From: Alphaproteobacteria bacterium
GTDB lineage: Bacteria > Pseudomonadota > Alphaproteobacteria > Rhizobiales > Aestuariivirgaceae
Direction of reading: 5' to 3'
Assembly: GCA_028868255.1 (NCBI GenBank)
Contig: JAGWUY010000001.1
Span: 1-48,284, forward strand
DNA length: 48,284 nucleotides
Shown piece by piece: positions 1-48,284 of this stretch. Under the pieces are notes generated by a model that was not told where the DNA came from, did no database searches, and saw only the letters and a list, made by a program, of their open reading frames with translations. Both the position numbers and the translations under genes were made by a program. How positions within the stretch are numbered: position 1 is the stretch's first letter; each line of letters starts with the position of its first letter.

Positions 1-155
1 AAATCTTCATAATTCGCAACGGGGAAGCTTGCCGCCTCATCAATGGCGCGTGCTCGTTCTGCAAATTGCGGGCCTAACTCATTAATACGATTGAGAACGA
101 CAAGTACTTCTGGACGTATCAGCGATAGATTATAGTAGTCAGCCGGTATGCTCAT
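1..155 (-). CDS. Acyl-CoA dehydrogenase family protein, N-terminal part (runs off window)
   Basis: Manual translation MSIPADYYNLSLIRPEVLVVLNRINELGPQFAERARAIDEAASFPVANYED matches the ACAD N-terminal pattern (FAERA..ID....FP..NY). ATG overlaps the stop of the upstream gene (ATGA). Confidence 0.7.
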   Translation of the reverse strand, partial: MSIPADYYNLSLIRPEVLVVLNRINELGPQFAERARAIDEAASFPVANYED

Positions 156-1228
156 GCGGTCCTCCATTGATCGCGTGGCAGAACCAGATCGCCCTGCAAT
201 TGCCCTTCTTTCACCACCACGCGGCCATCGAGAGAAATTGTGCAGTTGCGCATCGGCAAATCGAAATGCCCCTGCGTAAATCGTCCAGCATATTGGTTGG
301 CTCCCGTGCTCCACAGGAAGTTTCCAGCAAAGGCACGAAACTCCACGGCTTGCATATCGCGCTTGTCATAAAGTGCGCCTGAAATCCAGCGTGCGCCAGG
401 GTTCATCCCCCAACCCACATGCGACAAGCCAAAGGCATTGCGGTCTTCCCAAGCATCTAGGTATTCGCGGAACTGCAAGGCATCGATCCCATCGCCCTTA
501 ATGGTCGTAATAAAATCATTCTCAACAACGACATCAATCTTGCTGGAGAGGTAAGATTTAAACGTGAGGTTCATATCTCCCACATTCATCACAATACGGC
601 CATTTACTGTTCCTGGGCCCGGAAAGCATAAACACAAGCCGCCCGGCCAATGTGAAACTGAACCCGCCCGGGTGGAAAAGCCGGCAGTGCCACCACAAGG
701 CGCACCGCGAATATCGATAACTAAATCGGTTCCAGCTCGAGAGGTGACGCGCATTTCTTTGGCTTCACGCAACATTTGAACACCAAGGGCCACTTTAGCG
801 TCTAGTGCAGGCCAAGGCTCGGTGCGCTCTAATATTTCCGGATGCTCATTGCAAACCACCAAGAGCCGCGCACCAGCTTCCTCGATCTCTGGCCATTCGG
901 GTGCATGGATCAAGCCTTCAACAGTACAATCCACAACTATCTCAACGCGCTTGAGAGCCTCAACTGAGGCACGGTTGTTTTGCAAGGCCCAACTGGTACC
1001 AGTAGACTTCACGGGCACTGGCGCCGTTTGCTTAGGCGTAGGCATTGTGATCATGCAATAGTCTGCACCAAGGTCATAGCAAGCCAAATCAGAAAGATGC
1101 ACTAAAACTGGGCGCGACTGAGTTTCAGCAAGTATTGCCACGCGAGTTTTCTTGCCGATGCCATTCAAAGCAAAAACGCGGCGGAAACTTTCAAGCCACT
1201 TTCCTTCAATGCGTTCTTGCAGCATCAT
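152..1228 (-). CDS. NicX-like 2,5-dihydroxypyridine 5,6-dioxygenase / peptidase M29-fold protein
   Basis: 358 aa; SHVGWG and HFD motifs correspond to the His/His/Asp Fe ligands of NicX; GTDL and HWPGG motifs; RBS GAGGA. Confidence 0.7.
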   Translation of the reverse strand: MMLQERIEGKWLESFRRVFALNGIGKKTRVAILAETQSRPVLVHLSDLACYDLGADYCMITMPTPKQTAPVPVKSTGTSWALQNNRASVEALKRVEIVVDCTVEGLIHAPEWPEIEEAGARLLVVCNEHPEILERTEPWPALDAKVALGVQMLREAKEMRVTSRAGTDLVIDIRGAPCGGTAGFSTRAGSVSHWPGGLCLCFPGPGTVNGRIVMNVGDMNLTFKSYLSSKIDVVVENDFITTIKGDGIDALQFREYLDAWEDRNAFGLSHVGWGMNPGARWISGALYDKRDMQAVEFRAFAGNFLWSTGANQYAGRFTQGHFDLPMRNCTISLDGRVVVKEGQLQGDLVLPRDQWRTA

Positions 1229-1346
1229 ATTCCTCTATCGCGGCTTTATTGTTCAACCTGTCAAACCCAAAGCTTAGCGTCTTTCGTGATGCAAAGACCA
1301 TTAAAATTCAAACGAGTAAATCGGTATGAATTTAGACCATTTACAA

Positions 1347-1364
1347 TACTTAACGTATGAAGTA
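1347..1364. promoter_or_regulatory. Putative MarR/HpaR-type palindromic operator TACTTAACGTATGAAGTA
   Basis: ACTTAA-N4-TGAAGT near-palindrome in a divergent AT-rich intergenic region; related sites at 5555 and 33441. Confidence 0.5.
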
Positions 1365-1449
1365 ATTTTATTGATGAACAAGTGGCCAAGCAAGAGCCAC
1401 GTTCAATAAAATATAAACAGGGGGCCTTAATTGGCCGTGGAGGAACATA

Positions 1450-2883
1450 ATGACTGACACTGCATTGCAGGCCAACCGCCTGCGAAAAAACGCGCTAGGT
1501 GCGGGCGCTATCACCTTTATGGTGGTTTCCGCAGCAGCACCGCTAACTGGTGTGGTAGGTGCTTTGCCACTTGCCTATTTACTGGGAAATGGAGCTGGCG
1601 TTCCTGCCACCTTTATTCTTTGCACGCTCCTGATGTTGATTTTCGCAGTGGGTTATGTTGCCATGTCACGCCACGTCACCAATGCTGGTGCATTCTACGC
1701 TTATTGCGCGCGCGGCCTCGGTGGTAATTTCGGCGGGGCAGTTTCTATTGTCGCCATGGTGTCTTATAACGCCATGCAGATCGGCTTGCTTGGCTTGCTC
1801 GGGGGTGCAGCGGCCGGTCAGTTTGCTTCAGTCGGCATCAATCTTCCGTGGTGGGCTTGGAGCGGCATTGCCATCGCCATTGTTGGCTTCCTTGGTTATC
1901 GGCAGGTAGAAGTATCAGCCCGCATTTTGATGGCCCTTGTGCTCCTTGAATACATTATCGTTTTCATCGTTGATTTTGCTATTCTGAGCAAAGGTGGCGC
2001 AGCAGGACTCAGCTTTAACCTCTTTGAAGGCGCAGCCTTTCAAAGCGGATCGTTGACGGCCGCTGTGTTGTTCTGCCTCGGCTGCTTCATTGGCATCGAA
2101 GCTACGACCATCTACTCGGAAGAAGCGCGCGATCCACAAAAAACAATTCCGCGGGCCACTTATCTTTCAGTTATGGTCATTGGCATGTTTTTCTTGTTCA
2201 CAGCTTGGCTCATTCTCGCTGGTGCAGGCTTTGACAAATTTGCCGCCACACTGAAAGGCATGCAGGATCCGACTGCCTTTGTTCCAACTATCGCCGGCAA
2301 CTTCGCACCTGCTTGGGTAGTGAATCTCATGGGCTGGCTGTTCATCACGTCGATTTTTGCGGCCGTCAGCGCCTTCCATAGCTATATTGCTCGCTACACA
2401 TATGTGGCTGGCCGTGAAGGCCTGTTGTCGGATTCGCTCGGCGTCACACATCCTGTATTCCAAAGCCCTTACAAGGGTTCGATTATTCAAACCATCTGCG
2501 CCATTATTGTTGTCGCAATCTTCGCACTGCTCGGCCTCGATCCAATCCTGAACTTGTTCACTTGGATCAGCCAACTGGGCACATTGGGTGTAATTGGCAT
2601 GATGGGCATGACATCGCTGGCGGTCATTGCCTATTTTCGCAAGCACAGTGGCGGCAATGCTTTTAGCACTTTTCTTGCCCCACTGGTGGCAGCTCTGGCC
2701 ATGGCAGCGTTGTTTGTTTACATTTTCCTCAACTTCGGGGATTTGACAGGCACAGCAGGTGGTGTTTTGGCTTGGGTGTTGCCGGCGCTAATTCCAGTGG
2801 CGTTCATCGTGGGCATGATCTTGGCCAACAATCTGAAATCGCGTGATGCAAAGCGTTTTGCCGCTCTTGGCACCAACCTCTAG
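1450..2883 (+). CDS. APC family amino acid/amine permease
   Basis: About 12 hydrophobic segments, AAAPL, GAFYAY and FIGIEATTIYSEE motifs; RBS GGAGG. Confidence 0.9.
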   Translation: MTDTALQANRLRKNALGAGAITFMVVSAAAPLTGVVGALPLAYLLGNGAGVPATFILCTLLMLIFAVGYVAMSRHVTNAGAFYAYCARGLGGNFGGAVSIVAMVSYNAMQIGLLGLLGGAAAGQFASVGINLPWWAWSGIAIAIVGFLGYRQVEVSARILMALVLLEYIIVFIVDFAILSKGGAAGLSFNLFEGAAFQSGSLTAAVLFCLGCFIGIEATTIYSEEARDPQKTIPRATYLSVMVIGMFFLFTAWLILAGAGFDKFAATLKGMQDPTAFVPTIAGNFAPAWVVNLMGWLFITSIFAAVSAFHSYIARYTYVAGREGLLSDSLGVTHPVFQSPYKGSIIQTICAIIVVAIFALLGLDPILNLFTWISQLGTLGVIGMMGMTSLAVIAYFRKHSGGNAFSTFLAPLVAALAMAALFVYIFLNFGDLTGTAGGVLAWVLPALIPVAFIVGMILANNLKSRDAKRFAALGTNL

Positions 2884-2896
2884 TTATTACCAAGTG

Positions 2897-2936
2897 AAAG
2901 AAGAGCGGCCCGCAAAGCGCGGGCCGCTTTTTTGTT
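2897..2936 (+). terminator. Intrinsic terminator, possibly bidirectional
   Basis: Stem AGCGGCCCGC-AAAGC-GCGGGCCGCT followed by a T-run, between convergent genes. Confidence 0.85.
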
Positions 2937-2942
2937 CTGCAA

Positions 2943-4250
2943 TCAGATGTAATACATATACCAGTCGCGCAGGGTTTCGCCCTCAAGTTTTGATGTTTTC
3001 TCGACTTCGGCACGCTTCATGAAAATTTGGTTGTCACAAAGAACTTGGCCGACTGCTGTGCAAAGTGCGGTATCTTTCTCTAGCTCATCCATTGCTTCGG
3101 CAAGATTGTCAGGCGCAGCAGACGTTGCGGAACTGTGCTCAAAGCAATCGCCAGTTTCCATGGGCGCAAGCGCATAATCATTCTCAAATCCCAGCCGCGC
3201 CGCCTGCAAGACGGTGGCTACAAGCACGTACGGATTGGCTGCACCGTCGCCCATGCGATGCTCGAGCCTCGCACGGGGGCCAGTTTCGTTTGAAACACGA
3301 GTTGTGACACCGCGGTGATCTCCACCCCAATTGCACCAATAGCCTGACATTGAGGCTGGCTTTAAGCGTTCATATGAATTCACAATCGGCGCGATGAGGC
3401 CAGACATCCCGCGGTGATGGCGCATTAACCCCGCAACGCAGCCCCGTGCCAGCTTGCTCATTTTATCTGGCGCGCCTGAAACGCCCAACACATTCTTGCC
3501 CTGCTTGTTGTTAAATGAGAAGTTCACATGAGTGCCGCTGCCCCCCTTGCCAACGATGGGCTTAGGCATGCAAGTGAGGATGATGCCGTGTTCTAAGGCA
3601 ATCTCGCGTGCCATCAGTCGAAACAGAAAATGCTCGTCCACTGCTTGCACGGCATCGTCGAATTTCAAGGTAAATTCAAACTGCGGTGAATCATATTCTG
3701 TGGTGAAGCTCTCAAGCTTGAAACCCGCCTTGTTGGAAGCATTCCAAATTGCTTCGGTGAAACCACGCGGATCGGAAAATGGTCCCGGCGAATAAACATA
3801 TGCGTGGGGAGTGTCATAAGGTTTGAACGCGCCGTCTTCTCCACGCGTAAAGGCATAGGCTTCAATTTCTAACCCCACTTTGGGTGTGAAACCATGTTTC
3901 TGCCAATCCTTTACCGCTTTTTTGAGCGCAGTGCGGCCACACATAGGCACAGGCGTACCATCGGCTTGTTGCAAGTCAGCAACTACGACCTTGGTGCTTT
4001 CTTGCCACCCTGCCCTAATTTCGGATTTTTTGTACACCGCCACCATATCCGGGGCACCTTCAAGCATGCGGCTGCCAGGGGATGGCAACAAATCTTTGTC
4101 GAAGTGAACACCGAAAAGGGCCTGTGCAAAGCGCGAGCTGCCATTAGATTTCATCTTTTCGCCCGGCAAATACTTGCCGCGGGCAAGATTGAGATGATCA
4201 CAAAAAAGAAGTCGAAGACGATCATTGTTCATATTGATTGATCCATTCAT
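2943..4250 (-). CDS. Glutamine synthetase-like gamma-glutamyl-amine ligase (PuuA/IpuC-like)
   Basis: GLEIE, EYDSPQFEF, GSGTHVNFS and RLEHR motifs of the GS fold; divergent from GlnA; start coupled to the P450 stop (ATGA). Confidence 0.85.
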   Translation of the reverse strand: MNGSINMNNDRLRLLFCDHLNLARGKYLPGEKMKSNGSSRFAQALFGVHFDKDLLPSPGSRMLEGAPDMVAVYKKSEIRAGWQESTKVVVADLQQADGTPVPMCGRTALKKAVKDWQKHGFTPKVGLEIEAYAFTRGEDGAFKPYDTPHAYVYSPGPFSDPRGFTEAIWNASNKAGFKLESFTTEYDSPQFEFTLKFDDAVQAVDEHFLFRLMAREIALEHGIILTCMPKPIVGKGGSGTHVNFSFNNKQGKNVLGVSGAPDKMSKLARGCVAGLMRHHRGMSGLIAPIVNSYERLKPASMSGYWCNWGGDHRGVTTRVSNETGPRARLEHRMGDGAANPYVLVATVLQAARLGFENDYALAPMETGDCFEHSSATSAAPDNLAEAMDELEKDTALCTAVGQVLCDNQIFMKRAEVEKTSKLEGETLRDWYMYYI

Positions 4251-5509
4251 TGCAGCGTGAGGCGCACCGGAAGACGCTTGATACCACCAACAAAATTCGA
4301 GCGCACAAAGGCGATTTTGTCAGTGAGTTCAATGGTCTTCACACGCTTTACCAGTTCTTGCATAAGAACACGGATCTCCAGTCGCGCCAACCACATGCCA
4401 AGGCAGACATGCGGGCCGCCTTGGCCAAAGCCGAGATGACGATTTGGTGAGCGAAAGACATTGACACGGTAAGGATCAGCAAAGGCCTCTTCATCGCGAT
4501 TGCCAGAGACAAACCAATAAAGCACTTTATCACCTTGCTTTATTGTCTTGCCATGCAAATCAAAGTCACGTGTTGCCGTGCGGCGGAAATAAGTTGCGGG
4601 CGAGGCCCAGCGTACAAATTCGTCAGAAGCAGTGTCCCACACATTCCCTTTGCCTGATTGCAATTGTGCAAGTATTTCCGGCTGCTGTGTGAGCGCATGA
4701 ATGGCCGCAGCAATGGAATAACGCGTCGTGTCATTTCCCGCAGCGACAGCAAGACAAAAGAAATTCTGAAACTCACGGGTTGACATGATGTTGCCTTGTT
4801 CGTCCGGCTGCATAAGCAATCCCAGAACACCAAGATTTTCACCACTTCTTGCACGGCTTGTCATTAGCTGTTCCGCATAGTCATATAGCTCCAAACCAGC
4901 AGGTGAGCGGAAGGGCATAAGACGGTAAGCATCAGTATCTACTTTGTCGACAACATGCACTGTAAAATCAGGGTCACTATTGGCCATCAACTGGTCACCA
5001 CGCTGCACCAGCCAATCCAAATCTTTTTCCGGGAGGCCGAGTATCTGCCCAAGCATGCGCATGGGCAACTCGCGTGCAATATCTGAAACTGCATCGAACT
5101 CGCGCGACGCCAAGGCGCGGTTCAAAATCATGCCACACAAATCCCGAATTTGCTTGTCGAACTGCTGAACAACGGGGCCAGAAAAAGCCTTGGAGAGAAG
5201 ACGGCGCACACGTGTATGGTCTGGTGGATCAGTTTCCTGAAAAGTACGGCGAGCAAGATACTCCTCGTATGTCTGATCTTCAATACGGATACCCTGCGCG
5301 CTGCTCATAAGCTCAGTGTCACGGTTCAGCGCCATGATATCTGCTTGCCGCGTGATTGACCAGAACCCCCTACCCGCTGCATAGTCACACCATGCCACGG
5401 GCTCGTCGCGGCGAAGTCGCGCAAACGTATTGTAAGGTGCGCCATTTACGAAACTGTCATGATCCGACAAGTCAGCATGGCCATCATCCTGCGGCTGCCA
5501 AACGGTCAT
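4247..5509 (-). CDS. Cytochrome P450
   Basis: I-helix AAGNDTTR, ExxR (EFVR), heme motif FGQGGPHVCLG; RBS GGAGGA. Confidence 0.95.
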   Translation of the reverse strand: MTVWQPQDDGHADLSDHDSFVNGAPYNTFARLRRDEPVAWCDYAAGRGFWSITRQADIMALNRDTELMSSAQGIRIEDQTYEEYLARRTFQETDPPDHTRVRRLLSKAFSGPVVQQFDKQIRDLCGMILNRALASREFDAVSDIARELPMRMLGQILGLPEKDLDWLVQRGDQLMANSDPDFTVHVVDKVDTDAYRLMPFRSPAGLELYDYAEQLMTSRARSGENLGVLGLLMQPDEQGNIMSTREFQNFFCLAVAAGNDTTRYSIAAAIHALTQQPEILAQLQSGKGNVWDTASDEFVRWASPATYFRRTATRDFDLHGKTIKQGDKVLYWFVSGNRDEEAFADPYRVNVFRSPNRHLGFGQGGPHVCLGMWLARLEIRVLMQELVKRVKTIELTDKIAFVRSNFVGGIKRLPVRLTLQ

Positions 5510-5553
5510 CAATGTCCTCCCGCGCCGGCCTAGCTCTTACGATTGCACATAGC

Positions 5554-5571
5554 TATTACACATGTTAAGTA
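5554..5571. promoter_or_regulatory. Putative operator TATTACACATGTTAAGTA in the P450/GATase divergent region
   Basis: Perfect TTAAGT right half with a CATG core; resembles the site at 1347. Confidence 0.45.
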
Positions 5572-5600
5572 ATACAGCAACAGATAATCGGAACTGATCG

Positions 5601-6317
5601 ATGAAAATTGGCATACTCGTTACCAATACGGACACATCGACTTTTGCCCAAAATCATCCGCGCGACGGTGAAAAATTCACAGCACTGGTACACGGTATTC
5701 GTCCGCAATGGCAATGTGCAGTCTACAATTGTGTTGAAGGGCGATTCCCGGAGCATCTTGCTGAGTGTGATGGATACATTATTGGTGGAAGCCCTGCTTC
5801 AGTGAATGATGCCGATCCTTGGATCGCGACCTTGTTGAGCCTCATTAAGAAACTCGATGAAACGCATACGCCTGTTGTCGGGTGTTGTTTCGGACATCAA
5901 GCCATCGCGAAGGCACTGGGTGGGAAAGTAGAAAAGAACCCCGGTGGTTGGGGCTTTGGCGTGGCGCAGACCAAAGTTATCGCTCCCAAAAGCTGGATGT
6001 CTCCGCAAATAGCACATATTTCGCTCTATGCTGCTCATACAGAGCAGGTCACTACAATGCCGCCGCAGGCCGAAATATGGGGCGGCAGTGACTTCTGCCC
6101 CGTGGGCGGATTTGTCATTGGTCATCATGTGATGACAACCGAATATCACCCTGAGATGACCAAAGACTTTTTTGTGGGCCTCATTCACGCCTTTGAAAAA
6201 TACGTCGGGCGTAATATGGCTCAAGAGGCGCTGCGCCAATCAATTACAGCAGCGCAGGGTCCGCTATTCGCTGAATGGATGGCAAATTTTTTTGAACAAA
6301 GTTGTGTCCACCGCTGA
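5601..6317 (+). CDS. Type 1 glutamine amidotransferase (putative gamma-glutamyl hydrolase, IpuF-like)
   Basis: GGSPAS, nucleophile elbow GCCFGHQ, HPE triad. Confidence 0.88.
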   Translation: MKIGILVTNTDTSTFAQNHPRDGEKFTALVHGIRPQWQCAVYNCVEGRFPEHLAECDGYIIGGSPASVNDADPWIATLLSLIKKLDETHTPVVGCCFGHQAIAKALGGKVEKNPGGWGFGVAQTKVIAPKSWMSPQIAHISLYAAHTEQVTTMPPQAEIWGGSDFCPVGGFVIGHHVMTTEYHPEMTKDFFVGLIHAFEKYVGRNMAQEALRQSITAAQGPLFAEWMANFFEQSCVHR

Positions 6318-6333
6318 ACACTCCATTGCCCAC

Positions 6334-6364
6334 AAAAAACGGGGGCGAAAAATGCCACCCCCGT
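6334..6364 (-). terminator. Intrinsic terminator for the minus-strand permease
   Basis: Minus strand ACGGGGG..CCCCCGT followed by TTTTT. Confidence 0.7.
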
Positions 6365-6394
6365 GTCCACCGAAGCGCAACTCTTCTTAAACGC

Positions 6395-7795
6395 TTAGGC
6401 GATTTCGTCTGGCCCGTGCAAAGTCCAATCTTTTCTGCGCATAAGGAACACAGCATAATAAACTGCCGCTGCCGCCAGAATGCCAAATGTGATCATTAAG
6501 CTAGGCCGCCCGAAAGCCACATCCGACCAATTTTGATAGACGATGTAGATCAATGCCAAAAAGCCAAGGATAGCAGGCACTGGAAAGCCGGGCATTCGGT
6601 AATGGCCAGAGGCGGTGCTGCCATTGCGGCGGCCCATAATTACCGCAACACAAAGCAAGGCATAAACCACGATGAGCGAAGTTCCACTCACCAGAAGCAA
6701 CATGTTAAAGTCAAGGAAGCAACTCGCAGCCGCCAAAACGGCAATCACAATTGTGGCATTGACGGGCGAGGCGTGGGCTGTGCTCAATCTGGCCACCCAG
6801 CTGTTTACGGGTTCAAAAAAAGTTTTGTCTCGGCCCGCACTGAACAGAAGACGTGCCCCTTGCAGAATGATGGCAATAACGGCGTTGAAGATTGCAAGGG
6901 CAATAGCAAGACTGATCATTACAGTCAGTCCATGGCCACCGCGCGCTTCTAAGAAATATTCAATTTTTTGTGGTGCTTTGAGTAATCCAGCGAGATCAGG
7001 TGATCCCAAAAGCACGGCTGTAAGCGGTATAATTTCTGCCGCGACGGTGATTATAAGCGCCCACAGAACGACGCGGCCAATGTTGCGCTTAGCATCATGG
7101 GTCTCTTCGCCAAAATAAGCTGCTGCTCCATAGCCATTATAGGCAAAAAGCGCCACAGCCGTTGCTGCCATGATCAGACCCAATGAGGCAGGGGCCAAAG
7201 CATTGCTGGTGGCATCAAAAATCTCTGGAGCAGATATCAGGCTGCCGATGGGCCTGCTGACATTGGCAAAACCCAACACAGTGAGAACTAGCAGTGCCAA
7301 CATCTCAATGCCTAGAAATATACCTGTCACCAAGGCATTTGTTTTAATTTTAAGGGCAGCAATAATTGCGGCAAGAGCGATACCAATAACGCCCATCCAT
7401 TGGCCGTTCAAGTTGGGGAACAATACACCGAGATAGGTGCCAATGCCCAACGCAATCACAGCAATGATAATGGCTAAGGAAACAAAAATAAGCACCAAAG
7501 TAAGGAAGCCCCAGAAGGGCCCAATCGTGCGGCCAATCATCGTATATTCACCACCGGCCATGGGGTAAGCGGAGGATAATTCCGCGTAGACAAAGGCCAT
7601 GAAGAGGCCAATGATGGCCGCAAAAACAAAGCTCAAGAACGAGCCACTGCCTGCCATCGCAATAACGCCCGGCACGATGATGAAAACAGATGATGCAGGT
7701 GTGACGGCCGATAACACGATCAGCAAAGCGCCAAGCGCACTAAGCCCTCGCTTTAGCGCGGGCTTACTCGGCTTTCCAAAAACTTCAGATTCCAC
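6395..7795 (-). CDS. APC family permease
   Basis: Multi-TM; TPASSVF, YAELSSAYP.AGGEY and AYNGYG..AYFGEE motifs. GTG start at 7795 after GGAGG (alternative ATG at 7807). Confidence 0.88.
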   Translation of the reverse strand: MESEVFGKPSKPALKRGLSALGALLIVLSAVTPASSVFIIVPGVIAMAGSGSFLSFVFAAIIGLFMAFVYAELSSAYPMAGGEYTMIGRTIGPFWGFLTLVLIFVSLAIIIAVIALGIGTYLGVLFPNLNGQWMGVIGIALAAIIAALKIKTNALVTGIFLGIEMLALLVLTVLGFANVSRPIGSLISAPEIFDATSNALAPASLGLIMAATAVALFAYNGYGAAAYFGEETHDAKRNIGRVVLWALIITVAAEIIPLTAVLLGSPDLAGLLKAPQKIEYFLEARGGHGLTVMISLAIALAIFNAVIAIILQGARLLFSAGRDKTFFEPVNSWVARLSTAHASPVNATIVIAVLAAASCFLDFNMLLLVSGTSLIVVYALLCVAVIMGRRNGSTASGHYRMPGFPVPAILGFLALIYIVYQNWSDVAFGRPSLMITFGILAAAAVYYAVFLMRRKDWTLHGPDEIA

Positions 7796-7936
7796 GATTC
7801 CCTCCATGATTTTTATATTATTAAAATTATTTTTAGTGAAGGCTATTCCAAATTGCGCAAAAATCAATAGTATTTCTGAGCAATATGAAGCAAAATTTTA
7901 TTGGACACTGAATTATTTGAACGAGAACAAAAGAAT

Positions 7937-8563
7937 ATGGCGCGACTGAAAGATCAGACTGAACGGCGTTTGACTTTGGTTGCCGCAGCTGAAACACTGG
8001 TCGCGCGTAGTGGTTTGCTGTCTCTAACCTTACGAAGCGTCGCCGCCGAGGCATGCATGAGCTCAAGCGCAGCACTATATTATTATCCGAGCCTCAAAGA
8101 CTTGTTGGATGATGTGCAGAGCCAAGCAGTTGAACGTTTCTGCACAGCCCGTGCTACAGCTGTCAAAAACATGACTGAACCGAAAGAGAGATTGACCGCA
8201 ATGATAGCCGCAGGCCTACCGACGGGGCCCGACGACAAGCTTTGCCGCCTGCTCTACGAACTTGCTGCTTACGCCCGCACAGATGCCAGCTATGCCGCAA
8301 GACACATCATATTGTTTGAACGCCAAGTGGCGCTATATCAATCAATTCTGGAGGCAGGCCGTGCCATTGGCCAATTCAAACTGTCGGTGTCAAGTGAAAT
8401 GGTGGCAAGGGCATTAGTGATTTTGGAAGACGGGCTGGGGCTGCACATTCTTAATGTTGTTGCTGCGGTGGATCGCAAGTCCGCTATTTCTATTTTAACA
8501 TCTTATGCGGAACAATCCACCAGCTGCAGATTGGTAGTAAACGCGAAAGGTTTTGCAAATTGA
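7937..8563 (+). CDS. TetR family regulator (BetI-type C-terminus)
   Basis: N-terminal HTH LTLRSVAAEACMSSSAALYYYPS. Confidence 0.88.
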   Translation: MARLKDQTERRLTLVAAAETLVARSGLLSLTLRSVAAEACMSSSAALYYYPSLKDLLDDVQSQAVERFCTARATAVKNMTEPKERLTAMIAAGLPTGPDDKLCRLLYELAAYARTDASYAARHIILFERQVALYQSILEAGRAIGQFKLSVSSEMVARALVILEDGLGLHILNVVAAVDRKSAISILTSYAEQSTSCRLVVNAKGFAN

Positions 8564-9708
8564 AGCACACACCCAGCGGCAAATTGCGCGCCCGCGCGCT
8601 AGACATTCCTTTTGATGGCAAGCCCGGTCTCCTCAATGCAATCACTGATGTGCCAGGCGTTATGGTGGGTTACACCACTTTGATCTTTGGCGATGGTCCA
8701 ATGACAATCGGCAATGGCCCTGTGCGCACAGGTGTAACTGCCATTCTGCCTCGCGGGCACGATGGCATAGGCACATCTTGTGCCGCAGGCCTTCATTCAT
8801 TTAACGGCAATGGCGAAATGACCGGCCATGCTTGGATTGATGAATCGGGCGGCACCAGTATGCCCATCACCATCAGCAACACCCATGCCATTGGCCCCTG
8901 CCACCGCGGCGTCATTGATTGGGTTGCCAAACACAAGCCAGAAACCGCTGCACAGTGGTTGTTGCCGGTAGCAGCTGAAACTTGGGATGGCTATTTGAAC
9001 GACATCAACGGCTCACACATAACTGCCGCGCATGCTGTTGCAGCTATCGAAACCGCAACTGGCGGCGCCATCGAGGAGGGGTCTGTTGGCGGCGGCACAG
9101 GCATGAATTGTTATGCCTTTAAAGGCGGTTCCGGCACAGCATCTCGCCTTGTAGATTATGGGCACTGCAACTATACGATCGGAGTTTTTCTACAGGCGAA
9201 TTTCGGCTCGCGCCACGAATTAACCATTGCGGGCATTCCTCTAGGCCAACAATTGCAGGCCGACAACCCCATGCTGGAGTATTTCTTGGGTAAGGCAGCG
9301 GGTGCTGGCTCATGCATTGGCGTTGTCATCACTGATGCTCCTCTACTGCCTAATCAATGCAAAGCGCTGGCGCGGCGCGTAGCACTCGGGCTTGGGCGCA
9401 CTGGCACCACGGGATCGCATTTTTCAGGTGACATTTTCTTGGCATTGTCCACAGCAAATGCAGGTGCGCTTGATGGTACATTTCCCGACGGGCCACCCTC
9501 AGCCCAGAGTTACGCGCAATTGGATTTTATTCCTTGGGGGCGGATGGACGACTTATATGCAGCAGTCGTACACGCAACCGAAGAAGCCGTATTGAATGCT
9601 CTGATTGCAAACAGCGAAATGATTGGCCGAGATGGTAACAGAAGCCCCGCTCTGCCCCATGATGCGGTACGCGAGGCAATGATAAAGCGTAAAAAAGTTA
9701 TGGATTGA
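8560..9708 (+). CDS. dmpA: DmpA/P1 (S58) L-aminopeptidase/D-amidase
   Basis: NAITDVPGV.VG, RTGVTAILP, FNGNGEMTG, EGSVGGGTGM; Gly-Ser autocleavage site AGSCI. Confidence 0.88.
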   Translation: MKHTPSGKLRARALDIPFDGKPGLLNAITDVPGVMVGYTTLIFGDGPMTIGNGPVRTGVTAILPRGHDGIGTSCAAGLHSFNGNGEMTGHAWIDESGGTSMPITISNTHAIGPCHRGVIDWVAKHKPETAAQWLLPVAAETWDGYLNDINGSHITAAHAVAAIETATGGAIEEGSVGGGTGMNCYAFKGGSGTASRLVDYGHCNYTIGVFLQANFGSRHELTIAGIPLGQQLQADNPMLEYFLGKAAGAGSCIGVVITDAPLLPNQCKALARRVALGLGRTGTTGSHFSGDIFLALSTANAGALDGTFPDGPPSAQSYAQLDFIPWGRMDDLYAAVVHATEEAVLNALIANSEMIGRDGNRSPALPHDAVREAMIKRKKVMD

Positions 9709-9792
9709 ATTGTCGTAAGCGAGACGAGAGACTACCAAAACCCGCCCCCAAAAAGAACCTGATAACTCAATACAAACCTTGGAACTTTGTCC

Positions 9793-9821
9793 TTGACGGG
9801 GTCACAAAATTCTCCATATTT
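9793..9821 (+). promoter_or_regulatory. Probable sigma70 promoter of tRNA-Pro
   Basis: TTGACG followed after ~16 bp by CATATT, just upstream of the tRNA. Confidence 0.5.
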
Positions 9822-9839
9822 TCCGCAGCAATCATCATT

Positions 9840-9916
9840 CGGAGTGTAGCGCAGTCTGGTAGCGCACCTGCTTCGGGAGCAGGGGGTCGGAGGTTCGAAT
9901 CCTCTCACTCCGACCA
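9840..9916 (+). tRNA. tRNA-Pro (anticodon CGG)
   Basis: CGGAGTG acceptor stem, D-loop CAGTCTGGTA, anticodon loop TTCGGGA, GGTTCGAATCC T-arm, encoded CCA. Confidence 0.97.
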
Positions 9917-9932
9917 ACTCAACACTATTTTC

Positions 9933-10163
9933 TTAAGACTGTTTCACCACGATGGGGATCATCAAATCGCCCCAAAAGCCGCCTTCTGCATGGTGCCTTG
10001 CACCGCGTTGCAACTCTACTGAGAGGCCGGATTCAACAGCACTGATCACAGCATTGTTGAGTCGGTGCAATTCATTTGCCAGCCGGCGAATGGCTTCGCT
10101 TTGCTTTTCATTCATGGCTGAAGTCTGGGCTTCAGCGCGGTCACGAACATGGGTCTGCAACAT
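9933..10163 (-). CDS. SMc00767-family small protein (aceA-associated acetate metabolism protein)
   Basis: 76 aa directly downstream of aceA; LHRLN.AV..AVE.GLSVEL.R and WGDLMIP pattern. Confidence 0.75.
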   Translation of the reverse strand: MLQTHVRDRAEAQTSAMNEKQSEAIRRLANELHRLNNAVISAVESGLSVELQRGARHHAEGGFWGDLMIPIVVKQS

Positions 10164-10176
10164 GTTTAATTTTCCC

Positions 10177-11454
10177 TTATGCGGCTATAAATTGTGCAGT
10201 TTCTGTTGATTCATGCATAGCTCTAGTGGAAGACGCACCCCCACTGATGGCTGTGGCGACGGCATCAAAATACCCAGTGCCCACCTCGCGTTGATGGCGC
10301 GTAGCGGTATAACCATGTGCTTCTGATGCGAATTCGGCTTCTTGCAAGCGCGAATAGGCTGTCATCTGCTCACGGGCATAACCTTTGGCCAATTCAAACA
10401 TGCCATGGTTCAACTGATGGAAGCCAGCGAGAGTAATGAACTGGAACTTATAGCCCATCGCACCCAGTTCTTTCTGGAATTTTGCAATGGTTGCATCATC
10501 CAGTTTCTTCTTCCAATTAAAGCTGGGCGAGCAATTATAAGCCAACATCTTGTCGGGGTGAGTGGCATGCACAGCATCTGCAAAGCGTTTGGCCTGTATG
10601 AGGTCTGGCGTAGAAGTTTCCATCCAAATCAAATCGCAATAAGGCGCATAGGCAATGGCGCGCGCAATGCAAGGTTCAATGCCATTCTTCACATGATAAA
10701 AGCCTTCAGGCGTACGTGGGTGATCCAGGACAAAAGGTTTGTCGCGTTCATCAATGTCCGATGTCAAAAGCTTGGCCGCTTCTGCATCAGTACGCGCCAC
10801 AATCAATGTGGGAACGCCCATTACATCAGCTGCAAGCCGCGCCGCAATGAGGTTGCGAATATGCGCAGATGTTGGAATCAAAACTTTTCCACCCAAGTGG
10901 CCACATTTCTTTTCTGATGCAAGCTGATCTTCAAAGTGAACCGCAGCAACACCAGCCTCAATATACGCCTTCATGATTTCAAAAGCGTTGAGAGGGCCAC
11001 CAAAACCAGCCTCAGCATCAGCAACGATTGGGGCAAACCAGTTTTCCACCGATATCCTGCCCTCCGCATGTTCAATCTGATCTGCGCGCTGCAAAGTGCG
11101 GTTAATCTTCTTGGCCAGTTCCGGGCCCGAGTTTGCTGGATAAAGTGATTGGTCGGGATACATTCCGCCCGCCACATTGGCATCTGCCGCCACTTGCCAG
11201 CCAGAAAGATAAATCGCTTTGAGGCCCGCGCGGACCATTTGCATCGCCTGATTGCCAGAAAGCGCACCCAGCGCGTTCGTAAAGGGATCAGTTTTCAACA
11301 TCTTCCACAGGCGGTTCGCGCCATTTTCGGCCAGTGTATGTTCAATTTGCACAGAACCGCGCAGACGCTTCACTTCGGCCACAGAATAGCCGCGAGAGAT
11401 GCCATCAAAGCGACCAATTGGGGCTGTGGGGATGAGGGCTTGGAAATTGGACAT
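10177..11454 (-). CDS. aceA: Isocitrate lyase
   Basis: [27 protein letters not shown] signature, [10 protein letters not shown]; RBS GGAG before ATG 11454. Confidence 0.97.
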
Positions 11455-11473
11455 CAGGAACTCCATTAAGCGA

Positions 11474-11586
11474 TGTCACAATGTTTACATTCAAAAATCA
11501 AAAAGGCCATAGACTTCCCATATAAATCCAGATAATGTGTATATATTTGTAAATACAATGATCAATTCTTGTAAAGAATGTAAATT
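11474..11586. promoter_or_regulatory. aceA/ramB divergent control region with repeated TGTAAA/TTTACA half-sites
   Basis: TTTACA 11484, TTTGTAAA 11546, TTGTAAA 11569, TGTAAA 11579. Confidence 0.5.
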
Positions 11587-12924
11587 ATGGGCAGCTCCAA
11601 GATTTTTGCAGGCGCGCGCCTGCGCCGCATGCGCAACAGTTTTGGCCTCAATCAGGCTGCACTTGCACAAAGCCTTGGTATTTCCCCGTCCTACCTCAAT
11701 TTGATCGAGCGCGACCAACGCCCAATCACCGCTCAGCTGCTACTCAAACTGCACATGTTGCATGGCGCAGATATTGCGGAATTGAGTGGCACAGATGAGC
11801 GCTCAGATGTTTTGGCTAGCTTGCGCGAAGTAGTGGCAGATCCTCTGCTCAATGGTGAAATTCCCGTTGCCACAGAATTGACACAGGCCCAAGACGTCGC
11901 CCCAAATCTGGTCGGTGCCACTATCAAACTCTACGGAGCTTATCGTGAGGTGCTGACACGCCTTATTGATATGTCACAGCAAATTGCAGCCAGCGGCAGC
12001 ATGCCGACCACCACCTTTGAAACCGTGCATAACTGGTTGCAGGACAACCCGTGGCATCAGCCATTAGAAGATTTGGCCGAAGAAGTCTGGTTTGATCTCA
12101 CCCCCAAAGATGACGTGTATGCCGGCATAAAAGCCAGACTGCGCGCTGGCAGCGGCATTGATCTGCGTATCATTCCCATTGAAATTATGAAGCATGATCG
12201 CGCCCACTATGATCGCCACTCACAGCGCCTCTTGATTTCCGAAAGACTTTCTGGCCCTGAGCGCTTGTTTGAGGCCGCATTACTCTTGGCAAGGCTCGAA
12301 GGAAAAACCATCATCGATGCAGTCTTGAAGCAATCATCATTCGCCGCTAACGCCGAAAGTTCGCGTCTCTTGCAACTGGGTTTGATGGCCAACTTTGCCA
12401 CTAGCATTCTTTGCCCCGCCGCCAAATTCTCCGCTGCGCAACAGGATCTGAAAAGCAATGTCGAGGCGATGAGCAGCCGCTTTAACGCCAGCGCCGCGCA
12501 GATAATGAAACGCATGGCGGCGCTCGGCGCACGCGAAGGCAGAAGCATAGGATTTTTGCAGGTCGATGCAGCAGGCGCAGTGCGCGACCGCATCGGCAAG
12601 ACTGGCTTTCTTCTGCCTCACAGCGGCGCACTCTGTGGCCACCTACCTCACTTCACTGGCGAACATGTTGTGAAGCTTGAAACCACCGATGGCAAGTCCA
12701 TTGTCATGGTCGCCAAACGTGAACACCATCTCACCAGCGCTCTATGTTTCTCATCCGATGAAGCCAGCAAGACCATCTATACCCCTCACAATACAAGGCC
12801 TCTGGGCGCCACCTGCCGCCTATGCGACATTAAGAATTGCCAATTGCGCCGGGAGCCACCCGCAACGAGGCCCGCAGCACTCAATGAATTCGTGCGCGGG
12901 CCCACTGATTTTGAACCAGTTTAA
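11587..12924 (+). CDS. RamB/ScfR family short-chain fatty acyl-CoA regulator (XRE HTH)
   Basis: KIFAGARLRRMR, LGISPSYLNLIERDQRP, C-terminal CRLC...C..R Cys cluster; divergent from aceA. Confidence 0.88.
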   Translation: MGSSKIFAGARLRRMRNSFGLNQAALAQSLGISPSYLNLIERDQRPITAQLLLKLHMLHGADIAELSGTDERSDVLASLREVVADPLLNGEIPVATELTQAQDVAPNLVGATIKLYGAYREVLTRLIDMSQQIAASGSMPTTTFETVHNWLQDNPWHQPLEDLAEEVWFDLTPKDDVYAGIKARLRAGSGIDLRIIPIEIMKHDRAHYDRHSQRLLISERLSGPERLFEAALLLARLEGKTIIDAVLKQSSFAANAESSRLLQLGLMANFATSILCPAAKFSAAQQDLKSNVEAMSSRFNASAAQIMKRMAALGAREGRSIGFLQVDAAGAVRDRIGKTGFLLPHSGALCGHLPHFTGEHVVKLETTDGKSIVMVAKREHHLTSALCFSSDEASKTIYTPHNTRPLGATCRLCDIKNCQLRREPPATRPAALNEFVRGPTDFEPV

Positions 12925-12925
12925 A

Positions 12926-13537
12926 TCAGTTTTTGCGGAGCATTAATGCTGCGCTACTGATCGCTGCGCCAGCGACGATTGCCTTAATAAGGTCGCCAAG
13001 AATGTAGTTTTTCATGCCCCACACAAAAGCTGTTGAAACCGCATCTCCAGGCAAAATGCCTTGGGTTTTCACGGCCCATACTCCAAGCCAAACGAGGCCA
13101 GGAATGTAGAGAACCGCGCCACCAATGAGAGTAGCGAGGACTGTCTTAAACAGTGAGTTTCCCCAACCCATTTCGACCAACTTTCCAACCAGCCAAGCGG
13201 CAAGAATGAAACCTAAGATAAATCCATAAGTCGCCAAAATGAACCCTTGGGGGTTAAATGGGCCTGCTTGGCCACCCGCAAAAAAAGGCAACCCAACTGT
13301 GCCCTCAACAAAATACAGTGCCAACGTCGTTGCCCCAAGGCGTGAACCGTAAGCGGCACCAATCCCCAGAACAGCTAATGTTTGCAATGTCATGGGGACA
13401 GGCCACATCGGAACTGAAATTTGTGCAGCAAGAGCAACAACCAAGCTGCCAAAAACAGTCAGCGCAGCATTGCGCAACAAAACAGAACTTTGTGTTTGCG
13501 GCCACAGGCGGCTTGCGAGTGTAATTGAAGTCATCAT
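12926..13537 (-). CDS. bioY: Biotin transporter BioY
   Basis: VPMTLQTLAV, GLPFFAG, T.GFILGF, GDLIKA motifs. Confidence 0.93.
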   Translation of the reverse strand: MMTSITLASRLWPQTQSSVLLRNAALTVFGSLVVALAAQISVPMWPVPMTLQTLAVLGIGAAYGSRLGATTLALYFVEGTVGLPFFAGGQAGPFNPQGFILATYGFILGFILAAWLVGKLVEMGWGNSLFKTVLATLIGGAVLYIPGLVWLGVWAVKTQGILPGDAVSTAFVWGMKNYILGDLIKAIVAGAAISSAALMLRKN

Positions 13538-13713
13538 TCTGGTGTCCCTCGTTGTTAAGACCCTTGATTAATCCAGCCCTGCCGCCAAGGCAATCACCTT
13601 TAAGGATTGCAACAAGCCTGTGCATTTCAGGCTCTAATCTGGCCCAACCGAATGTGTTTGCGGGGCTAAGGGCAAAAAGGCTAAACTACCAACCACATCA
13701 TTTGGAGACCATT

Positions 13714-15021
13714 ATGAACGCACCATTTGTCAAGCAACCCGTAGGCTCGAACAAAGCATGGGTAGAGCGCCGCGCCAAGGCCGTTTCGCGCGGCATCAGC
13801 GCCGGTGCCCCCGTCATGGCGGCCAAGGCGGAGAATGCCGAAATTTGGGATATTGAAGGCAACCGCTATATTGATTTTGGTGGCGGCATCGCCGTGGTCA
13901 ATACTGGCCACCGCCATCCGCTTGTGATGAAGCGCGTTTATGAGCAACTGGAAAAATTCACCCACACCTGCGCCATGGTCATGCCCTATGAGCCCTTCGT
14001 GGAAGTCTGCGAAAAGTTGAATGCCGTGGCCCCGATCAAGGGTGAGGTGAAATCTGCCCTCGTCACCACCGGGGCAGAAGCCGTGGAAAATGCCGTCAAG
14101 TTCGCGCGCAGCTATACCGGCCGTTCGGATGTCATCGCCTTCCATGGCGGTTTCCATGGCCGCACCCTTTTGGGTATGGCACTGACAGGCAAGGTCGCAC
14201 CATACAAGGTCAAGTTTGGCCCGATGCCGGCTGGTATTTGGCATGTGCCATTCCCGGTGGAGCACAAGGGCATCAGCGTTGAAGATTCGATCCACGCCAT
14301 TGAACTTCTGTTCAAGTGTGATGTGGAACCCCAGCGCGTGGCCGCCATTATCATTGAACCCGTGCAGGGTGAAGGGGGCTTCTATATTGCACCAAAGGAA
14401 TTGATGGTGCGCTTGCGGGCCCTTTGCGATGAACATGGCATTTTGCTGATCGCCGATGAAATCCAATCTGGTTTTGGCCGTACAGGCAAGTTCTTCGCCA
14501 TGGAACACTATGGCGTCGAGCCTGATTTAATGACTTCTGCCAAATCCTTAGCAGGCGGCTTTCCGCTGGCCGCTGTGATCGGTAAAGCCAAAATCATGGA
14601 TGCGCCAGACCCAGGTGCCATCGGCGGCACCTATGCCGGAAACCCCGTAGCTTGCGCCGCCGCCCTTGGCGTTTTTGAGGCCTTTGAGACCGAAGGCCTT
14701 ATGGAAAAAGCCAATAAGCAGGGTGAAATTATCATGGCGCGCATGAAGGCCATCAAGGCCAAGCACAAGGGCATGCCCATTGGCGATATTCGTGGCCTCG
14801 GTGCCATGTGCGCCTTTGAAATGGTTACCGAGCATGGCGGCAACAAGCCCGATGCGGGTGGCGCAAAGGCGCTTGCAGCCAAGTGTCTGGAACGTGGGCT
14901 CTTGATACTGACCTGTGGCGTTTATGGCGATGTGGTGCGTTTGCTCACGCCGCTCACCGCATCAGAAATGGTGTTGAAGGAAGGCTTGGACATTCTGGAA
15001 TCGGCCATTCTCGGAAATTGA
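13714..15021 (+). CDS. gabT: 4-aminobutyrate--2-oxoglutarate transaminase
   Basis: IDFGGGIAV.NTGH, TTGAEAVENA, FHGRT, EPVQGEGG, DEIQSGFGRTG, PLP lysine in AKSLAGG; RBS GGAG. Confidence 0.92.
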   Translation: MNAPFVKQPVGSNKAWVERRAKAVSRGISAGAPVMAAKAENAEIWDIEGNRYIDFGGGIAVVNTGHRHPLVMKRVYEQLEKFTHTCAMVMPYEPFVEVCEKLNAVAPIKGEVKSALVTTGAEAVENAVKFARSYTGRSDVIAFHGGFHGRTLLGMALTGKVAPYKVKFGPMPAGIWHVPFPVEHKGISVEDSIHAIELLFKCDVEPQRVAAIIIEPVQGEGGFYIAPKELMVRLRALCDEHGILLIADEIQSGFGRTGKFFAMEHYGVEPDLMTSAKSLAGGFPLAAVIGKAKIMDAPDPGAIGGTYAGNPVACAAALGVFEAFETEGLMEKANKQGEIIMARMKAIKAKHKGMPIGDIRGLGAMCAFEMVTEHGGNKPDAGGAKALAAKCLERGLLILTCGVYGDVVRLLTPLTASEMVLKEGLDILESAILGN

Positions 15022-15956
15022 ACAACCGCAATAATCTAGTTGCGATTGGTTCACTGCTGGCGGGTGGTCTTGTCTTTTCTATTCAGGACGCAATCATCAA
15101 AGCCCTCAGTGGTGAGCATGCTGTCACCTTGGCGATTTTCGTTCGCGCCATCGTGGCACTGCCCGTTCTTCTGGCCATGGTGCATTTTGAATGCGGCCTG
15201 AAAGGCTTGCTCACAGGGCAATGGCGGATGATGCTCTTGCGCGGTGGTATTTTGTTGTGTTCTTACACCAGTTATTTCATGGCTTTTCCCGCTCTGCCAT
15301 TGGCTGAGGCGATTGCGCTTTATTTTATGGTGCCTTTGATCGTCACATTGCTGGCAGGCCCTATGTTGGGGGAAAAGGTAACACCCGCAGCATGGGCCGC
15401 CGTCGCCATCGGGCTGGTCGGCGTATTCGTCATTCTTCAACCGGGCAGCGGCCTGTTTAATCCAGCGGCCTTGCTCAGCCTGATCAGTGCCGCAACTTAC
15501 GCCTTCGCCATGGTGCTGGCGCGACGCTATGGCAGCAACACGCCCTCTTCGGTTTTATCTTTCTACCAGAATGTTGTTTACGGCTTTGGCGCAGCGGGCT
15601 TTGCCGGACTCGCTGCCGTGTTGGGCATCAAACCTCCAGGCCACCCCAGCATTGATTTTCTATTCCGTGCTTGGGCTTGGCCTTCACTGCACGATGCTGT
15701 GTTGATGGGCCTGTGTGGTGTAATCGCTGCCGTGGGCATGAATCTGCTCACCCATGCCTACCGTAAGGGTCAGGCTAACATCGTCGCTCCCTTTGAATAT
15801 GTGGGCATGATTTGGGCCATTGTCTTTGGCTTCACCATCTTCGGTGAAGTGCCCAAAGCCTCAACCCTTGCCGGCATGGGCATGATTGCATTTGCGGGCA
15901 TTTTGGCGCTGCGGGCAGGCGTTAAGGCCGGCAAAAAATCTGCTGCAAAGGCCTGA
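15018..15956 (+). CDS. DMT/EamA family transporter
   Basis: About 10 TM; LPLAEA.AL, LGEKV, APFEY motifs; TTG start overlaps the gabT stop. Confidence 0.85.
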   Translation: MNNRNNLVAIGSLLAGGLVFSIQDAIIKALSGEHAVTLAIFVRAIVALPVLLAMVHFECGLKGLLTGQWRMMLLRGGILLCSYTSYFMAFPALPLAEAIALYFMVPLIVTLLAGPMLGEKVTPAAWAAVAIGLVGVFVILQPGSGLFNPAALLSLISAATYAFAMVLARRYGSNTPSSVLSFYQNVVYGFGAAGFAGLAAVLGIKPPGHPSIDFLFRAWAWPSLHDAVLMGLCGVIAAVGMNLLTHAYRKGQANIVAPFEYVGMIWAIVFGFTIFGEVPKASTLAGMGMIAFAGILALRAGVKAGKKSAAKA

Positions 15957-15999
15957 AAAACCTGCTTCCAATAAATATTCGTGTCACAAACAGCAAGAC

Positions 16000-17109
16000 C
16001 TAAAAAACAACAACACTCCGGATCGACTCACCACGATGCATCAGATCAAACGCATCGTTTATTTTTTCGAGCGGCAGAACATGAGTGATCATCGGATCAA
16101 TCTCAATGCGTCCATCCATGTACCAATCGACAATCTTGGGCACATCGGTGCGGCCACGCGCTCCTCCAAAAGCTGTGCCCCGCCAAGAGCGGCCTGTTAC
16201 CAACTGGAACGGACGTGTGGAAATTTCCTGACCAGCCCCCGCCACACCAATGATGATGGATTGGCCCCAGCCCTTATGAGCGCATTCCAAGGCGATGCGC
16301 ATCACCTTCACATTGCCGATGCACTCAAAGGTGTAATCAGCGCCGCCGCCCGTCAGTTCCACCAGATGGGCCACCATGTCACCTGAAACCTTGGACGGGT
16401 TGACGAAATGCGTCATGCCAAATTTGCGGCCCCAGTCTTCCTTCACATCATTCATATCCACGCCCACGATCTGACGCGCACCGGCAAGACGAAGACCTTG
16501 GATCACATTGAGGCCAATGCCGCCCAAACCAGACACCACGGCGGTTGAGCCCACTTCAACCTTGGCAGTATTGATCACAGCACCCACACCCGTGGTGACG
16601 CCGCAGCCAATGTAACAAATCTTGTCAAACGGCGCATCGCTGCGCACTTTCGCCAAAGCGATTTCAGGCAGAACCGTGTAGTTCGAGAAAGTGGAGCAAC
16701 CCATATAATGATGGATCATCTGGCCCTTATAGGAAAAGCGCGAAGTGCCATCTGGCATCTGCCCTTTTCCCTGCGTGGTGCGAATTTTCTGGCACAGATT
16801 GGTTTTCGGGTTGAGGCAATAGTCACACTCGCGGCATTCCGGCGTGTAAAGCGGAATCACATGATCACCTTTCTTGAGTGATTTAACCCCTAGTCCCACC
16901 TCCACCACAACGCCCGCACCTTCATGGCCCATGATGGCGGGGAACAGGCCTTCAGGATCAGAACCTGAAATGGTAAATTCATCAGTGTGGCACACACCTG
17001 TGGCTTTGATTTCAACCAGCACTTCACCTTCGCGTGGCCCTTCCAGATCAACGTCTACAATTTCCAGAGGCTTTCCGGCCTCAAAGGCCACAGCCGCACG
17101 TGATTTCAT
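16000..17109 (-). CDS. frmA: S-(hydroxymethyl)glutathione dehydrogenase / class III ADH
   Basis: [43 protein letters not shown]. Confidence 0.96.
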
Positions 17110-17227
17110 GGGTGAGATGCTCCTAAACTTAACGCGCAATCAATTGCGCGAACCCACCAAGCCGTCAAGTTCGATTATTGCAACCGCGCCCACACTTTGT
17201 TCACATTTTCGCCCTAACCCGCCACGC

Positions 17228-17950
17228 ATGACACGCATTCTGATTTCAACTTTGCTGACTTTTACCTTCTGGCACAGCCCCGCTTATGCTCAGAAATTGA
17301 TTGAAGCACATATGAGCATTGCACAAGGGCGCGACGATGGCCCAAAGGTGGCCCTGACTTTTGATGCTTGCACGGGGAAAGCAGATAACCGTATCCTCGA
17401 TGCTCTGATCCAGAACAATATTGCCGCGACCATTTTTGTCACCGCTCGCTGGTTGAAAGTCAATCCGAATGCGATCACCAGACTCAAGTCACGGCCTGAT
17501 TTGTTTGAGATTGAGAACCATGGCGCAAGGCATGTGCCCGCCATTGATGAACCCTTATTGGTCTATGGAATTGCATCAGCTGGAACACCGGCAGCGGTGA
17601 AAACTGAGGTTACAGAGGGCGCAAAGGCCGTGACCGCAGCATTTGGCACACAGCCCCACTGGTTTCGCGGGGCCACGGCCCTTTACACCGCGTCTTCCGA
17701 AAAACTGATCACAGACATGAAATTCAAGATTGCGGGATTTTCAATCTCTGGCGATGGCGGCGCCAGCTATTCCAGCCCAAAAGCCGCACGGGCAATTTCA
17801 GGCGCCAAGGATGGCGATGTGATTATTGCCCACATCAATCAGCCTCTGAAGCCCGCTGGTGCGGGCGTGGTGAAAGGCATCTTGATGCTCAAGTCTCAAG
17901 GCTACGAGTTTGTGACATTAGATGGAGGCGCTTCGCAACGCGGCCACTGA
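17228..17950 (+). CDS. Exported polysaccharide deacetylase family protein
   Basis: Signal peptide; VALTFDAC, ATIFVT, ENHG..H, WFRG, IIAH NodB motifs. Confidence 0.85.
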   Translation: MTRILISTLLTFTFWHSPAYAQKLIEAHMSIAQGRDDGPKVALTFDACTGKADNRILDALIQNNIAATIFVTARWLKVNPNAITRLKSRPDLFEIENHGARHVPAIDEPLLVYGIASAGTPAAVKTEVTEGAKAVTAAFGTQPHWFRGATALYTASSEKLITDMKFKIAGFSISGDGGASYSSPKAARAISGAKDGDVIIAHINQPLKPAGAGVVKGILMLKSQGYEFVTLDGGASQRGH

Positions 17951-17955
17951 AGACA

Positions 17956-18300
17956 TGTCTCCGCGAACTGTGAAAACGGCGGCATCCGTTTTCGGAAGAA
18001 GAAGGAAGCTAAGGGTTGCGCGGGCGCAATACTTTCGCAAGATTGCCGGGAGAGTAGTCCGGCGGGATGGGGCGAAAACTTTCGCCCGCGCTTTTTTGAC
18101 TGTTTGACATCTCGGGTCGCTCTTATTCCAGTGGGATCGTCTCCATCGTTTGAGCCATCTAAGGCACGCTGGTCGTAGTGCCAGCGGGTCTTCCCGAAAC
18201 GCGCCGGAGATTTGAAAGACGTGGTTTTCAAACCCGCAGCCGCCACTTCATCCTCCATTTCAGGTGCCGCCGCGAACAGAAACCCCTTCCGGAGGAGACA
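17956..18300 (-). ncRNA. Candidate large structured non-coding RNA (~345 nt), family not recognised
   Basis: Three nested 5'/3' helices, several internal stems that need G-U pairs on the - strand, upstream TTGACA; no convincing ORF. Confidence 0.6.
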
Positions 18301-18306
18301 AGAACA

Positions 18307-18335
18307 GATGTGTCATATTAGGAATAAAATGTCAA
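18307..18335 (-). promoter_or_regulatory. Putative sigma70 promoter of the candidate ncRNA
   Basis: Perfect TTGACA (18335-18330), 17-bp AT-rich spacer, weak -10 CACATC. Confidence 0.5.
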
Positions 18336-18348
18336 GAACTTTCTTTCT

Positions 18349-18502
18349 TCAACCTTCTCCCCTTGAGGGAGAAGGTGGATCGCGCGAACGCGCGAGACGG
18401 ATGAGGGGTATGGTTCAACACACTCTGACTTGCCATCGGACTCGCGGAACCACCCCATCATCCGCCCTTCGGGCACCTTCTCCCTCAAGGGGAGAAGGTT
18501 GA
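18349..18502. repeat. RIME/REP-like palindromic element (CCTTCTCCC...GGGAGAAGG family)
   Basis: Perfect 29-bp terminal inverted repeats (18349-18377 and 18474-18502), each itself a hairpin; inner GGATGAGGGG/CCCCATCATCC. Confidence 0.85.
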
Positions 18503-18525
18503 TGTTGCAAACTTGGAATGCTGCC

Positions 18526-18855
18526 TCAACTCGTCTTCGGTGGCAGGGCGCAGCGGTCCCATCCGATCGGGTCAACGGCTTCATCCCCTTTGATGTGATA
18601 TGAAGCCATTTGGTCTTCATTGAGTAGGCGCAAATAGATCTGGTCACCCGCATCCGCGCCGCCTGCTGGCACCGTGTAGAGAAACTCGTGGCGACGATGG
18701 GCCCCTTGAAGTTTGCTGTAGTCATTCAAGGTCAGTTCTGGGCCTGAAATGGAGAGATGTTGGCCTGCCTTGTTGCACCAGGCCCCATCAATGGCATCGG
18801 CATAGGCTAGTGTTGGCGCGGCAAGCAGTGCAACAATCATCACATATTTTTGCAT
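18526..18855 (-). CDS. Small exported hypothetical protein
   Basis: Signal peptide ending AYA-DAIDGAWC; two Cys; RBS AAGGA. Confidence 0.75.
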   Translation of the reverse strand: MQKYVMIVALLAAPTLAYADAIDGAWCNKAGQHLSISGPELTLNDYSKLQGAHRRHEFLYTVPAGGADAGDQIYLRLLNEDQMASYHIKGDEAVDPIGWDRCALPPKTS

Positions 18856-18889
18856 GGTCACATCCTTCTTCGCAGCAAACCCAAACCCA

Positions 18890-18914
18890 TTGTCACCTCG
18901 ACGAAAGTCGGGAA
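18890..18914. repeat. Single REP-like unit TTGTCACCTCGACGAAAGTCGGGAA
   Basis: Near-identical to the units at 24094-24179. Confidence 0.75.
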
Positions 18915-18951
18915 GACGAGTCTAAGTTTCATAAAGTAGAAACGACTGCGC

Positions 18952-20037
18952 CTACCCCACTTGCCCGCGGTGGCGCAAAAATTGGTCGGCCAACACGCAA
19001 GCCATCATCGCCTCGCCCACAGGCACAGCGCGGATGCCCACGCAGGGGTCATGGCGGCCCTTGGTGATCACATCCGCCTCTTCGCCTTGGGCTGTGACTG
19101 TCTTGCGCGATTGCAAAATGGATGATGTGGGTTTGACGGCAAACCGCACCACAATATCCTGCCCCGTGGAAATGCCGCCCAATATGCCGCCCGCATGGTT
19201 TGACATAAACTCAGGCTTGCCATGGCGCATGCGAATTTCATCGGCATTGTCTTCACCATGCAAAGTGGCGGCGGCAAAGCCAGCCCCGATCTCAACGCCT
19301 TTGACCGCATTGATGCTCATCATGGCTGCGGCCAATTCTGAATCGAGTTTGGCATAAAGCGGCGCGCCCCAACCCGCAGGCACGCCGGAGGCTGTGACCT
19401 CAATCACCGCGCCAATCGACGAGCCTGACTTGCGAATGCCATCCAAATACGCTTCCCAGTGCTTGGCGGCCTTGGCATCCGGACAGAAAAATGGGTTGCG
19501 CTCCACCTCTGCCCAATCCCAGTTTTTAGTGTCTATCTTTTGATCACCTATCTGGATCATGCAGCCACGAATGGTGACGCTGGGAATAACTTTACGGGCC
19601 ACGGCCCCTGCCGCCACACGCGACGCCGTTTCACGCGCAGACGAACGCCCGCCCCCACGATAATCGCGAATGCCATATTTCGCCTGATAGGTGAGGTCAG
19701 CATGGCCGGGGCGAAACTTATCCCGAATGTCAGAATAATCCTTCGAGCGCTGATCGGTGTTTTCAATCTGCAACATGATCGGTGTGCCGGTTGTACGCGG
19801 GCCATCAGTGCGCTCATCCTCAAACACGCCGGAAAGAATGCGCACCTGATCAGGCTCCTGGCGCTGCGTGGTGAAACGCGATGTGCCGGGCTTGCGCTTG
19901 TCCAGAAACACCTGAATATCTTCAGGTGTGAGCTTCAAACCGGGCGGGCAGCCATCCACCACGCAGCCAATGGCGGAGCCATGGCTTTCACCAAATGTTG
20001 TGACGCGAAAGAGATGACCGAATGTGTTGTGTGACAT
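18952..20037 (-). CDS. aroC: Chorismate synthase
   Basis: [31 protein letters not shown]. Confidence 0.98.
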
Positions 20038-20046
20038 GCGCCTTCA

Positions 20047-20658
20047 TTAAAGCGCATTACGGTTTGCGTCAAACCAGCTGATGGTGCCATTTTCCAGTTT
20101 GCAGTAACAACCCTGCGGCGTTTTGAGGTTAACCAGTGCTGCCGGCTCGAGCCCCGCCACGTAGCCCATCAAACAGCGCCCTACCGCGCCATGCGCCACC
20201 ACCAAAGTGGTTTGTGTGACGGTGGACAGCCAATCATCCACCCGCGCCACACCATCCTGATAGCTTTCGCCACCCTCGGGCCGCCAATAATAGCGCCCTT
20301 CAGCATCAGCGGGGTAAAGTGGTGAATCTTTCAGCTCCCAAAAGGGCTTGCCCTCCCAAATGCCAAAACCAAGCTCGCGCACGCGCGGCTCAGTGGTCAC
20401 GCTGGCCATGGAAACGCCTAGGGCCGCTGTGATGAAACCCATGGTTTGTTTTGCGCGCAGCTGGGGTGAGCACACGAGCTTACAGCCAGCAATCTCGTCG
20501 CGGTGCGCAGCAATTGCAGTGGCCACATCCTGCACCTGTTGCAAGCCTGTGGCATTAAGCTCTGTTTCGACCGACCCTTGGATCAACCCCTGCTTGTTCC
20601 AATCGGTTTCGCCATGGCGTACAAAATAAATCGTGGGCAGTGGCCTATTCAGCGGCAT
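20047..20658 (-). CDS. Histidine phosphatase family protein
   Basis: RHGETDWN, SPQLRA.QT, ELGFG.WEG, VAHG. Confidence 0.9.
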   Translation of the reverse strand: MPLNRPLPTIYFVRHGETDWNKQGLIQGSVETELNATGLQQVQDVATAIAAHRDEIAGCKLVCSPQLRAKQTMGFITAALGVSMASVTTEPRVRELGFGIWEGKPFWELKDSPLYPADAEGRYYWRPEGGESYQDGVARVDDWLSTVTQTTLVVAHGAVGRCLMGYVAGLEPAALVNLKTPQGCYCKLENGTISWFDANRNAL

Positions 20659-21469
20659 TATCAACCGACATGTCAGGCGCATCCGGGTTTTTCATGCCCA
20701 CCACATGATAGCCTGAATCCACATGGTGGATTTCACCCGTCACACCACGCGACAGATCAGACAGGAAATACATGCCCGCATCCCCCACTTCTTCGGTGGT
20801 GACTGTGCGGCGCAGCGGAGAATTATATTCATTCCATTTCAAAATATACCGGAAGTCGCTGATTCCAGATGCGGCGAGTGTTTTGATCGGGCCTGCCGAA
20901 ATGGCATTGACGCGAATATTTTTAACACCAAGATCAGCTGCCATATAGCGAACCGATGCTTCAAGGCCCGCCTTGGCGACACCCATCACGTTGTAGTGCG
21001 GCATCCACTTCTCAGCGCCATAATAAGTGAGCGTGAGCAACGAGCCACCATTGGGCATCATTTTTTCAGCGCGCTGGGCCACGGCAGTAAAACTATAGAC
21101 GCTGATGAACATGGTGTTGGTGAAATTGGCAGCAGATGTATCCACATAACGGCCGCTCAATTCGTTCTTGTCGGAAAAGCCAATGGCATGAACAACAAAA
21201 TCAATCGAACCCCATTTTTCCTTGATCGCATCAAAGGTGGCATCAATGGAGGCCATATCGCTCACATCACATGGCAACACCAATGGTGAGTTCACTTCAG
21301 CGGCCAGCGGCTCAACCCGTTTTTTCAACGCATCACCCTGATAGGTAAAGGCCAGCTCTGCGCCATGATCGGCACAAGATTTGGCAATGCCCCAGGCAAT
21401 CGACCTATTATTGGCCACGCCCATGATGAGGCCGCGCTTGCCAGCCATAATCCCTGTTTTTCCGCTCAT
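20645..21469 (-). CDS. fabI: Enoyl-ACP reductase
   Basis: GVANNRSIAWGIA, YNVMGVAKA, NAISAGPIKTLAA. Confidence 0.97.
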   Translation of the reverse strand: MSGKTGIMAGKRGLIMGVANNRSIAWGIAKSCADHGAELAFTYQGDALKKRVEPLAAEVNSPLVLPCDVSDMASIDATFDAIKEKWGSIDFVVHAIGFSDKNELSGRYVDTSAANFTNTMFISVYSFTAVAQRAEKMMPNGGSLLTLTYYGAEKWMPHYNVMGVAKAGLEASVRYMAADLGVKNIRVNAISAGPIKTLAASGISDFRYILKWNEYNSPLRRTVTTEEVGDAGMYFLSDLSRGVTGEIHHVDSGYHVVGMKNPDAPDMSVDNAAE

Positions 21470-21561
21470 TTTCGTCCCATGATTTCTGCGCGAGCCCCAA
21501 ACGCCCCAGCGCTGATTTGCCTAATGACACAGTTAATAGGTGAAATCAAAGGTGGCGGCAC

Positions 21562-21620
21562 TTGACAATTTGTTACGGTTTATGTATTTTACCAAAAAGT
21601 TAATTAACCAGTATAGAAAA
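21562..21620 (+). promoter_or_regulatory. Sigma70 promoter and likely ArsR operator of the SRPBCC operon
   Basis: TTGACA-17bp-TATTTT, followed by TTTACCAAAAAGTTAATTAACC. Confidence 0.6.
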
Positions 21621-21652
21621 TAATAAATGCACCTTTTGGATAGGAGATTGTA

Positions 21653-22075
21653 ATGACCTCTGCCCCGACGATTTCTGTAGAAACCACAATCGCCGCCCCT
21701 TTGGCCCGTGTGTGGTCTGCATACACAACACCTGAAGACATTGTCGCTTGGAACGCCGCTTCCGAAGACTGGCACACCACACGGGCCGTGGTTGACCTGC
21801 GCGATGGCGGTGCGTTTCTGTCGCGCATGGAGGCCAAGGATGGTAGCATGGGTTTTGATTTTGCTGGCACCTACTCCAAGATTATTCCACAACAGCGCAT
21901 TGACTATGCCTTCGGAGATCGTACGGCCCAGGTTACCTTTGATCAGAGGCCCGAGGGTGTAAAAGTGCATGTGGCCTTTGTGGCCGAACAATCTAATCCG
22001 ATTGAAATGCAAAGGGGCGGCTGGCAAGCCATTCTGGATAACTTCAAGCGCTATGTTGAAGCCAAGTCCAGCTGA
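21653..22075 (+). CDS. SRPBCC (AHSA1/CalC-like) domain protein
   Basis: VW.AYT.PEDI..W, DLR.GG.F, MQRGGWQAILDNF. Confidence 0.88.
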   Translation: MTSAPTISVETTIAAPLARVWSAYTTPEDIVAWNAASEDWHTTRAVVDLRDGGAFLSRMEAKDGSMGFDFAGTYSKIIPQQRIDYAFGDRTAQVTFDQRPEGVKVHVAFVAEQSNPIEMQRGGWQAILDNFKRYVEAKSS

Positions 22076-22080
22076 CTCCC

Positions 22081-22407
22081 ATGGCGCTTGATCCCCTGAG
22101 CCTCAAGCTGCAGGCACTGTCAGACCCCACGCGTCGCGCTATTTTAGCCCGGCTCATATCAGGGCAAGCCACGGTGAATGAACTGGCACATCCTTTTCAG
22201 TTGTCGCTGCCCGCCATTTCCAAACACATCAAGGTGCTGGAAGTGGCAGGCCTTATCACTCGCACGCGCCATGCGCAGCAGCGGCCATGCCAGCTTTCGG
22301 CCGAAGGCCTGCGTGAGGTTGATGACTGGCTGAATGCGTACCGCGCCACATGGGAACAGCGGCTTGACCGCCTTGAAGCCTACTTGGAAACTTTGCAGGA
22401 GAAATGA
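22081..22407 (+). CDS. ArsR/SmtB family regulator
   Basis: ALSDPTRRAIL, SLPAISKHIKVLE.AGLI, WEQRLDRL. Confidence 0.92.
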   Translation: MALDPLSLKLQALSDPTRRAILARLISGQATVNELAHPFQLSLPAISKHIKVLEVAGLITRTRHAQQRPCQLSAEGLREVDDWLNAYRATWEQRLDRLEAYLETLQEK

Positions 22408-23390
22408 TGATGCACAACCTCACCACGACAACTTTGCCAAAAGACAAACCACAAATCATCACCACACGTTTGATAGCAGCGCCGCGCGAACTGATTTGGA
22501 AGGCGCTGACCACGCCCGAACACCTGCAACATTTTTGGGGCCCGGATGGCTTTACCAACACCTATAAGAAATTTGATTTAAAGGTGGGCGGCCAAGCCCT
22601 GTTCACCATGCACGGGCCTGATGGTAAGAATTGGCCGAACCGCTTTATTTTCCGCACCGTGACCCCACCCTCGTATTTGGCCTTTGACCATGATGGCGGC
22701 GAAGACGACCCGAGTGGCCACTCCTTCATCGGCGAGCTTGAACTCAAAGACGAAGGCGGCAAGACCCGCGTTGAATTGCGTATGACGGAAAAAACCATGG
22801 AAGCGCGCGATTTCGTCGCGCAATTTGCTGTCGCAGGCGGTGTACAAAACCTAGAGCGGTTGGCCGCCTATGTGGCCCCGATGGCCGACCCCCTGAACAA
22901 ATTCGTGATCGAGCGGTCGTTCCCCGTCTCGCAAAAGCGCCTGTTTGAGGTGTGCAGCCAGGTTGAACATTTGAAACATTGGATGTCACCTGCAGGCATG
23001 AAAGTGATCAAGGCCGCGCAAGATTTGAAGCCCGGCGGCACCTATCACTATGGCCTCGAAATGCCGGACGGCAATGTCATGTGGGGCAAAGCGACGTACA
23101 GGGAAATTACACCGCACAGCCAACTGGTTTATACCCAGTGCTTCTCCGACGAAAATGGCGGTGTCACCACTCACCCCATGGCCCCCACATGGCCCTTGGA
23201 AATGCGCACCATTTTTGATTTCATTCCCGAGGGGGAAAACCAAACGCGCTTGAGAATAACTTGGCTCAACACGCGAATTGCCGATGCTGAGATCCAAACA
23301 TTCCATGCTGCTCATAAAGGCATGAGCGGCGGTTGGACTGGCTCTCTCGATCAATTGCAAGCCTATCTCGCCAAGGGAACATCAGCATGA
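22404..23390 (+). CDS. Tandem two-domain SRPBCC protein
   Basis: Two AHSA1 repeats (PEHL.HFWGP / VEHLKHWMSP, DL..GG). Confidence 0.88.
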   Translation: MMMHNLTTTTLPKDKPQIITTRLIAAPRELIWKALTTPEHLQHFWGPDGFTNTYKKFDLKVGGQALFTMHGPDGKNWPNRFIFRTVTPPSYLAFDHDGGEDDPSGHSFIGELELKDEGGKTRVELRMTEKTMEARDFVAQFAVAGGVQNLERLAAYVAPMADPLNKFVIERSFPVSQKRLFEVCSQVEHLKHWMSPAGMKVIKAAQDLKPGGTYHYGLEMPDGNVMWGKATYREITPHSQLVYTQCFSDENGGVTTHPMAPTWPLEMRTIFDFIPEGENQTRLRITWLNTRIADAEIQTFHAAHKGMSGGWTGSLDQLQAYLAKGTSA

Positions 23391-24031
23391 GCAAACTCCG
23401 CGTTGAAAGCTTTATGATCTCGGTGGATGGCTTTGGCGCAGCGCCAGATCAAAGCATGGAAAACCCATTTGGTGTGGGCGGCAAGGTTTTGACGGATTGG
23501 TTTTTCAAAACCAAAACCTTCCAGACCATGATTGGCAGAACTGAAGGATCAACGGGTGTGGATGAAGTTTTTGCCTCCAGCGGCTTCACCAACATTGGCG
23601 CAAATATCATGGGTCGCCATATGTTTGGGCCCCAGCGCGGACCATGGGAAAACGAGGATTGGAAAGGCTGGTGGGGGCCGAATCCGCCCTATCATTCCCC
23701 CGTCTTTGTAATGACCCACCACCCCCGTCCTAGGCTGACCATGGAAGGCGGAACAGTGTTTGAATTTGTGCATGGCAGCCCACAGGATGTTCTGGCCCGC
23801 GCCAAAGCTGCAGCACAAGGCAAAGACATTCGCCTGAATGGTGGCGTTGAAACTGTACGCAATTTCCTCAAAGCAGGCCTTGTGGATCATCTGCATCTGG
23901 CTGTGTCGCCTGTGACCTTGGGCAAGGGCGAAAACCTACTTGCAGGAATTGACCTTAAACGCGCCGGACTGACCAGCACAAAGACAGTGCCGGGCGAAGG
24001 CGCATTGCATCTGGTTTTTGAGCGAATGTGA
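23387..24031 (+). CDS. Dihydrofolate reductase/RibD C-terminal family protein
   Basis: ISVDGF, GANIMGRHMF, PVFVMTHH, AGLVD..HLAVSPV.LG.G. Confidence 0.88.
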   Translation: MSKLRVESFMISVDGFGAAPDQSMENPFGVGGKVLTDWFFKTKTFQTMIGRTEGSTGVDEVFASSGFTNIGANIMGRHMFGPQRGPWENEDWKGWWGPNPPYHSPVFVMTHHPRPRLTMEGGTVFEFVHGSPQDVLARAKAAAQGKDIRLNGGVETVRNFLKAGLVDHLHLAVSPVTLGKGENLLAGIDLKRAGLTSTKTVPGEGALHLVFERM

Positions 24032-24093
24032 CCAAAGCTTGCCGCCAACAGGCATTCAGCTTAAGCTATCACACAGTGATTAAATCTCGAATA

Positions 24094-24179
24094 TTGTCAT
24101 CCCGACGAAAGTCGGGAACCAAACTTTCCACACGTGAGATTGCTGAAAGCTTGGGCCCCGACTTTCGTCGGGGTGACAA
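24094..24179. repeat. Inverted pair of REP-like units (GTCAYCCCGACGAAAGTCGGG)
   Basis: TTGTCATCCCGACGAAAGTCGGGA ... CCCCGACTTTCGTCGGGGTGACAA with inner IR extension. Confidence 0.85.
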
Positions 24180-24217
24180 AATAAGGTAAGACTAAAAGGA
24201 ATAAGGGGAACACGGCT

Positions 24218-24745
24218 ATGCTCACAGCGCTCGTCATCATCGCCATATTGATCGCAGCACTTTTGGCCATTGCGGCGTCACGGCCCAACACCTTCAGCCT
24301 GTCGCGCTCAACCACCATCGATGCGGCGCCCGAAAAGGTTTTCGCCCAGATCAATGATTTCAAGAACTGGGTGAACTGGTCGCCCTGGGAAAAGCTGGAT
24401 GCAACCATGCAAAAAACCTTCTCAGGCGCTGCCTCTGGCAAGGGCGCAAAATATAGCTGGGTGGGCAACAAGAAAGTGGGCGAAGGCGCGATGGAAATCA
24501 CCAATGCACAAGCCAATTCTAACGTGACGCTCGATCTGCATTTTTATAAGCCCTTCAAGGCTGACAATGTGACCGAATTCACCATCACCCCGCAAGGTGC
24601 GGGCAGCAAGGTGAACTGGGAAATGCGCGGAAACCTAAACCTGTTTATGAAGCTGATGCACATGTTTATGAACATGGACAGAATGGTGGGCAAGGATTTT
24701 GAAGCAGGCCTTGCCGCCATGAAATCAACCGTTGAAGGCAAGTGA
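24218..24745 (+). CDS. SRPBCC/polyketide cyclase family protein with N-terminal membrane anchor
   Basis: Hydrophobic N-terminus; WSPWEKLD, W.GNKKVGEG.M, GKDFEAGL. Confidence 0.88.
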   Translation: MLTALVIIAILIAALLAIAASRPNTFSLSRSTTIDAAPEKVFAQINDFKNWVNWSPWEKLDATMQKTFSGAASGKGAKYSWVGNKKVGEGAMEITNAQANSNVTLDLHFYKPFKADNVTEFTITPQGAGSKVNWEMRGNLNLFMKLMHMFMNMDRMVGKDFEAGLAAMKSTVEGK

Positions 24746-24751
24746 TCACCC

Positions 24752-25384
24752 ATGGATATTGAGCGCCTGAAAGTCACAACAGCCGAGCAGGGTTTTACCG
24801 ATCGGAACGACCCTTTCACCCTGTTTGCCGAGTGGCTGAAAGATGCCGAAGCCAAAGAACCCAACGACGCAAACGCCATGGCGCTGGCCACGGTGGATGA
24901 TGAGGGCTTGCCCAATGTGCGCATGGTGTTGCTGAAAGATTTTGATGAGCGCGGTTTTGTGTTTTACACCAATTATCAAAGCCAGAAGGGCCAGGAAATC
25001 TTAAGCGCAATGAAGGCCGCCGTGGTGTTTCACTGGAAATCATTGCGCCGCCAGATCCGCGTGCGCGGCATTATCGAAAAGGTGACGGACGCCGAAGCCG
25101 ACGCCTATTTCCAATCGCGCCCGCGTGACAGCCGCATTGGCGCTTGGGCCAGCGCCCAGTCACGCCCGCTAGAAGGCCCTTTTGCCTTGCAAACCGCTGT
25201 AGCCATGTATGCGGCCAAATATGCCATTGGCCAAGTGCCCCGCCCGCCCCATTGGAGCGGCTTTCGCATTCAGCCTTTGAGCATTGAATTCTGGCACGAC
25301 CGCCCCTTCCGCCTGCATGACCGTGTGGTGTTCCGAAGGCCAGACCCCAAGAGCGATTGGACGAAGGCCAAGCTTTATCCTTGA
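24752..25384 (+). CDS. pdxH: Pyridoxamine 5'-phosphate oxidase
   Basis: [28 protein letters not shown]. Confidence 0.97.
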
Positions 25385-25441
25385 ACTTAGTCATATTTAC
25401 ACCATATTGACTTTGTATGTACGTTCACTGATGGTAATAGG

Positions 25442-25708
25442 ATGAAGGATATTAAGTTTCTATGGGATGAAACCAAAGATGCATGGCTGCGAGAAACCAG
25501 AGGTGTGGGTTTCGCTGACGTGGTCGAGGCCCTCATCAACGGAACGGCCTTGGCCGATATTCAGAGTCCAAAGCGCAAAAATCAGCGGATGATTGTTTTC
25601 AGGGCGCGCGACTATGTGCATGTGGCACCATATGTCATTGATGTAAACATCTACTTCTTCAAAACAATTTATCCTGACCGAAATCTACATGCAAAATATG
25701 GATCATAA
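25442..25708 (+). CDS. BrnT-like type II toxin
   Basis: F.WDETK..WL...RGVGF and FFKTIYP.R pattern; 88 aa. Confidence 0.75.
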   Translation: MKDIKFLWDETKDAWLRETRGVGFADVVEALINGTALADIQSPKRKNQRMIVFRARDYVHVAPYVIDVNIYFFKTIYPDRNLHAKYGS

Positions 25709-26009
25709 GATGAAAAAAAAGCCAAAAGTTGTGTTGGATCCTCCTTTCTATGACGACGAGGAGCGTGAGTTGATTGAGGATTTGCGTGCTGGTGTTTATC
25801 AGACCGTACCCAATCAGGCTGCCCGTATGAAAGAGCTGAAGGCGATGGCGGAAAGCACCTTGAAGCGTAAATCCGTGACCATCCGCATTCAAGAGCGGGT
25901 GATTGACCAGTTGAAATCAATGGCCAATGAAGAAGGCATGCCATACCAGACGCTGATCTCATCCGTTCTTCACAAATACATCTCCGGAAAACTGAAAGAA
26001 GGTCGGTAA
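25698..26009 (+). CDS. BrnA/CopG-like antitoxin (C-terminal RHH)
   Basis: VTIRI...IDQLK..A.EEGMPYQTLISSVLHKY; overlaps the toxin; start uncertain (25689/25698/25710). Confidence 0.8.
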   Translation: MDHKMKKKPKVVLDPPFYDDEERELIEDLRAGVYQTVPNQAARMKELKAMAESTLKRKSVTIRIQERVIDQLKSMANEEGMPYQTLISSVLHKYISGKLKEGR

Positions 26010-27154
26010 TGGGCAAAAACTCTTCCCCCCGCCCCGAAACCATTGCCGCCCATGCACTGCGCGCCACCGATGCCGCGACGGGTGCCGTGGTTCCGCCGAT
26101 CTACCTTTCGACCACCTATGCTCGCGATGAAAACTATGCGCCACGGCTAAAGGAAAACTATGTGCGCTCTGGCAGCCCCAATGTGTGGCAGGCCGAAGAC
26201 ACCATTGCCGCATTGGAAAAAGGCAAAGCCGCCTTGCTGTTTGTCTCCGGCATGGCGGCCATCACCGCCCTGCTTGAAACTGTGCCGATGGGAGGCCATG
26301 TGGCGGCCTGCCATTCGATGTATTATGGCACGCGCAATTGGCTGGAACTGTTACGCGATAAAGGCCGCATCACGCTAACTTTGTTTGATGCCGCCGAACC
26401 GGGCGCACTTGAAAAAGCACTGACACCCAAAACTGATCTGGTCTGGATTGAAACCCCCACCAACCCCATGTGGACAGTGGTGGATATTCAAGCTGCCGCC
26501 AAAGCGGCGCACAAAGTCGGGGCCATTTTGGCCGTAGATGCTACGGCACTCGCCGCCGTCACCACCCTACCGTTGAGTTTGGGGGCCGACATTGTGTTTC
26601 ACTCGGTCACCAAATATTTAAACGGCCATTCTGATGTGCTGGGTGGCGTGCTGGTAACACAAGAGGCGACACCGCGCTGGAGCGAGATCGCAACTTTGCG
26701 CACCAAAACATCCTCTCCCTTGCCACCCTTTGAATGCTTCCTGTTGCAGCGGGGCATGCGCACGCTGTTTGTGCGCTATGCGCAAGCTTCCGGCAATGCG
26801 CTGGCCATCGCGCGGCATTTTTCCAATCACCCCAAAGTCCAAGCCGTGCTTTACCCAGGCCTTGCCACCCATACGGGCCATGCCATTGCCAAGCGGCAGA
26901 TGTTGAATGGTTATGGCGGCATGATGTCATTGGTGTTAAAAACCGATTTTGCCGGCGCACAGAAATTCTGCACAGGGTTGAAGGTGATCACCCCCGCCAC
27001 ATCACTGGGCGGTGTGGAAAGTCTGGCTGAACATCGCAAGACAGTGGAAGGCCCGCAAAGCCCGACGCCGGATAACTTGGTGCGATTGTCCATCGGCATT
27101 GAAAATGTGAATGATCTGGTGGCGGATATTGAGCAGGCCTTGACCGAGGTTTAA
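26009..27154 (+). CDS. Cys/Met metabolism PLP enzyme (cystathionine gamma-synthase/lyase family)
   Basis: PPIYLSTTY, SGMAAI, ETPTNP, HSVTKYLNGHSD, SLGGVESL, RLSIGIE. Confidence 0.9.
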   Translation: MGKNSSPRPETIAAHALRATDAATGAVVPPIYLSTTYARDENYAPRLKENYVRSGSPNVWQAEDTIAALEKGKAALLFVSGMAAITALLETVPMGGHVAACHSMYYGTRNWLELLRDKGRITLTLFDAAEPGALEKALTPKTDLVWIETPTNPMWTVVDIQAAAKAAHKVGAILAVDATALAAVTTLPLSLGADIVFHSVTKYLNGHSDVLGGVLVTQEATPRWSEIATLRTKTSSPLPPFECFLLQRGMRTLFVRYAQASGNALAIARHFSNHPKVQAVLYPGLATHTGHAIAKRQMLNGYGGMMSLVLKTDFAGAQKFCTGLKVITPATSLGGVESLAEHRKTVEGPQSPTPDNLVRLSIGIENVNDLVADIEQALTEV

Positions 27155-27780
27155 TTCGCCAGATCGAAATCAGCCGCCACGCTGGCCTCACGCACAAGGC
27201 GGCCATTGGGCATGTCGTTTTCGTCCACGCGGCGGCGAACTTCAGCCTCTGGAAGCTGGTAGCCCGCCCAACGCGCTGTCAATCTTTTCCGCAAGGTGTC
27301 GTCCGTGCACTGCACCATCACGCTGAGATCAAACAGCGCCTTAAGGCTGTTCCACGGTGCATCGCGCAGCAGGAGATAATTGCCTTCGACAATCACGATG
27401 GGAATGTCGCGCGAAATGAGCCTTGCCCCGCCGCGTGAAATTTCTAAATCGCGGTCAAACACCGGCACAGCCACAGCCTCTTCATCCCGCGCCCGCATGC
27501 GGAGCAGCGTGTGATAAAAGCCGCCCACATCAAATGTGTCTGGCGCGCCCTTGCGATCTTTGCGGCCCAACGCGGTGAGCAAATGATCATCATAATGAAA
27601 ACCATCCATTGGCAGGATTGAAGCAAGGCCAGATTGACGGGCATTCAACAGCTCCGACAGTTTTTCCGCCACGGTCGATTTTCCAGAGCCGGGCGCACCA
27701 GCAATGGCAATAATCTGACGCTGGGAGCCACCAGCCACCAGTCGCGCCACCACATCAGTCAATGTGATCTTTTTTATCAT
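27151..27780 (-). CDS. P-loop kinase, YggC/FrcK (uridine/pantothenate kinase-like) family
   Basis: GAPGSGKST, PMDGFH, RKGAPDTFD, VEGNYLLL. Confidence 0.85.
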   Translation of the reverse strand: MIKKITLTDVVARLVAGGSQRQIIAIAGAPGSGKSTVAEKLSELLNARQSGLASILPMDGFHYDDHLLTALGRKDRKGAPDTFDVGGFYHTLLRMRARDEEAVAVPVFDRDLEISRGGARLISRDIPIVIVEGNYLLLRDAPWNSLKALFDLSVMVQCTDDTLRKRLTARWAGYQLPEAEVRRRVDENDMPNGRLVREASVAADFDLAN

Positions 27781-27789
27781 GGCGCCCTT

Positions 27790-29757
27790 TTACACCGCCA
27801 TTGCCAATTTGCGACCCTCAAAAATCGCCGCCACTGCCGTGCGCGGGGCCATGGCATCACCAATCATTGGCGCATCGAGATCATCACCCAATTCACGGTT
27901 GGAGATATTGGTAGCCGCGATCACCAATGTGTCAGCCGCAATGCGTTCAGGCTTGCCCCCTGCACTGCGCACCAGCGCAGCATCACCTTGCCATTCCAGC
28001 ACCACACTATCGGTGAGCAGCCGCACCCCCAGGCTGCGCAACTTGGCGCGCATTTCAATATCAGCCGCGGTGCGGGCCATTTCAAACATCACACTCGCAG
28101 CCGGTGTGACCAGCGTCACCGTATGGCCAGCCTCAGCCAGGGTGAGGGCCGTGCCAGACCCTTTCCAATTGGCCGTTTCATCGAGCAACACAACGCGCTT
28201 TCCGGGCCTGGCAATGCGGGCCATCACATCCTCCGCCGTTACCACATGACCGTTCTCGATGCCGGGCAACACATCATGGTCTGGCATGGCACGCTGAAAA
28301 CCTTGCCCATCAGGGGTGGAGCCTGTGGCCACAATCACCACATCAGCGCCAAAAGCCTTGGCCTCTTCGGCATCAAGCGGCGTATTGAGCAGCACCTTAA
28401 CTTGCAACCGATTGAGCTGGCGCTCAAACCAATCCAGATAGTCAATGATCTGGTGCCGCCGCGGAATAAGACCGGCAAGGCGGAATTGCCCACCTAACTT
28501 GTCTGACGCCTCTGCCAAGGTCACGCGGTGGCCGCGTTCTGCCGCCACGCGCGCCGCCTCTAAGCCAGCCACGCCACCACCGATCACCAACACGGATTTA
28601 GGCTGAGCGGCTGGCACAAAACGATCCCCTCCCCACTCAAATTCGCGCCCCGCACTGGGGTTGATCAGGCAAGAAATCCAATAATCGCGGTAACGCCGCC
28701 CCCAGCACATCTGATTGCAGGAGAGGCAAGGCCGCACATCTTCAGGCCGCCCCTCGCGCGCCTTATTGGCCAGATGCGGATCGGCAATCTGACCGCGCAC
28801 GATCGACACCATATCCGCCTGACCTGAAGCAATGACGGCATTGGCATTTTCCGGCGTGCGCACATGGCTTTCACATTGCACCTTGGCAAATGTAACAACC
28901 TGCTTCAGCGCCTCAGCCGCAGGTGCGCCCATCTTGTCAGGGTAAAACACATGCGGAATGATGCCGGTGAAATTGAAATAGCTGCCCGTGCCGCAGGTCA
29001 CATAATCCATCAATTGCCGCTCGTCATGGTAAGCCATCACCTCTTGCAGCTGTTCGATGCTGGCAAGGTTTTTAGATGACTCATCATAATGCACGGCAAG
29101 GCCAATAATAAAATCATCCCCCGCCATTTTGCGAATGCGCTCCATGATCAGGCGCGAAAACCGCGTGCGGTTTTCAAGACTGCCACCCCATCTGTCATCA
29201 CGGCGGTTGTTAAACGGCAACCAGAACTGATCGATGATGGCGTTATAGGCGGCGAACAGTTCGATACCATCAAAGCCCGCCTCCTTGGCGCGCCGCGCCG
29301 CCTGCACAAAACCTTCAATGATCTCTTCTATTTCGCGCTCGGTCATGGCATGGCTGCCATCCGAGTCATGGAAGGATGGCAGGCCGGAAGGCGACCACGA
29401 CGGTTCATAGGAATTATCAAAATCCCCATGCTGGCCCACATGATAAAGCTGGTTGCAGATGACTGCGCCATGGGCATGTACAGCATCAGTGATTTTGCGG
29501 AAATGCGGAATGACCTCATCACTCGAATGGCGAAAATTACCGCGCGTCAAAACTCCGGTGCGGTGAACCGGAACCGGCTCCACCACAATCATGCCAGCCC
29601 CACCACGTGCGCGCTCTTCATAATAGCCACGGTGGCGCTCCCCCGGCAGGCCATTTTCAGACATATTGGCCGTGTGCGAGCCAAACACAATGCGGTTGCG
29701 CAATGTCTTGTGGCGCAATTGCAAGGGCTTGAACAGGGCAGGAAACATCTCACTCAT
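27790..29757 (-). CDS. NADH:flavin oxidoreductase (OYE TIM barrel + 4Fe-4S + FAD domain; TMADH/DCR-like)
   Basis: LRNRIV, AGFDGIEL, CLSCNQMC...C cluster, IGGGVAGLEAA. Confidence 0.9.
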   Translation of the reverse strand: MSEMFPALFKPLQLRHKTLRNRIVFGSHTANMSENGLPGERHRGYYEERARGGAGMIVVEPVPVHRTGVLTRGNFRHSSDEVIPHFRKITDAVHAHGAVICNQLYHVGQHGDFDNSYEPSWSPSGLPSFHDSDGSHAMTEREIEEIIEGFVQAARRAKEAGFDGIELFAAYNAIIDQFWLPFNNRRDDRWGGSLENRTRFSRLIMERIRKMAGDDFIIGLAVHYDESSKNLASIEQLQEVMAYHDERQLMDYVTCGTGSYFNFTGIIPHVFYPDKMGAPAAEALKQVVTFAKVQCESHVRTPENANAVIASGQADMVSIVRGQIADPHLANKAREGRPEDVRPCLSCNQMCWGRRYRDYWISCLINPSAGREFEWGGDRFVPAAQPKSVLVIGGGVAGLEAARVAAERGHRVTLAEASDKLGGQFRLAGLIPRRHQIIDYLDWFERQLNRLQVKVLLNTPLDAEEAKAFGADVVIVATGSTPDGQGFQRAMPDHDVLPGIENGHVVTAEDVMARIARPGKRVVLLDETANWKGSGTALTLAEAGHTVTLVTPAASVMFEMARTAADIEMRAKLRSLGVRLLTDSVVLEWQGDAALVRSAGGKPERIAADTLVIAATNISNRELGDDLDAPMIGDAMAPRTAVAAIFEGRKLAMAV

Positions 29758-30770
29758 TTTTTCGCATAGCTCCGCAAAACATCATAAATCTCGGTGGGAA
29801 TGGGAATGCCCTCTCTGGCTAGAATCTTGGCTGTGGCTTCACGCTTGGCATTGGGCAGGCGCGCACCCTTTTGATCCGTGATCGATTTGACCAATGCTTT
29901 GATCTGGCCATCAAAGGCCCCACCAGAAAACATCTTGGGTTCAAGGGCGAAGAAAAATTGTCCGCACCCCACCGTGCGACCATCCTGCTCGGTGAAGGAG
30001 GCTTGCTCGGGCCCGCGCAGCGCGCCTGCCAAAGCGGCGCACATCACCTCTACCATGAGCGCAATTCCAAAACCTTTATAGCCACCTGCAGGCACCATGG
30101 AACCCAGCAGTCCTGCATGAGGATCAGTGGTGGGGTTACCTTGTGAATCGAGAGCCCACCCCAAGGGAATGTCACGCCCCTCTTCGGCTGCACGCTTGAC
30201 CGAAGTCCAAGGCACCACGGTTGACGATTGATCAATGAGAAAGGCCAGCTTGCCTTTACGTCCCGGCACAGCAAAGGACAAAGGATTGGTGCCGAGCACC
30301 GGAATACGTCCGCCGACTGGCGCGACAATGGGCATGGCATTGGTAAAGCCAAAGGCCACCAACCCTGCTTTAGCCAAATAGCCAGTGTGAAAGCCCAGCG
30401 TGGCCGCATTGTAGGAGTTATGCACCGCCATTCCGGCAATGCCATATTTTTGCGCCGCTGGAATGAGCTTCTTGAAACCCGCCTCAATGGCGGGGTGCGT
30501 GAAGCCGCCGCGCGCATCCACACGGTAACTCACAGGTGTAAGTTTTTTCACGCTGGGCCGCACGCGCCCATTCACCTTGCCGCTTTTGACATGGGCACAA
30601 TAATATTGCAGCCAATAAAACCCGTGTCCGTCCATACCTGAAAGTTCAGTATCGAGAATTGCATCCGTAAGATAACCAATATTGGCTTGGCCGGCCCCTG
30701 CCCCCAGCAAGGCAGAAGAAATCAAGCGCCGCGCCGCCGCCGGTCTCAATCGCAAGCCATTGTTCGTCAT
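29754..30770 (-). CDS. Ldh_2 family oxidoreductase (sulfolactate/DpkA-like)
   Basis: GHG, GTNPLSFA, GWALD..G.PTTDP, GGYKGFG. Confidence 0.88.
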   Translation of the reverse strand: MTNNGLRLRPAAARRLISSALLGAGAGQANIGYLTDAILDTELSGMDGHGFYWLQYYCAHVKSGKVNGRVRPSVKKLTPVSYRVDARGGFTHPAIEAGFKKLIPAAQKYGIAGMAVHNSYNAATLGFHTGYLAKAGLVAFGFTNAMPIVAPVGGRIPVLGTNPLSFAVPGRKGKLAFLIDQSSTVVPWTSVKRAAEEGRDIPLGWALDSQGNPTTDPHAGLLGSMVPAGGYKGFGIALMVEVMCAALAGALRGPEQASFTEQDGRTVGCGQFFFALEPKMFSGGAFDGQIKALVKSITDQKGARLPNAKREATAKILAREGIPIPTEIYDVLRSYAKK

Positions 30771-30923
30771 ATCTTCGCCCTGTGAAACAACAAGTCATCA
30801 ACGCTAACATAGCTCGAGCAAAAAATTGGCACCAAAAACTTCGACAATCAATTGAATTGATCTCCACTTCAGAGCCAGCGGCCCCTGTTGCACAATTTGC
30901 GAATTTGATTGATAGAACAAGCC

Positions 30924-31358
30924 ATGAGTGAGCCTATCCTTCCACCCCGCACCAGACGATCATTGCCCATGGCGTTGCTGCGCGCGCGCGAAGCCGTGAT
31001 GGAAGAGTTTCGCCCCATGTTGGCGCGTATTGATATGACAGAGCAGCAATGGCGCGTGGTGCGTGTGCTGGCGGAGGCTGGCGCGTTGGATGCCAGCGAG
31101 GTTGCTTTGCGCGCCTCTATACTGGCCCCAAGCCTTACCCGCATCATCCGCAATTTGGAAGAACGCAAATTAATTCGCCGAAAAAAGGATAATTCTGATG
31201 GTCGCCGTGTAATTTTGGAGATAGCGCCCGGCGGGGCAGCCTTGATCAAGAAGGCTATTCCCGAAAGTGCTGCCGCCTATGAAAGGCTGGAAGCGCGCTT
31301 TGGTGCTACCCACATCAACACACTGCTCGATCTGTTGGATCAGTTCACGGTCAAATAA
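30924..31358 (+). CDS. hpaR: HpaR-like MarR regulator
   Basis: SLPMALLRAREAVM..FRP.L, TEQQWRV.RVL, ILAPSLTRII, typical of HpaR. Confidence 0.85.
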   Translation: MSEPILPPRTRRSLPMALLRAREAVMEEFRPMLARIDMTEQQWRVVRVLAEAGALDASEVALRASILAPSLTRIIRNLEERKLIRRKKDNSDGRRVILEIAPGGAALIKKAIPESAAAYERLEARFGATHINTLLDLLDQFTVK

Positions 31359-31871
31359 CTAACCGCCAAAACTGCCGTTTTGGGAGGGCACATGCACATA
31401 GTGCCGATCAAAATAGAGCAGTGCGCTGCCATCCAGGCGTTGGCGAATATCGAACACCTGTCCCACCATCACATTGTGTGTGCCCACGCGATGAATATCA
31501 ATCACCTGACAGGCGATCGACACAATGGCATCACGCAGTGCAGGCTGACTGTGCTTGATTGGATACCAGTGAGCTGCGGCAAAGCGGGCCGTCATGTCTG
31601 TGATCGAGCCCGCAAAAATTGCAGCCAGCTTGCTATGTTCGGCAGGCAACACATTCACGCAAAACTTGCCATTGGCTTTAAACATCTCAGTTTGGCTCGA
31701 GCGCGCATTCATGCAGATCAGCAGCGTTGGCGGCTCGTCCGTCACGCTGCACATGGCTGTGGCCGTAAAGCCTCCTTGGCCAGCCGGCCCATCGGTGGTG
31801 ATCACATTGACAGGCGCGCACACCCGCGCCATGGCATTGCGAAATTCTGTTTTGGAAACCGCGCTGTCCAT
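31359..31871 (-). CDS. hpaC: Flavin reductase, HpaC-like
   Basis: FRNAMA, VNVITTDGPAG..GFTATA.CSVTDEPP, GTH. Confidence 0.88.
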   Translation of the reverse strand: MDSAVSKTEFRNAMARVCAPVNVITTDGPAGQGGFTATAMCSVTDEPPTLLICMNARSSQTEMFKANGKFCVNVLPAEHSKLAAIFAGSITDMTARFAAAHWYPIKHSQPALRDAIVSIACQVIDIHRVGTHNVMVGQVFDIRQRLDGSALLYFDRHYVHVPSQNGSFGG

Positions 31872-31874
31872 GCC

Positions 31875-33413
31875 TTATGCACCGGTTAAGGGGGGCAGCC
31901 ACGTTTCGCCCGTCCAGCCATTTTCATTATAATCGCTCATGCAGCTATCCACCAATTCTTCCATACGCTTCAATGTGCCCGTGCGCTCAGCCCCTTTCAA
32001 GACCTGCACCCGCACTTCTTCAGGAGCACCGGCATAATTTAATTCATAAAGGGCATGACGACCTCCAAATTCTGTGCCCGTGGCATCCCAAAGCAACTTC
32101 ATAATCTTAATACGCTCCACATGGCCCATATCATTGGAACCCCGCACATATTGCTGAAGATATCTGTTGATCTCTGGGTTGTGAAAATCCTTGGCTGATG
32201 AAGGCAAGTAAATAAGGCCTGAAGCCACCACTTTGCGCACAGTTTCAATCACGCGGGGGTAAGCTTCCGACATAAATGTACGATAGCAGAGGGCCGATTC
32301 TAGATTCGGCAGCACAGCTCCATTCGCCCACGGCACAGGGTTAAGTGCCATGGCATTTGAAAAACTCCAGAACATGTGGCGCAGCGCAATCACTTCACCC
32401 AACGCAGCTTGATTGCCACGGAAGGCATCACCCCCCGTAGCGCGCAAGGCCTTGGCAAGAAGTCCGGCCAAGAAATCCATTTTTACAGCAAGGCGGGTGC
32501 AACCCTGGAAGCAGTAACCATGCATGAAGCCAGAGGCCGGATGAAAAGATAAAATTTTGGCAGCATCGCGCAGCACCAAAACATCCTCCCAAGGCACAAA
32601 AACATTATCGAGCACCAAAATGGCGTCATTCTCATCAAAGCGTGATGACAAAGGATAATCAAATGGATGGCCCACAGTATTGGCCGTTTGCTCATAGGAC
32701 ACGCGGCAGATCATTTTAACGCCTGGGGCATTCATCGGCACAATAAACATCACCGATAGTGAAGGATCATCCGTGACTGTGGCGGAGCTTTGTGCAAGGA
32801 AATTATAGTGAGTGAGCGCCGAAGATGTGGCCACCACCTTGGCACCCGAAACAAAAATGCCGCCCTCGGTTTCCTTGGTAATGTGAACGAACACATCTTT
32901 AACGGCATCTGCGGGCTTGTGACGATCAATGGGCGGATTGACGATGGCGTGATTCATAAACAGCACCGATTCTTGCGCACGCTTGTTCCAAGCCTTGGCG
33001 TTGTCCTTGAATGGGCCATACCAATCGGCGTTGGCCCCCAGCGTATTCATCAAAGCAGCTTTATAGTCAGCAGTGCGGCCCATCCAGCCATAGGTCATGC
33101 GTGCCCAATCCGCGATGGCCCCCTGTTGCGCCATCAGGTCCTGCGGAGATTTCGCCACGCGGAAATATTTATGCGTATAGCCACCGGATCCGGTGTCAGT
33201 CTCAACGGTGAGCTTCGCCTTGGTCTTCTCATCATGCAGCGCATCATAGAGCCGTGCGAGCGAGCGCGCCGAATTGCGCATGGCGGGGTGCGTGGTCACG
33301 TCCTTGACACGTTCACCATCGATGTAAACCTCACGGCCATCGCGCAAGCTTTCAAGGTATTCTGCACCGGTGAATGGGCGCTTCTTGTCGGCGCGGAAAT
33401 CTTCTGAACGCAT
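31875..33413 (-). CDS. hpaB: 4-hydroxyphenylacetate 3-monooxygenase, oxygenase component
   Basis: RPFTG.EYL.SL.DGRE, NHAIVNPP, PLSSRFDEND, EFGGRH.LYE.NY. Confidence 0.9.
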   Translation of the reverse strand: MRSEDFRADKKRPFTGAEYLESLRDGREVYIDGERVKDVTTHPAMRNSARSLARLYDALHDEKTKAKLTVETDTGSGGYTHKYFRVAKSPQDLMAQQGAIADWARMTYGWMGRTADYKAALMNTLGANADWYGPFKDNAKAWNKRAQESVLFMNHAIVNPPIDRHKPADAVKDVFVHITKETEGGIFVSGAKVVATSSALTHYNFLAQSSATVTDDPSLSVMFIVPMNAPGVKMICRVSYEQTANTVGHPFDYPLSSRFDENDAILVLDNVFVPWEDVLVLRDAAKILSFHPASGFMHGYCFQGCTRLAVKMDFLAGLLAKALRATGGDAFRGNQAALGEVIALRHMFWSFSNAMALNPVPWANGAVLPNLESALCYRTFMSEAYPRVIETVRKVVASGLIYLPSSAKDFHNPEINRYLQQYVRGSNDMGHVERIKIMKLLWDATGTEFGGRHALYELNYAGAPEEVRVQVLKGAERTGTLKRMEELVDSCMSDYNENGWTGETWLPPLTGA

Positions 33414-33440
33414 CGTCTTCCTCCGAAACAGGGTTTCATT

Positions 33441-33456
33441 TGTGAATGTGTTAAAT
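33441..33456. promoter_or_regulatory. Degenerate ACTTAA-N4-TTAAGT-like site upstream of hpaB
   Basis: Minus strand ATTTAACACATTCACA. Confidence 0.3.
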
Positions 33457-33519
33457 ACCCAATTTTGGCGAGGATGAGAATTGACTTCTCGACCAATTTA
33501 ATTGTACTTTTTCGACATT

Positions 33520-34413
33520 ATGCCCACAACAAGTATTCCCGATTACTTCGTTTATGGAGAAACAACACGCGCACTTAACGCGGGCTTCCTCCATGTTGAA
33601 TTGGTTTCTGCGCGCAATTTTGTACATCGTGGCAAGGTTTTGCCCCACAAGCACCCGGGGATGGCGCAAATTACGTTTTGGTTTAAAGGCAAGGGCCGAT
33701 ACTTTATCGAGGATCAATCTTGGACATTTTCTCACCCTGCGGCCAGCCTGGTTCTGGCTGATACTGTGCATGGCTTTGAGGTAAACACCCATTCGGATGC
33801 CATAGTCTTGTCACTCGAAAATGCCGCCCTTGAAAACATATTGAATGAACTGGGCATACCATCGGCTCAGTCGCTGTTCCTGCATCATGGGGGGCAACCC
33901 CCCCAATGGCAAGCACTGCATCTCGCCATGCGAAATGCTTTTGATGAATATGAAGCCCAAGCCCCCTATTGGTCAGCACAGGTCAATTACCATGCCGCCA
34001 GCGCTGCCATTCATCTGCAGCGACTTGGTATGCAGGCACCCGCACCTTCCACCACGTCACCACCAAGGCCTGTGGCCGCACGGTTGAAGTCGCTGATCAA
34101 TTTGCATTTCCGGGAAAACTGGCCAATTGCTCGGTATGTGGGTGAAATTGGTGCGTCAGACCACACAGCCCTGCGCGCCACAAAAGCGGCCTTTGGATCA
34201 TCAATCAAAAATCTGGTGGTGCAGCGCCGGCTGCTCGAAGCAAAAAGATTGCTAGTCTATACCATAAGATCATCGGAAGACATTGCCTATGAGCTGGGCT
34301 TCAAGGATCCCGCTTATTTCAATCGCGAATTTAAGAAGCATACCGGCTTTGCCCCCGGAGTTTGGCGCAAACAAAATGCCGCTTTTCACGCGGGCACACA
34401 GCCAAAGATTTAA
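33520..34413 (+). CDS. AraC family regulator (HpaA/PobR-like)
   Basis: IPDYFVYGE, cupin PHKH..VHGF, C-terminal IAYELGFKDPAYFNR. Confidence 0.88.
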   Translation: MPTTSIPDYFVYGETTRALNAGFLHVELVSARNFVHRGKVLPHKHPGMAQITFWFKGKGRYFIEDQSWTFSHPAASLVLADTVHGFEVNTHSDAIVLSLENAALENILNELGIPSAQSLFLHHGGQPPQWQALHLAMRNAFDEYEAQAPYWSAQVNYHAASAAIHLQRLGMQAPAPSTTSPPRPVAARLKSLINLHFRENWPIARYVGEIGASDHTALRATKAAFGSSIKNLVVQRRLLEAKRLLVYTIRSSEDIAYELGFKDPAYFNREFKKHTGFAPGVWRKQNAAFHAGTQPKI

Positions 34414-35111
34414 CGCCCCACGCCATGTTTTTCATCAAAGGAATAGCCACTTGAGCGCACGGTGCGAATGGGATCAGCTTCCTTGCCGCGCGATAATTGC
34501 TTGCGCAAGCGTCCAACATGCACATCAACTGTGCGTTCATCAATCTCAGATTGATTGCCCCACACACGGTCAAGGAGTTGCGCGCGGCTGAATACACGGC
34601 CCGGTGACTGCATCAGATATTCCAGCAAGCGAAATTCGGTCGGAGAAAGTGCAATATCGCGGCTGCCGCGCATCACACGCTTGCGTGCGCGGTCGATGGT
34701 GATGTCGCCAAACGTGATTTGCTCGACAATTGTTTCAGCCCGCGCCCTGCGCAAAAGGCTTTTCACACGCGCCATCACCTCAGGAACTGAGAATGGTTTG
34801 ACGATATAATCATCAGCCCCTGTGGCGAGGCCACGCACGCGCTCAGTTTCTTCACCGCGCGCCGTCAACATGATGACCGGCAAAGTCTTGGTCTGATCGC
34901 GCGCGCGCAATAATTTGCACACTTCGATGCCAGAAATGCCGGGCAACATCCAATCCAGCAGCACCAGATCAGGCATTTCATCAGCTATGGCCATATGCAC
35001 ATCTTCGCCGGTTTCCACCACGCGGGTGCGAAACCCTTCAGCCTTCAGATTATAGTCCAGCAGCTGGTGGATGGCCGCTTCATCTTCAACAATCAGGATT
35101 GAGGCGCTCAT
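34410..35111 (-). CDS. phoB: Phosphate regulon response regulator
   Basis: LLDWMLPG, ERTVDVH.GRLRK, IRTVR; in the pst operon. Confidence 0.96.
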   Translation of the reverse strand: MSASILIVEDEAAIHQLLDYNLKAEGFRTRVVETGEDVHMAIADEMPDLVLLDWMLPGISGIEVCKLLRARDQTKTLPVIMLTARGEETERVRGLATGADDYIVKPFSVPEVMARVKSLLRRARAETIVEQITFGDITIDRARKRVMRGSRDIALSPTEFRLLEYLMQSPGRVFSRAQLLDRVWGNQSEIDERTVDVHVGRLRKQLSRGKEADPIRTVRSSGYSFDEKHGVGR

Positions 35112-35115
35112 GGAT

Positions 35116-35832
35116 TTAGTCGTTATTCAGGGATGAGAAAGGTGTGACAGACGTCTTGTCATTCTTCGGTCGCTGCTCTTTCAGCATGTATCCGTGCACC
35201 AGGTAGTAGATGTTCTCAGCAATATTCGTGGCATGATCACCAATGCGTTCAATATTTTTGGTGGCAAACAAAAGATGTGTGCACGCCCCGATCATACGCG
35301 GGTCTTCCATCATATAGGTCAGAAGTTCACGGAATATGGAATTATAAAGAGCGTCAATATCTTCATCATGTCGCCACACATCCATCGCCTTATCAGCATC
35401 GGACGAAGCAAAGGCATCCAGAACCAACTTGAGCTGCGCTTGGCTCAACTGCCCCATGCGCTCCAAGCCTTTGGTGAGGCGCTGGGGAATGCCATCATAA
35501 ATCGCGTGAGATCGCTTGGCGATGTTTTTAGCCAAATCCCCGATCCGTTCGATATCGGCAGCAATGCGAATAGTCACCATCACATTGCGCAAATCCTGAG
35601 CCATGGGTTGGCGCTTCGCGATGGTCAGCACCGCGCGCTCTTCAACCTCAATTTCTTTGGCATCCAGCAATTGGTCGGCGGCAATCACACTATCAGCCAG
35701 TTTTAGGTCACGGCGAATGAGCGCGTCTATGGCCTTGGCCAATTGCTCTTCGGCCATACCACCCATTTCGGACAACATGGATTTGAGCTGGGCTAAATCG
35801 CTGTCATAGGCTTTGACAATGTGGTCAGACAT
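35116..35832 (-). CDS. phoU: Phosphate signalling protein
   Basis: RQPMA.DLR, ERIGDLAKNIA, ERIGDHATNIAE. Confidence 0.96.
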   Translation of the reverse strand: MSDHIVKAYDSDLAQLKSMLSEMGGMAEEQLAKAIDALIRRDLKLADSVIAADQLLDAKEIEVEERAVLTIAKRQPMAQDLRNVMVTIRIAADIERIGDLAKNIAKRSHAIYDGIPQRLTKGLERMGQLSQAQLKLVLDAFASSDADKAMDVWRHDEDIDALYNSIFRELLTYMMEDPRMIGACTHLLFATKNIERIGDHATNIAENIYYLVHGYMLKEQRPKNDKTSVTPFSSLNND

Positions 35833-35842
35833 CACTTTCTCC

Positions 35843-36652
35843 TCAGCCGAAGCGGCCAGTAATATAATCTTGCGTCCGCTTTTCCTGCGGATTGGTGAAC
35901 ACGGCATCAGTATCACCAACTTCGACCAGCGTTCCCAGATGGAAAAATGCAGTGAGATCAGAGACCCGCGCCGCCTGTTGCATCGAGTGGGTGACAATCA
36001 CGATGCAAAAGTTTTGTTTCAGATCACTGATCAATTCTTCGATCCGTGCCGTGGCAATGGGATCAAGTGCAGAACATGGCTCGTCCATCAAAATAACTTC
36101 AGGGTTCACAGCAATGGCACGCGCTATACACAGGCGTTGCTGCTGGCCGCCGGAAAGTCCCGTACCGGCATGGGCCAAGCGGTCTTTCACTTCATCCCAC
36201 AAGCTGGCGCGCTGTAGGCTTTCCGTGACGATGCGCTCCAAATCAACCTTGTCCTTGGCGAGTCCATGGATGCGCACACCATAGGCTACATTTTCGAAAA
36301 TTGACTTTGGGAAAGGGTTAGGTTTTTGAAACACCATGCCTATGCGCGCGCGCAGCTCAACCACATCCACGGCGCGGTCATAAATATCCATGCCGTCAAA
36401 GGCGATTTTGCCCGTAACGCGGCACGATGGTATCGTATCATTCATGCGGTTGATCGATCGCAAAAACGTGGATTTGCCGCATCCGGATGGCCCAATGAAA
36501 GCCGAAACAGCTTTATCAGGAATCGTAATTGAAAGCTCTTTAATCGCGCTTTTTTCGCCATAATAGACATTGACGTCTTGGGCCACAATCTTAGGCGCAT
36601 TGGCTGCTATGATAGCAGGTATGGCAGGTGTAAAGACTGTCTTGAAGCTCAT
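35843..36652 (-). CDS. pstB: Phosphate ABC transporter ATPase
   Basis: [43 protein letters not shown]. Confidence 0.97.
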
Positions 36653-36663
36653 GTCATTCATTC

Positions 36664-37911
36664 CTACCACCGCCGTTCAAATCTGTTGCGCAACCAAATG
36701 GCAAGCGCGTTGAAAACAAAAAGTACGATCAGCAAAGCCAATATAGCCACTGACGTGCGTGAACGGAAAGCCGCCTCGGGCAACGCCGACCACAAATAGA
36801 CTTGCACCGGCAAAGCTGTTGCCGCGTCTGTAATGCGTGTTGGCACATCAGCGATAAAGGCCACCATACCGATCATCAAGAGTGGGGCCGTTTCGCCTAG
36901 CGCACGAGCCACTCCTAAAATTGTGCCCGTCAAAATGCCCGGCACAGCCAAAGGCAACACATGATGGAACACTGATTGCTGATGAGAGGCACCAACACCA
37001 AGGGCCGCTTCACGAATCGATGGTGGCACAGACCGCAGTGCTGCGCGCGACGCAATGATGATGGTTGGTAGCACCAGAAGGGCGAGAACCAATCCGCCCA
37101 CCAGAGGCGATGAACGCGGCAAGCCAAACTTATTCACAAACACAGCAAGCCCCAAAAGTCCGAAGATAATGGAAGGGACCGCGGCGAGATTGTTGATATT
37201 GACCTCAATCAGATCCCTCAATCTGCTCTGGCGCGCGAACTCCTCAAGATAGAGCGCTGCCGCAACACCCAGCGGCAAAGCCACCAGCAAGGTGATGGCA
37301 ATGGTGAAAAGAGAGCCCATAAATGCGCCACGAAGGCCGGCCTTTTCTGGCGATCGCGAATCGCCATTGGTTAGAAGGGACCAAGAAAATTCACGCGTTA
37401 ATTTGCCGGCTTCCTTCAATTTGGCCAAAGCCCGAGCTTCAAAATCCGAGTTTTCACCCAACGCAGAAACGCTCATTTGCTGACCTTTGAGAAAGCTATC
37501 AGCATCCGCAGCCAGTGGGCCCTCAACCGTAATGGTCTTTCCGATCAAACTTGGATCAGCAGTCACTTGCCGCTGCAAATTTTCGGCGATCGATGTTGAA
37601 AACAGCTTAACAAGCTTTTTCTTCTCAGGCTTTGCCGTCACATCAGGAAATTCAGCAGCAATTGCTGTTCTGACAATGGCTTGGAAATCCCCCGCCGCAA
37701 TCTGCGTGGCATCAACCTTTGCGGGGTCAACAACCAAGGAAAGCCGCACTACATACTGCGTAAGCGAGGGAATTGCGTTAATGGCAAGATTGCTGATCAA
37801 AAAGACCAGAAACAATGCCGTAAGTGCAATTGCGCTCTGACAAATGGCGCGAAATATGCGCTCACTGCGATTACGCTTGAGGGTGCGGGGCGATGAGGTG
37901 AAATTAGGCAT
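36664..37911 (-). CDS. pstA: Phosphate ABC permease with N-terminal extension
   Basis: [20 protein letters not shown]. Confidence 0.95.
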
Positions 37912-38833
37912 AATGTTCCTTGTATTGACGCACCACACGCAACGCGATCACGTTTAAGATCAAGGTCAGCACAAACAATGTAAGACCCAATGCAAAAGCC
38001 GAAAGTGTTTTGGCTGAGTCAAATTCCTGATCTCCCACCAACATGGCATTGATTTGCACTGTCACAGTGGTGACTGCAGCCAGCGGATTGATACTTAAAT
38101 TAGGTGCTAAGCCTGCTGCCATCACCACGATCATCGTTTCACCAATGGCACGCGAAATCGCCAAAATAAATGCCGAAACAATACCAGGAAAGGCTGCAGG
38201 TAAAACAACTTTACGAATAGTTTCAGATTGCGTAGCCCCCATGGCATAAGACCCATCGCGCATAGCCTGTGGTACAGCGTTAATGACATCATCTGACAAT
38301 GATGAAATGAGCGGCACAATCATCATACCCATAACGAGCCCTGCGGCCAGTGCAGACTCCGACGCAATCGTAAGCCCCACCTGCGCACCCATGGCGCGAA
38401 TAAACGGAGCAACCGTCAGTGCCGCAAAAAAACCAAGCACCACGGTGGGAATGCCAGCGAGAAGTTCAAGCAAAGGCTTGGCAAAAGCCCGCGCCCGCGG
38501 CGTTGCATATTCCGCCATATAGACGGCAGAAAGAATGCCAATGGGAGCTGCAACTGCAAGAGCAATAATGGTGATAAGCAATGTACCCACAATCAAAGGT
38601 ACGAATCCAAAACTGGGAATCGGCGAAGAAGGTGCCCACTCTGTGCCAAATAGAAAACTTTGAAGTGGCACTGCACTGAAAAAGCGGTAAGACTCAGACG
38701 CTACAGAAAGCACAATGCCCAACGTCGTCAAGACCGCAAAGAACGATGCCCCCAACATCAGTGAAAAAACAACAGGCTCCGTGTAATGCCGGAGCCGATA
38801 TTTCTTAGTCAGATTCAGGGACGTTGTCGTCAT
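37904..38833 (-). CDS. pstC: Phosphate ABC permease
   Basis: ELLAGIPTVV, SRAIGETMIV. Confidence 0.95.
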   Translation of the reverse strand: MTTTSLNLTKKYRLRHYTEPVVFSLMLGASFFAVLTTLGIVLSVASESYRFFSAVPLQSFLFGTEWAPSSPIPSFGFVPLIVGTLLITIIALAVAAPIGILSAVYMAEYATPRARAFAKPLLELLAGIPTVVLGFFAALTVAPFIRAMGAQVGLTIASESALAAGLVMGMMIVPLISSLSDDVINAVPQAMRDGSYAMGATQSETIRKVVLPAAFPGIVSAFILAISRAIGETMIVVMAAGLAPNLSINPLAAVTTVTVQINAMLVGDQEFDSAKTLSAFALGLTLFVLTLILNVIALRVVRQYKEHYA

Positions 38834-38866
38834 ATCTTGGTTTACCAGCCTGGTGAAAAACAGTTT

Positions 38867-38907
38867 ACAGGAGCAAACTTCGGTACATCCGCGAAATTCG
38901 CCCCTGC
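38867..38907 (-). terminator. Intercistronic hairpin after pstS (mRNA stabiliser or partial terminator)
   Basis: 16-bp stem GCAGGGGCGAATTTCG/CGAAGTTTGCTCCTGT, complete only with G-U pairs on the - strand. Confidence 0.7.
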
Positions 38908-38923
38908 TTCTTGACCAACAGAC

Positions 38924-39964
38924 TTACTTAAGCTTGTCCGCTGTGAGGGATGGAAGCGTTTTAGCCATTTCAAGCTGCGCTTTCAAATCAGCTTCTGGCA
39001 AAGGAATAAGACCTTTGTCTGCGAGATAGCCTTCACCCCCGATTGCCTTTTGTGACATATACTCGGCAACAAAACCTGCCATGTCAGGCATAGCCGTCAT
39101 GTGATCTTTCTTCACATAAACAAACAATGGGCGCGAAAGCTTATATGCGCCGCTCTGAATGCCTTCAACAGTTGGTGCTGCACCTTCAATGCTGGCCGCC
39201 TTAACTTTTTCAGAATTCAGCGCCACATTGGAATAACCAAATAGAGCAAATGTGTTCGGATCAGCAATCAGCTTCTGCGTGATCGCATTGTCATTTTCGC
39301 CGGCTTCCACAAATCCACCATCCGTACGCAGTGTTTTGAAAACAGCATCAAATGCTTTGGCGTCTTTTCCAGCCAATTCTTTCAACGAAGGATAGCTCAG
39401 AGCACCCGGATTCAAAACCAGATCTTCGATAGACGAACGTGTGCCAGATGTTGCGGGGTGGCTCATCACAACAATTTTAACCTTTGGCAAGGACGGATCA
39501 ATATCGCTCCACATCTTGTTCGGATTATCAATCAGCTTTCCATTCTTATCAGGAATTTGCTTGGCGAGCGCCTCGAAAAGCTGCTGCTTGTTTATCGAAA
39601 TTGCAGGGCCGCCTTTGGCATTCACCAAGGCCAAACCATCATAGCCAATGGTCAGTTCTGCAACATTCTTGACGCCATTCTTGGCGCAGGTTTCAAGTTC
39701 GGATTTCTTCATTTGGCGCGAGGCATCAGCAAAATCAGGCGTATCTTCACCAACACCAGCGCAGAACAATTTAATGCCAGGGCCGGAACCGTTGGCCTCA
39801 ACGACTGGAGTCTTCTTGCCGGTGGCTTTGCCAAAAGCTTCAGCAACTGTTGTTGTGAACGGATAAACAGTACCAGAACCCACAACGCGAATCTGGTCGC
39901 GAGCCAGAACAGGTGTTGCAGCCAGTGCAAGGGCAGAAACGGCCATTAGAAAACGTGTCATCAT
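38924..39964 (-). CDS. pstS: Phosphate-binding periplasmic protein
   Basis: Signal peptide; RDQIRVVGSGTVYP, SGTR, Y.LSRPLFVY. Confidence 0.95.
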   Translation of the reverse strand: MMTRFLMAVSALALAATPVLARDQIRVVGSGTVYPFTTTVAEAFGKATGKKTPVVEANGSGPGIKLFCAGVGEDTPDFADASRQMKKSELETCAKNGVKNVAELTIGYDGLALVNAKGGPAISINKQQLFEALAKQIPDKNGKLIDNPNKMWSDIDPSLPKVKIVVMSHPATSGTRSSIEDLVLNPGALSYPSLKELAGKDAKAFDAVFKTLRTDGGFVEAGENDNAITQKLIADPNTFALFGYSNVALNSEKVKAASIEGAAPTVEGIQSGAYKLSRPLFVYVKKDHMTAMPDMAGFVAEYMSQKAIGGEGYLADKGLIPLPEADLKAQLEMAKTLPSLTADKLK

Positions 39965-40017
39965 CAATTCTCCATTTGTTTGACCAGCGGCTTTTACGAA
40001 TTACGTGTGAGCCTTTT

Positions 40018-40046
40018 GCAACATTTGAACGACATTATTATGACAA
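40018..40046 (-). promoter_or_regulatory. Pho box array upstream of pstS
   Basis: 11-bp-periodic half-sites TTGTCAT-AATA-ATGTCGT-TCAA-ATGTTGC. Confidence 0.75.
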
Positions 40047-40053
40047 CTCAAAC

Positions 40054-41070
40054 CTATGATTTTGAATGAGGAATTGAAATGGAAAAGGTGCTGCCAGCAC
40101 CTTCTTTTGATTGAATATCAAACCGGCCTCGGTGTCGCTGCACGATGTGTTTGACAATCGCAAGCCCAAGCCCAGTGCCGCCGCGCGTGCGGCTTTCCTG
40201 AGTGCTGACACGGTAAAATCGCTCAGTCAGGCGGGGCAAATGAATTTCGGCAATGCCGCGCCCATAGTCACGCACGCTGAGTACACCTTGCGCGCCTTGT
40301 GTGTGGCATTCAATTTCAATGCGCCCGCCTGAACTGCCATACTTAATCGCATTCTCAATCAAATTTTGTGCAACTTGCAAAAGCTCTTCCGCATCACCCG
40401 CCACGCGCTGGGTGTCGTGTGCATGAAGGGTGATGACCACACCGGCTTTCTCCGCCGCATCCGCCAAATTCACTTTCGCCTGCCGTGCCACATCAACCAA
40501 CAGAACTTGCGCACTTGGCCGCACATGCTCGTTGAGTTCAATGCGGCTCAACGTCAAAAGATCATCAATCAGGCGCTTCATGCGTCGCGCTTGCACTAAC
40601 ATTGTGCCCAAGAATTTTTCGCGCGCCACGTCGTCATGTTTTGCAGCTCCCTGCAATGTTTCCACAAAGCCGATAATGGAGGTGAGCGGCGTGCGCATCT
40701 CATGTGACGCGTTAGCGACAAAATCAGAGCGCATTTTTTCAATCGCTTGTTCGCGTGTAAAATCACGCAAGAGTATCAAAATATCGCCTGTGTCCTTGAG
40801 TGGCGAAATTTGAATTTGGACTTGCCGCACTGGCTGGCCACGAAATTCCGTGTCAACAGAAATAAGCGTTTGCGTTTGGCGGGCTTGCGCCACCGCCTGA
40901 GCAAAAGCCGGCGTGCGCACCACCGAAAATACAGGAAGCCCCACAGGGTCAATCTGTAACATATCACAAGCCAGCATATTGGCTGCAATCACTTGCCCCC
41001 GAAGATTGACCATCAACGCCCCATCCGGCAATGCACGAAGAAGAACAGTTGCATCAATGGTACTGGTCAT
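40054..41070 (-). CDS. phoR: Phosphate regulon sensor kinase (PAS-HisKA-HATPase), no TM segments
   Basis: DFVANASHEMRTPL, NLIENAIKY, RLTERFYRV, GTGLGLAIVKH. Confidence 0.9.
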   Translation of the reverse strand: MTSTIDATVLLRALPDGALMVNLRGQVIAANMLACDMLQIDPVGLPVFSVVRTPAFAQAVAQARQTQTLISVDTEFRGQPVRQVQIQISPLKDTGDILILLRDFTREQAIEKMRSDFVANASHEMRTPLTSIIGFVETLQGAAKHDDVAREKFLGTMLVQARRMKRLIDDLLTLSRIELNEHVRPSAQVLLVDVARQAKVNLADAAEKAGVVITLHAHDTQRVAGDAEELLQVAQNLIENAIKYGSSGGRIEIECHTQGAQGVLSVRDYGRGIAEIHLPRLTERFYRVSTQESRTRGGTGLGLAIVKHIVQRHRGRFDIQSKEGAGSTFSISIPHSKS

Positions 41071-41231
41071 TTGTTTTCATTCCGGCGCATTTGCAGGGGG
41101 ATAGACAAAGTACATTTCATCTGGAACACACGGTGAAAGCAAGTGGCAGTTAACGCACAATAAATTCCTTGGGTGTGACATCCAGCACAGCGCGCCAGCA
41201 GCCCTGATCCAGACTATTAGGCAATCAAAGA

Positions 41232-42107
41232 CTACGGTTTTGTGACAATTGGGATACGAGGGTTTTCGTCGCGCTGCAATTTGGCTGCAAGGCCCACAGC
41301 AAGCGCCTGCGCCAAACACATGGGTGCGGCCAGTGACCTAGAAAATGTGTATTCATGCTCCGGCACCGCGAAAAAAACATCGGCATTCTTGGCCAACGGG
41401 GAAAGTGTAGAATCTGTGATGGAAATAATTGGAATTTTTTTGGCAGACGTTCGCTCTACGATATTGACCACCTCGGTGGCGTAAAAACGAAACGCCACGG
41501 CAAACAAAAGATCACCTTTGCGGATAACATCTGCCATGTGCGTGGCTAAGCCTCCGCTGGCATCCAGCAGCACCGTGCGCTTGCCCAGCATGGTCAGAAT
41601 ATAGCGCAACAATTCAACAATAGGTGCAGAGCGCAACTGCCCCGTCAGATAAATCGTATCTGCTTTCTCGAGCAAGATAACAGCCCGCTCCAGCTGTTGT
41701 GAATCAATCCCACTCATCAAGTCCTGAAGAGAAGCAATATCACGCAATACCAATTCGTTCAGGAATGTTTGCGTCGGCGTATCGCCCTTGTTGGAAAGTT
41801 CCGTTCGCAAAGCCTTGACGCGGGCATCAAAACCAGGTGCCGCCGTGGTCAAGCGTTTTTGAAACACGGCCTGCAAGTCTTTAAACCCGTTATAACCCAA
41901 TGACTGTGCAAACCGGACGAAGCTGGATGCATGAATACCGCACACTTCAGCAATCGCATTCAAAGATTTAACCGCCACGTCATTCGGGTTTTGCGTCAGA
42001 TAAACCGCAATTTGCTGTGATCCTTTGCTCATCCCATCATAGCCCTCGTGGATCAGACGAATTAGATCTTCATAATCCTTCTCCTTGAGTAGCAAGTCTT
42101 TGACCAC
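41232..42107 (-). CDS. MurR/RpiR family regulator
   Basis: HTH S.FVRFAQSLGY.GFKDLQ plus SIS domain ITDS..SPL. Confidence 0.9.
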   Translation of the reverse strand: MVKDLLLKEKDYEDLIRLIHEGYDGMSKGSQQIAVYLTQNPNDVAVKSLNAIAEVCGIHASSFVRFAQSLGYNGFKDLQAVFQKRLTTAAPGFDARVKALRTELSNKGDTPTQTFLNELVLRDIASLQDLMSGIDSQQLERAVILLEKADTIYLTGQLRSAPIVELLRYILTMLGKRTVLLDASGGLATHMADVIRKGDLLFAVAFRFYATEVVNIVERTSAKKIPIISITDSTLSPLAKNADVFFAVPEHEYTFSRSLAAPMCLAQALAVGLAAKLQRDENPRIPIVTKP

Positions 42108-42238
42108 ATCGAGCTCCGCAAAATTTTATGACTTATAGCGATCTCGGCACGGTTTGCACCAGTGCAATGTTCAATGTGGCTTTCTCACGAGACACGACTA
42201 GGCTTCTTGATAGACAAGACAATTCGTGTTCCATTAAA

Positions 42239-43129
42239 TCACGCCGCTTGTTTCATAGCTCCAGGACCAGGGGTTGCAGCTTTAGGGCATTTTCCTGCAA
42301 TGATCATGCCGAGCACATCATCATGCGTGACATCACTGGTGCGCGCTGAACCAACTACTTTGCCGTTTTTCATCACCACAAGCCGATCAGCGAGATCAAA
42401 CACATCATGTAGATCGTGGCTGATGAGAAAAATGCCGATGCCTTCGGCTTTCAATTGCTTGATCAACTCGCCCACCTGCGCCGTTTCTTGCGGCCCAAGT
42501 GCGGCGGTGGGTTCATCCATAATCAGAATGCGGGCGTTGAAATGAATGGCACGGGCGATTGCCACCGATTGGCGCTGACCACCTGACAGTTTCGAAACGG
42601 GTTCTTTGAAACGGCGAAAGTTTGGGTTCAACCGGTGCATCACCTTGCGGGTTTCAGCTTCCATGGCCACATCGTCCAAGGTTCCTATCGCGGTTTTGAT
42701 TTCGCGCCCAAGAAAGAGGTTGGCAGCAGCATCCACATTGTCGGCCAAAGCCAGTGTTTGATAAATTGTCTCGATGCCTTGTGCTTTTGCATCACGCGGG
42801 TTGGCAATTACCACGTCCTGACCAGCAACTAAAATCCGGCCATGATCACGTTTGTACGCGCCCGACAATATCTTAATCAAAGTGGATTTGCCTGCACCAT
42901 TGTGGCCGAGAAGCCCCACAACTTCACCTGGAAACAAGTCAATTGATGCATGATCAACAGCCTTGATGCCGCCAAAAGCGATAGAAATGTCTCGCATTTC
43001 CACAAGCGGCGTTCCGCTCACTGCAACATTTGCCTGCTCAAGCTTTACTTCCACCGTTGATTTTGCTGCCAGCACGACGGGTTTTTGCGTCGCAGTTTTG
43101 GCAGGCGATTTCTTAATTGCTTTTGCCAT
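42239..43129 (-). CDS. Sugar ABC transporter ATPase (XylG-like, single domain)
   Basis: [25 protein letters not shown]. Confidence 0.92.
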
Positions 43130-43142
43130 AAAGTTGTCTCCC

Positions 43143-44465
43143 TTACTTTGCGTTCCGGCGATAGATGTAGTCAAGCCACACAGCAAATGAGAGCACAACG
43201 GCCAGCGTCATATTCAGCACCGGCGTATCAAAGCCGAGCAATGTCATGCCCGTTTGAATGGATTGCATGATGAGTGCGCCAAAGAATGCCCCAAAAATTG
43301 TTCCAACGCCGCCCGACAGTGAAGTGCCGCCAATGACAGCGGCTGCGATCACGTAAAGTTCGTCAGTTGTGCCCAGCGCAATGGCCGCAGCATTCAGGCG
43401 CGCGGTGGCAATGATGGCGGAAATTGCGCACAGCAAACCCATAATTGTATAGGCCGCGATCGTGATTTTTTTGGTGTTGATACCCGCCAATTCAGCCGCT
43501 TCCGGGTTTCCCCCTATTGCATAAATATAGCGGCCCAGGGGCGCACGAGTGGCAATAAATGTCATAATCAAGCCTACGGCACCCGCAATCAAGACAGGAA
43601 TGGCAAAGCCATGCGAGATAAACAGACCTTCGGGTGGCACTTGGATATTACGGGCAGCAACATATTGGGCGATGATGCCTTTGGGCCAATAATAAATGTT
43701 GACCAACCATACAGTCGCCAACACGATAACACATAAAATAGCACCAACTGTTGCTTCAGCCCACATCGGTCTTACAGGAAAGTTGAACTTGTGGCGCTGT
43801 GCGCGGCCCGAATGCAGGCTCCAAACAATGCCTAAGCAGGCCAGTATACCAACGACCCAACTCCAAAATGAACCAATCGCCCCATAAGGCCCGCCACCGA
43901 TCAGCGCATAAACGGGATCCATCGGCGCAATGGTTTCACCCGAAGCAACTTTAAAGGCAGCGCCGCGCCAAAACAAAAGCCCACTGAGCGTTACGATGAA
44001 AGATGGAATCCCGGAATAAGCAACGATCGTGCCATGCAAAAAACCAATAAGAGCACCAAGGATCAGGCCAATCGCCGTCGCAATCACCCAAATCCATGTG
44101 CTGCCAAACTCAAAGTATTGCGGCAAGCCATAGACTTGAAGCCAAGCCATCACGACCGCAATAAACCCTAGAACTGAACCGACGGAAAGATCAATTTGCC
44201 GCATGACGATGATCATCACCATGCCCGAAGCCATAATGGAAATAGATGCGGTTTGCGTGAGCAAATTCCACAGGTTGCGGGGTGTCAGAAACAGGGCTTG
44301 GCCCGTAAAGAACGGACCCGCCAAATGAAAGCCAACCCAAATAAAGAGCAGAGCAATCACCATGCCGACCACACGACTGTCAATTTCTGTAGCCCGCAAG
44401 AAGTGCTTCACTGGGCCCTCTCGTTCAAATGTAGCTGCGCTGTGATACAAATCTGGTGTTGACAC
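43143..44465 (-). CDS. Sugar ABC transporter permease (XylH-like)
   Basis: [42 protein letters not shown]. Confidence 0.92.
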
Positions 44466-44582
44466 TTTCCCTCTCCCTTAATTCAACACGGGTTTGATCC
44501 CGCGCTTGTTTTTTAGTGGGCTGCGCCTCAATTGGAGGAAAGTAGCGCAGCCCGCGCTTGCAAATTTAAAATGGGCTAAAAG

Positions 44583-45629
44583 TTATTTGCAAGCAGCAAC
44601 TTTTGCAGGGTCAGCACCAGCGCATGCCTTTTCCTTGCTGATCCAACCGGCTTTGATCACATCCCCAAGATTTTCAGTGGTGACCGCAACTGGGGCAATG
44701 AGAATGGCTGACATTTCAACTTTCTTTGCGCCATCTTTAAAGGTCTTGCCTTCAGCCATCTCAGATACCTTCTTACCATCGGCCAAAGCATTGGCGGCTT
44801 CACCAGCAACCTTGCCCAATACGCGGCTGTCTTTCCAAACTGAAACCAGCTGAGTGCCCAAAGCAACGCGGTTCAGAGCAGCGAGATCGCCGTCTTGACC
44901 TGTCACAGGAACGGAGCCAGCCATGCCCTGTGCTGTCAACGCAGCCACCACGCCTGACGCCATGCCGTCGTTTTCAGACATAACGGCATCAACCTTGTTG
45001 CCGGTCTTGGTGAGGCACTGTTCCATGTTCTTCTGCGCATTGTCTGGCTTCCAGTTGTCTGTGAAGGTTTCACAGACATTCTTGATCTTGCCGGAATCGA
45101 TCAATGGTTTCAGTGTTTCCATCATGCCGTTATAGAGGAATGTAGCATTTGGATCGCCTGGGTCACCCTCGATGAAAGCGAAGTTGCCTTCCTTCTTGCC
45201 CTTTTCAACCATGGTCTTGCCCATCAGACGGCCAACGCCCACATTGTCGAAAGTGATGTAGAGCAAGTTGGGGTCTTCAATCTGGCGGTCATAGGCAATC
45301 ACAGGAATGCCTTCAGCCGCGGCTTTGGCCAAAGCTGGCTTGATGGCTTCACCATCCTGAGCGAAGATCAAGATCGCATTGGCACCTTGAGCAATCAATG
45401 ACTCAACGTCAGCCAACTGCTTTTGCGCCGATTGCTGAGCATCAGCAAAAATATACTTGTTGCCAGCAGCTTCGATAGCGCCCTTGATGGCGGCTTCATC
45501 GGTCTTCCAGCGTTCTTCCTGCTTGGTGCCCCAAGAAACAGCAATAACCTTGTCTTTAGCTATTGCTGTGCTGGCAAAACCAGCCACCAGAATGGTTGAG
45601 GCCATCATGGCCAATAGTGTACGTTTCAT
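44583..45629 (-). CDS. xylF: Sugar ABC substrate-binding protein (XylF-like)
   Basis: Signal peptide; QEERWKTDE, AYDR, TFDN..VG, NDG, GQD. Confidence 0.75.
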   Translation of the reverse strand: MKRTLLAMMASTILVAGFASTAIAKDKVIAVSWGTKQEERWKTDEAAIKGAIEAAGNKYIFADAQQSAQKQLADVESLIAQGANAILIFAQDGEAIKPALAKAAAEGIPVIAYDRQIEDPNLLYITFDNVGVGRLMGKTMVEKGKKEGNFAFIEGDPGDPNATFLYNGMMETLKPLIDSGKIKNVCETFTDNWKPDNAQKNMEQCLTKTGNKVDAVMSENDGMASGVVAALTAQGMAGSVPVTGQDGDLAALNRVALGTQLVSVWKDSRVLGKVAGEAANALADGKKVSEMAEGKTFKDGAKKVEMSAILIAPVAVTTENLGDVIKAGWISKEKACAGADPAKVAACK

Positions 45630-45746
45630 CCAGTTCACTCCCTAAACTTTGATCCCTCGAGGATCATTATGCGGTCTAACGCCCGACCGCGGGCAAGAAC
45701 GGCAGCAACTGCCGTTAATCTCGCTATAACAGGGCGTGATGACATC

Positions 45747-46562
45747 TCAGTACCCCTTCGACCCTGAAGAGACGTGATCGCCATTTGCCCCCAAAGCTTG
45801 TCTCACACTTGCCACACTTTGCGCAGCAGCACCTGCCAACAGGCGCACATCATTTGAAATGGTCACCAGATCAAAACCCCAGCCAATGGCTTTGGCGGCA
45901 TAAGTGGGCGAGCCGCAATGCAACGCCGCCTTGATGCCAGCCTTGTGTGCAGCCTTGAGAATTTTCTGAATGGCTTCCACCATCTCAGGTTCTTCCCGGT
46001 CAAAACCCGTGGGATATTTGCGCCCCGTAAGGCCAAGTGTGAGATCAGCAGGGCCAATATAAACACCATCCAAACCAGGTGTTGAAACAATGGCATCCAG
46101 ATTGTTCATCGCCTCAGCGGTTTCGATCATCGCCAGCGCCACCACATGCGCATTGGCATGAACGCCGTAATCAGCGCCTTGAGAAAATGTAACGCGCGTG
46201 GGTCCGAAGGAGCGCACACCGTCTGGCGGGTAACGCATGTAAGAGACAAAGCGTTCAGCATCGGCGCGGGTGTTGACCATCGGGCAAATGATGCCCATGG
46301 CACCAGCATCCAGCGCTTTCATCACATCTGCGGGGTCAAGCCAAGGCACACGCACCATGGGGGTAACGCCGCTCGCGCGCATCGCCTGCAACATTGCTGT
46401 GGCACTGTCATAACCCACAAAGCCATGCTGGAGATCAATAGTCAGGCTGTCATAGCCTTGCCCCGCCATGATTTCAGCAACGAAGCTGGACGATGTTGAA
46501 AGCCAGCCATTGATCACCGGCTTTTTTTCATTCCACAGCGTGCGCAGTTTGGAGGTTTGCAT
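45747..46562 (-). CDS. HpcH/HpaI aldolase family protein
   Basis: IDLQHG, KALDAGA.GIICPM, AMIET, YIGPADL. Confidence 0.9.
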   Translation of the reverse strand: MQTSKLRTLWNEKKPVINGWLSTSSSFVAEIMAGQGYDSLTIDLQHGFVGYDSATAMLQAMRASGVTPMVRVPWLDPADVMKALDAGAMGIICPMVNTRADAERFVSYMRYPPDGVRSFGPTRVTFSQGADYGVHANAHVVALAMIETAEAMNNLDAIVSTPGLDGVYIGPADLTLGLTGRKYPTGFDREEPEMVEAIQKILKAAHKAGIKAALHCGSPTYAAKAIGWGFDLVTISNDVRLLAGAAAQSVASVRQALGANGDHVSSGSKGY

Positions 46563-46565
46563 GAG

Positions 46566-48023
46566 CTAGACCGTCATCTGGGTGAGTTTGACATTGAGGT
46601 AATCATGGATGCCTTCGCTGCCACCCTCGCGGCCCATGCCAGAAGCTTTAATGCCGCCAAAGGGCACCTCAGCTGCGGCCAGCGCAAAGCTGTTGATGCC
46701 CACCATGCCCGCCTGCAAACGGTGCGCGGCTTCGCGCATCCGCTTGGGGCTTGAGGTGAAGGCATAGGCCGAAAGGCCAAGCTCAGTCGCATTGGCGCGG
46801 GTGTAAACCTCTTCATCTGAAACAAAGGGCGTGATGGCGGCAATAGGCCCAAAGTTTTCCTCAGCAATGGCTTTGGCATCATCTGGCAAACCTGTGATCA
46901 CCGTAGGTTCATAGAAAAAGCCTGTGTTCTGGCCGTCCGGACGTTTGCCACCGGCGACGATTTTACCACCGCGCTTCACCGCATCCGCAACAATGGCCTC
47001 AATCGCGTCAATCCGGCGCTGGTTGATCAGCGGCCCCATTTGCGAGGCATCATCCAAACCATGGCCAAGCTTCAGAGCCTTGGTGCGCGCGGCAAAGCCG
47101 GCGGTAAATCGATCATGCAGGCTCTCATGCACATAGAAACGGTCACCCGTCACGCACACTTGCCCCGCATTGGCAAATTTCACAGCAACACAAATGTCGA
47201 GCGTCTTTTCCAGGTCAGCATCATCGAAAACAACCACGGGGGCATTGCCACCCAGTTCCATCGACACGCGCTTCAAGGTGGCAGCACTATCACGGATCAT
47301 TTGTTGACCCACGGCTGTTGACCCGGTGAGCGAGATTTTGCGCACCAACGCCGAATCCATAATCGGTTTATAGGTTGTTTCCGTGGGGCCAATCACCAGA
47401 TTGACCACACCTTTGGGAAGCCCCGCCTCGGCCAAACAATCCACCAGCAGCATGGCCGTTCCGGGCACTTCACGAGAAGGCCGGATCAGCACGGTGCAAC
47501 CAGCAGCAAGCGCCGGAGCCACCTTGCGCGCAATCAACACAGCGGGAAAATTCCAAGCGGTAAAGGCGGCCACCACACCCACAGGCGCGTGATGCACTTC
47601 AATGCGCCCACCCGGCGCACGGCTTTCAACAATGCGCCCATAGATACGGCGCGCTTCTTCTGCCGCCCAGCGGAACTGATCAACTGAGAGCTGCCATTCC
47701 CGCCGCGCCTGCGCAATAGGTTTGCCCGTCTCCAGCGTCATGGTTCGGGCCACCTCTTCGCTGCGCGCCGCCATGACATCAGCACATTTGTGCATAAGAT
47801 CAGCGCGCGACCAAGCGGCAAGATGGCTCCACGCACCAAAGGCTTTATCTGCAGCAGCAATGGCCCCATTCACATCTGCCACAGTGGCGATGGGCGCTGT
47901 GCCAAGCTGTTCACCCGTTGCCGGGTCAACCACCGGCAATGTGCTGCTTGTGGATTGCGTGATCCATACACCATCAATGAAAAGGCCGAATTTGCTATAA
48001 TCCATGCGGGAATTTTGACTCAT
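46566..48023 (-). CDS. NAD-dependent aldehyde dehydrogenase (SSADH/KGSADH-like)
   Basis: WNFP, TGST.VG, MELGGNAP, NAGQVC, EENFGP, PFGG.K.SG.GREG. Confidence 0.92.
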   Translation of the reverse strand: MSQNSRMDYSKFGLFIDGVWITQSTSSTLPVVDPATGEQLGTAPIATVADVNGAIAAADKAFGAWSHLAAWSRADLMHKCADVMAARSEEVARTMTLETGKPIAQARREWQLSVDQFRWAAEEARRIYGRIVESRAPGGRIEVHHAPVGVVAAFTAWNFPAVLIARKVAPALAAGCTVLIRPSREVPGTAMLLVDCLAEAGLPKGVVNLVIGPTETTYKPIMDSALVRKISLTGSTAVGQQMIRDSAATLKRVSMELGGNAPVVVFDDADLEKTLDICVAVKFANAGQVCVTGDRFYVHESLHDRFTAGFAARTKALKLGHGLDDASQMGPLINQRRIDAIEAIVADAVKRGGKIVAGGKRPDGQNTGFFYEPTVITGLPDDAKAIAEENFGPIAAITPFVSDEEVYTRANATELGLSAYAFTSSPKRMREAAHRLQAGMVGINSFALAAAEVPFGGIKASGMGREGGSEGIHDYLNVKLTQMTV

Positions 48024-48284
48024 AGGGGTGAATTTTCGAGGTTGCTGCGCACGAAGCTGAGGCTTTGCGTCAATGCAGCCGCGCGGTTGGGGTCCGCCTG
48101 CACTGCAGTGTTAAAAGGTTCCATAGAAATAAAGCCATCAAAACCGGCCGCTTTCAGTACCCGCAACTGACGAATATTCTCAACGCGGTCAGTTGCACCA
48201 ATCAACACACGATCAGGCTCAGTCAATGCTGCGGCAGGCGAGTCTTGCCGCACGATGCCAGACATATGGGCAAGGCCAATGTGC
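48020..48284 (-). CDS. TIM-barrel sugar isomerase/epimerase (xylose isomerase-like), C-terminal part
   Basis: IGLAHMSG...DRVL...GF.G.ISMEPF pattern; ORF open to the window edge. Confidence 0.7.
   Translation of the reverse strand, partial: HIGLAHMSGIVRQDSPAAALTEPDRVLIGATDRVENIRQLRVLKAAGFDGFISMEPFNTAVQADPNRAAALTQSLSFVRSNLENSPL

Follow-up and report, generated by a model that had tools for sequence, protein, structure and literature searches.

The window, i.e. the whole stretch of 48,284 nt that was analysed, contains at 17950–18335 of its minus strand one stand-alone, ORF-less copy of a dispersed RNA element, lying between a convergent polysaccharide deacetylase gene and, on the upstream side, a palindromic repeat, an ORF of 111 amino acids and aroC. 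The features of this region are as follows:

16874–17950, plus strand: polysaccharide deacetylase gene (PF01522), the convergent neighbour, outside the element
17950–17965, minus strand: right-end motif, terminating in ATG and abutting the convergent gene at its stop codon
17972–18300, minus strand: predicted structured RNA of ~330 nt, a type A copy (both ends inferred)
17972–17993, minus strand: 3′ hairpin GAAAACGG/CCGUUUUC (from the alignment)
18010–18016, minus strand: 3′ strand of the pseudoknot, CCCUUA in the window copy and CCCUUC in most copies
18018–18091, minus strand: 3′ domain with a 10-bp P8 and inner stems, variable among subtypes (98.4% paired)
18167–18186, minus strand: P5 hairpin with the loop C-A-Y-U-A-N-G-A (from alignments across several families)
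18203–18247, minus strand: 5′ strand of P2 (partner 18102–18097) and P3 hairpin (from covariation)
18248–18298, minus strand: P1 domain, 18298–18291 with 18256–18248 (from alignment pairing and a duplex test)
18284–18289, minus strand: 5′ strand GAAGGG of the long-range pseudoknot (from the alignment and a complement count)
18307–18335, minus strand: sigma70-type promoter—TTGACA, 17 nt and an extended −10 minus its last T (from the sequence)
18349–18502, no strand assigned: REP-like palindromic repeat, separate and abundant, often adjoining family copies (self-inverted BLAST match)

The repeat at 18349–18502 has dozens of BLAST matches in its own genome. Two ORFs that overlap the RNA copy, of 118 and 135 aa, were rejected as genes, having no match in Pfam and showing alignment indels that are not triplet-bound, and the 111-aa ORF was rejected as a part of the element, being located elsewhere in relatives. 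The RNA is absent from the slot between aroC and the deacetylase gene in all three relatives found (genomes G004, G008 and G011), which have other small genes there instead. It may be added that this slot, in the window and at the loci L155–L157, holds an SH3-like secreted protein, a small membrane protein or, in the window, the 111-aa secreted protein.

Concerning the promoter of the window copy, TTGACA (18335–18330) is followed 17 nt downstream by TG-A-CACATC, and this pairing of a −35 hexamer with an extended −10 at the 17-nt spacing fits a start near 18300, as the first-pass annotation had proposed; a consensus promoter scanner did not list the promoter because its −10 lacks the last T. 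The minus strand folds with a minimum free energy of −136 kcal/mol (z −2.81, none of 100 shuffled sequences being equally good), against z −1.33 for the plus strand of the same region, where 10 of 100 shuffles were equally good. These values, together with the covariation of the fold among the copies, bear out the large RNA-type structure under strand-specific selection that had been proposed from the single sequence. The three nested helices suggested at the same time as the closure of the RNA have fared differently. All the strands quoted for them lie where they had been placed, and the helices do form in the minimum-energy structure of the window copy, but they are not the conserved fold of the family. 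In 32 type-A copies, helices 1 and 2 have 59.8% and 67.1% of cells paired, respectively—together 63.9% vs 64.1% in shuffled alignments—and helix 1, which is strong only in the window copy, gains nothing from its own partner over foreign ones (−4.28 vs −4.33 kcal/mol). Both are thus ruled out as parts of the family fold by the partner-swap and shuffled-alignment tests. Helix 3 represents a weaker alternative (−10.5 vs −8.9), its 3′ tract being deleted in the copy L035. The pairing kept by the family instead joins GGAGGA (18256) with the 5′ end (18298–18291), and GAAGGG (18289–18284) with CCCUU (18015–18011).

The fold obtained from the alignments consists of 12 helices. In the 32 full type-A copies, 91.9% of its cells are paired, and 30 pairs and 218 cells exhibit two-sided change, compared with 83.8%, 23 pairs and 77 cells in shuffles and with 41–49% paired cells in slid controls; the fold was derived from the same alignments that were used for scoring, and since, in addition, the related copies are not independent, the comparison with the shuffles is overstated. 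The core persists across the subtypes, with 91.6% of cells paired and 14 of 17 pairs two-sided in 47 diverse rows, as well as across several families, where 13 of 15 pairs are two-sided in 52 rows; in the latter set the A, U, A and G of the P5 loop are invariant. Among the individual helices, P1 has 90.6% of its cells paired and three pairs with two-sided change, and P3 has 98.2% paired with such change in nine of its 14 pairs. All 32 type-A rows are without an ORF, so that the fold is evidently kept without one. Judged from the sequences, the many G-U and two-sided changes would be hard to obtain by chance, and the element is very probably a conserved structured RNA.

In the pseudoknot, the G-rich strand from the internal loop of the P1 domain is paired with a pyrimidine strand that follows the 3′ domain; the loop of the inner P1 hairpin, GAC/GGC-GG, is conserved. 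Its strands read GAAGGG/CCCUUC in type A and GGAGGG/CCCUCC in type B, and both sides are altered in rarer classes. Within type A it is 98.4% paired but invariant. In a count over loci of different types, the strand had its exact complement in its own locus in 125 of 132 cases (some of them duplicates), as against 110 of 839 trials with the partners of other loci. A duplex-energy test of type B gave −8.7 vs −8.1 kcal/mol, the partner having been mis-picked in many rows.

The right end is less clearly defined. An ATG, GTG or TTG occupies the right-end column in 31 of the 32 type-A copies, just 2 nt from a GGAG, and a related motif is present at 44 of 165 loci vs 4% at random. The motif may be the remnant start of a lost ORF or a terminal mini-hairpin, i.e. 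the triplet may belong to a terminal hairpin instead of being a start codon. At the right ends of L003, L005, L023, L026, L029 and L035 the conserved tail reads as a five-codon mini-ORF (M-P-x-A-H-stop), after which comes a motif containing TTGA.

With regard to known RNAs, no Rfam 15 family was matched at the gathering threshold by the window or by 22 related loci, only tRNAs and sub-threshold chance matches having been obtained, which agrees with the absence of a family name in the first-pass annotation; the families covered included RNase P, tmRNA, SRP, 6S, riboswitches, introns, HEARO, GOLLD, ROOL and OLE. No description of the RNA was found in a narrow literature search, the scope of which left aside most subscription papers and the bioRxiv supplements with motif tables. 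The element represents a large RNA family, apparently not described before, that has a small protein of its own. Large multi-helix bacterial non-coding RNAs of unknown function are exemplified by OLE, GOLLD and ROOL, and the element resembles them in being large, multi-helix, covarying, pseudoknotted and probably part of a ribonucleoprotein. It differs in matching none of their models, in being dispersed in many copies, in having subtypes that swap domains and in its restriction, in the genomes searched, to the Hyphomicrobiales.

The window copy is a stand-alone RNA in the sense that it has no ORF, as had been supposed, but it is not single: its own genome contains four core copies and one mini-copy, among them full copies at 83% and 78% identity (BLASTN), an ORF-bearing copy of another subtype on contig C361 and the internally deleted mini-copy. 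In the latter (L064, G000:C204:690-830) the promoter and the first ~20 nt are fused directly to the 3′ pseudoknot strand and the right end, and the two pseudoknot strands make a hairpin because the intervening part is absent. Matches were found by BLASTN in nine of 36 same-genus genomes, by a sequence-only model in 20 of 100 family genomes (with up to 16 matches scored in each) and by structured core models in nine of 149 and 13 of 150 genomes of the order, with up to 17 matches, two weak ones (L275 and L278) being doubtful as they have no invariant loop nearby. The presence is patchy—14 of 20 genomes of the own genus and none in most sister genera. In the family f18, the element is present in 23 of 41 genomes. 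The carriers, scattered among soil and water alphaproteobacteria, are by record name Aestuariivirga and other Hyphomicrobiales, with Bauldia for one ORF. Outside the order, 0 of 149 genomes of the class contained the RNA; the single, weak protein match there was judged spurious. Plasmid and phage searches gave no match to the element and the Atlas search no usable one, while the viral match L031 was dismissed as chance and L263–L265 score weakly or not at all, leaving no clear viral copy.

Most copies stand alone, but one or two per genome precede a small ORF, and in these—the copy on G000:C361 included—a ribosome-binding site comes after the RNA, and then the ORF, about 90–190 aa long and with the motif C-x4-C-x-R-x3-C-x6-8-C. 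The conservation in the 117 relatives at 50% clustering is mainly confined to R-x2-PL-x2-C-P-x3-C-x-R-x3-C-x8-C. No match was found for the ORF in Pfam, NCBIfam, PHROGs or among solved sequences. Its product was modelled confidently (pLDDT 94.6, pTM 0.80); Foldseek gave no match at E 0.001, and the best VIA match has Z 3.3 and an rmsd of 4.0 over 68 aligned residues. From the cysteine motif and the basic N-terminus, the protein is predicted to bind zinc and RNA. A profile search detected the ORF in 66 of 200 family genomes, with one or two matches each, a tally that includes one weak match (G776) on which no claim is built. The RNA core lies upstream on the same strand at 24 of 29 ORF loci; of the rest, three have less than 150 nt of upstream sequence, one has a divergent RNA copy and one retains only the 3′ part of the RNA. 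Viewed from the RNA side, six of 56 type-B loci carry the ORF, and none of the full type-A copies does, L009 retaining a remnant of 31 aa. In the family f5 and at six of 34 loci mostly from f18, an ORF with this cysteine motif likewise lies behind the RNA, so that the linkage is present in three families; the homology of the f5 and f18 ORFs rests on this motif because the ORF profile misses most of them, and the profile likewise had no match in the RNA-positive genomes G066, G112, G147, G156, G171 and the complete G204. A cysteine pattern at L298 was dropped as spurious.

The arrangement of promoter, RNA and small ORF invites the reading that the RNA is a cis-acting leader—a riboswitch or an autoregulatory 5′ untranslated region—that was copied passively, the lone copies being hitch-hikers or portable promoters. 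Besides its position between the promoter and the ORF start, it has a CCUCC strand resembling an anti-Shine-Dalgarno sequence with an alternative partner, and a 3′ hairpin (GAAAACGG/CCGUUUUC in the window copy) whose 3′ arm could also pair with the P1 inner loop. The compensatory changes are, however, kept in most copies though these have no ORF, and the downstream genes have no orientation bias (46 on the same strand, 35 on the opposite one), and a leader of this kind appears unlikely. The same arrangement could also be regarded as an addiction module similar to type III toxin-antitoxin systems, in which the cysteine protein would be toxic, the pseudoknotted RNA would neutralise it and the lone copies would be orphan antitoxins. 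A structured or pseudoknotted RNA is combined with a small ORF in type III systems, where a tandem-repeat RNA neutralises a toxic endoribonuclease, and in type I loci under SOS control, tisB-istR for example. The element is like them in that a pseudoknotted RNA precedes a small ORF, and in the putative LexA control of a part of the family (see below). The ORF evolves fast and stays at one or two copies while the RNA multiplies, and defence-like genes were seen by eye upstream of several copies, both of which would suit an addiction module. It has, on the other hand, no repeat array in the alignments, no hydrophobic peptide and no antisense partner seen; the ORF matches nothing in Pfam, NCBIfam, PHROGs or among solved folds, and 10–17 orphan copies seem beyond the need of an antitoxin. 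This explanation is considered rather unlikely. The putative defence genes directly adjoining L063 (upstream, G000:C361), L050, L049, L046, L008 and L021 look, by eye, like those of an Abi-type reverse transcriptase, a retron-type reverse transcriptase, DUF262, TIR-like and AbiJ-like proteins and a DNA methyltransferase.

In the promoters of the family, anchored at the best hexamer and counted without a shuffle control, TTGACA is exact in 60 of 97 and YA occupies −12/−11 with a 17-nt spacer in 76 of 97; TTCCTA is conserved in the spacer. The alphaproteobacterial LexA box is given as GTTC-N7-GTTC in PMC8565304. In the genome studied here, the recA promoter contains GAAC-N7-GAAC. A GTAC variant of the alphaproteobacterial box also exists. 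A strict box is present in 19 of the 97 distinct family promoters, compared with a mean of 0.23 and a maximum of 2 in 500 shuffles, and the GTTC half-sites recur ~11 bp apart, at about −4, +7/8, +19 and +30 from the start of the −35. The remaining 78 promoters are without a strict box, as is the window copy, which has lost it. By eye, many type-B spacers contain a TCCTA-N3-TAGGA dyad, the sequence of which suggests another operator. In the promoters of L162–L185, L250–L254 and L296–L315, belonging to other families, the −35 reads (A)CTTATCCCC and not TTGACA, resembling a DnaA box or an element of another sigma factor.

As for the ends and flanks, 29 type-A copies showed neither target duplications nor terminal repeats in excess of the shuffled pairings: the longest direct repeats measured 5.97 nt (5.80 nt in the control) and the longest inverted ones 5.69 nt (5.67 nt); the copy ends were set by motif and not by an empty-site junction. 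MITEs and classical insertion sequences, by comparison, have terminal inverted repeats or target-site duplications. Contigs of four public DNA runs contained no joint across the element. The copies of one genome have flanking palindromes in common over variable lengths (>100 nt upstream in four copies of G128) and end raggedly, as mosaics; palindromic motifs accompany 77 of 167 loci, compared with 11% of randomly chosen windows, the latter being mostly coding background. The subtypes exchange middle domains and right ends, L063 and L021 having one middle domain in common. Upstream of lepA, four genomes have the RNA (internally deleted in one of them), one has repeats only and three have nothing. 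Intergenic multicopy mosaic repeats are well known as REP/BIME and RIME, to which the element is similar in being intergenic, multicopy, mosaic, ragged at its ends and associated with palindromic repeats, and from which it is distinguished by its promoter, its strand-specific long-range fold and its dedicated ORF. From this pattern we infer a homology-driven copying among repeat-rich slots rather than transposition or retro-copying; since nearly every full copy is accompanied by its promoter, it is improbable that the copying passes through RNA. The own genome has four genes of the DUF559 type, one of which adjoins the copy L002. DUF559 endonuclease genes also lie with the palindromic repeat on the contigs C368, C307 and C42, suggesting, by analogy with REP-RAYT, a possible nuclease-repeat pair.

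Guide RNAs of transposons need to be considered, too. The omegaRNA of IscB (HEARO) is a structured RNA of ~350 nt beside a single ORF, and a genome may contain many copies of it that have no ORF; the element is like it in RNA size, in the single adjacent ORF and in its ORF-less copies. The differences are that the linked ORF encodes a four-cysteine protein of ~100–170 aa, without a match in Pfam, NCBIfam or PHROGs, instead of the IscB nuclease with its RRXRR, HNH and RuvC parts, and that the element has its own internal promoter, no fixed target motif and no sharp ends. IS110/IS1111 bridge RNAs belong with a cognate DEDD recombinase, and their promoter is formed at the circle junction, whereas here it is complete in the linear copies. 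IscB (PF14239) was matched elsewhere in none of five genomes, the control likewise having been matched nowhere, and TnpB (PF07282) in one of five. That the element is an RNA of the IS200/IS605 omegaRNA or IS110 bridge RNA kind, with its nuclease or recombinase encoded elsewhere and acting in trans, would agree with its size, many lone copies and variable 3′ flank, which resemble those of such elements, and with the one TnpB/Cas12f-type domain of the own genome (G000:C234:83-283), unlinked to the element. The domain is, however, not found in any of the four other multicopy genomes (G128, G149, G105 and G204, two of them complete), there is no HEARO match, the linked ORF is neither enzyme and the ends are ragged, which makes this the least likely explanation.

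A stronger competitor, although it still has a clearly minor probability, is a domesticated host RNA, i.e. a trans-acting regulator or ribonucleoprotein scaffold like other large bacterial non-coding RNAs, whose copy number would be maintained by selection for dosage and whose copies would be kept alike by gene conversion; the ORF would then be a regulator and not a mobility factor. Copies at lepA and at a helicase gene persist in orthologous positions in different species, an observation equally compatible with retention by the host and with selfish spread; the strong structural selection in ORF-less copies and the lack of plasmid, phage or clear viral copies point the same way. Against it stand the patchy presence, ranging from 0 to 17 copies per genome, and the occurrence of broken and deleted copies and of copies with repeats inserted within them.

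Taken together, the tentatively preferred explanation, held at somewhat less than an even chance, is a selfish module of RNA and protein, linked to the SOS response, that spreads by recombination from one repeat-rich intergenic slot to another. Among the options of the first-pass annotation, a non-autonomous mobile RNA came closest to it; the existence of a family with many copies had not been noticed there, nor had the pseudoknot, the four-cysteine ORF linked to the RNA and the LexA boxes. The window copy would be transcribed from its own promoter as a pseudoknotted RNA of ~330 nt, which would probably bind the small four-cysteine protein supplied by one or two master copies. In these master copies, the GGAGG-like 5′ strand may keep the CCUCC 3′ strand off the ribosome-binding site of the ORF, thereby acting as a translational switch. 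The spread would likely be selfish and proceed, during the SOS response, by recombination between repeat-rich intergenic sites, with gene conversion at the DNA level primed in the flanking palindromic repeats and possibly with nicks made by DUF559-type endonucleases. What speaks against such a selfish module is that no catalytic protein is linked to the element: since the ORF matches no family or fold, nothing able to cut or join DNA was found. The promoters without a strict LexA box, among them that of the window copy, the RNA-positive genomes in which no ORF was detected and the long persistence at lepA and the helicase gene also count against it. A bolder version, unlikely as it stands, would be a new class of selfish ribonucleoprotein, in which an SOS-induced pseudoknotted RNA of ~330 nt, accompanied by nothing but a small zinc-binding protein of a new fold, would by its own catalytic or targeting activity (the invariant A-Y-U-A-N-G loop) initiate the copying of its gene and of neighbouring cargo genes into palindrome-rich intergenic slots without a transposase.

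Large covarying classes of bacterial RNA are rare, and several of them are now known as ribozymes or as guide RNAs for programmable enzymes. It should be emphasized that the newness here concerns the RNA family and its architecture, the mechanism being a proposal. Owing to its defined promoter, invariant loop, covariation-supported pseudoknot and candidate partner with a confident model, the RNA family is directly testable, and the element may explain how genes are gained and swapped in the repeat-rich intergenic slots of the Hyphomicrobiales.
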